DNA from: Octopus vulgaris
Taxonomy: Eukaryota
Length of the DNA stretch: 64,000 nucleotides
Direction of reading: 5' to 3'
NCBI GenBank assembly: GCA_951406725.2
Contig: OX597825.1
Coordinates: 87,482,001-87,546,000, forward strand
Shown here: positions 1 to 64,000 of the stretch, one piece after another
Layout: the number at the start of each line of letters is the position of its first letter
How positions within the stretch are numbered: the first letter of the stretch is position 1
The notes under the pieces: generated by a model
What the model saw: only the letters and a program-made list of their open reading frames with translations
Databases searched by the model: none
What the model was told of the DNA's origin: nothing
Made by a program: the position numbers and the translations under genes

Positions 1-1430
1 TAAATTTCTCTCATTTCTTTGTGACTTTTAGAGGCACCATGTCTGGAATCGTATCAAGTTATTTAACACGAGATATATTTGACGGTTATTCATAAGAGAA
101 AAAATGCGATTCCTTGCATTTTCAAATATCGAGCAAAGATTATTACATACTAACTCAATAGTTTCTTTCATTACTAATTCTAGAAAATAATATCAGCTGT
201 ATTTTCCAAAAATTATGGAGAAGAAAGATAAGATGATTTTATTGTGATTATAAGATGATTGTATTCTGATTATAATGCTTTAATAATTCTGAAGTCAAAA
301 TATTCTGCACACATCTGTCATAAACAAAAATCTACCTTCTTAGCTTTCATCTTGACAATCATATAATAATGAACATTACAATAAACGGAACGTATTGAAA
401 TCTGTTTTCACGTATTAATTACATTCGACATTAAGTAGGTTTATTATCATTATTCTGAAGACGTGTTTCAGTGTGTTTATTGAATTTGGTGTAACCTACT
501 TCTTGATTCTTATCGGAGCAAATACATCTGAAGGTTAAAACGAAGAATTTTCTTTCAGAAACAGTTTATATGAGTATAAATTATATAATATGAAAAATGT
601 AGTTTCTTGAATTTTCCTGATCAGAAGACGCTATTGATTACTCATCAATCATGGTGAACCTTCTCAAAGAATTCTGTTAATTATTTCCGTTAGATACATG
701 ATTAAATTTAATTAAGTAGTACATTCATTATTAAATTAAGCTGATTCAAATAGTTTGAAACACTCCAATCTAAACACAAACATTAGCAGAATACAAATAG
801 AACAGCGCACTTTGCCTCATCGCTCGTTTTACACAGATTACTTCCGTAAACTATACAAGGAAAAATATTCGGAGTCAATCACCAATAGATACACTCAATT
901 GAATAAGCCCAAATCTGTGATTTTCTCCATCAATGATATTGCATATAAACAAAAGGGGTCCTAGTTCCAGGAACCCGCACTATGCAACACACCTTCATTA
1001 TCTATATAGCTGACAAACTTATCAAGTTAAAAGAAGCTAGAAGAAAAAAAAAATTATTTATCGTATGCAATCCAAATAGCTGGATGTTGGAGTGTACAGT
1101 GTAGTTTTCTGTTCGACGTAGAAATGTTATAAGGGATTTATGGATCAGACATATTGTCTAGCCGTTGAAGTACGGGATGTTGGCTTGCTTTACTAAATGA
1201 GACCAAGGGCTAAAACAATACCAAAGAGAGTCTTTCGATCTCAAAGTGTCAGTGAACAAGTATTAGTTGTGTGGCCAATTTTTTTTACACCTCATCAAAG
1301 CCAATTCAATTTAATTTACAAGTTTTGTGTGTTATCAAATAGCCAATGCATTTTGAACAGATTTTGTATCAGCCTAGATTTTCACGACTCCAAATTTACT
1401 ATAATCGCCTGTCTTTTCTCCTCTCTCTGA

Positions 1431-1478
<48 letters not shown>

Positions 1479-1499
1479 TTTTTTTTTTTTTTTTTTTTT

Positions 1500-1717
1500 T
1501 TGTACTTGTTTCAGTCATTTGACTGCGGCCATGCTGGAGCACCGCCTTTAGAGTGGTGAAAGAGTACAGCAGGGATCACCACCATCCCCTGCCGGAGCCT
1601 CGTGGAGCTTTTAGGTGTTTTCGCTCAATAAACACACACAACGCCCGGTCTGGGAATCGAAACCACGATCCTCCGACCGCAAGTCCGCTGCCCTAACCAC
1701 TTGGCCATTGCGCCTCC

Positions 1718-1718
<1 letters not shown>
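1500..1718 (-). mobile_element. tRNA-derived SINE (plus adjoining SINE 3' fragment)
   Basis: Minus strand starts GGAGGCGCAATGGCCAAGTGGTTAGG (A box) ... GGTTTCGATTCCC (B box). Related copies at ~12250 and ~23470. Confidence 0.85.
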
Positions 1719-1763
<45 letters not shown>

Positions 1764-1766
<3 letters not shown>

Positions 1767-2308
1767 TATTATAAAAGGCAGATTTTATCTGCCTCCCTTT
1801 GTAACTTATAGAAATCTACAATATAGGATTTCTTCAATTACAATTTACCTAGCATTTTTAAGAGTAGAATGCATCGGGTCATGCCAGGTCCAGTTTTTAA
1901 AATTTAAACTCCAATTAAGCAAAATTTACAGAAAACTCACATTCTGGTGTGTATGTTAAATGCTTTTCTTAATGTGGTTTACACCACACGCACACGCACA
2001 CACACAGTGTGCAACGAATAAAATGAAAGTAAATAGCGACAGAGTGATTTGAGGAAGACTAAACTGAAAGTATTTAAACCACTACTCAAAAAATAAAAAA
2101 ACACAGCAAACAGAAACAAATAAATACATAACGATTTACTCCTCACACAATTTCTTCAATTAGAGTTTACCTAAGATTTTTCAAAGTACTCCATTCGGTC
2201 ATGCCATAATATATTTCTTTCAATTTCACCCCCAATTAAGACAAAATTCGAGAAAACTCAATATTTTAACATTTCACTCCGAAAGCATTGATGTACATGT
2301 GTGCGTGC

Positions 2309-2345
<37 letters not shown>

Positions 2346-3437
2346 ATGGGTTGTGCGACACAGAAAGTGTGGTGTGTAAGTGAAGTGCTTTTGTTAGTGT
2401 GTGTAAAGAGACAGACAGAGTGAAAGACAGAAATAACTGAACTTTTTTTATTCACTTTTTGTAGTGAGTGACTGAGAGAGAAAAGAGAGAGATAGGTTAT
2501 GTATGTATATATGTATGTATGGCTTCAGTGACACACACACACAAAAACACATACCTACGTACACCTAAAGCACGCACACACACACACACACACAAGCGGA
2601 GCGCGAACTTCAAAATTTTGGTAGTATTAATTTGCCAGCGTACTTCTAAGCGCGCGTAATTGAAAGTTTTCACTATGATATCATCACGTGCGAAAAAATT
2701 CGAAGGGTTTTGAACAATTGAGATACAGATGTCACGCCTATATTGAAACCATTGCTAAGCTGCCGTAATTGCTTAATTAAGACTTTGTTTAAATTGAAAG
2801 GGGCAAATATGTGACGAGGTTGAAGAAAAATACCCCAGAAAAAAAAATGTACTGCTGGTATTTATATAATTCACTACTATTTTGCTACAATGTCATGAAA
2901 AAGAAAAAAATTAGGTATGTAAATCGAATTCGCCACCCCCTTTTCCCCGTTCGCGTTTGTGTAAAAAAAAATTATTATTTAAGTTTTAAAAATTATTTAC
3001 TTTGTTCAAAAAATATTAATATTAATTAATTTTCAAGAATTATTTAATTTTATTCTGTAAAATAGCAATTAATTCATTTATCTGTAAATCCGTGAGGTTG
3101 TTACTCAGGCACCTAGAATGGTAACCTTCAACTAACACTATCTCCTCCGAGACCCTGCGGCGCAAGTTGACCAAAATTGAGAGTATGGTAGAAGAAGGGT
3201 TGCTCTTCCTTCCGTAGAACATAAAATTCAAATCGGACCATGTTAACACCAAAAATTATTTACATCAAAAAGATGCTTTTTTCTATGAAAATCCCTATTT
3301 TTTACGATTTTTTCACTGCTGTGTCGCCACTTTTCGGTGTATTTCGACCAGAAAAATGTTCACAAAATTTTTACTTTTCAAAATTACAATTCCAGCGGGT
3401 CGAAACAAACCCGAGCAACGCCGGGCGATACTGCTAG
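1764..3437 (+). mobile_element. Non-autonomous Helitron
   Basis: Seen: A|TC 5' end (TCTTATTATAAAAGG), subterminal hairpin CCCG-AGCAACGC-CGGG at 3410-3425, CTAG|T 3' end; (TA)n on both sides; no RepHel ORF. These are canonical Helitron termini. Confidence 0.8.
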
Positions 3438-4818
3438 TATATATATATATGTATATATATATAAGAGAGAGGGGGAGAGAAGAAGGAGAGCTAGAGAAAG
3501 AGAGATAGAGAGTAAGGAAGCCAGCGAGAGAGAGAGAGAAATAGATAGATATATATAGAAATTAGTTGCGACGTTATAGGTAACAAGCTGTATCGGCCTT
3601 TGACTTTCCCTTGGGTTGATGGTGTGGTGAGGGGAGGCTGGCATGTATGGGTAACTGCTGGTCTTCCATACACAACCTTGCCCGGACTTGTGCCTCGGAG
3701 GATAACTTTCTATCTGCAGTCCGATAGTCATTGATCACCGAAGGAGGTCTTTACCGTTTATATTATAAATGTATAAAATAGACACACACAAACACACTCT
3801 CTCACACGCGCGCATACAGCATCCGTGCAATCATGGTTCTAGAATACCGCCCACAACTCATGCTTCCATCGGTCTGCTCCGCGATATCACGGCAGGCTAT
3901 TAACTCGGAGTGATGTAAGACAGAAAGCAACAAAGAGTTGCTGTATTTCTGCTATATCCGGTTGATCAAAATGAAGTGATCGATATAGTATTAGTTGCTA
4001 TCGATGAGTTTCTGTTCTACTATATTCGTATCGATATCTTGTATTGTGATTTGTGCGTCACACTATAATTGATGCTTAACAATACTATCAGATATTCGGT
4101 CAGATTCGAAAACAGAATTCCAGCCTAGTGTATCCACCGTTATCTCATAGAAGCTGTAACTTCTCCCATTTCAATTTCCCTTGAAGCTAAATAAACGGGA
4201 TCTGTGGTGATTGATCGTAAACTCAATTTAGTGGTTACCCACATTGAGCATCGCTTCAAAACCTATCTATTCCAGAAACACCTAATCTTTGTGTAACGCT
4301 ATACACACGAATTTCGGTTAGAAACTTCATTTTCCTTATAACACAATTTACTTAAATTTCATGACTGGCACCATGTAATTTGGTTCTCCATTATAAGAAC
4401 TTTGTTATTCTTAAGTATGTTGACGTAATTATACATAATAAAACAGCGCTAATCAGTTATATTTTTATATATGGCCGCAAGATCTTATTTTTCTTTCAAT
4501 CTCATTTGTAGTTCCTATTCTCGTGAGTAAATTACAGCTTTAATTGCTTTCCGAAATGTCAACGTAAACAAGATTGTTTGAATGTGCGGCCATAAGCGCA
4601 CGCACCCACACGCAGATTCATACGTAAATACATACACACTTTGTGCGTGTGTTTATGTGTGTACTGATGGCTGTGCATTCAAATTCTTGTTTTCGTTGAC
4701 ATTTCGGAAAGCAATTAAAGTAGTAATTTACTCACGAGATCATACTGAATAAGTATATATAATATATAATATATAATATATATATAAAATATTAATTATA
4801 TTATAATGTGTGTATACT

Positions 4819-4857
<39 letters not shown>

Positions 4858-5156
4858 TATATAAATATATATATTATATATATGTGTAAAGTATATAATG
4901 TATATATATATATATACGCATATAAATATATATATATTCACACAAATATATATATATATATATATATATACAGAGAGAGAGAGAGAGAGAGAGAGGGGGG
5001 TTACGAGAGGTAATGTTATCATTGAGACCCAAAGGTGTCAGGTAATGCTGAGTAAGTGCTATGGATAGGCCATAGTTAAGTTCCAGGTTCGGTGATTATG
5101 CAAATAAGGAGTCCAACGTAGGACATATATGAGCGTGAGTATATAAACATTTTTTT

Positions 5157-5250
5157 GTAATGAGGTAAAAAAAAACAAGGCTGTGAAGATTTCAGAACAT
5201 TTATAAATGTTCTAAAATCTGCACAGCCTTGGTTTTTTTTATCTCATTAC
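5157..5250. repeat. 94-bp loop-less palindrome (47-bp arms, 4 mismatches)
   Basis: Checked base by base; centre ACATTTA|TAAATGT. Confidence 0.9.
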
Positions 5251-5403
<153 letters not shown>

Positions 5404-5779
5404 TATAAATACCTATATATAAATAGACATGCAGATACCCACTGGTTATATTGAATAAACAAAGCTAGTTAATACAAAAATAGAGTGAATGGTTTATCTA
5501 GGCATAGGACATGTTGCGAGGGCGAAAGAACTAACCTTAAGAGATTACCCTAAAGTAGCCAACAAAAATGCAGTTTAGATAAGCTCAATGTACCTGTATA
5601 GATATTAGAAACACACGTACACACGAATGCACACGCGGTCGCATATATACAGAAACAGACAAAATGATATTTAAATACCGAATCGTATTTATAGAGGTAA
5701 ACTTATCTCCATAGATGAATAAATATTAACGATATGTGTGTGTGTATAAGTATATCTATCTATCTATATATATATATGA

Positions 5780-5850
<71 letters not shown>

Positions 5851-6044
5851 AAGAGAGACAGAGAGATAGAGAGAGAGAGAGAAAGAGAGAGAGAGAAAGA
5901 GAGAGAGAGAGGTTCAGCAAAAATTTAGATTCAGAAGAATATGGTACTTAAGTTGTGGCACCAGAATTTAGTACGGTATTATCCGTACAATTTCAAAGTA
6001 AGGTGATTAAAATCAAAATAAGCAACAAAGATATCCAGAGGTAA

Positions 6045-6131
6045 TGCAGTACGATCGTTTCATACAACACCATTTAATTGAACAATGCAATCAATACATC
6101 AATTTAAAATGCAGAGCAATCTTCAGCTGCA
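6045..6131 (-). ncRNA. Hammerhead ribozyme motif in a probable PLE 3'-end relic (~5911-6300)
   Basis: Minus strand: TGCAG CTGAAGA [long stem II] GAAA CGATCG TA CTGCA. Perfect 5-bp stem I and palindromic stem III. Confidence 0.75.
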
Positions 6132-6430
6132 CAAAGACATAGAATTTAATTAAATTAGTAGAGATGGACACATTAGTACAATTATACCTAAAATTTCCAA
6201 GAACTCAAGGAGATAGACAAAGAACATACTGTTCTCACTCCAGCATAGAAGTTACTAAGCTTTTCAAGAAGATATACATTGTTACGGACTCTGCCTATCA
6301 CTGATTTTTTAAAATTATGGTGTCTGTTTTAACTTTTAGACAAGTTTATCAAAACCCTTGGATAGATAGATAGATAGATAGATAGATAGCTAGCTAGCTA
6401 GATAGATATATATATAGATAGATAGATAGG

Positions 6431-6483
<53 letters not shown>

Positions 6484-6587
6484 GGATAGATAGATAGTTA
6501 GATAGATAGATAGATTGATATATAGATAGATATATACATACATACATACGTATGTATGTAGGAAGCAAAGAGAGAGAGACCATATTA

Positions 6588-6625
<38 letters not shown>

Positions 6626-7201
6626 TAAAACTTGCGTTTAATGTGAGTATAGGCATTTGTGTGCCATTGTAATAATATCTGCAGATAAGTTCATGTGCGC
6701 CATTCACATCGATAACTTGCGGTTGGTTCATGAATGACGGCGCATCAAAGAGGAACCGGTAGAAATGAAATATAAACAAGATATTCAAAGCACATCTGTT
6801 CGTATGTTGGAGGAGACATCGCTTCGATTTGTTCTCATCTATAAGTAATTTTTCTGTATTGTTATATAGTGTACGATCTGTAACCAGCGGCTATTCACCA
6901 AACAAAACATACCATCTTTTATACCAGATGCCTTTTAATAAAACAGTACAACTTAAGATTGTCTAAAATGTAGTATGTACTATATATATATATATGTGTG
7001 TGTGTGTGTACGTCTGGGCGTGTCTGTGCGTATATGCGTATATGTGTGCATGTGTGCGTCTGTGCATGTGTGTATGTGCATGTGCGCATGTGTGCGCGAG
7101 TGTCGAGTGTGTTAGTGTGTATGTATATGTGTATGTGCCTGTACATGTGTATGTAGTATGTGCGTATATATATATATATATATATATATAGGTATACAGA
7201 T

Positions 7202-7257
<56 letters not shown>

Positions 7258-7397
7258 GTATATATAAGTGCATACATACGTGCATATACACATATGTGTA
7301 TATGTATATATGTATATATATATATACATATTGTATATTTATATATTTATATATGTGTGTGTGTATACAAATACACGCTCACACACACAAACACAAC

Positions 7398-7428
<31 letters not shown>

Positions 7429-8690
7429 CATATATATATACATATGAACGAATGTTATGAGCATTCATCCATAATTATACATCTATGCATATATGTGAGT
7501 ATATGTATATGTGTCTATGTATGTGAATATATGTGTGCGTGTGATCTTTCATTCCAATGTGTATTTGACAGGTGTATCAAGATATAGCAGTAAATGTCTG
7601 TGGTTATAATAAACCTTTCGTTCATAGTGTAGAAAACTCCTTTAATGTTCCTAACTTTTACTTGCACAGTTTGTCGGCAACGCTGGTTTCAATATTCTTC
7701 ATTTTATTTAACTGAGATTTTACAGAAGTTGAAAGTTTTACAAAACAAATCAAAGTAGAAAATAAATTCTAATCAAAAGCGTAAACAAAGACATCGAAAA
7801 TGTGGATGCATATTATATTGAGAAGAAATATCGGTTGTGCAAGGAAGCCACCTGCTGCGCATGCACTGAGTGAGATACTTTGAATATTTATTTTAAGCTA
7901 GTGTTGTTAGCATTGCGATGATATTATGATGGGTTATTTAATAGTATTTAAACATTTATGTTACCATAAAGCTGGTTGGTAGTTGTAGTTGAATAGTTGG
8001 ATTGTGAGAAAAAATGTCATGGAGAATATAAATGCTAGAGAGAAAGAACTATGGAGAAGAGGAGAGACATAGACAGAGAGAGAAGGAGAGAGAGAAAGAG
8101 AGAGAGTGTGTGTAAAGGAGAGAAAGAGAGAGACTGAAAGAGAAAGAGAGAAAGAGGGAGAGAGACAGATTATACAATATGACATCTGCCAAATATATTA
8201 TGAAAATCACTTTTGAAAATAGAAAGTATCTTGTGATATTTCGAAAATTGTAATTTAAATTCTGAAAATAAATAAGTATATAATAGAAAGTCTAGAAAAC
8301 AAAAGTATCCGGCATAATAATGTGGTTCGATTCGATTCTTTTACACTGCGCCACATGTATTAAAGGCACGATTGTGTTCTAGTTTGATTTATTTGTGTAA
8401 GTTCCACATTTCCTTTTGTTTGGTAACTCGTTTGAAACAGAGGCTTTGTGTAATAGATCGCTTATAATCCAATCTTACAATCTAGATCCTGGTTAATAAG
8501 TTGGGAATTTGTAGCTAGTTGCATGTGCTTCATGTTTGCCAAGATATAAAACAGTTCTATTCACTAGGGTTCCAACCCATTACTTTCTAAAACAACCTTA
8601 ATATAAACGGATTGCTACACGCCAAACAACGTTGCGCATGTTTCTTCCAATGTCTTCCACAACACGAAATTATAAATACTTCAATAAAAA

Positions 8691-8938
8691 ATGTTCCTTC
8701 TCGAGCCATGCCAGGCTCATAAGGGCCGGTTTCCCAGTTTCAGTGACGTAGAAATTCCCCAGCTGGACGGGACGTCGTTCCATCGCAGGATTACTCATTT
8801 TTGCCAGCTGAGTGGACTGGAGAAACGTGAAATGAAGTGTTTTGCTCAAGAACACAACGCATCGCCCGGTCCAGGAATCGAAACCACAACCTTACGATCA
8901 TGAGGTCAACACCCTAACCACTAAGCCACGCACCTCCA
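8691..8938 (-). mobile_element. tRNA-derived SINE
   Basis: Minus strand GGAGGTGCGTGGCTTAGTGGTTAGG ... GGTTTCGATTCC, then GTGTTCTTGAGCAAAACACTTCA body. Confidence 0.8.
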
Positions 8939-9619
8939 CATAAATACTTAAACGCATCCAGGATTTGAAATAAGTTTTTAAAAGTCTAGAATTATTGCCA
9001 ACTGTAGAATTTCTGAGGCGATGCGATGGAAAACCCTCTACACGTGATTCGAAATTGTTCGATTTCAGTTAATATTGCTTTAAAAAGAATCCTTAATATG
9101 GCGGTCAAGGAAAATAGAACCAGAAAGCAAAATTGAAAATCATAAACGACGCAAAAATATTGAAATTGTTGTGTTTTCAGTATTCTTTACCAAAGTTGAA
9201 ACACAAAATATTGTGTACTCTGTCTGTTGATCCTGAAATAACTTTTGAATTTAATGTACATGTTTTATGACAAAGCATCACATCACTTAACATCTTGCTA
9301 AGATCTGAATACAACAAACTGTCAGTGCAATTTCCTCAAGATGAGATGTTTTTCCTTTTATCATTCTTCTTGGCTCATTTCGTGTAAGTCGAGCGAAAGA
9401 AGTCGCGTGTCAAAAGACAAATCGAATGAAATTAAAATCGCAAGAGGTATCTGACTGATGTTCTACGCAGATTAGATTTTATATACACCATCTCACCGGT
9501 GCCTAACATCTTCCAACAGTAAATAGAAGCAGGTCCGAAAAATTACAATGAAAGCGTTAACAAGCATATATCCACTATATTCTCACAAATAAGCGCATGT
9601 AAACAATATGTATTATCTA

Positions 9620-9780
9620 ATGGCTTCAGACTTTTGGCACGAGGCCAGCGATTTCGCGGAGAGATCAAGTTGACCCCGGTGCTTAATTAATACTTATTTC
9701 AATGGCCCCGAAATGATGAAAAGCAAAGGCAGAAATTTTGAACGGCAGAATTTGAACGGAGAACGTTAAGACGGACGAAT
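9620..9780 (-). mobile_element. Degenerate SINE fragment
   Basis: Similar to copies at 10395, 36052 and 48708 (ttggcacaaggccagc...gatgaaaggcaaag...gaatttgaac). Confidence 0.6.
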
Positions 9781-10296
9781 ATATATTCTATGTGAACATT
9801 GGTTAAACTTTAGAGAGCTGACATTCATTGGGTGTGCTTGGGTCATCAGCTGGCCTTAATCAGGCTCTGAAATCTGCCCACCACGATATAAGTGTACGGA
9901 AAGCAACGTCGGATGCTAAAGCAAATTTCAAATACAATATTATCGATCAGTCAGTTGTTACTTGCGAAATTGAAACTAAATTTGTTTACGAAAATTGGCA
10001 GGTTTTTTTTTCTTTTTTTTTTTCAAACACCAGATTTAGACATCTGCTTCTACTTTCGTTTATTGTGGAAATAAATTATATATATATTCCCTGGCAGCTG
10101 TTCAATACGGCACAATCGCAGAGAGAGAAAGAAGGAGAGAGAGGGAGAGAGTGAAAGAGATAAAGAGAGTGAGGGAGACATGAAAAAGACAGGGAGAGAG
10201 AGAGAGAGAGAGAGAAAGAACATTAAAAACAAAAGTTACAAGAAAAGTTTTGCAAAAATAACCACAACAGTCATCACAATAAATATGAGGATGTTG

Positions 10297-10392
<96 letters not shown>
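10297..10392. repeat. (TAA)n microsatellite
   Basis: Direct reading. Confidence 0.97.
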
Positions 10393-10394
<2 letters not shown>

Positions 10395-10545
10395 TCTTTC
10401 TACTGAAGGCACAAAGCCTGAAATTTGGTAAGGGGGACTAGTCGATTACATCGACCCCCACACTTTCACTGGTACTTAATTAATCGACTCCCAAAGCGTT
10501 AAAGGCAAAGTCGACCTCAGCGGAATTTGAACTCAGAATGTAAAT
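10395..10545 (-). mobile_element. SINE fragment next to (TAA)n
   Basis: gtcgattacatcgacccc...aaaggcaaagtcgacctc..ggaatttgaactcagaa, shared with 36052-36320. Confidence 0.7.
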
Positions 10546-10549
10546 CATG

Positions 10550-11345
10550 TAAATAATCATCCGGGTTTTCCATTTGGCAATTCTATGCCCTTAAAATTTA
10601 CTCTTTCCACCCACTTCAAAGTAAGACTTGCCAGTTAGAGATACTGAATTCCATCCCTAGACCCTCGCTGCACTTTTGCACAGTCTCAACCAGCCTCTTC
10701 CTGTCAGGATCTGTTTATGCGAACAACTTTAAATCAAGGTGGTTGAAATGAGGTCCATTCTTTCTCAGCACACTGTGCATGTTGACTTTGCGTAGGTCTA
10801 CAGAAAGTGGGACCAAGGCTATAAGAAAAATAACAGAGGTGAACAAGAATCTCCTTGGAAGATACCTCTTTTCATTGTTACCTCGACTAAGTGCTGCTTG
10901 TTACAAGGAAGACGTATTTTCCAACTACGTATGATCTTCTTAATCAATGCACACACGTTCTCAGCTATTTCACACATGTCGAGTGTTTCCAAAATAAACG
11001 AATGCGGCAACATATGGTAAGCCTTTTTGAAGTCAATCCAGGCCATGCACAAGTTTTTTCGGTACCGTTTACAGTCCTTCATTATAACTTTGTCTATCAT
11101 AAGGCGGTTCGTGGTACCCTTGGATCCTTTTTGGCATCCCTTTTCTTCTACTTGTAGCAGATTGTTTTCCGCAAGGAACTTATATATTTTCCCTGCGAGG
11201 ATACCTGTTAATACTTTTCATAGGATGGTGAGACAAGCAACGGGTCGGTAATAGCCAACCTCATTGCTTTTGACCGATCTTTCATTAACAATGTTGTTCT
11301 TCCCTCTACCATCCACTCCAGGACTGCACCACAATTGTCTAATTG
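10550..11345 (-). mobile_element. Decayed non-LTR retrotransposon RT fragment (R4/Dong-like)
   Basis: ORF 10819..11100: MAWIDFKKAY..PHS, RGIFQGDSCSPLLF. Homologous to 56620-57230. Confidence 0.85.
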
Positions 11346-11959
11346 CAACGTAATTCTTTTGTTAACCCTTCTTGATCATTCGGGGATCGATTCCTTTCAG
11401 GCTGTTTTTTTTTTGAGTGGGAGTAGCCTCTACGTTTTTATTGAAATAGAAATATAGACCAATTCCTCGTGCCAGGTGAGAACTTGCTTCTCCGTACACT
11501 GAGTTGCAAGCCTAACCAATATCCCGGTTGTTTCCTGTTATAAACTTTAAATTCTTTCAGTATATTGGCGAACAAATCGATTTCCGATAAGGCGGCATAA
11601 CTGTGACGTTTGTTATATTCCAACCTCAACCCATTCGCCGTTTAGTTTATAGACCAGTGAACATATCTTTCGGTTTACGATCTCTTATATAATATCTGGA
11701 GTCAAGGTTATGAAAGTCTTCCTGCCTACTTGCGCGTTGAGTCTTCTCTTATTTGTTTCTCCATATTATCTAGATTAGCATGCATCGAGTTTCTTTTTCT
11801 TCTTGTGAAAGTATCAGCTTTTGCACAGCTCTTTCTAAGAGTATCATTAATGTTGATACTGTTGCTATTGCAGCTGTTGATGTTGCTGTTGAGCGAACGG
11901 TCTTCGTCCCAGAGTGGGAGAAGTCCGAAACGTGGTACTTTGCTATTCGTAAAACCCGC

Positions 11960-12248
11960 AGAAGTGAAAGCAGGTCAACCCCCGACACCGAGAGCATCAA
12001 CGGATGGATGAATGCGCATCCAGGCTCAGGGGTTGCGTAAGAAGTCGGGGACAAGAAACAGGAAGAAAGAGTGAGAGAAAGTTGGAGCAAAAGAGTACAA
12101 CAGGGGTCGCCACCACCCCCTGTCGGAGCCTCGTGGAGCTTTAGGTGTTGTCGCTCAATAAACACACACAACGCCCAATTTGGGAATCGAAACCGCGATC
12201 CTCCGACCGCGAGTCCGCTGCCCTAACCATTGGGCCATTTCGCCTCCA
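11960..12248 (-). mobile_element. tRNA-derived SINE, same family as 1560-1718
   Basis: Near-identical head (ccctaacca.tgggccatt.cgcctcca) and body (ggagcctcgtggagctttaggtgt). Confidence 0.85.
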
Positions 12249-13435
12249 CTGCTATTGCAGCTTGTGATCACATTGGGTGCGGTAGTCGTGAAAGTGGTGG
12301 TGGTTACGACTTGTGTTGCAAACTGTGTTGTTTCAGGTGATACCTTCTTCCATGGCCTTCGTACTAAATATTTTGTCGGTGGTGGTGACGGTGATGCTCA
12401 CAAGTGTCACTAGCGTGTAACATGTCGCTAGCCTCTGCCATACGCAAGTCACAGAGGACGATAGAGATAGTGTTGGTGCCGTTGCTGTTATGTTCATCTG
12501 CTTAAAGAGAATGCTGGTGGCGTCGACGATGTTGTCGTTGCCACTGTATTCTGTGGATTTTCTCAGTTTCTTTAAATATTTAATTGGATGTAATAGGCGT
12601 AGTAAACATGTCATCACAGGAATTGGAGCGTTGAAAGCGGTTTCAATTTCGACAAATACGGGGAAGAATGACAAGTCAAACATTTCGCTTGGTCCAAACA
12701 TTTGAACCTAAATGAGAACATGTGGAAGTTTCGCAAATGAGAATTCAAGAGGAATAATTTGAATGTCAAAGACATTTTGGAGATTCAACAATGCTATAAA
12801 ACCATTGTAATGCATCTATCAATGTAGAGTCTGGTGGTGCGTCTAGAATTAGGCGCTACTCGCAGAAACAGATCGCACGTGCATTTGCAGACAGGGCCCT
12901 CATTATAGTTCAGATTTGCTTTAAGTTTTCTGTTTAAGAATCGTCGATAGCAGAATTGGTAGAACCGGGCCTTATTCAGTGTTATAGTCAGTCATGTGTG
13001 TCTCTCTCCATCTTCTGAGTCATGCGGAGTTGACTCAATAATTTTCATCCGTCCAGTGTCAATAGCATCAAAGTGCTGATGTTGAATAAGTTATTCATAA
13101 ATATGTGCCATCGACCCTGTAGAATAAAACTAGGTTTGCTGTAATACTGTTGGCTGATTTAAAAAGTGAAATTCTTAGGTGCGAATGTTTATGTCGAACA
13201 TAGGAAATGTTAATCTTTTCTGCGGTTTCTTTATTTATTCATGAAAAATCGAATCAAAGTATGGATTCATGGATTTCCTACATAGATTTAATATCTAAAT
13301 ATAATTAGAAAGATTTCTTCGGCAAAAGCTTATTTTGTAGAATAAAGCTTGTAACACACATAATTTAGCCGTTCTTCCTGGTGAGATGTCTTTTTAAGTA
13401 GCCTGGAGATGAAAGTCGGCACATGGAAGATTAGC

Positions 13436-13535
<100 letters not shown>

Positions 13536-13667
13536 TAATAAAAAGAATTCCAACCTTGTCTGATTTTCACGTTTTATTTACAATCTTATAATGATATATT
13601 ATAAGATAATATATTATAATTGAATAAAATAAAATGAAATAGTAGAATGTTAAATATTCATTCTGAT

Positions 13668-13712
13668 TGAACTAGTACTTTCATGCATTGAATTCTGCAA
13701 TCTTCGGGTTCA
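13668..13712 (-). ncRNA. Mirror copy of the minimal hammerhead ribozyme (left arm)
   Basis: Reverse complement of 18554-18598. Confidence 0.8.
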
Positions 13713-14206
13713 TGTAGTAGTGTTGACAGTCATGCTTCACAATTTTTGACTGTAGCAAGATGAGTGATTCTGTGCTATAAATACAGCTGGGTAGGCTCCA
13801 GAGTGCTAGGTTTTGCAAACTGTATTCTGACCAATCAGTGTGTAGTATCACTCAATTACTTAAGCTGATTGGTTGGTTGAGCTGATTGGTTTAGGCATCA
13901 CGCTTTGTTGGACAGGTCAAGAGTCCTGTATCTTGACCCTGGCCGAAGCAGCAATTGTTGGGTTATTTTTAGAAATGTTGTAAATATCCTTTGTCAGAGA
14001 TTTTTATATTTTTATATTTCAATTGTCATCATCATCATTGTCAGCACCTTAATTATTATTGCTAGTGGTGATGGTGGTGGCAATAGAACTTTTAACCCTA
14101 AATAAGATAATTTTCCTGCTATCTTCGTCTTGATCACCTTTAGTATTGTTGTTGTTGTTAGTGGTCATGGTCGTAGCAGTGGAAGTAATACCTCTAAGTA
14201 TTATTA

Positions 14207-16123
14207 TTATTGCTTATTTAGCTTGGGTTCTGAATTTATCAATAAAATTCTTTTCTCTGATTTTCCTCTCGATTTCACTTGGGCTGTGTAATTTGTAGAA
14301 TGGAAATATTATATATATGTTCCGACCACATGTTGCTAGGTGGTTACTCAAAGGTATCTGACGGACCTCTGGGTCTCTAATCTGTTGCCGGTGTACACGT
14401 GAGCGTTCTAATAGTGCAGTTTCCCGTCTGACCTACATATATTTCTTCACAATTTGGGCATTTGATGCAGTAAATTAAATTTCTGCTTTTGCAGTTCATA
14501 TTCGCGTTTGTGAATATTTTCCCGGTTTTTGTGTTTATATATTGACCGGTATGTATGAATTGGCATGTGCCACATCGGCTATCATTGCATTTAGATACCG
14601 TGAATGTTTGGTCTTTGTTGCTGAGGTCAAATTTTGCCTTTGTTAGTAATGTTTTCAAGTTTTTAGGCTGTCTTTTACTAAGCACCATAGCTCGATCCTT
14701 GATTATGTCTTTTAATTCATTACTTTGGGCAATGATTGGTAGGTTTGCTTTGGCAATGTTGAAGATATTCTGGTGACATGGGTTGTGTGTCACTATGAAT
14801 GGTATGACTTGTTCTTGTTTTCCTCTTCCTTGGCTTGTCCTAAGTTGTTGTATAGGTATTTTTATAGCCCGCTGTATGCCATTTTCTATAAGTAGAGATG
14901 GGTATTTTTGTTTGAGCAAAAATTCTATTAGTTCTATTAGGCGTTTGTTCCTGATATTTGCATCTTCTACAATAGTACAAATTCTTCTGCTAGGCAGTAT
15001 GGGATGTTACGTTTTGTATGTGGTGGATGGCACGACTTAAAATTTAGGTATTGATGTGTGTCTGTGTGTTTATAGTATATATATGTGGTGATGGTGGTGT
15101 CTTTTTTAATTACCATTATATCCAGGAATGGTAATTTGGTACTACTCATCTCCTTTGTAAATTTGAGAGATGGGTGTAGGTTGTTCAGGAGGATATTGAA
15201 CTCTTCCAGAGTATTTAGAGATTCTGTCCAGATTATGAAACAGTCGTCTAGGTATCTCTTCCATGCCTTTTCAATATACTTTCTAAGTCCAGTGCCATAG
15301 TTTACCTCCACCTCTTGGTAGAGTTGTTCTTCTAAGTATCCCATTACAGAGTTGGCGTAAACGGGAGCAAACCTCGTTCCCATCGCCGTGCCTCTAATTT
15401 GGATGTAATTCTTTCCATTGAAGAAGAATGTGTTATTTTCTAGAATAAGTTTGACTGTGTCTAATATAAATGGCACTGTGAATCTGCTGGGAATCACTTC
15501 TCTATGTTTTTCTAACCAGTATTTAATCGCCTTTATTCCTAAATCGTGTGGAATATTGGTGTAGAGGCTTACCACATCAAAACTTAGTAAAACTGAATTT
15601 GTTTCTGTTGTTTTGGGAAGATGGGACAGGAAGTCGATGTCATCCCTGATGAAACTTGGTATGTAAGTACATAGTGGTTTCAAAACAATGTCAATAAAAT
15701 TGCTTAGACGGTGTGTAGGGCATGCTGGACCAGCTATAATAGGTCTAAGTTTTAGGTCTTTTGGATGTAATAATTTTATGTACTCACTTTCTTGTTCTTT
15801 TACTGCCTGTTGAATGTTTTTTGATTTGTGTATTTTTGGTAAGCCGTAGAAGTTGCTGGGTTTTGGTTCAAAATTGGTGATGTAGTCTTTTTCATTATCC
15901 GTAAGTGAGTTGTGGTGTGTTGAAATCAGGTTGTTGATCTTTTTCATGATGTGGTGGTCTATATTTGCGGGTATTTCACAATAGAAGGTTGTATCCTTCA
16001 GTTGGTCTTCAACCAAATCCTTATAGTATTCGGTATCCATAATAACAATTGCACCACCTTTATCTGCTTGTTTAATTATTATTGTTTGATCGTTTTGTAT
16101 ACGTTTACATGCAGACATCTCTG
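14207..16123 (-). pseudogene. PLE RT + GIY-YIG ORF (left arm), with its own indels at ~14989, ~14418 and ~14231
   Basis: Track ORFs 14967..16142 and 14377..14919 encode nearly the same protein as the right arm but break at different positions. Confidence 0.95.
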
Positions 16124-16128
16124 TTAGG

Positions 16129-18059
16129 CCTAACATTAGCAAATCAGAGATGTCTGCATGTAAACGTATACAAAACGATCAAACAATAATAATTAAACAA
16201 GCAGATAAAGGTGGTGCAATTGTTATTATGGATACCGAATACTATAAGGATTTGGTTGAAGACCAACTGAAGGATACAACCTTCTATTGTGAAATACCCG
16301 CAAATATAGACCACCACATCATGAAAAAGATCAACAACCTTATTTCAACACACCACAACTCACTTACGGATAATGAAAAAGACTACATCACCAATTTTGA
16401 ACCAAAACCCAGCAACTTCTACGGCTTACCAAAAATACACAAATCAAAAAACATTCAACAGGCAGTAAAAGAACAAGAAAGTGAGTACATAAAATTATTA
16501 CATCCAAAAGACCTAAAACTTAGACCTATTATAGCTGGTCCAGCATGCCCTACACACCGTCTAAGCAATTTTATTGACATTGTTTTGAAACCACTATGTA
16601 CTTACATACCAAGTTTCATCAGGGATGACATCGACTTCCTGTCCCATCTTCCCAAAACAACAGAAACAAATTCAGTTTTACTAAGTTTTGATGTGGTAAG
16701 CCTCTACACCAATATTCCACACGATTTAGGAATAAAGGCGATTAAATACTGGTTAGAAAAACATAGAGAAGTGATTCCCAGCAGATTCACAGTGCCATTT
16801 ATATTAGACACAGTCAAACTTATTCTAGAAAATAACACATTCTTCTTCAATGGAAAGAATTACATCCAAATTAGAGGCACGGCGATGGGAACGAGGTTTG
16901 CTCCCGTTTACGCCAACTCTGTAATGGGATACTTAGAAGAACAACTCTACCAAGAGGTGGAGGTAAACTATGGCACTGGACTTAGAAAGTATATTGAAAA
17001 GGCATGGAAGAGATACCTAGACGACTGTTTCATAATCTGGACAGAATCTCTAAATACTCTGGAAGAGTTCAATATCCTCCTGAACAACCTACACCCATCT
17101 CTCAAATTTACAAAGGAGATGAGTAGTACCAAATTACCATTCCTGGATATAATGGTAATTAAAAAAGACACCACCATCACCACAGATATATACTATAAAC
17201 ACACAGACACACATCAATACCTAAATTTTAAGTCGTGCCATCCACCACATACAAAACGTAACATCCCATACTGCCTAGCCAGAAGAATTTGTACTATTGT
17301 AGAAGATGCAAATATCAGGAACAAACGCCTAATAGAACTAATAGAATTTTGCTCAAACAAAAATACCCATCTCTACTTATAGAAAATGGCATACAGCGGG
17401 CTATAAAAATACCTATACAACAACTTAGGACAAGCCAAGGAAGAGGAAAACAAGAACAAGTCATACCATTCATAGTGACACACAACCCATGTCACCAGAA
17501 TATCTTCAACATTGCCAAAGCAAACCTACCAATCATTGCCCAAAGTAATGAATTAAAAGACATAATCAAGGATCGAGCTATGGTGCTTAGTAAAAGACAG
17601 CCTAAAAACTTGAAAACATTACTAACAAAGGCAAAATTTGACCTCAGCAACAAAGACCAAACATTCACGGTATCTAAATGCAATGATAGCCGATGTGGCA
17701 CATGCCAATTCATACATACCGGTCAATATATAAACACAAAAACCGGGAAAATATTCACAAACGCGAATATGAACTGCAAAAGCAGAAATTTAATTTACTG
17801 CATCAAATGCCCAAATTGTGAAGAAATATATGTAGGTCAGACGGGAAACGCACTATTAGAACGCTCACGTGTACACCGGCAACAGATTAGAGACCCAGAG
17901 GTCCGTCAGATACCTTTGAGTAACCACCTAGCAACATGTGGTCGGAACATATATATAATATTTCCATTCTACAAATTACACAGCCCAAGTGAAATCGAGA
18001 GGAAAATCAGAGAAAAGAATTTTATTGATAAATTCGAACCCAAGCTAAATAAGCAATAA
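16129..18059 (+). pseudogene. PLE reverse transcriptase + GIY-YIG endonuclease ORF (right arm), 5'-truncated, one frameshift at ~17347-17350
   Basis: RT motifs IIKQADKG, FYGLPKIHK, RPIIAG, SFDVVSLYTNI, GTAMG, RYLDD, LPFLD; linker CNDSRCGTC; endonuclease LIYCIKCPNCEEIYVGQT with downstream His residues. Cys motifs fit Neptune/Naiad-type PLEs (clade is inference). Confidence 0.95.
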
Positions 18060-18376
18060 TAATAATACTTAGAGGTATTACTTCCACTGCTACGACCATG
18101 ACCACTAACAACAACAACAATACTAAAGGTGATCAAGACGAAGATAGCAGGAAAATTATCTTATTTAGGGTTAAAAGTTCTATTGCCACCACCATCACCA
18201 CTAGCAATAATAATTAAGGTGCTGACAATGATGATGATGACAATTGAAATATAAAAATATAAAAATCTCTGACAAAGGATATTTACAACATTTCTAAAAA
18301 TAACCCAACAATTGCTGCTTCGGCCAGGGTCAAGATACAGGACTCTTGACCTGTCCAACAAAGCGTGATGCCTAAA

Positions 18377-18490
18377 CCAATCAGCTCAACCAACCAATCA
18401 GCTTAAGTAATTGAGTGATACTACACACTGATTGGTCAGAATACAGTTTGCAAAACCTAGCACTCTGGAGCCTACCCAGCTGTATTTATA
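18377..18490 (+). promoter_or_regulatory. Putative PLE pseudo-LTR promoter (3 CCAAT boxes + TATA-like); mirror copy at ~13776-13889
   Basis: Seen: CCAATCAG at 18377 and 18394, CTGATTGG at 18428, TATTTATA at 18483, ~65 nt before the hammerhead. Function is inferred. Confidence 0.55.
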
Positions 18491-18553
18491 GCACAGAATC
18501 ACTCATCTTGCTACAGTCAAAAATTGTGAAGCATGACTGTCAACACTACTACA

Positions 18554-18598
18554 TGAACCCGAAGATTGCAGAATTCAATGCATGAAAGTACTAGTTCA
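18554..18598 (+). ncRNA. Minimal type I hammerhead ribozyme in the PLE 3' region
   Basis: Seen: stem I TGAAC/GTTCA, core CCGAAGA (variant of CUGANGA), stem II TGCA/TGCA, GAAA, palindromic GTAC, TA cleavage site. Known: PLE pseudo-LTRs carry minimal hammerheads with palindromic stem III. Confidence 0.8.
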
Positions 18599-18762
18599 AT
18601 CAGAATGAATATTTAACATTCTACTATTTCATTTTATTTTATTCAATTATAATATATTATCTTATAATATATCATTATAAGATTGTAAATAAAACGTGAA
18701 AATCAGACAAGGTTGGAATTCTTTTTATTAATATATTCTTCTATACACAATCACACACACCC

Positions 18763-19019
<257 letters not shown>

Positions 19020-22000
19020 AGAGCTTTACTGATTATAGCAATGCAATGAATGCCTCTTGCTTCAGGTAAATCACAGCCTGATTATATTAACCATTCTATT
19101 CTGTAGAATCTCAATCTAAGTGTCTTGAAGCCTAGTTATATCACTGCTTCCAATTTTCTTCTTAATTGTGGCTCATGGTTGGAGCAAGTAGAAAAATATT
19201 TCCCCACATTTTGTGCATCAAGTTAAAAGAATGTATTAGAAAGGTCATAAGTATGTCTACTCAAAATTGAAACTAGCAGAAAATATTAAGTTTGTACATC
19301 TTTGTTCAGTAAATGAAACATATTTACGAACAGGAATCGTGAGTATGATGCTTATTCCTTATGTTTAACTCTATTGATGATAAACAGAAGATTAATTTAT
19401 TTTGTGTTTCTATTTTTCTCATTTTCAATTAGAATTTAATTATTTTTGCAACGTACCTGGCGCCTTCGTGCCAAGCACCCTTGTCCCCCAGTGCACCTTT
19501 TGACAAATACGATGTAGATTATATTTTGCATTTTTTAAAATTTACATTTAAAATCGTTATCTGAGATTCTGACGAAAATAACATCGTATGAAATAGAATA
19601 TTTTCATTTCTTTATTTCATTGTTGGGTTAAATTTGTTCTGTTTGTAATCCATTGTTTCCTGTCACATTTTAAATATATCATCTTGGTATTTCCTTAATT
19701 TTGCAAAGTTTTCGCGAGGTGTAAGGGACATACATCTTGTTATTACCTGGTCGCTAATTTGAATTCTTATCTTTAATTTACCTTACACACGTCTTTCTTT
19801 TTCCCTTTTAATATATTTAAACTAGAGTTTATAGATCTTATAAATAGATTACTGTATTATCGCAGACTTGTACTTGATAGTAACGTTTCTTAATTCCTGA
19901 AAACATTTGATTCAGTCTCAGTTACAGATTCTATAATGTTTCTGTGGTGGTATGTTGAAGAGTATCGCGATTGTGTAATGTTGAGTAATTGAAGGAACGT
20001 TACAAAGATACAGGTAAAATATAAAGATAAGCTATGAATATAACAGATATGAATAAAGTATATAAATTACAAAAGCAGCATCTCAAGACGACGTATTTAT
20101 TGAACTTAGGTTCATTTCGCAACATTTCGATGTGGCTTCATAGCTTTCTAAATACAAGATAGATATTATCGAAAAATAAAACATAAAAGGCAAACAAATA
20201 AACAACCAAAAACCACAACTTTATATTTCATGCAAAGGTCGATTAAATGTTACGAAATGCTCGATGTTGTAGCGAGCGCCGAAGAGAAAGGTTAAGTTCT
20301 TGGTATAAGAAATATATGACCCACATTTCTCCTCATCTACGACATTAATAATCTATAGAAGAAGCATGGATGTCAAGTAATCTCATTCTGGTTTATATTC
20401 TACTTCAACTCTGATCTTACATGCCTATGTCGGAAATCAATAAGTAATATTTAGTTTAAAATCTGATAGGAAATGATATCATAACGATAACAGGTATCAG
20501 TCGGAATAGAAATTTCATAGGAATATTTGATTCAAGATCGTAGTTTCTTTCTCCATATGAATTCCAATTCGCCAAGCAGAATTGTCATTACTAGCGTCGC
20601 AGTTGAACTTCATGTATTGGTAACAACTACAATCACCAACAGTAGGAGCACCACCACCGTCACCACCTCAACCTTCACCACCACCGTCACCACCTCAACC
20701 TTCACCACCAACAATAACGACAACAGCATCACCACCATCACCACCAGTACCACCACTACCACTACCAGTAACGCCAGCTACGCAGTAAGCAAGGGTTAAG
20801 AATTTATTTGCCATGTTTATATTAAATGATAGAAAATGGTGTCAAAAGATACTTTAGACTGAAGCGTTTGAAAGCAAATCGCGGCAAATATTATTCCTAA
20901 TTAAATTAATTAGTTAAATGACTGTAATGATAATTTATAACTTTGCTGTATGTAAAGTAAGTATAAGGAACCATATTCGTATCAAAATTCCGAACTAAAG
21001 AACTCTGCGTTACGAAAGTGAGCGATGTAATCCGACGCATATGAGACACATGACCAGACATAGTTCTATGAGCACGTCACCATCAAAGTATGTGTGACGT
21101 AAAAGAGCTCAACTGGCCTTCACCCTTTGACATGACAATTAGTTCTGCACTTAGCAATAAAGAAATCAGAGCTGTTCATTGTAACAGTACATGATTTCAA
21201 TAATATTAGTAACTTTGTGCGACTTTTTTTAATTGGAAATAAGAAGGAGGCATCTAGGTGGCTGCTCTATCTGCAAGGAATAACATCCAACTCTGAGATC
21301 ACGCTTTGATATCGTAAAAGTGCAAAAACAGAGTGAATCAAGCATGTACTGTTACAGAAGAAAGTGACATGGTGATCCTGTCGAATAACCAGGATTTTGT
21401 TCAGTTGGAATGTAGAGAATATTTAATCAACAGCAAGATCAAATCTATCGATCTCTGCATTGCTGATTCGTTCCAATCAACATTGGCTTTTTTGTCAAAA
21501 TTATCAAGCTAATGATTTTGTCCGAGTAATCCTGATTGTTAGTTGTGTTTAGATTTTAACCATCAGTAGAGGAAGTTTCTGAATTCTAATCGCTTGGATA
21601 ATTTTAGTTGATTAGCTCACCGTACAGAATCAACAATGACAAGAACACTTGTTTAAAATAGCAGTCAAAATCTTCCTCAAATTACAATAAACCTTCATAA
21701 AAATCGTGGTTGTAATAAAATACTGGATGGTCACAAATTGAACGCTTTTGATCCTAAGTTTTCTCAAATATGACTGACCTGGGCCATAAACGTTCGTAAG
21801 GAAAGCAAAGAAAATGACTTGATATAAATTCTCATCTGAAAACACCAAAATCCGAAGTAAAATCGCTAATACAGGAATTTCAATTGAAAAGATATCAAGC
21901 AGATTCTCCGGAATGAGAAGAAAATTCTTAAAAGAAAGATATTCAATGCCAAAATACGATTGAATGAAGAAGAATCTTTCTTTATATGAGAGTCGAAATT

Positions 22001-23116
22001 TGTTATGAATTTCTTCTGAACTCTAAAGAGGACCCAACACTTGTTGTGAGGTAATGTACTTTCTGGACCATCGGTGATGTTGGTGATTCTTGGAATCGGT
22101 CAGCGATGTTGAAGGACTTGTTTATGTATTGATCGTATTTGTCTGGAGATTGATAAAGTGTTGGTGATATGTATAGTGACTCTGTGTTATTACAAAATAT
22201 ATCTAAATGATTTTGTTGGAGAATGTTTCCGAAGTATGAGATGAATTTATGTGAATATAGATACTTTAACAATCTCTGGAAAGAGGCAAATATTTTTAAA
22301 CGAAACACTGTAAATGTCTACGAAATAACAACCGAAAATTGTCCTGTTTTTATACCTATGACTTAATAATGTTTAAGACGATGTTCATCGAAATTTATTT
22401 GAAAATTTGCATCTATTAACCAATATCCCTAAGATCCACGTGAAGCAAATTCAATATACGGTGTTGATTGGCACTTGCAGATAGCAGGCTTATAGCAAAG
22501 AATAGACCTAATTCACTTTTCTGACTTTTCTGTCAGAATCTGACAGGAAACTGTGTGCAACTTGTCTGAAATTGTTACTGCAGGCTGTAAATTCTGTAGA
22601 AATTGTATTTTTGGATATGTTGAACAAGCTTGTATCAAAGATACTGTGTTGTCAGAAGTGGTGTCACACGCAAAGAATCTGTGGAAGTGACATACAATTA
22701 GAACATTCCATTCGATGTTTCTGCCCACGCATCGTTGCTAGAAGCGTTGTTTGACAGAATTTCTACAAATAATCTGCCCATAAAGAAACTTATCTCATCG
22801 TTAAACATCGTCAACCTAAAGATGAAATTAAGGAGACTTAGGTTTAGATCCGCCACATTAAAGTTGTAGTAATTAAAGAAGACACTTCTGTCTGCCGTAT
22901 TCATGCAACTGTGATTTCTCAAACCTTTTATGTTGATAAAATGTGTGTTTACAGTCGGACAAACGGAAACAGTAATTGCACACTCAACTATCTAAATGAT
23001 GATCTCGAATTATGACCTCGAAGATAACCAATGCATGCAAAGGTTTCATCTAGTGTAATAAATCTCCGAGGAAGTTGCGTCGGTTTATTGCTGTTCTATT
23101 TACAAAACACCATTCG

Positions 23117-23468
23117 TGACACTCCGTCGTTTACGACCACGCGGCTTCCAGTTGATCGACCACCGCAAATAGCCTGCTGGTAAAATTAAGTGCAAGTGGC
23201 TGAGGATTCCACAGACACGTGTTCCCTTAATGTATTTCTCGGGGAGATTCAGCGTGACACAGAGTGTCACAAAGCTGGCCCTTTGAAATACAGGTATACA
23301 GGTGCAACAGAAACAGGAAGAAAGAGTGAGAGGAAGTTGTGGTGAAAGACTACAGCAGGGTTCGCCACAATCCCCTGCCGGAGCCTCCCAACGCCCGATC
23401 TGGGAATGAAAACCGCGATCCTATGACCGCGAGTCCACTGCCCTAACCACTGGGCTATAGCGCCACCA
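23117..23468. mobile_element. Composite SINE: a second repeat segment joined to a minus-strand copy of the 1560/12248 family
   Basis: 23310-23468 aligns by eye with 12055-12248. The left part is a different GC-richer repeat, with a fragment also near 27270-27350. Confidence 0.65.
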
Positions 23469-24254
23469 CACTATTATGATTCAATACTAAGAAAAGTATC
23501 TGAATCTCTTGGCATACGACGTACGAGAGCACATATAGATCTCACATATAAATACGACATTCCATTGAAGCCAACAAAAAGAGTGTAAGTAATATAAAAT
23601 TATAAAAGTTCGAAGTCCAGACGGACATTTTATCCACAGAGTTGGAAATCAAAACATCATAAAATTTATCAGCCTTTGTGGAGAGCATACGTTAGACTGA
23701 AGGAGCTCAACGAAACATGATATACACGCATATGTATGTATATCTCATCTATTTTTTGATTATTATAAATCTTCCACTGAGGAGGGAACCGGTTTCCAAC
23801 AAAGATACAAGACTCTATCTTTGGGATGTAGTTAACAAAGACAAATTCACATTTGGAACTTGAGAAAAGTCTTGCATATTTTTACTGTTCCACTCTCGAA
23901 TTGCATTCGTAATGTACGAATTAGCCGGTCATTTCTCTTTCTGAAAATCCCAGTTTATCCAGATTCTTCTTTGTGCATTTACTAACAAAACTATGCATGT
24001 ATGTATGTATGTATGTTTGTAATGGCGATGTTGGGATATTTGTTACCATTCAGTGGCACCCCGTTCTGCAAAAACACAAATTTCTTTGTATACAGGAAAG
24101 TGTTCAGCCTCTTATTTCACCTTTTGTACGGCTCTGTTTCGATTCATTTATCTTGATAATACTTGCTACCATTCACCAGTTGATAAATTCGCTTCCTCTT
24201 TTTATGATTAATCTCTTCTAAATTAATTTCTGCTTTTATTTTTTTATAAAATAG

Positions 24255-24313
24255 GTGGATTACACAACCAGCCGTGGTCAATGCATTTTACAGCTCAACA
24301 CGCAATTCTATCT
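24255..24313 (+). CDS. Neprilysin-family (M13) metallopeptidase, first exon visible in the window (WITQPAVVNAFYSSTRNSI)
   Basis: Seen: atag|G acceptor and T|gtaagt donor, 59 bp, 1 nt overhang at each end. Known: VNAFY is the M13 substrate-binding motif (neprilysin type; ECE has VNAYY). Confidence 0.93.
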
Positions 24314-24660
24314 GTAAGTAATTTTTTTGTTTACTGGGACATATTCTGTGTTCCATACTGTCTGACTGATGCATTATATATCAGGTTGTCTCTCACAATA
24401 ACATTAAATATCATTATCTGATCTTCAGACAAAACCACAGACGATAATTATCAAAAAATTTTAGTTGTTTATTATTCTTGTTCTCGTTAAACACGCACGC
24501 ACACACACACACAGACACACATACACACACAAACACACACACACACACACAACACACAAAAGTATGTATCCTCAACTCTTCGACCAGCACTCTGTCTCTC
24601 TGCCTGCCTCACCGCCTGTCTTTATATATATATATATATATATATAACGGAGAGAGAATG

Positions 24661-24706
<46 letters not shown>

Positions 24707-24894
24707 TTATATATATAGAGGGCATTATACATACATGCCAGAAGGCATTATATATACATGCCAAACGCTAAGAGGGACAATTAGTCATTTCTACCAAAAA
24801 TATTACTATATATATATATATATACACATATATATAAAATATTACTATATATATATATACACATATTTCGTTCTCTCTCCGTTTTTTCCTCTCA

Positions 24895-24935
24895 GTCTTT
24901 TCTGCTGAAGAGCTTAGGCTCGAAACGTCAAAGAC
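24895..24935 (+). ncRNA. Minimal hammerhead-like motif
   Basis: GTCTTTT CTGCTGA A GAGC-TTAG-GCTC GAAA CG TC AAAGAC. The core has an A>C change relative to CUGAUGA. Confidence 0.55.
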
Positions 24936-25008
24936 ATCTCCATTCTTCCCGAGCATTAAACTAATACATCTGCCTTCATCTTTTGAACTATCTATCTATC
25001 TATCTATG

Positions 25009-26255
25009 GTGGGTCATCCCATAAATATGGCATACTTTTAATACTTCTTTTATTTTTCAAAATTAAAATAAAGAAAGTTCTTTTTTAATCTAAAATATAC
25101 TCTCCTTCATTTTCTACAATGCTCTTCCATCCATCTATCTGGTAGACTTGCAAGGCCCCACTTCCAAAATTCACTTGACCATGACAAAAAATATTCCTCC
25201 AGTACTGTTCTGACCTCGTCCACAGAATTCATATTTTTCCGTCCAAATGATTTTAAATGATAATCAGATGAGGCAATGTCGGGCGAATATAATGGGTCGG
25301 GCATCGTTACCCATTCAAACTGCTCCAACCTTTGGAATGTCATCCTTGCTGTATATGGCCAAGCATTATTCTGATGGAAGAATACCTTCCGTTTTGAAAC
25401 CAAAGATGGTCATTTTTATTCTAGTGCTAACTTAAGCCACGCAAGTTGCTCACCGTAAATCTTCTTTGTTACCATTTGGTTTGGGTTTAAAATTTTAAAG
25501 TGGACTAACCCTTTCATATTCCACCAAACAGTTAACAAAACATTACTTCGGTGAAGCCCTTCTTTGCCTGGGGTGCCGGTGTTTCTCCTTTACCTATCCA
25601 CTGTCTTCGGCGCTTGACATTTTAACAGAGAACCCATTTCTCGTCACCAGTCAATATTCGGTCCAAAAAATGTTCATTTTTGAGACGTGACAGCAAAGAA
25701 GAGCACACATTCACTCTCTGCGCGCGATTAGACTCGGAAAGTTTGTGAGAAATCCACTGACCCAATTTGCTGACTTTTCCGATGGCACACAGGTGTCGAT
25801 GAATGGCGGAAGCATCAAATGTAAGCTTCTTCGCTATTTCCTCAACAGTTACGGTAGGATTTTGTTATACCAGAGATTGCAGGACATACACGTCGAACTC
25901 TGCAGATCTGCCAGGAAGTGGCTTGTCTTCTAGGCTGTTATTTCTGGCTCGGAATTTCTGGAACCACCGTTGACAATGGCTTACGCATATTGTCCGATCC
26001 CCATATACTTCATTAATATTCCCCACACTTTCCATTGAGTTGTTTCCTTTATTGAACTCATAAAGCAAAATATGCCGAATATGCACCTTTGTCGCATCCA
26101 TTATAGCTTTGAAAAAATGGCTCTTCAAAACATGCACTAAGAATAAGTAGAAGGCAGAATTACTACCTACTTAGATGCAGGTAGCTTATCCTGTCCCTAT
26201 CCGACTTTTAGTTCATGCAATTGAAAAAAACCGCATTATTTATGGGATAACACAA
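25009..26255 (-). mobile_element. Decayed mariner DNA transposon (~1.25 kb)
   Basis: TIRs gggtcatcccataaata / tatttatgggataacacaa followed by TA. Transposase remnants HIRHILLYEF...QRWFQKF, ILTGDEKW (~25640), HQNNA, YSPDIASSDYHL; frameshifted. Confidence 0.92.
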
Positions 26256-26450
26256 TATATATATAGGAGATGCACACATACACACACATATGTATGTGTG
26301 TATATATGTATCTCCTATGCATTTATATATGTACATAAATATATACGTATATGTATGTGTGCATATATACCCATCTAATTACCCACTTACCCGTATGATT
26401 ACTTACATGCCAACCTATCTATCTATCTACCTACCTACCTACCTACCTAC

Positions 26451-26505
<55 letters not shown>

Positions 26506-27101
26506 CTTATCTATTTATCTAAGATATGTAACTAAACTAGATATCTCGTTAATAAGATTGTTAGCTAGAATTATTTACTAGAATTATTTATATCTCTAAA
26601 TCTTTGGCTCAGTTTTTCCTTCTTTGCGTCATTCATAATCCTTCAATCACAAGACGTGGTAAACAAGCTGCAATATGGAGGAGCAACTTAATTGAATTAT
26701 ATCGACAAGCGTTTATTGAAAGCCAATCCGTGTTCAGCTTGAAATACCGACGTTATAACAACTGGGAGACAGAATGGTGAAGTGCCTTTTCTAGCGAGGA
26801 GTTAAGATGCGAAGTACAATTAGAATGGCAATTAGGATGATTGTGTCTTCGCAAAAATACGTTAGTGATTAAAATGAAATTAGAAAAACTGAAAATGCAC
26901 ACCATGAATGGTGAAAGTGGTGAAACGGTGATAAATAGTTCTATGTGTCTGCCTGTGTATGGCTGTATTTGCATGTATGTGTTTGTGTGTGTGTGTATAT
27001 ATGTAGAGTGAGAGAGACGTACATACACACTCACACACATCGATATACACGTATGTGTATGCGTATATGTGCAGATATGCTGCATGAGTGTACGCATGGT
27101 T

Positions 27102-27150
<49 letters not shown>

Positions 27151-27464
27151 TATGTATGTGCGTGTATCTATATACATGTAGATATACATATTAAACTGAT
27201 CTTTACTCGTTCACACAGCGAGGCGTTAATGTGTTCTCAAACTTCAAACGAAAAAACCTCTTCCATTGATTGTTCACAGGAAATTAAAATCTATGTGGCT
27301 GAGTATTTCGCAGACATGCACACGTAACACAAACTTTCGGGCAAATCAGTGTAATACTGTGTGGAAAGGGTGGAATTTTAACATGCACAAAACAGGAGAG
27401 AGAACACGGGAGAGATTGAGATAGAGAAAGATAGATAGATTTATAGAAAGAGAGAAAGGGGGAG

Positions 27465-27539
<75 letters not shown>

Positions 27540-27813
27540 AATCAATTCTTATCATAGACCATTGTATTTATCAATTGCCGAAATACTGGGGATTTGAACT
27601 CGGAGGAGAGAAAGACGTAACGAATACCACAAACCGTTTTATCTGACACCCCAATTTTTGCTGCTACCTACAGACAGGCATACAGACACACAGTCAGGCA
27701 GACACACACACACACACTCACATACAAACGCACGCACACTCATGCAGATACATACGCACACGTTCACACACACATACACACAAGCGCGCGCGCACATACG
27801 TGCATACATACAT

Positions 27814-27906
<93 letters not shown>

Positions 27907-27908
27907 TA

Positions 27909-28896
27909 CAGGGTGTCCCCAGAAATGTATGTTCACCTTGAATGTTTATACAATCAATGTTTCTGAAAATACAAGACATTTTCAAAATTTCTAAGAATAT
28001 ACAGAAATAAACTAATTTGAAGAACATCTCTTCGCAAACTGACGAATATTCTGATCCGGGCATTGCTGATAATGGACGCAGTGGAATCGCAACCACCATG
28101 GAACATTCCGTCCGATATGGGTGTGCATTATCATTCAATGACTGCTTCGGTGACTGTTGTCGGTTTTGTATGACGTAACAAGTAAATGGAATCAGTCAGA
28201 AAACCATTAAAACAGAATTGGTCAGTTATTCCTTTTGATAATAGCAGCACCATATTCTAACTCCTGGAAAATTAGCCTGAGATCCACCGAAATATGTGGA
28301 TTCTTCGGTCTCCAGTTGGTACAATTATTTATGGTTAATTTAGCCAGTTACTTTAAATGTAACCTCATCACTCCAAAGAATCTTGTTTGGAAAGTCGTCT
28401 GCACATCTTGCCGAATACGGCTCATTAAGCTCTACTCTTCAGTTCAACTCCATTCAGAGCATCTCCATTGAGAAGGTGCTTCGAAGTGCGATGGAGGCTT
28501 CATTCTAAAATTTCTATCGCGTGACTCGTTTTTAGGAAAGATTTTTTTCAACTTTTCTAAAACATTTTCAGCATAAATTCTTCGTTTGTGGGACTCGTTA
28601 ATGTTTGCAGTCTTTCAGGACGCTTCTTGCTCAAATACGGTTGCATTTGCTTTCAAGTTATCTCTAAATCCAGTAATGGCAGTCATTTATGAGGATCTGT
28701 TTTTAAGTCTGTCCTACATTGTCTTCGCCATTGGAGTGCATTTTCAGACTTTTTCTGTAACAATTTAGTGTAATTTTCCTTTGTTCAAAGTTTAGTCTGG
28801 TTCCCTTCGTTATGTCCAACGGGTTAAAACTAAAAGGAAATGAAAATTGAGTTATCAGCAGTTAAAGTGTGTATATAGCTCGTGGTGCTCACCCTA
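27909..28896 (-). mobile_element. Highly decayed Tc1/mariner-superfamily element
   Basis: TA|CAGGGTGTCCCC left end and CACCCTA right end. Minus-strand remnant FPNKILWSDEVTFK ... WRPKNPH (~28290-28400). Confidence 0.55.
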
Positions 28897-30909
28897 TCCA
28901 CACACACACACACATACACACACACACACTCACACACACACACATGTATATAGTATACATACATAGATGTGTATGTATATTTATGTACATAGCTCTGTAT
29001 ATGTATATGTTTGAGAGTATTCAAACGCACATACATGCATACATATATGCACACACATAGACATACACACACACTCACACACACGCAAACAGTCACAGAC
29101 AGATACACACACATGCTCTTATATAAATGTATGAATATATGTGTGTATATGCATTTGCAGTTGCTTTTGTTTGTGTGTGTGTGTGTGTGTGTGGGAGTGA
29201 ATATTTGCATTATAAATATTTCCGATAACCTAACAAATATGTCCCTGATAAACTATTAGTTTATGTTATACACATTAAATTATTCTATTTATTTTTTCAA
29301 ACCCTACGATATGAAATTATTCAATAAAATGGGAACTTCAATAAAAATATCCAAACAAAACAAACTAATGATCCAGCTATGATATAAAAAAAGTTGCTTT
29401 GATTTGTCTGAAGTAACTTATATCAAGGCAAACACCCGTCCCCTGTACATGCCTCACACACTCACACTGTCAAATCGGATTTGGTTGGCATTGAACGTGA
29501 TAAATGAAAAACAAAATAAATAATTAAATAAATAGTCATCTTGTGATATTTCAGCATTCTCTATTAATATTTCAGAGTTTTGATTAAGTTATCAAAACCA
29601 GGCTCGATAAATATTCTTTTTCTTTCCATTTAACAGATCTAACATTCATTCAGCCTTAAAAAATGCAAACAGGAAAAAAAAATCGAATAACTTTATATTT
29701 CCTATTTTTTCTAAATAGAAAATAAGTACAGCTTTTAGAGCAGAGCTTGCTTTCATCTGGAAACTTTGGTGAAATATGTGAAATATCTAAAGAAAATGTC
29801 AATGAATAGAAAGCGAAAAAAATTGTGTTAATCTTTGAATAACTGTCATACTTAAACGAATAGTGTGTTGGTATTATAGAAAATAAACATTTCAAAATCG
29901 AATTTTTAGTTTCCAAAGCCGTTTTTGGCCTTTTCAAAGGTGATTGAAAGATGAGAAGAAATACATATTATAGATTTTTTTGACAAAATGTTCATAGATC
30001 TCTTTAAGATCTATGAGTCGTTAGTTGTAGAAATACATTTATGAGTAATTTTCGGCATGAATTATCCTTTTTTTTAGACTCTAAGGATGCAAAAGAGTTA
30101 CGTTGAAATAAAAGTATTCCATTACCATTTCAATAACTGGGAACATAATGCGTTTTTAAATGCAGTTTGCTGACAGCGTTTTTATTGAAATACTTAAACA
30201 GGACAATATTAAGTTTAGAAATGTTAACAGTTTATAAGGATATCATTTTGAAACCGAGTAATTATGTACAGCGTAAAGGAAGACGAACAAATAGTTTGGG
30301 GTCGATTCTGGATAAAGAAAGAATAAAAACCTCTTTAACTTTGGAAAAGGAATAATTAAATGGAAACGGTTAGGCTAGAACTGGAAGATTATGATTTTAA
30401 TAAAATGTATTTAAAACAGACGGATAAATTCTAAGGCTTTGAAAGCAATGCAACCCGACGAAAGAGAAAATATTGAAGTGGAGCAAAGGTTAGAAATTTA
30501 CCGGGAGCTCACATCCCCGTCTATAATCAGGGGTCACCGAACCTACAATGGAATATTGCTTCATTATACGGTAATAGTACGAAGTCATAGTTTACACTAA
30601 GTATCGAGCTGTGCTGTCAGCAAAGGTTCTGAATATTGTTCATTGTAGAGATGTAAAAAGTTGTATACTCTAGTGCAGTTTTCATTAAGATCATTTCATG
30701 TTGTATGGAAAGAAGAAAGAGGAAAAGAGATAAAGATTTAAAACAAAACCATGGATAGGGTTAAGGATAGACTGAGAAAAAGAGAGAGAGAGAGAGAAGA
30801 GAGGGATAGACTAGAACACATATATTCATAGGATGATAGATTTGTATATACACATATGTTTATTATATTGCAACAAAATCTAAAGATCTATTTTCCATTC
30901 TTTTTCCAG

Positions 30910-30961
30910 CTTTCCCAGCAGGAATACTCCAGTTACCGTTTTATGACAAACAGCAGCCATC
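30910..30961 (+). CDS. Neprilysin-family exon (SFPAGILQLPFYDKQQP)
   Basis: Seen: pyrimidine tract ttttccag| and donor |gtacgt, 52 bp, phase matches both neighbours. Known: FPAGILQ is an M13 hallmark. Confidence 0.93.
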
Positions 30962-31244
30962 GTACGTCAATTTCCTTTATCCTCTCTTCGTCTCCTGCAA
31001 ATCTATCTTCAAATATATTCTATTGATTTTGTTCATATGTTTGCTCCTCGCGCAACACAAAGCCTTACACGAACATTTATTCATACTTTCATATGTATTC
31101 ATGTATGCACTCGTAACATATATGTATATAAACATGTATATTTATATATATATATATATATATATCTATATATATATATATATAAATCCTTGCGGATCTA
31201 TCTCTAGCGTAAGAGCGTCCACATAGTGGATTATCTCTCATATT

Positions 31245-31288
<44 letters not shown>

Positions 31289-31371
31289 TAAATATGTATA
31301 TATGTATATATATATATGTGTGTGCGTATGTGTGTGTGTGTGTTGCGTGTGTATACATGTATGTATCATGC

Positions 31372-31436
<65 letters not shown>

Positions 31437-32559
31437 TATAAATATACGTATTCATATATATGTGCGTCTGCGCGCGTACGCTTGTAATATTATGTAATAT
31501 AATATATAGTATTTCTTTTATTTTGGTCTAATCAGTTACTTGATACGCCAGAGTTTCGCCTGAGCATTCACAGGATCATCAGGCCGAGAGCTCGACCAAA
31601 ATAGAAGAGACTTATTCTCTACAATAGTGTTGAGTACACTTCTTTCCGACTGTGAGCATTAAAGGTGTATATATATATACATGGTCTGATCAATAAATAT
31701 GTGAACTGTTGTCATAGTAACGACAGAAAAGAACAAGGGCAGGTCATTAGGAGCTTTCAATCTTCGGTCGAGAAGCAGATCGTCTTTGTAGTTTCGTTCG
31801 GTTAATCTTGAGACTGCTCTAATCAGGCAGGTCCCAAGGAAATCTAAGCTAAGAGCACAAGATTCTTTGTAAGGAAGCAAGCTAATATATATGAAAACAA
31901 GGACGAAAAACAAAGAAAAACAAAACAAAAACAGGGAAATGGTGCACAATTACAAATACAAACAACAGGTGTCTTTCGACTTGGGACGAATTGAAATAAG
32001 GTGTCGTGTGTGGAAGTGAAGCCTTACGGCAGAGACATAGATAAGGGTCATGGCAAGAAATACGAGAGATGCTACACGGATAGTAGTCAAACCAAGAAAG
32101 AATGGTCAGGCTTGGCTGAACAACGGTCTCGTGGAGGAGGGGAAACAGGTAGTGGGTATATATGTATATATATATATATGTATCAATTTGTAAGTTTGAA
32201 GGGATATGTTATCCTGGAGGATACCGTGATAGCTCTCAGGTGTGCTCCAGGTTACGGCTAGCCGCATCGATTAGTATTTAACGTCTATGACTACGAGATG
32301 TTGTCGCTTGTCACTCACGCTGTAAATTGCTCCGATGAATAATTCCATGTTCGCTTCACTGGATGGTAATATTATCCTATTAAAGAGAATATTGATAATG
32401 GTAAACCGGGTGACTGGACAGGAATGGTCAATAGCAGAAGAGACTGGAACACTAGTATCAACATTGTACTCAGTGTAGTGGTGAGTGGTAATACAGTAAG
32501 GAGCAGCAGTCAAGGAAAGACAACTTCAACACAAGCCTTTACCTCCTCAAGATAGGTCA

Positions 32560-33705
32560 CGGGAATCGCTAAAAATAGCACTCACAAACACCTATAAAGA
32601 GAAAGATTAGGAGAAATGGTAAATTGATAAAAAATGAGGGGAACAGAAACATGTAGTAGAAACTACAACCAAAAAGATAACAGTGACAGGGAATTAGATC
32701 TCTGTAATTGTGCTGGGAATGAAGTATGCCCCATAAACTCTAGCTGTTTGACGAAGAGCCTTGTATACCGATGCAAAATCACTTCTGAGGAAAGGACGTA
32801 CTTCTATATTGGGGACAGCTTGCTATATTATAAAAAAAGACGAGCTAATCTTTCAAATTCATTTAGAGATAGAAGTAAGAAGTGCAGAAGCTTAAGCAAT
32901 CTAAGATTTACCACTGAGTGGGTGATAATTAGTACGACTAAACCGTATCAAACAAGAGGAAACAGATGTGAGTTATATATAGAAGAAATGTAGCAAATCT
33001 TTACATCGAAATACAAATTACTTTCTAGCAGTCAGGAATACGCCTTCAGATGCTTACATAAACATACCAAAACATTTAAGAAATTTAACACACGTTCTAG
33101 ATAACTCAATATCCAACCCACAGATGGGTGAGGCGGGTAGAAGCACTTATCCTAAACTTCTCAAATACATGGTCTTTTTTAACTAACCTCCTCTCTACTA
33201 CCCAGCATAAATATCTGAATAACTAAGAACAGTACATAAAACTGAACCAGTGTAAAATAAAATACATTACAAGATCTACACTTGAAAGTAAGCTTATTAA
33301 GTTCCTATCGAGTACAGAAGAAAACTGCCAAAGCAAGAACATAAGCATTTACCTAATTAGATCTAACCTGACGTTGGTCAGCAGCCGGTGTGAAACTGAG
33401 AGATCAACCGCACTAGTTTATAAACAGAGCAGATTTTAGTTTCAAAACAAACCTCCGTTCGTTTCTCTCTCAAACATGAGAAATAAACAGGTGGTTGATT
33501 TCAGTTCGATTCGAGCCAAGCTGGTTGAAAGACTGAACGCAGCTGCACAGGAAATTGTGCCCAGCTGCATATGCAACAACAACACATACTATTATGTGCC
33601 GCGGAAACACGTGTAGGGAGTCGTAACCTTAAAGATCGAGTGTATGGCATTGGAAAATAAAAGGAAATAAGTTTTGACGATATACCTGTTTCCATATTCT
33701 CTATC
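32560..33705 (+). mobile_element. Decayed 3' part of a second PLE family (GIY-YIG endonuclease + 3' region) ending in (TA)n
   Basis: ORF 32634..32993: CNC..CPINSSCLTKSLVYRC...FYIG...SF...RCELYIEE, a GIY-YIG with a Cys-rich lead-in. Hammerhead-like remnant at 33533-33620. Confidence 0.75.
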
Positions 33706-33739
<34 letters not shown>

Positions 33740-35285
33740 GTATATATGTAATGATGTAAATGTTATAATCCATGTTTGAGAACAGGGTTTCCAGCTAGCA
33801 TTATCATTGTTTGTTAGAATTAATGAAAGCTGAGAGTTTTAAAGAATATAACCACGACATAAGGAGTACAAATCGTAGATAATATTTTCAAGGCTGCTTA
33901 TTAATTAGCTTGAGTTTTGTAACTTTTACTAAAAGTAAGCAATTATTAAATTCTCCACGGTGTAAGAAATTCGTATAAATGTCAATTTTAAAATATTTAA
34001 AAAAATAAAATGCGGTTTCAAAAGTTCCTTTATTATTGAATATTTCAACGTCACAGTTTAATGAGTAAAGCAATTTTACTTACTGCAACACAATGGCTGT
34101 TAACGTCTTTGTCTATACTTCTGAAAATACAAATGTTGCCTAAATATTTGTGATGCTACTTTCTACAAACATATCAGTAAAAACATTAGTCCAATTATAA
34201 GTTTAATCCAGCGCCAGCCAAATCGTGTTGATTCCAGTATTCTTTCATATCAGTTGAATATCGTTGAAGAAATAGAAAGCTGAATAAAAAAAAGTGGTTT
34301 TAATTTATTTACATCAATTATACCAAATGTAAGTTAACAAAATACCGGAATTCTTCATAAATTCGAACGCTGTCTTTGAGTGCATGGTATTATTCTAAAT
34401 TTATATTACTCGGCGACTGACGATTATTAAATGAATAAAAAATGAACAAATGACATAAAAAAAGAAAATTAGACGTAAATATCAGAAAAAATACACTAAT
34501 TGAAAATATCTAAATATTATTTAGCGACTAAGAGAAAATCGCCTTCAGGGTGGTCTTTCTGGTAGTGTTATGGGATAATCGCAAAAGAAAATGTAATGTA
34601 AATTCTATTAAAGTGAGCTGAACCTCGAAAATGAAGAGTTCAACGAAAACAAAAAAAAAAGCTTATGAAGTGGTATTTCCTAAATCTAAGAAATCTAAGA
34701 AATCTGAAAATTATGTTATGTGACAAAATTCAATGAAACGTTACACACATATTACTAGGGAAAATAATTATATTAATTGATTGGCGGGGTGAGGGCAAGC
34801 AGTAATTAACTTAAAAACCATTATTTGAACGTACTGAAGATAGACCGCAGGTGTTTGTACGGAATTAAGAAGAGCAAGGTGATGGAGGAAGAGCAAGGGC
34901 CAAGTTGCTACGGATAAGAGGAACAAGTTTTCCTAATGTGTTTATTCGCTTCTACACGAATCTAATTCTTTGATTTTTTCCTTCCTTAATTCCATCCATC
35001 CATTCCGTCGCTCTTCCTTTCCCTCCTCCTCGCTTTCCGTCTTCCCTCTCCCCTTCAGACGGTCATACTAGGCAGAGATTACTTTTCTCTTATTAGTCTA
35101 GCGAAGATCAACATTTTCGAAGCATATCAGTGAACTCGTGAACGAATGCTGGAATGAAAATACTACACAGACACACAGACTCACACACACACATAAACAG
35201 ATGCACGTGATCACGCACGCATACACACACACGCACATATATGTATGCATATGAGTGTGTATGCGCATGTGTATATATATGTATA

Positions 35286-35342
<57 letters not shown>

Positions 35343-35690
35343 GTGCACACAGACAGTGTAAAGAAAGAAGAGGTGGAACATACAATTCTTTACAATGTTC
35401 ATTGTTTTTCGTCACGTATTTCTTCAAAAATTATTTAATACGGCCTCAGTGTTTAGAACTCTTCAATCAATAGATCAGAGAGAAAATAAAGGTTTTTCTT
35501 TCTTATTTAAATGTCTTGCATTTTCAATACAATACTTTCTGGTTTTCAAACGCCTACAGACTGCCTAAACATATAAAAGATACAAATACACGTGTACGTA
35601 TACATTTAAAGATATATACATATATGCATATAAACATACGTATGTGTATGTATGTATATGTGAGTGTGTGTTTGTGTGTGTAAAGGTGTA

Positions 35691-35724
<34 letters not shown>

Positions 35725-35725
35725 C

Positions 35726-35800
<75 letters not shown>

Positions 35801-36051
35801 CACACACACACATATATATATATGTATATAAGTATATAGATACGCGAAATACAAACACAGTGTTTTGTAAAAGGTCAAACGATTTGAACATGAGCGTAAA
35901 TTGGTTTCTTCGTCACAGAAAAATTCAATGTTAAAGTTATGGATATTGAATACAACAACAACAACTACTGGAACTGCTGCTGCTACTGCTGCCCCTACTA
36001 CTATCAGTTAACTACACCACAATCAACAACAACACTAGCAATAATAATAAT

Positions 36052-36320
36052 CCTTTTTATTATAGACCCAAGGTGTGAAATTTTGAAGGACTGGGCTTAG
36101 TCGATTACATCGACCTCAGTGTACCACTGGTATTCTGCCAGCTCGCAGAAGAAAGATAAGAAGAATGGTTTCAAATTCAGGCCAGCAATTCCGGGGGTAG
36201 GGGCAAGTCGATTACATCGATCTCCAGTGCTCAATTGGAACTGATTTTATCGATCCTGAAATGATAAAAGGCAAAGTCGACCTCGGTAGAATTGGAACTC
36301 AGAACGAAAAGATGGACAAA
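36052..36320 (-). mobile_element. Two adjacent or nested SINE fragments
   Basis: Two copies of agtcgattacatcga..ccagtg; the second continues gataaaaggcaaagtcgacctcgg.agaatt.gaactcagaacg. Confidence 0.7.
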
Positions 36321-37698
36321 GGAAGGCCCTGAGGGAACCTATACAAATTCTATCAAATAATTCCACACAGATATTAAACAAGCAACACCAAAACTCCTCT
36401 GCGTATTTCCATAAATATTTGAAATCATTCAAGTATTACCACTGGTCGAATTGTGGTGAAACAATTACTTCTGACCCTCACTAAAGTATAGTTTAAACAT
36501 CATATAAGCTCACTTAATTAAATTATATCTACAGTATCACCACATCCTTCTTTATTTTATAGATTCTGATTCTTTCCATTAATTTATATTTCATATGTCT
36601 CACCTAGATTACAACTAATCGAATACCTTTTCCGTTACAACACTATTGTTATTAATTAAACACCACCAGGCATTCTCTTCTCACACCACGGAGTGATACA
36701 CTGTGCAATAGAATATATGTAATCAAATTAACTTTCCTGATCATTTTCATTAATTTACTTATATCTATTTTTCATTGTCCATTATCACTATATTTCCTTC
36801 ATCTAAGGACCCTAAAACTTCATTCAGCTTAATAAATAGATACCATTTATGTATTTATTTTAGATGCGTCATCTTTGTTTTTCTTCGATTCCTGACAAGG
36901 AAATCCCTTCATTAACACTAAAAAATTTTATTTTTTAATTAATATTATGGGTATCTACTTCTAGCACCATTATAACCTGGTGAACCCTAATTTCACTTTA
37001 CCTCTTGTAGTATTACGCCCACTATACATCAAGATCTTCATTATTTTGTACATCTACTCCATTACCATCATAATACCCATCGCTCCTACTGTTGCCATCT
37101 TTGAATCCTGGCCAGTGCTAGTGGTCAGTTAGACGATGGAAGTTTCTCATATCTGCTATTCTTCATCCATTTATCTACCTGTCAATGAATATGCAGCCCC
37201 TAACCCCTTTCGATTGGCATACCATCAATATACTATCTATTCAACATTTCCTCCATTCTGTAGTATATTGTTCCTACTCGACCCTCATTCACTCTCTATT
37301 CGAGAATGGAACTAGTAACTTCCACTATTCCTTAGCATGGGTTATCATCGAACATTCTCGTTTGAAACTGCTAAGGGACCTTGCCCATAACTTTACTAAT
37401 TATTTGATCGTGGAACTGCGTAACAAATACCTAGTTTACTCTGATCCTTCCTTCACGTTTGACAAATTGGAATATACTAGTACACCCCATTGGGGATAAT
37501 TCCTAAGTTTTATATTTTTCTGGCTTCTCCCTCATTGATTATCGCTTACTCAGATCATGGAATCCGTACTAAGTGACAAGATCCACATACTTGGCTATTC
37601 TAGAAACAGCTGTAAGAGACTCGATGTTTATATTCTCTATCGGAATTAAATAGCTTTTCGTGTGGTGCCAAACGTTTTGCTTTTTCATCTTTTATTTT

Positions 37699-37773
<75 letters not shown>

Positions 37774-37780
37774 GCTATCG

Positions 37781-37818
<38 letters not shown>

Positions 37819-38372
37819 TTATGAGTGTGTATGTGTGTATACATCTATCTGTCTGTCTGCTTGTCAGCCTACCTACCTACCTACCTACCTACCTACCTAC
37901 CTACCTACCTACCTACCTACCTACCTACCAACATACCTACCTATCTATCTGTCTGTTTGTCTGTCTCTCTTCTCGGTTGAACTTCAAATTCTTAGCAACT
38001 TTCATTCTTTTTACTATAGTACTTGTTAAAAATTCTTCAATTCGCCGTAAACGTTTAGAATTCCGCAAACAATTGTTCGCTGGAAAATAAATATTTATTT
38101 GGTTTTTATTTAAATGTCGTAGATTGTACATACAATACATTTTGGTTTTTAAACACCTACAGATTGTCTAAATATACTAAAGATGGGAATATATATTTGT
38201 TGAAACAAAAGCACACTTTGTTGTTAGAAATACATTTTGTTAAATGTCAGCTGACGTGAAAATCAACGATAATTAGTTAATTCGTCAACATTAATTTCGC
38301 AGAGATTCTGTTAATGAGTTCTAAAGTCAAAGAATCCAGAACATTTCTTGTGTAAGTTCACTTTCAAGAGAG

Positions 38373-38706
<334 letters not shown>

Positions 38707-39850
38707 ATAATTATAATTATAATGATAGCACGAAATCAAGAGAGCAGACTATATTTGGACGAAAACAAGTTAGCAAATGTTAAGGAAGGATATCTTCAGA
38801 AATAAAAGACTCACAGATAGTGAAATAACTGCTAGTTCTACGGGGTTCAATATCTCCCGGTGCCGGTTCTTCAAACATATCATAGAAAACTCCCATTGCT
38901 ATCATCCTTCGTTCTTCTCTATGTCTCATCTTTTCTTCTGTATGTCCCATATTTTCTTCCGTGTGTCCATGTTTATTATTGAAATATCACTTCCAGTATC
39001 CAGTTTAATATGTATTCCATTTATTTTCACGTGCTGATTTTTGTTTATGCTGACAGCACTCTAGGATTTTTAACGTTTGACCTTTGTAATTTTATTTTGC
39101 AGTGTGAACTCCTGTAACCAATTCTTTTGCAACTGTAGCATTTTTGATGTTTAAATTAACAGTCTTTTCTGAAATATATTCCCCCACATCCATAACATGG
39201 TTTAGGACGTGGCGCTCTTTTTTGGTTGTACTTTTCCCGGTCGGTACATCTGTATTTTTGAGGAATCCTTTCCTTGAATTTTTTCAACATTGTGTTTCGG
39301 GTTAACCATCCTTTGGCATTCTACTGCCAGGGAGTGTATGGTTAGGTCTTGGTTTGCTTGTTCCAATTAAGAAAGAATTCTTACCCGAATTTCTGTATCT
39401 TCGCTTGCTGTAAGATCTTGTACGAAAATAAGACACTTGAACATCTCAGAGTTCTCTGAGTTTAAAACATACCAAGTGATGAGTAAGTCAATATGAAAGG
39501 TATAGAGAAAATGGCTAGGTACCCAGGACCAAGTTACTGACTTACAGAGACAAAGGAAAGTGCGGGTAAAATGTATCCCCGTAATTATAATTGCATTAGT
39601 AAGCATCCCTAAAGATTTGAACAGACGGATAGAGGAAATAGGCAAAAAACCTGAGGGCAAGGGTTTTGTTTTTTATAGAGACAAAATGCCAGATTTCTTC
39701 TAGAGGTGGGCATGAGTGGTGTGGGAGTGGGGATGGGGGTTCAAGGTTAATCTCTGAAATTGATTCCGTTGCTTGAATGGTACTTTATTTTATTGACCTT
39801 GGCGGGAATAGTGTAACGCTATTCAAATAGTTCTCTCGCCGCACAGAATA

Positions 39851-39897
<47 letters not shown>

Positions 39898-39909
<12 letters not shown>

Positions 39910-40145
39910 CAAAACAATGATTTCCTGTGAAATTGTTATTTAAGCAATGCATTGCAGGTTTAACATGACCATTCAATCACGACACACACACACACACACA
40001 TACACACACACACATGTATGTCTATGTGCACGTATGCCTATGTACGCGTGTGTGTCTGTGTCGTGATTGAATGGTCATATTAAACCTGCAATGCATTGCT
40101 TAAATAACAATTTCACAGGAAATCATTGTTTTGTTGTGTGTGTGT
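39898..40145. repeat. Inverted repeat, ~95-bp arms, CA/TG-rich spacer
   Basis: caacaaaacaatgatttcctgtg...attcaatcacgac mirrored at 40048-40145, with one mismatch in the unique part. Confidence 0.92.
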
Positions 40146-40422
40146 TTTCTGAATCGATCTCGTGGTGACCCAGCACTGTTATACGCAAGATATCTGTTAG
40201 AGTGGTACGTACTTCTATTGATTGCAATCAAAGGTATCATCAATACATTATCTCACATCTGTTTTACACAGGTGTGTGTACAAGTGATCTTCTGGCTTCA
40301 CGTGGCGTTGATAGCTTATTGAATTCTATCAAATGTACATCATTTGTTCAGTTCATGGAAAAAATTCTGTGCGGCTGCTGCACTTATTAAATGCATTACA
40401 AATATATATTAACGATGAAGGT

Positions 40423-41070
40423 AGTATTCACAAAGACAAGGAATTATTTATCACCATTTGAACATGGCTGTTCTGTTAGAACAAGTTATACCGCGGTAGA
40501 TACTACGAGAGAAACTCTCTTATTGGCTTCAAGTGCAAGTCGAGCGTCCATCATTGACAAAACCAAGGAAGGCTGAGATCACGTGATCTGGTGGTGTCGG
40601 TGCTGGACGTGGCGGAGATTTCTCTGCCCGCTAGCGTTATAAACAAGGGCACATTTTGCACCAAAAGCCAAACTGAGGGTGCCTCCATTGGTATCTACCG
40701 TAGTATAGTTTCTTCTAACATACAATCGACATTTAAGTGGGCATAAATATTACCTCGCAATATGAATACTGTCTCTGTCTCTAATTCTATTTCTTTTAAC
40801 AAGCTCACTGGCTAATCGCGACACCAGTACTGCTATTCTATATATCGCTGGTTAGGGGATGAGTCGCTGCTATTTCTAGCGGTCGTGTGTCCATCATTTA
40901 CAAGGTCAAGGAAGGTCGAAGTTACGTGTTCTGTGGGTGGCGGGGATTTCTCTCCCCGCTAGCAATGTAAGTTAGAATGAATTTTCCACCAAAAGTCAAT
41001 AAGAGAGTGTATCTCGTGGTATCTGTCGCAGTATAGATTGTTCCGAAGTTTAAGTGGCGATAAATATTAA
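40423..41070. repeat. Diverged MITE-like fold-back (40423-40770) plus a tandem partial copy (40890-41070)
   Basis: Termini AGTATTCA / TGAATACT. tgttagaacaagttataccgcggtagatac is mirrored by gtatctaccgtagtatagtttcttctaaca; 40550-40750 is repeated at 40890-41070. Confidence 0.65.
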
Positions 41071-41323
41071 GTGCATAACGTTTAAGGGGAGTTTCTATTA
41101 GGATGATTATACAAAAACAAACAAAAGACAAAAATCATTTCGCAATACAAAATAAGCGTTGCTAATTAGCATCATTTTAGAGATAGGTTTATGTTTAGTG
41201 TTGTGATATATCTTAGAAACAACGAACCGCCTGGCCTTGATAGATAATTTTCGTTTATTTCTTATTTCCTAATTTCAAATATAATTCTTCGATGCCTGAT
41301 CCAAACACATCTTCTTTAATTTC

Positions 41324-41542
41324 TTAACATTTAAACTGGTCATATTCAGCCAAAATATTCTACTTGTTTTAAGTTCAAACTGGGCCACATTCAGGCCTTC
41401 AGGTCTACCGCAAAGTGCCAGTCTAAAAGTACAGAATCACATCATCAAAATCTCAAAATTGCAAAATAATGCAGGATGAATTAAAAATGATGTGAATAAA
41501 TAAGCTTCGCATTTGACAATAATCTGAAAGCGGAAGGGTTAA
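41324..41542. mobile_element. Possible piggyBac-type MITE remnant
   Basis: Right end AAGGG|TTAA fits a piggyBac terminus; the left TTAA end is poorly preserved. Confidence 0.3.
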
Positions 41543-42604
41543 ACAGAAGTTAGACTATAACCTCGTCCGTGAAATCGGCCTTCCATAATCTCACTTGTTA
41601 ATCCCAGTTTCCTCAGCGTCAAGGGGTTAAACCTATGTAGCGGTGGCCATAATACAAGTCTTCTAGAGCGATCAACCTGGAACGGTCCTGTGCCTAACCT
41701 TGTCTGTCGGTTGAGATGGAACAATTCGTGTTAGAGCCAAAGCCACAAAGAAACGAATGATTTTGGTTCCGATTCATTGATGAAAACCTAATATGTACAA
41801 CGGTTTCTCCCACATGATAAAACAAAGCCACATAAGGTGAGACGATACAATATACACACATTCTGGAAAGCGAAATTATGATGGTCAACGCAGTTTTATT
41901 AACAGAAGCGAAATGAAATAACTTCAATAACCATTACGTTCGAAATTATTGCATTCTAGTTTTTGTACATTTTTTAGCCTTTGCTCTACAGCGTCCTTTA
42001 GGCGATGTTGTTTCTCGCTTTTTCTGTCCCGGCGAATAATATTACAACAATGAAAGTAGATATAACCACAAAGTGACGATGAGAATTTATGATTTTTTGC
42101 TTTATATTTCTTTCAATAATTCATTATTGGAACATACTAATTCGTTGAGCTTTGAAGAAAATAAATAAATAATTTTATAACTGCATCCTAACAAACGTCA
42201 CTAAGTAATTGTCTGGAGTAATCGCTGAAAGAAAATTTGTCTGATAAATATAAATATAAACGTTATTAGATATAACATAAAGTCCAATTAACATCAAAAG
42301 TAGGTATCTGTAATAGGCCGACAGAAATATGTTATTGGCTTCTGAGGTTGGACGCTGCGAGGACGAAAGTTTATTACAAACATTCATATAAAATTGCATC
42401 GCATCGTTTGCTGAATGATTACAAAACATTCAGCAGCTATGGTAAACAAAAAATGTAATTAAAAAGTTCCAGACGCAATTCCTGTTAGTTGCAGAGGAGA
42501 AGATAATATCGAATAACTGCCGCCACATAAATGGGTCTATCTTTCACACTCTCACACTGCATCCACGCACACAGACCTATATGCATACACATCACATATG
42601 GTTT

Positions 42605-42671
<67 letters not shown>

Positions 42672-43235
42672 GTATTTATGTGTGTGTGTGTGTGTATTTA
42701 TATATATATATATGTATATATGTGTATGTACATATATATATATGTACATACACACGCACACACACACACGTACACGCACATTGAGATTCCTATTGAATAC
42801 CAATTCCCTTTATGTTGCAACCTGGTCCCTTATCAAATCCCGCGAGCCATTTAATTAATTTATTTATTTAGTTTACGACATCTCTTTCACCCCCCCCCCC
42901 GTAATGCTGCCAGTTTGATAATGTTGGATATTGTTGATTATTTTCTTTTTGCAATCGAGACGTTCTTTCCATATTCCAGCATCAACTCTGTTTTTGCATT
43001 GACGCACTCAAATTACAGTCCAAAAGAAAATGTGATGACTAATTATTATTATTATTATGGATGTCTTACATTGGCTCCGGGACAAATAGAAGGGAGAGAT
43101 CGATTTTATTCAATGGATTATCAATAAAATACTCAAATAATAAATAAAATGAAATTGGAGAAGTTCCCTTCAAACAACGGCTCAGTAACCTTCCTAAAAT
43201 TCTTGCTCATCATCATCATCATCATCATCATCATT

Positions 43236-43312
<77 letters not shown>

Positions 43313-45311
43313 AAATGTCTGGATGTACTCAATTTAGCTATCTGTGAGAGATACTTGGCAAAATCGACTGCGGCAAGATTTTAAATGAAACTGATTAAAC
43401 AGAGGAAGGCATTTAGTCGAACATTATAACTATTCTGTCATCCGGGGACTTCCAGAATAATTAATAGTATTAATAATTAGCTATTGATAATGAAGTAGTT
43501 AAAGTTTTGCATATTAGAACCAGAAGAGAAAAAACATGCTCTACGGAATAGACTTTTGCTTAATCGTTATAGTTTAGACATTGAGAATGTGGTTGTAACA
43601 GAAATTCCCAGAACAACTAGCAAGCGATTTCAACTTCTGAATGATCTGCTACGCCTTATTTCAACCTGCTTTTAATAAATCGATGCCAAGACAGGAGAGA
43701 ATGCATCCATTAAACTAGATTTACTTGCATACGAAATTTACGATATCGAGAAGATAATTTTGCTAGTCACAGAACACATTACTAAAGCTTAACTTGGAAT
43801 TTCTATTAAGATTACATCTCAACATTTTGTATATTGATGGCGATTTGTAATCATTGAAGCGAAAACCATGCATAGGAACAGGAATAATGCTTAGAACATG
43901 TTTACTGGAAGTTTCTATTGAAGTTCAATTTGTTTTGTTGTGAACATCAGGAGTAAAACATGAATAAATTAATATACAAGTTGCATTTCTTATCATCGGG
44001 ATTTGGAGTTCGCATTAGCGGAGTCAATGGCAATTTTCGTCCGGCAATTAAGAAACTGGCGAAAGTATTGAGACCAACACATTTAAGGTATTCCTCGTTA
44101 GTTTATGTCTGTCTCGGTAGATAAAAGAAGACTGATGTCTCGAGGTGATGGTCCTATCTTTGACTTCATCGAAGACTATTTTCTTATCGTTTAGATCAGC
44201 ACCAGTCTACGTCCGTTCGTCCTCTTCATCCATTAAATGGTTCCCATTGCATTGAATTTATTTTGCGCCCTTTTCTTTGTCTTGTAGCGCTCATTCTTCT
44301 CATTCTTTCATGCTCTTGTTTGATAAGGCTGGGGTCATCCCAAGTTAGTGGCCCCAGAGACGTCATCATGCGTAGAGCCGAACAGGTTAAGATGATGTTG
44401 AGCCTCTGGAGATCTTCCCATTGAAGTTCCTATTATTTGATGTTGTCAGAGTGAAATTGACTCAACGATGTTTAAGATGAACCGGTCTATAATAAATTTT
44501 TGACGGAGCCATTTTGGGGCGTGTGAAGAGTGAAAGATTTTGGCCCCATTTCGTTAACTGCAAAACCATTGTTCATCCTGCCAAAATCCGAAAGGAAATA
44601 AGTCCGCTTTCCCCTCTGAGACCTACAGAATGAAGATTTCCTGCAAACCACTTGGGCTACAAAATCATTGATGGAAGATTTGAAAGACAACAATCACGCT
44701 CTTTTTATCTCATACAAATGATAAAATTAACTTTCCAAATGCAAATATTACCCTCATAAACGAAATCATAAATTTAGTTTATAAACGAAATAGTGAATTC
44801 CAAATAGAAACACATCCTGCTATCTTAATAAAACTCTGCGCAATTAATTTTTTGCTGAGTAGATAACAAGAGAAAAAGGTGGTGTCAAATATTTTGTTGT
44901 CTACGTGATTGCTACTTCTAGGACACAGAAAAGTGGTTTCAAATTTAGCACAAGGCTAGCAATTACGGGGGATTCATAAAGTTAATACCAGTAATACATT
45001 AAGGGAAATTATTGAATTAACCTATTTTCTACTGCAACTATCGGGTTGGTTTCTCAGGAACGTTTTATTCTTCGACTAAATACAGGGTGATTACATTTGT
45101 TATTTCTCTAAATTGATATTTATTTTCAAAATCTTTATCATCGATAAAGAAATTGTCGTTTATTGTGGAGTTAAATTCATCGACTTTATATCTTTTGTTA
45201 TCTAAAAAAAGTCCAAGTTATGGAGATCTTTCCATAATTTATTTTAAAATACTTAACTAACACCAAAATACTAATTTGTATTCATATTTTGGTATTTTGT
45301 TTTAATTACAG

Positions 45312-45379
45312 TTCGATGAATTATGGCGCTATTGGTGTGGTGATTGGTCATGAGATAACACACGGCTTCGATGACAGAG
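45312..45379 (+). CDS. Neprilysin-family exon with zinc-binding HExxH ([23 protein letters not shown])
   Basis: Seen: ttacag| acceptor and |gtaagg donor, 68 bp, in frame. Known: GHEITHGFD is the M13 catalytic motif. Confidence 0.96.
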
Positions 45380-45808
45380 GTAAGGTTTCGTTATATCCAT
45401 GGGACTTGGTATATATGTCTATTTTTTTACTGAAAAACATAAGGTAAATGTAAGCATGAACACATACAGGCATATACTCACACCACACGCGCGCGCACAC
45501 ACACACATGCACACACACACATACACACACACACACACACGCACACGCACACACACATGCACACGCGGGCACACACTCACAAATATAAAGGAACTTTATA
45601 TATTACATAAATATGTTGACATACATGCATACACACATGTACACACTTAAAATAGTATGGAACTTCGTATCTGATATTTATATGTTCTACATTCATGCAC
45701 AAAAACACACTTAAAACAGAACAGAGACTTATATGACATACATATTCTACAAACGACTCTCTCTTTCTCTCTCTCTCTCTTCTCCCCCTCTCTCCCCCTC
45801 TCTCTTTG

Positions 45809-45839
<31 letters not shown>

Positions 45840-47214
45840 GAGTTACACTGGTCGCTGTTTAGTTGGTTCACACCTTTGTCCCGCCCATCTATTTCAGGTA
45901 CAGCTTCTTTGTAACATGGCAAATGTAGCCTTTGTGTTTTGAGAAGGTAAAATGCTAATCTTGGCTGTTATTTCCAGCAGGTCGAGTAACAGTGAAGAAC
46001 ACGTAGTAGCTGGTTCTCAGTTTGTTCTATTAGTTTGTCCCTCAGAGACAAAATATTGTTAGAACCCCCGACTTTGCAAGGATTGCTGGACCAAACTGAA
46101 GGAATCGTAAAAGTTGCAATATTCGAAATAGAGAAGATATTTCTAGGCTTGCATTGCAACATGGGAAGGGCAGGTAAATAATGCTAGCCAACAGACTTGC
46201 CGGTTTCAGCTTTCTTTGGATCTGCTGATCCCTTATAAGGATTATTTTAACAACAAGAGAAAACAAGGGCAAGTTGGCCGACGGTAATGCTTGTTTATTC
46301 TCAATCTCGATTTGTTCATAATCTTGTAATGGAACGAGTCAACAATCAAGCGATCTATATGTGAAGGGAGATAACTCTATGTAACTTCATCATGCGGGAG
46401 AGAAAACGTAAAATGGCATTCAGTTGAGTTCGACTCACCTGAAAGATTTTATGTTCGTTTCCCAAATAATATCGATCTATTGAAACAGATAAAGTCTGGC
46501 AAAATCCTTACTGCAAAATAAGAAAAAAATCTGATTCACTCACAATTTTGACAATATCTTTACGGGAGATTAGTTCTCAGCAGTATGATATCGATTACAA
46601 CACCTTCAATCGCCCCTTTATCAAATTGAATCACATGAGACACAGTTCAGGTCAGAGGGGTTCCTGCTATTAAAGGAATGATGTTACATTCCGCAGTTTA
46701 TATTCAATCTTCTAAACCAGAAGTTTGTAGAGATATTTTTTTTCGTAATACAGTTCTATATTTAAGAGACGAGGAATTATGTCCGATACCTTTCCGATGG
46801 AGAACTTTCACTTTCAGTCTTCTAAGCGCTTCAATAGGATTCTGGATTCTGGATGAGATTTTGCTGTTCAGTGACCCAGTGGCTTAGATTGTGCTGCCAA
46901 GTTACTTGAAGCTTTCCACACACTTCAGCTCAACTCCTTTGAGGGTGATGTTTGTCTGAGGGCGAATTTAGTTTGGGGCTGCTTGGATTAGAACCTCTGT
47001 ATTCTAAACATTGAAATTCTTGAAGCGTTCTAAGAGGTACTACAGTTGTCGAGAACTCAACGGTCAGTTGAACACATTTGAAATATGATGATTAATTTAT
47101 GCGTGAAATCGCTAATTTAAATTTACATGCATTAAAATATATTTAAAAAAAATTTAAATACCATAATAACAATCGTGAAAACCAGCCCATGTTTTAACTT
47201 TATTCAACTGATAT

Positions 47215-47259
<45 letters not shown>

Positions 47260-47339
47260 TATATATATGTATGTATATATACATACATACATACATACAT
47301 ACATACATACATAATACATACATACATATATATATACTG

Positions 47340-47720
47340 TGATCAGCCTAGATATGAAAGGGTCATGGGAATTCCCATCTCAGCGCAGATTTGCAATACG
47401 ATCACACCAAAGCCTTTGTCAGTGAATTATCTGTGGCTGTGTGCGTGTACGTATGTGCGTATGTGCGTGTGCATGTGTGTGCATGCGTGTGTGTGTCTGT
47501 ATGTGTTTGCGCGTGTGTGTGCGCGTGTATGTGTGTGTGTGTGTGTGCGTGCGTGCTTTTATATCGTCTTTTTATTGCTTATGTCAGCGAGGCACAGCAC
47601 CTGACATAGAGATGGCACCAGGCTTAAACTTAAATCTGGAATCGATTTAATAGAATAAACGCTTCAACGTAGGGCTCCAGTATGGCCTTAATCCAATGAC
47701 TAAAACATATAAAAGAATAA
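47340..47720 (+). mobile_element. Degenerate SINE with internal (TG)n
   Basis: aaagcctttgtcagtgaatt ... gctccagtatggcc...aatgactaaaac, parallel to 50272-50641. Confidence 0.55.
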
Positions 47721-47837
47721 CAGATGTCTCTCTTTTCTCACTCACTCACTCACTGTCTCTCTCTCCTTCTCTCTTTCACACACACACACAAACACACACA
47801 CACACAGATATATAATTGAAAATTCTATTTGTTTCAG

Positions 47838-47968
47838 GGCGCCAATTTGATAGGGAGGGAAACCTAAGGCAGTGGTGGAGTACGGACGTCATCAAAAGGT
47901 TTACTAAAAAGGCCGACTGCATTGAAAATCAATATTCTAATTATTCTGTGCCAGAGGCGAACATGAAG
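47838..47968 (+). CDS. Neprilysin-family exon (GRQFDREGNLRQWWSTDVIKRFTKKADCIENQYSNYSVPEANMK)
   Basis: Seen: gtttcag| and |gtaagt, 131 bp, open and phase-compatible. Matches the M13 GRxFDxxGNLxxWW...CxxxQY pattern. Confidence 0.95.
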
Positions 47969-48172
47969 GTAAGTAAGAAATACTTCTCATGAATTGCTAA
48001 TCCAAAGCTCTTAACTAATACACAGCCATAGGAAGTAAGAGAAAGTAGTGCAGAGCCAAATAAGACATTCTTCATGAATTGGGTAATATGGATTTCTTTA
48101 TTAGTACACAATAATAAGTAATGCGGAGTCATAACTTTTAGACACACACACACACACATACATATATATGAA

Positions 48173-48217
<45 letters not shown>

Positions 48218-48280
48218 AAGAGAGAGAGAGAGAAAGAGAGAGAGAGAAAGCGAGAGAGAGAGAAAGCGAGAGAGAGAGAA

Positions 48281-48314
<34 letters not shown>

Positions 48315-48707
48315 TTATGTAGAGTTATTAGTGATATAGAATTAGAAGTAACCTATCCCTCATAAATTGATAATAAAGAGTCCTTTTGCTTTGTATATTG
48401 TTTTGATGTCTAAGATGTCGGCTCACTTAATGTATGTATACTTTGTTGCATTGCTCCAGGAAATATTGTTAGAGTACTGATTATTTATTATTGATTTGTA
48501 GGCGAGGAAAACGATCAGGGATCGATTGGGGAAGTTATTGGTTTCCTCGGCGTTAATTCAGGACATTTAGCGATGCTGGATTGATGAGAAAGAAGATACG
48601 ATGAGATTTCAAATCACACTTCATGTGTTTGTAATAGAATATCGTAAATCAGTTTGCTCACAAAGTTACAAAGTCCAGCAGACTCTATACTTTACGGAAA
48701 TAATAAT

Positions 48708-48910
48708 GGTTTCAAGTTTTGGCACAGGGTCTGCGGATTCGGAAGACGGAATAAACCATTGTGATCATCGTCGGAGTTTGAGCTCAGAATGTATAGACGG
48801 AAGAAAAGTTGCTGAGAATTTTCCTCGGCGTCCTAACGATTCCGCCCAAAGATTCCGCCAACGATTCCGCTAACGATTCCGCCAACGATTCCGCCAAAGA
48901 TTCCGCAGAC
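48708..48910 (-). mobile_element. SINE copy with a tandemly amplified 12-mer at its head
   Basis: tggtttcaagttttggcacagg ... ggagtttgagctcagaatgta ... (AACGATTCCGCC)x6. Confidence 0.65.
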
Positions 48911-49595
48911 CGCTTCATGAGAATAATATTAAGATGTATTAGGAATTATTTTATAAGATTTCCTGTTTAATGCCTACGCTTAATACAAGTCTGCGGTGGA
49001 CTCTGTTTTAACTTTTATGCATTCACATAGGTTTCTCTCACTGTCATAATTTTCCTAAAAATGTCACGAAAAAAAAAATGAATAAAGGGAATTAATTTAT
49101 TATGTTAATTGGCATCCCACTGCCACATCACATACACACGCACACACACATATCACACATAATATCAGCACTTGCCACCACATCACCAATTACTTCTGAT
49201 TTCACTAATTAGCATATTTACATCTGGAAGCAAGCAAATAACTGAACGTATATCTATACAGTGTGTGTGTGTGCATATGTGTGTGTGTATGTGTGTGTGT
49301 ATGTGGTGTGTGTGTATGTGTGTGTGTGCGGTGTGTGTTCACAAACAACAGCAAAATAAACTAAATATATAGAGAATGCATTTTATTTATTTAGTGGAAG
49401 CTAGGACTCCACCGTGACTCTCTCCTGGCTTCAAGAGTCTCTTTCTGTCGATGACAGCGAAAAAGAAAGGAAAAGAACTTGAAACGAAGAATAACATCAG
49501 CGCAAACTTGTGTCTATGAACAAATGAATTCCTGTCGAAATATTACGATTTATTTATGTTGCATAACGTATTCTATTTATTGTATTTTTAAACAG

Positions 49596-49661
49596 ATCAA
49601 CGGGCGAAATACCCTGGGTGAAAATATCGCCGATAATGGTGGACTGAAGCAGTCATTCCGG
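49596..49661 (+). CDS. Neprilysin-family exon with third zinc ligand (INGRNTLGENIADNGGLKQSFR)
   Basis: Seen: aaacag| and |gtaggc, 66 bp, phase 0/0. Known: ENIADNGG is the M13 ExxxD motif. Confidence 0.96.
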
Positions 49662-50159
49662 GTAGGCAGATACTTCGGATTACGTTGTCTTATTCTTTGT
49701 CTCGTTAAATAGATTTGTTGAAACAAATCTTAATGTTTAGACTTGTTGACGATATGAAAAATAAATTATCAAAACCGATCGTTTGATACATGTTTACAAG
49801 AATCTCATTGCATCGCTACAATGTTTACAAACCATTTAGCACACAACTTAATATTAAATACTCTAAAGAGTTCATAAAGGGTAACATCAAATTTAATGAG
49901 AAAATGGACTCAATTTAAGATATGATCAATTATCGACATTAAAATGTCTGTCTGTCTGTTTGTCCATCTAACTATAATTGTATGTATGTATGTATGTATG
50001 TATGTATGTATGTATGTATGTATGTATGTATGTATGTATTTATGTATGTATGTATTTGTGTGTTGTGTGTATGTATGTATGTATCCATTTATCTATCTAT
50101 CTATCTAGATAGATAGAAAAACAGACAGACAGACAGATAGATAGATAAATATCTAGATA

Positions 50160-50641
50160 AAGTACTAGGCTTACAAACAATAAGTCCTAGGGTCGATTCG
50201 CTCGACTAAAGGCGGTGTTCCAGCATGGCCACAGTCACATGATTGAAACAAGTAAAGGGGTAAAGGGGTAAAGGCGCAGAAGTGCCTGTGTGGTAAGTAG
50301 CTTGTTTATCAATCACATGGTTCCGGGTTCAGTCCCACTGCGTGGCCCCTTGGGAAACTGTCTTCAACTATAGCCTCGCGCCGACCACAGCCTTGTGAGT
50401 GGATTTGGTAGACGGAAACTAAAAGTATATAAGTATATGTATATATATAGGTATGTATGTATATGTGTGTGTGTGCTTGTGTATTTGTGTTTGGCCACCC
50501 AACTTAGCGGTTCGGCCTAAGCGAGCGATAGAAAAAATTCTAGGCTTAGAAAAATAAGTCCTGGGGTCGAGTTGCTCGACTAAAGGCAGTGCTCCAGCAT
50601 GGCCGCACTCAAATGACTGAAGCAAGTAAAAGAGTATAAGA
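50160..50641 (+). mobile_element. SINE 3' fragment followed by a near full-length tRNA-derived SINE
   Basis: Head at 50272 GGCGCAG..GTG.CTGTGTGGTAAG ... GGGTTCAGTCCC. The 3' motif aaaggcggtgctccagcatggccgcagtcaaatgactgaa occurs twice here and reversed at ~1505. Confidence 0.8.
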
Positions 50642-51146
50642 GTCTCGTATAAACAAACCGTAAGAAAATAATTACTCAGTATAGTAATTTAGAGTTATCC
50701 CCCTTGTTTTTCACCGTAACCTGCAAGAAACTTGAGAGTTACCTCCCCTGCATTGCTGATTCTTATGATATTCAACATTATTTTTCAATATTATTTATTT
50801 CACTTTTAATTAGTAAACAGCTTTTTAATTAGTAAACACATGTTTAATTAGTAAGCACCTTTTAAAAAAATTCCCATCATATCCACATTTTTATAATTAC
50901 TCATATAAATTCTTTGATAAAATTAGGAAGCTTTCTCAACACAAACATTTCCATAACTTCTGGTTTTATCGGTGAATGAAGACGGGGAATATGTGTCTGC
51001 TTTTAAAAAGAAGCGCTCTCCTCCTGTCACGTGGTTAATACATTCAATAACATCTGGATAACAAATACCCTGGCACTGAGACAAAATCGATGAAACACTG
51101 TCTACGTTGGCGCGCGCGCGTGTGTGTGTGGAGTTGTTTACATGCT

Positions 51147-51183
<37 letters not shown>

Positions 51184-51193
51184 GAGGGAAAGA

Positions 51194-51250
<57 letters not shown>

Positions 51251-51356
51251 GCATGCAAACACCTCCACACACACACGCGCGCTCCACCGTAGAGAGTGTA
51301 TGCGTGTGTGCATGTATATATGTATATATATATACACACTCACACGCGCACACATC

Positions 51357-51428
<72 letters not shown>

Positions 51429-52844
51429 CATACATATATATATACATATATATATATATATATGTATATATATACATATATATATACATACACGCACACA
51501 CACTCTCTCTCTCTCTCTCACACACACACAATGCTAACGAAACATCATAGATTCTCGCAAATACTTTGTGACATCCGTGTGGTTGAGGGATGAAGTGTTC
51601 TTGGCTTCGAGTATTCCACGAAACGCCTGATTGGAGGCCCTACCTTCCGAGTTCCTTACAGGGCTTTGAAAACTGAAGGACCACTGCAATAAATGTCCGA
51701 CTCTAAGCAAGGAATATGTTGAATAATATCATAATCATCTCCTGTATTTTTTTTTGTCCAAATCCAGGCACCCACACGTAGAATCTCGAAGTGACATACC
51801 TGTCACAATTCCTCATGGCATAAAGAAATACCGATTCTGGTTCTCATAGCCAGATCCCCGCTAATACTTCCCTTTTCTGTCACTCCTGAGCATCACACTC
51901 TACAAAAACTACTTCCCGAATAGATTTCGCTATCGATGCAAAGTTAAATAACAAGCCCAGTTGGTGTCTTCAGCCTTCAAAAGACGCTTGCGAGGTTTAT
52001 TTGATCTGTCTATTCCGCGGATGAACTTTTAAACAAGAAATATACATCTTTTTATCGAAGTAGTACAAGAAATATAATTCTCCTGATTGGCCAACACTTC
52101 CAATAATTAAATGAAATCAGAAATGACTAAAATGAAGAATAATGAAAGGCATTTCAATCTACGCTAATCTTTCAAACAGACATGGAAATACATAGATAAT
52201 ATCATAATATTGTTCGTTTGAAACCTTAGAATTTAACAGGGGAAACAATCGTGAATCCTTATTTCTCGAGCCTCAGTTGAATACATAGCGTCTCTTTCTC
52301 TCACTACTCTGTTGTCCTGAAATCACACCGGTTCCTACTGAACATCATTCAAATGAACCTCATCCTTTCTACACAAGATGGAAAAAGCTAAAATCAATTT
52401 CTTCTTTCTCAGATTAAACACTTGATATTCTTTCCTGTTATTCTTTTTATCTTCTTCCTATTACATCATGGATAAAAGATGCACCACGCAAATTTTAAAT
52501 TTCCCTTTAATTTTGAAGTTTTGTTCGAATGCTGAAAACGAATTAATTGACAAACCTAAATGAGGAGCCTCTCAGGAGCCCTTCACTCAAATAGAAATGA
52601 CAGTTAAATCTCCCTCAACTTATACTCTGCAATCTTAAACAAAATAGCCACATTTGAAGATGTAATTCGAGAGAAACAATCAAGAAATAATCCTGGATAT
52701 AGATTAGGACACCTAAGGCCCAATGTTAATCTTGTTCTAACCAAAATCGATGAATCGCCATTTGCCAATTTTCTTTGTTAAGCAACTTGAAATATGATGG
52801 AATTTTCAGAAAGCCATTGCATGATTTCTTTATTTACATTTTAG

Positions 52845-52943
52845 GCTTACAAGAACTGGATCCGTAAGCGAGGAGCAGAAGAGCCGAAACTACCCGGTCT
52901 TAACTATACCCATGAACAATTGTTCTTCCTGGGATTTGCGCAG
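52845..52943 (+). CDS. Neprilysin-family exon ([33 protein letters not shown])
   Basis: Seen: attttag| and |gttagt, 99 bp, phase 0/0. LPGL...QLFF..FAQ motif. Confidence 0.95.
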
Positions 52944-53010
52944 GTTAGTGGTTTGAAACAGTTATTTACCGTGAATGAGTATTGTAACATATATTTTCTA
53001 CCTCGTAGTA

Positions 53011-54067
53011 CGAGAGGAAGTAAAAAATTATCCGCACTTTCGCCATAACATATCTTTATTATAGTCACGTTGCCTTCTGCGCATGCGTGCTTATAGTCGG
53101 TAATATAGTTGGTCAGGTGATCAAGGTTGAGCTTGACGGCGCTATTTTTCTTTCTGACGTTACAGTGTGAGCCTGACCGCTCCGCTGGCAACGTGCACCA
53201 AAGAAGAACAAAGAGCACTGATCCGATTTCTCTGGTCGGAAGGTGTGTCAGGTGCTGGAATTTATCGGAGGCTATATGGGTGCCAAGAGAGCTTAATGCA
53301 GAGCACAAGTGCAAGCATTTTGAGGTCTGCCAACGTTTACCCGATCGCTACAAAAATGAGGGAGATGAATTTTAAAGCGCGATAGTCACAGGAGATGAAA
53401 CGTGGGTCTATCTTTATGCGGCAGATTCCAAAAGACAGAGTATGGAGTGGAAACATGTTGGCTCGCCAGCGACGAGGAAATTCAAGACTCAGTCTTCCTC
53501 GGGAAAAGGTGATGCTAACTCATTTTTGGGACTCAAAAAGGGCCTGTACTGGAAGTCTAGCTGGAAAAGGAGTGCACGATCAACAGTGCAAGATACAGTG
53601 CTTTGCTGGGTAACAAACTGAAGCCAGCAATTCGTGCCAAATGCTAAAGCCTATTGTCGAAGAAAGTTTTGTTGTTGCAGACAAAAGACGGCCCCGCACC
53701 CACGGCCGCACCCACGGCCGCACAGACCGTTGAAAGCAGGAACCAATCGGCTTTTGAGGTGCTGCAACAACCTGCCTGCAGCCCATCGCGTCTCTTCTGA
53801 TTATCATATCTTTGGACGACTCAAAGATGGTTTACGTGGTCGTCGATTTACTAGAGATGAAGATGCGAAGGAAGAGGTTCATAAATGGTTGCACGAACAA
53901 CCCAAAACCTCCTTCGTGGAGGGAATACGCAAGCTCGGGGACCGCTGGACCAAGAGCATCGAAAAGGAAGGAAAGTTTACAGAAAAAAGACGTATTTGTT
54001 TATCCCCTGCCTCTGTGTAAATACTTTGAAAATAAAAGGGTTACGTATAATTGTTAACTCTCCCTCG
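53011..54067 (+). mobile_element. Internally deleted mariner transposon in a neprilysin intron
   Basis: TA|CGAGAGG ... CCCTCG|TA ends. Remnants EQRALIRFL, IVTGDETW, GKVML..FWDSK, SDYHIFGRLK..LRGRRF, GIRKL..RW. Confidence 0.92.
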
Positions 54068-54145
54068 TATCTTTGAAAAGAATTTGAAACTCACACGTGT
54101 ATTCATCTACTATATATATGAATATATGTGCGCGAGTGTGTGTGT

Positions 54146-54310
54146 ATGTATATATACATATATGTATGTTTATATACATATATGTATGTATATATACATA
54201 TATGTATGTATATATACATATATGTATGTATATATACATATATGTATGTATATATACACATATGTACGCATATATACATATATGTATGTATATATACATA
54301 TATGTATGTA
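54146..54310. repeat. 20-bp minisatellite TATGTATGTATATATACATA, ~8 copies
   Basis: Direct reading. Confidence 0.85.
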
Positions 54311-54570
54311 GATATGAAAGTGAGTGAGCGCACGCGATAAACCTTTTTGATTGTTTAAATACGAAGCAGTTGTTTACTGGGATTGTGTGTGTCACGTGTA
54401 ATGAGCGTTTATAACATTTCCACGTGGTTTCATCCTGGCAAACCACGTGGCCGTTGCTGATATCAGTGATGGTTGTTGTTGCAGTTCGATTACCAGTTAC
54501 AACAGTTGAAATAGATTTTATAAGACTCAACCAATGAGCGTAAGATTGAATGTTTCTGACTTTATTTCAG

Positions 54571-54647
54571 GTTTGGTGTGGGAACATGCGGCCCCAGTAT
54601 GCACAGAACCGCATTTTGTCTGGGTACCACAGCCCGGGTCGATTTCG
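54571..54647 (+). CDS. Neprilysin-family exon (VWCGNMRPQYAQNRILSGYHSPGRFR)
   Basis: Seen: tttatttcag| and |gtaagc, 77 bp. Contains the HSP His and the downstream Arg conserved in M13 enzymes. Confidence 0.95.
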
Positions 54648-55291
54648 GTAAGCCAACATTTTCTATGACATCTTTATTTTACTTGTCACCCAGACATTTT
54701 AACTTGCTCGTTAAATATACCTAGCAAATATTTGTGGCCAATTAGTCCAATTAATCTTCATTAATTAAGGATTTTGTTTTATTTTTTCGCATTGTGGAGA
54801 GTCTATTAGCCAGAGACACTGGCAACTCGCTGTTCGCAAGTCGACAGGATGTAATGGATTGTTGCGTCGAGTTTCCAATCACCGAAATAGAAAAATTGTA
54901 ATTGTCTCTCAGCGTGCGTGTGCGCGTGTGTACGTGTAAATGGGTGATGAAAGGTGTGGATGAACGTACATGTCATCAAGGGAAGCAACTCTTGAAGATA
55001 AACTATTCAAGGGAGACAATTATAACTTTAAGTCGACGCAACTCCAGTAGCACTATAAGAAATATAGTCAGTTTTCTTCTGTCAGGTCATGGTTGGATCT
55101 ATGTACGTCTCATCGGACAAGCTTAAGTAGCCATGCAATTTACACATTCGTAGTGTGTGTGTGTGTATTGCGTGTGTGCGTGTTTTGTGAGTGTCTGTGT
55201 GTGTGCATGTATATTATATACACACATATATATATACATATATGTATATACGTATGTAAATAAGTGTGTGCGCGTATGTATATGTATATAC

Positions 55292-55384
<93 letters not shown>

Positions 55385-55504
55385 CATATATGTATGTATG
55401 TATGTATGCATGAATATATGTCTGTAAATAAGTGTTTGTGTGTGCGGATATGAAAAATATTATTGAAAGAGAGTTTTCTGCCGTTATGCTTCTCTATGAA
55501 ATTC

Positions 55505-55581
<77 letters not shown>

Positions 55582-56437
55582 ACGTGTGTTGCGTTTATCT
55601 GTTGTGTTCCAGTTTCCAAACTCTTGAATAATTCAGCAAAGTCCAGACATATTTCCAATCAACCTTGTTTTTACGAATTAATATCATTATCACTCAAAGT
55701 CACGCCAATGAAGTATTTTTATAGGAGTTTTGATATTATAATATCAATGTTCATTTGATAGAAATATTTAGTTTATTATAAGACAGCTGAAATATTTCAA
55801 AAGTATGTAGATTTAAAAAAATGATCGATTAGAGAGAAATACTGTTCAATAAAAATGACCCAAAATGACTTTTCTTGAATGCTGTGGGCTTCTAAATCCT
55901 TTTTGTAACAGGAGTGTATATTTTCACGATGGCCTCAGAATAGACAAGGGATTATATACATCGACTGAAATAACGAAATAGTATAACTTTAATTAATTTG
56001 TTCTTAAAGTGTATTATGTAGTTAATGATCTGTTGTTGAACGGTAAAATAGTGTTACAAAAACATCCATTTATTGCCTGCAGACAGATGTGGACTCCAGC
56101 TGATCGGCCGCTTATTGTCAATTTGTCTGGATCTTTTGGCAAACCGATCGTTCGCAAATGCTGTCGTACTAGAAGTGAAATTTTAAGTGGTCTGTGTTTT
56201 TTTATTATATACGAACAAATTCCTAATCAGGCGTATTCCCTACGGCATCTACAAGTATAACATAAAATAAATAAAAAACAGAAGTGAGGTTATGTGTGAG
56301 AAGGGATTATTTACCCATTCCCCAGCAACAGAGTTCCTGTGTTGAAATTATGGTTTGTCGAATATTAAGATGATTTTGCAATATAAGTCCTTAGGCAACC
56401 AAACAACGCAAATTTTTTTGAATTTGGGGAGCAATAA

Positions 56438-56439
<2 letters not shown>

Positions 56440-56529
<90 letters not shown>

Positions 56530-56546
56530 TAACAATAATAATAATA

Positions 56547-56587
<41 letters not shown>

Positions 56588-56593
56588 AATAAT
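56440..56593. repeat. (TAA)n-(TGA)n microsatellite
   Basis: Direct reading. Confidence 0.97.
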
Positions 56594-56619
56594 ATAAGGT
56601 TGTAGGAAGAGATACAGAG

Positions 56620-58230
56620 ATACCAAACACCAATAATTGAGAGACAAAATGGTAATGCGAGATTGTAAACGAAGGAGAACAAATTTGGGAATGGCTTGGA
56701 TTGACTATCACAAAACTTATTATATGATTCCACATTCATGGATCATCCAATGCTTAGATTTGTTTGGAATTGCGAGGAATGTAACGTGTTTTCTGAAGAG
56801 GGGTATGGTGGGGGTGGAAAACTAAGTTGATCTCCTATGGACAAAGCTCAGGGACCCTGGGCATCAGAAGAGGGATTTTCCAAGGTGATAACTTATCTCT
56901 ATTACTTCTTGTTCTCTGCATAATCCTTGTGATCTTGGTATTTAGAAAAATGAATCTGGGATTTCATCTAAATGGAAAATCCCAAACAATTAACCATATC
57001 CTATTCTTGGATAATTTGAAATTGTATGGCAACGATGAGGCACAAGTGAGGTCTCTGGTGAAGAAGGTCCTCTGTTTTAATGCTGATATTCGAATGGAAT
57101 TCGGTCTCAAGAACTGTGGCATAATGTACTTCAAAAGAGGTAAGGTGCACTCCCTCTCAGAGATAGAATTATCTAACAGAGAACTCATTAAACAAATTGA
57201 AAAGAGGGTTACAAATACCTTGGCATACTAGAATTCAACTAAATCCTGGAGAAGGGTGGGATAGGTTTGCCGGGATTGCGTCGAAACAGGAAAAGAGCTT
57301 AGGATGGTAAATAAAAAATACCACGTAACCGATGTTGTAATGTGTGAAGAAGTTTGGCGTCATTAAAACTGATAACTGTGTACCAAAGAATAAAAACCTT
57401 AAAGAGGTAAAGAACACAAAGAATGAAACAGCATGAAGGGAGAAAAAGTGTACGGTCAGGTTGCAAGAGGTACGAACGTCCAGATAGGTACAGAAGACCG
57501 GTGGCTATAGATGAAGAGGAGTGACCTGAAGATAGAGACAGAAACACTTATATGCGCAGCAGAAGCACAAACGTTCAGGACTAACTATGGGAAATGCAGA
57601 ATGGACAACACTACTGACAGCAACAGATGAAGAATGTGTGGTGAGAGGGATGAAATGGTATGGCACATCGTTGTGGAATGCCTGCGAATACAAAAGACAT
57701 GCCAATGTGGCAAGAATGATCCGCTCCGTGGATATCACGGCCTTCAACGAACGAAAACGTGGTACGAACAAACCCCAAAAGGAGTCGCTCAGAACGAAAA
57801 TTGCAAAATCCTATGCAGTGTAATGATACAGGGCAACCACCTGACCAGACATCGGAAACCGGACATTGTTGCGGTGAATAAGAGAGAACGTGCATGATAA
57901 TCGACATAGGATATCCCGGTGACAACACGTTCAAAGATAAAGAAGAAAAACTGAAAAGACTACGAAAATTTTAAGTGGGAAATACGAAGGTTGTGGTCAA
58001 TGAGGAGAGTAGACGTATAACCAATAGTAATTAGTGCAATTGGCAGTATCAGTACCTAAATACCAGCATGGCTGAAAAAGCTTGGTACAAATGTAAAGGT
58101 AAAGCCCTTCCAGAAATCAGCGTTACTTAGAACAGCAAGAATTCTTCACAGGGTTCTTGAAGCATGACCAGTAAACAAATATCAACTTGGTCTGCTGGCT
58201 GTGGGCAGCTGACACATTCTATCATATTAA
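56620..58230 (+). mobile_element. 5'-truncated R4/Dong-like LINE (RT + Zn knuckle + restriction-like endonuclease), decayed
   Basis: MAWIDYHK..IPHSW, RGIFQGD, INHILFLDNLKLY, HIVVEC, KPDIV, QKSALLRTARILHRVL*. Starts beside a (TAA)n tract, the known Dong target type. Confidence 0.88.
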
Positions 58231-58234
58231 CCTA

Positions 58235-58480
58235 TTAAGAATATTGGAACTGCTCTCAGGTTCGCAGTGATCCAGAAGACAGCGTTATTGGGTACATCTC
58301 ACATTCTAAGGAGACTACTGTCTCTTTGAGTCACAGGAGAAGGCACTACTTGAAACCTTTGGTGATTTGTTATTGCCTGCATTCAAGTAAAGAACAACCG
58401 GTAATTAAGGACTATCCGAGAGTTATTCATGGTAGCAACAACAACAACAACAACAACAACAACGGAAAACAACAACAACG
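58235..58480 (+). mobile_element. Second R4/Dong-like 3' end with (CAA)n tail
   Basis: IQKTALLGTSHILRRLLSL* (58270-58329), then a short 3' region and CAA repeats. Confidence 0.7.
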
Positions 58481-58733
58481 CTGACGACGACAAAAACAAC
58501 AACAACTACAATATGTGCATCCAATACAAAATGGAACACCAACACGGACGACAAAATGAAGAACAGTGTTGCTAGAGACGAACTGATATTTCAGAGCAGA
58601 GACGTCAGCTACGATCGCCTTTTCTCCGTAGATTTCCTGAAGATAATTACAAGCTTAACAATAATACTAACAATAGTAAACAAGCTTAACAATAATACTT
58701 AGACAAGAATCCTCAGCTAGCAGGCCATGCTAC

Positions 58734-58775
58734 TCCACACTGATGACGAGCAAGATTCAGAAACTAGTCTCTGGA
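58734..58775 (+). ncRNA. Minimal hammerhead-like motif
   Basis: TCCACA CTGATGA ... GAAA CTAG TC TCTGGA. Palindromic stem III, one stem I mismatch, weak stem II. Confidence 0.55.
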
Positions 58776-59936
58776 TGCAACCCTAGCTGTTGGGGATGCT
58801 TGTCTCCCCTTTGTAAACATAAGGACACAGGAAATGTGTCAAGGCCGACAGGAAGCGTTGATGCTTCCTAGGGCTAAATAGCAGTGGTGTAATTCCCCTT
58901 TACGGAACTGTCACGTTAAGTTGACAGTATACAACTGCTCTAACAATAACATTGTTGTCCGTTAAAAGCATTGTATAGGATTTTGTGAGCGGAGCGCTGA
59001 GAGACATTGTTTGTGTGCCATCTGCCATCCTTTGTTTGACTGTCTCTGGTAGTTAGTCTGAAAACATATTTGTCTCTCTTGATGGCATATATAAATTCAC
59101 TTGACTGTTTTCCATCTGAGAAATAGATAAAGCCGACGTGCTATCCACGTGAATAACAAGTTAAGTTAAAGCTTAAATATTTAATGCATTTTAATGGAGA
59201 GACATAAATCTAATAAGAAATAAATCTAAAATAAATGAAAAAATAAAAACAAACAGAAGCCATCATAAGTCAATGATTGGGATTAATTTATTATGACCAA
59301 TAGGGGAGACAGGTAAAGACACGTTCATTGGTTATAATGACTTTACCGATGAACTTCACAATACTTCACGGAGTAGCTTTTCCAAAAATGTTGTCATGAA
59401 ATGTAAAATATTGGAACTGGTTTAGAAAAATACAATTGTTGAGAGTAAATTATTTAGAAGCGCTACGCGGTTGGAAAGATCGTAATAGTTACTTTAGCGT
59501 TACCACATTTGATACATGGTGTATTAATTAGTGAACGACATGTAGTTATACAGAGAAGAAAAAATGAAATGAACCAATGAAAGTAATGCATACTCCACAG
59601 AAAATGTACATAAAACGATGATAGTGATATGATGTTTCTAGCGATATAAGCACATAGCTTGGTCTTACGTTCCTATACAGCGAAAAGATTGTTTTCAGGT
59701 TAGATACTTCCAATCATAGATTAGAATTTTCAAAAGCAGCCGAACGAAATCTCTCTCTATAAACAGAATATGTATGGAAATTATTCAACAGTGAATTTAA
59801 GAAGTCATACTAGGAAATATAATAAAAACGAAATCTGAAACTAGCAGCGCATAAATGTTATCACAACCTTGAAATAATTGGTTTAAATATGTAAATATTT
59901 ATTATAATGGAAAATTTTTGTTTCGTTTTGCAACAG

Positions 59937-60036
59937 GGTTATTGGTACGCTGCATAATTCGAAGGAATTTTCAGAAGCCTTCAACTGCCCAAAAGGCAGC
60001 TACATGAATCCAGAGAAGAAGTGCTCAGTGTGGTGA
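59937..60036 (+). CDS. Neprilysin-family last coding exon ([32 protein letters not shown])
   Basis: Seen: ttttgcaacag| acceptor, in frame with the previous exon, ends TGG TGA. Known: MNPxxKCxVW is the M13 C-terminus. Confidence 0.96.
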
Positions 60037-60229
60037 GATGCTGTTCGACGGTTCACTGCACAGTGTCACACTCAACATTTCTATGTGTTTTCTCCTCGGT
60101 GTACCTTCAATTTCTGGTGACTGAACATTATTACCTCGAGCAGATGTACAAATGAGAGGACACTACAAAAGAGGTTTTAACGCTATAAAATCCACCAACA
60201 AATATATATATATATATGTATATATATAC

Positions 60230-60307
<78 letters not shown>

Positions 60308-60760
60308 ATGTATATATGTATATATATATGTATATATATATACATATATAAACACATATGTACATATATATATGCATAAATGTTTGTACAAGTGTATATA
60401 TACGTATATATATATATAAGATTATATATAAATACATCACTAAATAATTATAATTACAATAATATATATATATATATATATATATGAAAAATATGAGACT
60501 ATCTTGTTAAATATAATTGTATATGATGTCTGCAGATGTTTCAATATTTTATTCCTAAATTTTCTCTACGACGTATAAATATTTGGTATTTTGTGCCGTG
60601 TATTACACATTTATTCTCATTGTAATCGTTATATTACCTGTAAATATTGCAATATTCTATCTCTCTTCAAAAAACCTTCTTTATTTTCTCTTTTTCTCAT
60701 CAACATACTATATTATAAAAACAATAATTATTAACAAAACTATGATAAACAAAATCTGAT

Positions 60761-60807
<47 letters not shown>

Positions 60808-60827
60808 TATGTATGTATATATGTATG

Positions 60828-60897
<70 letters not shown>

Positions 60898-60945
60898 CAT
60901 GTCGACATCTGTTTATGACACAAATACTTAAATTTGAAGTAGAAA

Positions 60946-60959
60946 AATAAATAAATAAA
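60946..60959 (+). promoter_or_regulatory. Candidate polyadenylation signal(s) of the neprilysin-like gene
   Basis: Overlapping AATAAA hexamers ~0.9 kb after the stop codon. Weak, because the region is very AT-rich. Confidence 0.25.
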
Positions 60960-61178
60960 ACTGGCTGAGGTGCATAATAAGAAGAAGACTTTTTTATGCA
61001 AATGTTGGAAACTACTTTTTCTCTCCTGTTTTCAGTTTGGAATTAAATTGTGTATTTTCATTTCTTTCACTACGGAGAACCCAGTGAAATTCTGTGCAGT
61101 CAACATAATTGTTGTTGAATTATAACGAGCAATGGGGAAAAAGGAAACCGACAGATATGAAAATAGAAGAAGATAATA

Positions 61179-61457
<279 letters not shown>

Positions 61458-61729
61458 GCTAATAATATTATCCTTCAAATTTACCAGCATGGCTTGCAGA
61501 CAAGATGAAACACATATAAATAAGTGATTCGTTGCAAAAATAATTCCAAATATTTAGACAAATTTTATGAAAAATATATATATATATATGTCACATTGAC
61601 AAAATAATGTCATTTCGCTGTTAAGAAGGCAGTGGTTGTCTAAATCATGGCACGCAATGTAAAAGTAATTAAAAAAGGTTTTAAGTATACAAGTAGAGAG
61701 TTGGTTAGTTTCAGATTGTTCGTATCAAT

Positions 61730-61828
<99 letters not shown>

Positions 61829-61938
61829 AGGATATACATGGAAGAATGTACACTTACATAAAAACGTATATACATATGTACATGCAGATATATGTATATA
61901 TATAAATACATATACATATATATTTACACACACACACT

Positions 61939-61973
<35 letters not shown>

Positions 61974-62514
61974 GTATGAAAATATAGATAGAGAGATATA
62001 GATATATATACACATATGCATATACATATACATTATAACTTATGTATATATACATATATACTATATTTTTATGTATATATCCGTTTATCAATATATGTAT
62101 GTTCATGTATGTATGAATGTATGTATGTAGGTCGGTATGTAGGCTTGGATATGCATATGGAATTTCATCCAAAGTGGAAAGCTCGTTCTCTTGACAAAAG
62201 GCGAGCTGTATATGAAAAAAGATGACGGAAACTGCATAGATTCTTGTGAATTAGTAGAACTGAACGAAATGTCCTGAAACAATTGTTCATTTTCGCAGCC
62301 CATTACATGAGGGGATGGCATGAATCGCTTCCGTTTACACATGCATATATATACACACAGCCACAACCACAAGGACACACATACAAACTGCTTACATACT
62401 TTATTATCTTAAAATATGTATGTATATATGTGTATATATATGTGTGTGTGTGCGTGTGTGAGCGCGTGTATACATATATATGCATATATGTATGTATGTA
62501 CGCATGTATTTATG

Positions 62515-62549
<35 letters not shown>

Positions 62550-62614
62550 TTATATAATACATATACATAATATATAAAACATATTACATATATATATATG
62601 ACATTCACACATAC

Positions 62615-62646
<32 letters not shown>

Positions 62647-63189
62647 TCATATATGGATTATGCCTAAATTTTAAACTATTGAACAGGAGCCATAATATTT
62701 CTATATTGTGTTAAGATTGGATCTAAAAATTCCAAAGCGAAAACAATCCTTCATTGTCTCACTAACCAGCGTCTTCATGACATTGGCATCACTCAGCCAG
62801 AGTTAATAACATTTCTTTTGTGGTCGGCACTCTTGATTGAGGATTGCACTGCACGAGTCCGCATGATTCCAAGCGTATTAATTGTTATTCGTATCACAAC
62901 TTCAATTATGTGCAATAACTGCAACAACTTTATACACAACTTCAACAAAAATTGCAACCTACTGTTTGATATGTAATTATATATGTGGAAATATACTTGA
63001 CCAAAATCTGTAACGTCTTTAGAAACTCTTTCCATACCACATAGACACACGCACACACACACACATATATGGATACTCTCTCACACACATATATATACAC
63101 ACACAGATATATATATATATATATATATAGTAATATATACATACATGCATATATATATATACTTATACATATATGTATCTATATCTATG

Positions 63190-63304
<115 letters not shown>

Positions 63305-63343
63305 ATGTGTGTGAAATCCAAGGTACAAGTAGGGACATTTAAG

Positions 63344-63715
63344 TTGAAAAAGGAAAAGAACGACTTCACTGGTACTTCTAATCAATTTCATTTTCTGATA
63401 ATATAATTTTACAGTTTGGTTTGTACATCTCGTAAATTTTTTCTTAACTTCGGTGGCGAGACATTAAAGATTCCTAGTTAACTTTTCTGGAGAACTTTCT
63501 TGCATTCTTGCACTCGTCGGAGGCGGTTATCAAACAGATCAGTTCCACAGCCACCACCGACGAAAGTTCTCCAGATAAGTTAACAAGGAATCTTTAATGT
63601 CTCGCCACCGAAGCTAACAAAGAACTTACTAGATCTAAAACCAAACTGTAAAATTATATTATCAGAAAATGAAATTGATTAGAAATACCAGTGAAATCGT
63701 TCTCTCCTTTTTCAA
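63344..63715. repeat. Inverted repeat, ~155-bp arms, between (TA)n tracts
   Basis: 63344-63499 mirrors 63562-63715 with scattered mismatches. Confidence 0.92.
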
Positions 63716-63827
63716 AAAAAAAAATATATGTATATATATATATACATATATATATGTATATATGTATATATATATATGTATATATGTATATATATATATA
63801 CATATATATATATATTTATATAATATG

Positions 63828-63993
<166 letters not shown>

Positions 63994-64000
63994 CACATAC

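Follow-up and report, generated by a model that had tools for sequence, protein, structure and literature searches.

The centre of the inverted structure studied here is a head-to-head meeting of two 5'-truncated copies of a young Penelope-like element (PLE), and the perfect 14-bp palindrome found there is the element's own near-palindrome altered by one base, an A to T change at position 16131. On balance we lean towards a microhomology join of two target-primed cDNAs from one source, accompanied by a local templated correction, as the origin of this centre. The structure lies in a window of 64,000 nt of Octopus vulgaris DNA (contig OX597825.1, positions 87,482,001 to 87,546,000 of the forward strand), and positions given without a locus name refer to this window.

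The insertion (13530-18780, 5.25 kb) is an inverted pair with (AT)n on either side, namely a left target tract at 13440-13529 and a right one at 18781-19015, and the unique flanks differ on the two sides. According to reading frames and mapping, the left arm (13530-16123, minus strand) is a 5'-truncated copy comprising RT, GIY-YIG endonuclease and the 3' pLTR region; it reaches to 2593 nt from the unit end and has no tail. The right arm (16122-18736, plus strand), also 5'-truncated and with RT and GIY-YIG, reaches to 2616 nt from the unit end and is followed by a tail of about 45 nt (18737-18780), which only this arm carries. The 5' ends of the arms are thus 23 nt apart in the element, the right (tailed) arm reaching further 5'. 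Over 1135 nt (14989-16123 and 16145-17279) the arms are perfectly complementary (100%) around a gap of 21 nt, and the inner ends at 16123 and 16145, which the original prediction had named, were obtained again when the positions were measured anew. Over their whole length the arms differ by 2 substitutions and 4 single-base indels, the latter all at short runs. The spacer (16124-16144) is sense sequence (plus strand) carried by the right arm only, while the two nucleotides at 16122-16123 (TG on the plus, CA on the minus strand) are common to both arms. In the right arm the RT profile PF00078 was found with an E-value of 1.4e-6 (28.6 bits, just below the curated cut-off of 29.6) and the GIY-YIG profile PF01541 with 5.8e-6, which is above its cut-off; a one-base loss near 17346 splits the RT from the GIY-YIG frame. 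No target-site duplication is readable in the AT tracts, the best outside match being a 9-mer distant from both ends, and the Rfam search gave just sub-threshold microRNA matches, to the hairpin and the AT tracts. Elsewhere in the window (10819-11217, minus strand) PF00078 also matches, with an E-value of 5e-9, a piece of a non-LTR reverse transcriptase that is unrelated to the element.

The family to which both arms belong is very young in this genome. In 2.8 Gb we found 430 candidates for its central stretch and 1091 exact matches to a 3' motif, and the first 100 of these 1091 matches include at least 15 head-to-head and no tail-to-tail pairs. The tandem unit has a length of 4271 nt. A DKG motif is located ahead of the RT core, and the motifs GTAMG and YLDD are present as well. 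DKG is named as diagnostic of PLEs in PMC8557442. The RT is followed by a C-terminal GIY-YIG domain, a feature of EN+ PLEs, and in copy L051 both are found in one frame of 775 aa. Tandem units with pLTRs, adjacent inverted 5'-truncated copies and a tail at one end complete the EN+ architecture; such adjacent inverted copies with a one-end tail are described as typical of EN+ elements in PMC8557442. A hammerhead ribozyme in the pLTR is typical of EN+ PLEs and absent in Naiads. Here neither an Rfam match at E-values up to 1 nor a simple core pattern was found, although divergent forms could escape both searches. For the Neptune/Nematis clade a CX2-5CxxC linker between RT and EN and a (TA)n bias are described (PMC8557442). 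With CNDSRCGTC (CX4CxxC) at residue 650 of 775 and AT tracts at all ends read, the element appears to fit this clade by linker and target bias.

The full-length copies depart from a single-ORF organization, as an upstream ORF of 430 aa extends into the RT-EN frame (9 of 13 instances). In such copies, e.g. L051:4712-8988 (minus strand), the RT-endonuclease frame lies in -1 and the overlap is about 93 nt long. It opens just ahead of an A7-TCCA-T7 run that includes, read in the upstream frame, a U_UUU_UUU heptamer. Neither a gap nor an intron joint interrupts the contigs that cross the overlap. Judging from the sequence, the 430-aa ORF and the RT-EN frame may form one protein through a frameshift, and the overlap is a candidate for programmed -1 frameshifting, which would be unusual for a class described as single-ORF; among the paper titles listed for this subject we found none on it. 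The truncated arms in the window do not include the region of the overlapping ORFs.

The palindrome at 16122-16135 was confirmed as perfect over 14 bp, and it is not extendable by even one base. In other copies the order at this place is CCAA TGTTAGGCC A AACA TT AGC (31 of 31 anchors, 29 other loci). The native sequence occupies the palindrome site in 76 of 76 occurrences in the fetched loci, overlapping loci being counted more than once, and the upstream native continuation was also found in four out of four independent contig sets. The native site is a quasi-palindrome of 18 nt with a 6-bp stem and a 6-nt loop, and its inner 14 nt correspond to the palindrome of the window. The original prediction had raised the question whether TGTTAGG, upstream of CCTAACA, is native or newly templated. 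It is native and only the A>T change is new, so that a newly templated TGTTAGG was rejected from the other copies and from the contig sets alike. The T allele at 16131 has one match in the whole genome (2.8 Gb), which led us to reject a subfamily variant too. Because TGTTAGG is native, what reads CCTAACA on the strand of the left arm represents the first bases of the right arm in antisense. The left arm had been predicted to equal the right arm minus 11 nt between CA repeats; as a literal match of strings this holds, but CCTAACA is no sense copy with a deletion, and the 11-nt-deletion parse costs the same A>T change plus a deletion. In the shortest parse the left arm stops at TG (16122-16123) and the right arm starts at the same TG, which serves as the junction microhomology, with one substitution in addition. 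A parse of the centre with zero mismatches takes three switches, with overlaps of 2, 4 and 6 nt. As predicted, the frame of the right arm is open through the palindrome (PNISKSEM) towards DKG: it reads VRPNISKSEM and further on DKG, where the other copies have NTNVRPNISKSEM, and the A>T change falls on a silent third position of a Pro codon.

Five rare variants are common to both arms of the window. Three of these are absent from every other fetched locus and one, which was checked genome-wide, occurs only in the two window arms. Another is present in two older copies (93-95% identity), of which one lacks the next marker and the other does not cover it. A donor copy with the window haplotype was not found. 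Two independent insertions can be rejected because of the shared private variants and the combination of a tailed with an untailed end; the window pair is one event from one donor haplotype. Copying of one arm from the other cannot be deduced from such sharing, since the density of shared private variants is similar in pairs with widely separated 5' ends (large-offset pairs, 0.48 per kb) and in near-symmetric pairs (0.54 per kb), both based on low counts.

Head-to-head pairs of the family were collected from pattern lists, most of which gave the first 100 places and several of which were selected allele subsets. In total 59 junctions were mapped on a real tandem copy. L067, which is in four pieces, and L083, which is older and cut at both ends, were left out of every count, so that 56 remained besides the window; extrapolating from the 3' motif matches, the family would have about 160 head-to-head junctions. 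L082 was excluded as not being head-to-head, and L047, L050 and L051 as not being pairs. The offset between the two 5' ends was taken modulo the unit. The arm-length count was made without L060 and L084, the arm-to-arm comparisons without L036 and pairs with tandem arms, and one set of arm mismatch counts that took in AT tracts was left unused.

In 43 of the 56 other junctions the truncation points are unrelated, being at least 171 nt apart. In five both arms stop 210-224 nt from the unit end (shared stop), and the remaining eight are internal and near-symmetric, with an offset of at most 37 nt, where 0.98 would be expected if ends are shuffled within search groups. None of 20000 shuffles reached eight near-symmetric junctions, hence near-symmetry is more frequent than by chance, with an about 8-fold excess. 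Of the 57 pairs, 56 combine one tailed with one untailed end, the exception being L084, which has an unresolved end; ten of the end states were read by eye. The overlap between the arms is on average 1.89 nt in the 44 insert-free junctions, against 0.68 nt in random pairs. For the original prediction, which looked to related truncation points and microhomology at other inverted copies, this is a divided outcome: the mostly unrelated truncation points speak against it, but the microhomology is nevertheless there. Inserts are found in 12 of the 56 junctions, several of them copied from nearby sequence. L074 and L080 contain short snap-back copies inside large-offset pairs, and in L066 (2755-2915) 159 nt of unrelated CA/TA-rich sequence were captured between the arms.

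Either arm can be the longer one. Among large-offset pairs it is the tailed arm in 15 and the untailed arm in 22 (n=37). In the near-symmetric internal group (n=9 with the window) the untailed arm lies further 5' in six (L032, L044, L059, L064, L071, L076; L044 is near-symmetric only modulo one unit) and the tailed arm in three (L097, L100 and the window). A bias according to which the trailing polymerase stops behind the leading one had held in 6/6 of a first sample, but both new cases were opposite, leaving 6 to 3, and it was dropped. The shared-stop pairs have offsets of 0, 0, 3, 3 and 10 nt, with either arm the longer. Their common stop lies about 30 nt behind a TATA-like motif and presumably corresponds to the transcript start. 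The 5' ends of L033, L040-L043, L053 and L054 cluster at 210-229 nt from the unit end, and this hot spot is likewise likely to be the pLTR transcript start.

Junction ends are not enriched in native stems (5 out of 86, with stems making up 5.3% of the unit), nor are their folding energies lower. The other near-symmetric ends are located outside stems and fold no better than the background, and no second junction at the stem of the window was seen among the pairs found, which cover 200 of 367 matches at that depth. Arm-specific substitutions amount to 1.4 per kb in near-symmetric pairs against 0.6 per kb in the others (few events), and arm-to-arm gaps to 1.13 per kb in tight palindromes against 0.26 per kb (AT tracts included). 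Some loci deserve separate mention. L044 and L097 are independent near-symmetric junctions at one place, 1128-1144 nt from the unit end, without a native stem, possibly a recurrent RNA end. One arm each of L073 and L074 terminates at a shared native 7-bp hairpin (3782-3789 nt from the unit end), and in L074 a 3-nt snap-back extension of this hairpin precedes the join to the other arm. At G000:C23:4574625-4599336 (L060, L087, L088) four tandem matches face three others in a 25-kb inverted array, which again is tailed at one end and untailed at the other.

The simplest common account of this survey is that two target-primed strands reached the same RNA end, were trimmed and were joined. In the reading that we prefer for the window, the element protein would prime at two internal start sites, tail and no-tail, and each end of a cut (AT)n target would prime one of two cDNA strands. 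Synthesis of both would cease at roughly one and the same RNA 5' end or break, after which the strands would anneal by their 3' ends over TG/CA and error-prone end joining would fill in. The growing strand could then jump a few bases to an opposite-sense template via GGCC and back via AACATT, writing T for A; this switch might fall into the fill-in or into a later replication of the tight palindrome. Since the longer arm in large-offset pairs can be of either kind, both arms can be primary products, and offsets of 0-10 nt in both directions at the shared stop are the pattern expected of two strands running off one RNA end. Double priming agrees with the in vitro activity of a PLE protein that cuts and extends both strands (PMC11167929), and snap-back, loop-out and trans templated synthesis are reported to occur in end joining (PMC5728401). 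Tentatively, PLEs in general could insert via two reverse transcriptases, at the tail and the no-tail site, acting on the same RNA. Near-symmetric palindromes (9 of 57, about 1 expected) would then be those cases where both ran off the same broken end, their loops being mutated or perfected by template switching afterwards.

Fold-back self-priming, which had been predicted in preference to independent insertions, is in our opinion unlikely for the window. A tail-primed cDNA would have stopped in the native quasi-palindrome, snapped back on its short stem and been copied into the left arm. Between the CA repeats 11 nt would then have been lost, by a slip or in a later deletion, a T-T mismatch would have been repaired, and at the no-tail site, in its ATATAT, the copy would have crossed over to the target; three steps are required. 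Fold-back of a single tail-primed cDNA puts the spacer on the tailed arm; if the primary strand were untailed, a further template would be needed for its copy to acquire a tail. This is the direction seen in the window, where the copy holds nothing that the primary lacks, and it is true for three of the nine near-symmetric junctions. However, the six in which the untailed arm is longer cannot be given by a simple fold-back of a tail-primed cDNA, and the untailed arm is also the longer one in most large-offset pairs, even if a 6-to-3 split is small. The window junction is situated at the edge of the native 6-bp stem, a rare element of the unit, and fold-back explains this coincidence directly. 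But the stem is weak: it folds at -1.9 kcal/mol as DNA (9 bp if G-T pairs are allowed), 21 of 200 shuffles fold equally well, and neither the other near-symmetric ends nor a second junction share such a position. The near-symmetric excess counts for fold-back and against two cDNAs, and two polymerases working along a single broken RNA would have to displace a strand. Private variants common to both arms fit fold-back too, but near-symmetric arms are no more alike than others, given the substitution and sharing densities above with their low counts. Self-priming was inferred in 2013 from palindromes at inverted PLE junctions, there on an antisense template (PMC3846280). What stands of the original prediction is thus the single donor and, likely, a short templated event at the centre, while the whole left arm would be a self-primed copy only on the unlikely fold-back reading.

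The templated part of the preferred reading has to be weighed against a plain 2-nt microhomology join of two cDNAs, in which the single-stranded loop of the 2.6-kb palindrome would have acquired the T as an untemplated lesion or through faulty fill-in, the short palindrome being perfected by chance. Of the 63 single-base changes that the spacer allows, no more than 2 would perfect it (about 3%, our own rough count). This makes a templated switch likelier than chance, and the palindrome-perfecting base is probably beyond chance. Templated changes are moreover common at junctions of the family. On the other side, near-symmetric spacers are rich in mutations: 0.09 private substitutions would be expected in their 123 nt, but 3 are present, one in each of three of the seven junctions scored (window included, two found later left out). 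The other two (L059, L064) bring no clear palindrome gain, so the T at 16131 need not be templated. With the window counted in, private substitutions are also about three times as dense in the 25 nt next to junctions as elsewhere (6 in 2550 nt, p 0.015), and there is a selection effect in that a reader notices the one case that looks perfect. We nevertheless regard the plain join as quite improbable. Because the mismatch is two pairs away from the palindrome centre, an intramolecular hairpin could hardly prime it, and an opposite-strand switch via GGCC or the repair of a T-T pair in a hairpin would be likelier routes to the T, following models in PMC5677150 and PMC5728401.

It is very unlikely that the insertion is real while its T, or its exact centre, results from faulty base calling or a wrong consensus where a long hairpin turns. 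The four one-base indels between the arms at short runs, the commoner arm gaps in tight palindromes and the fact that all 20 sequencing runs containing the stretch share 0.84 of its words would fit an error. The four contig sets examined, probably of other individuals, lack the junction, and no RNA run is recorded as containing the stretch, which is no evidence either way. For the structure as a whole the differing unique flanks, the typical pair of tailed and untailed ends and the typical 2-nt overlap argue against a read chimera.

Joining of two cDNAs is not without parallel, and twin priming of L1 was reportedly described by Ostertag and Kazazian in 2001. As in L1 twin priming, which is discussed together with fold-back junctions in bioRxiv 10.1101/2024.12.14.628481, both target ends would be primed here and the cDNA 3' ends joined by short overlaps. 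In contrast, L1 cDNAs cover different parts of the RNA, whereas here both start at the 3' end of the element and overlap wholly. The short overlaps and locally templated inserts resemble synthesis-dependent microhomology-mediated end joining (PMC5728401), and the perfecting of an imperfect inverted repeat resembles quasi-palindrome correction by template switching (PMC5677150), but these processes are described there at nuclease breaks and replication forks.

With the inverted PLE units described by Arkhipova et al. 2013 (PMC3846280) and Craig et al. 2021 (PMC8557442) the pair studied here shares the head-to-head 5'-truncation, the junction palindrome, the one-end tail and the (TA)n target. 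It differs from the units presented there by arms of 2.6 kb each that are nearly equal, and by the hundreds of near-identical copies which permit a base-by-base comparison with the native sequence. The PAc protein (Poseidon, green anole) is reported to cut and extend both target strands in vitro, to start at two internal sites bounding the tail, and to be a predicted dimer (Frangieh et al. 2024, PMC11167929). AT-rich targets are common to PAc and the octopus element, as would be tail-bounding start sites and the cutting and extension of both target strands. The octopus element appears to belong to another clade, with its CX4CxxC linker, and no hammerhead was found in it by searches that divergent forms could escape; further, both its ends carry AT runs matching the target, while PAc is described as starting without homology.

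The centre of the inverted pair is a tidy example of an already known pattern. As nearly the whole palindrome is native, its junction says less than its appearance suggests, and a single junction of this kind does not decide between mechanisms. For the origin of inverted PLE copies the published inference is self-priming from junction palindromes; among the open-literature titles listed we found none on the two-cDNA account or on junction statistics of PLE inversions. The family counts, i.e. a near-strict pairing of tailed with untailed ends, a single donor for each pair, truncation points that are mostly unrelated and a small near-symmetric class in excess of expectation, favour double priming followed by end joining. 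They are the part worth keeping, as they provide figures an in vitro system can be compared with. If true, the reading with two reverse transcriptases would mean that head-to-head PLE structures arise by this route in place of self-priming.
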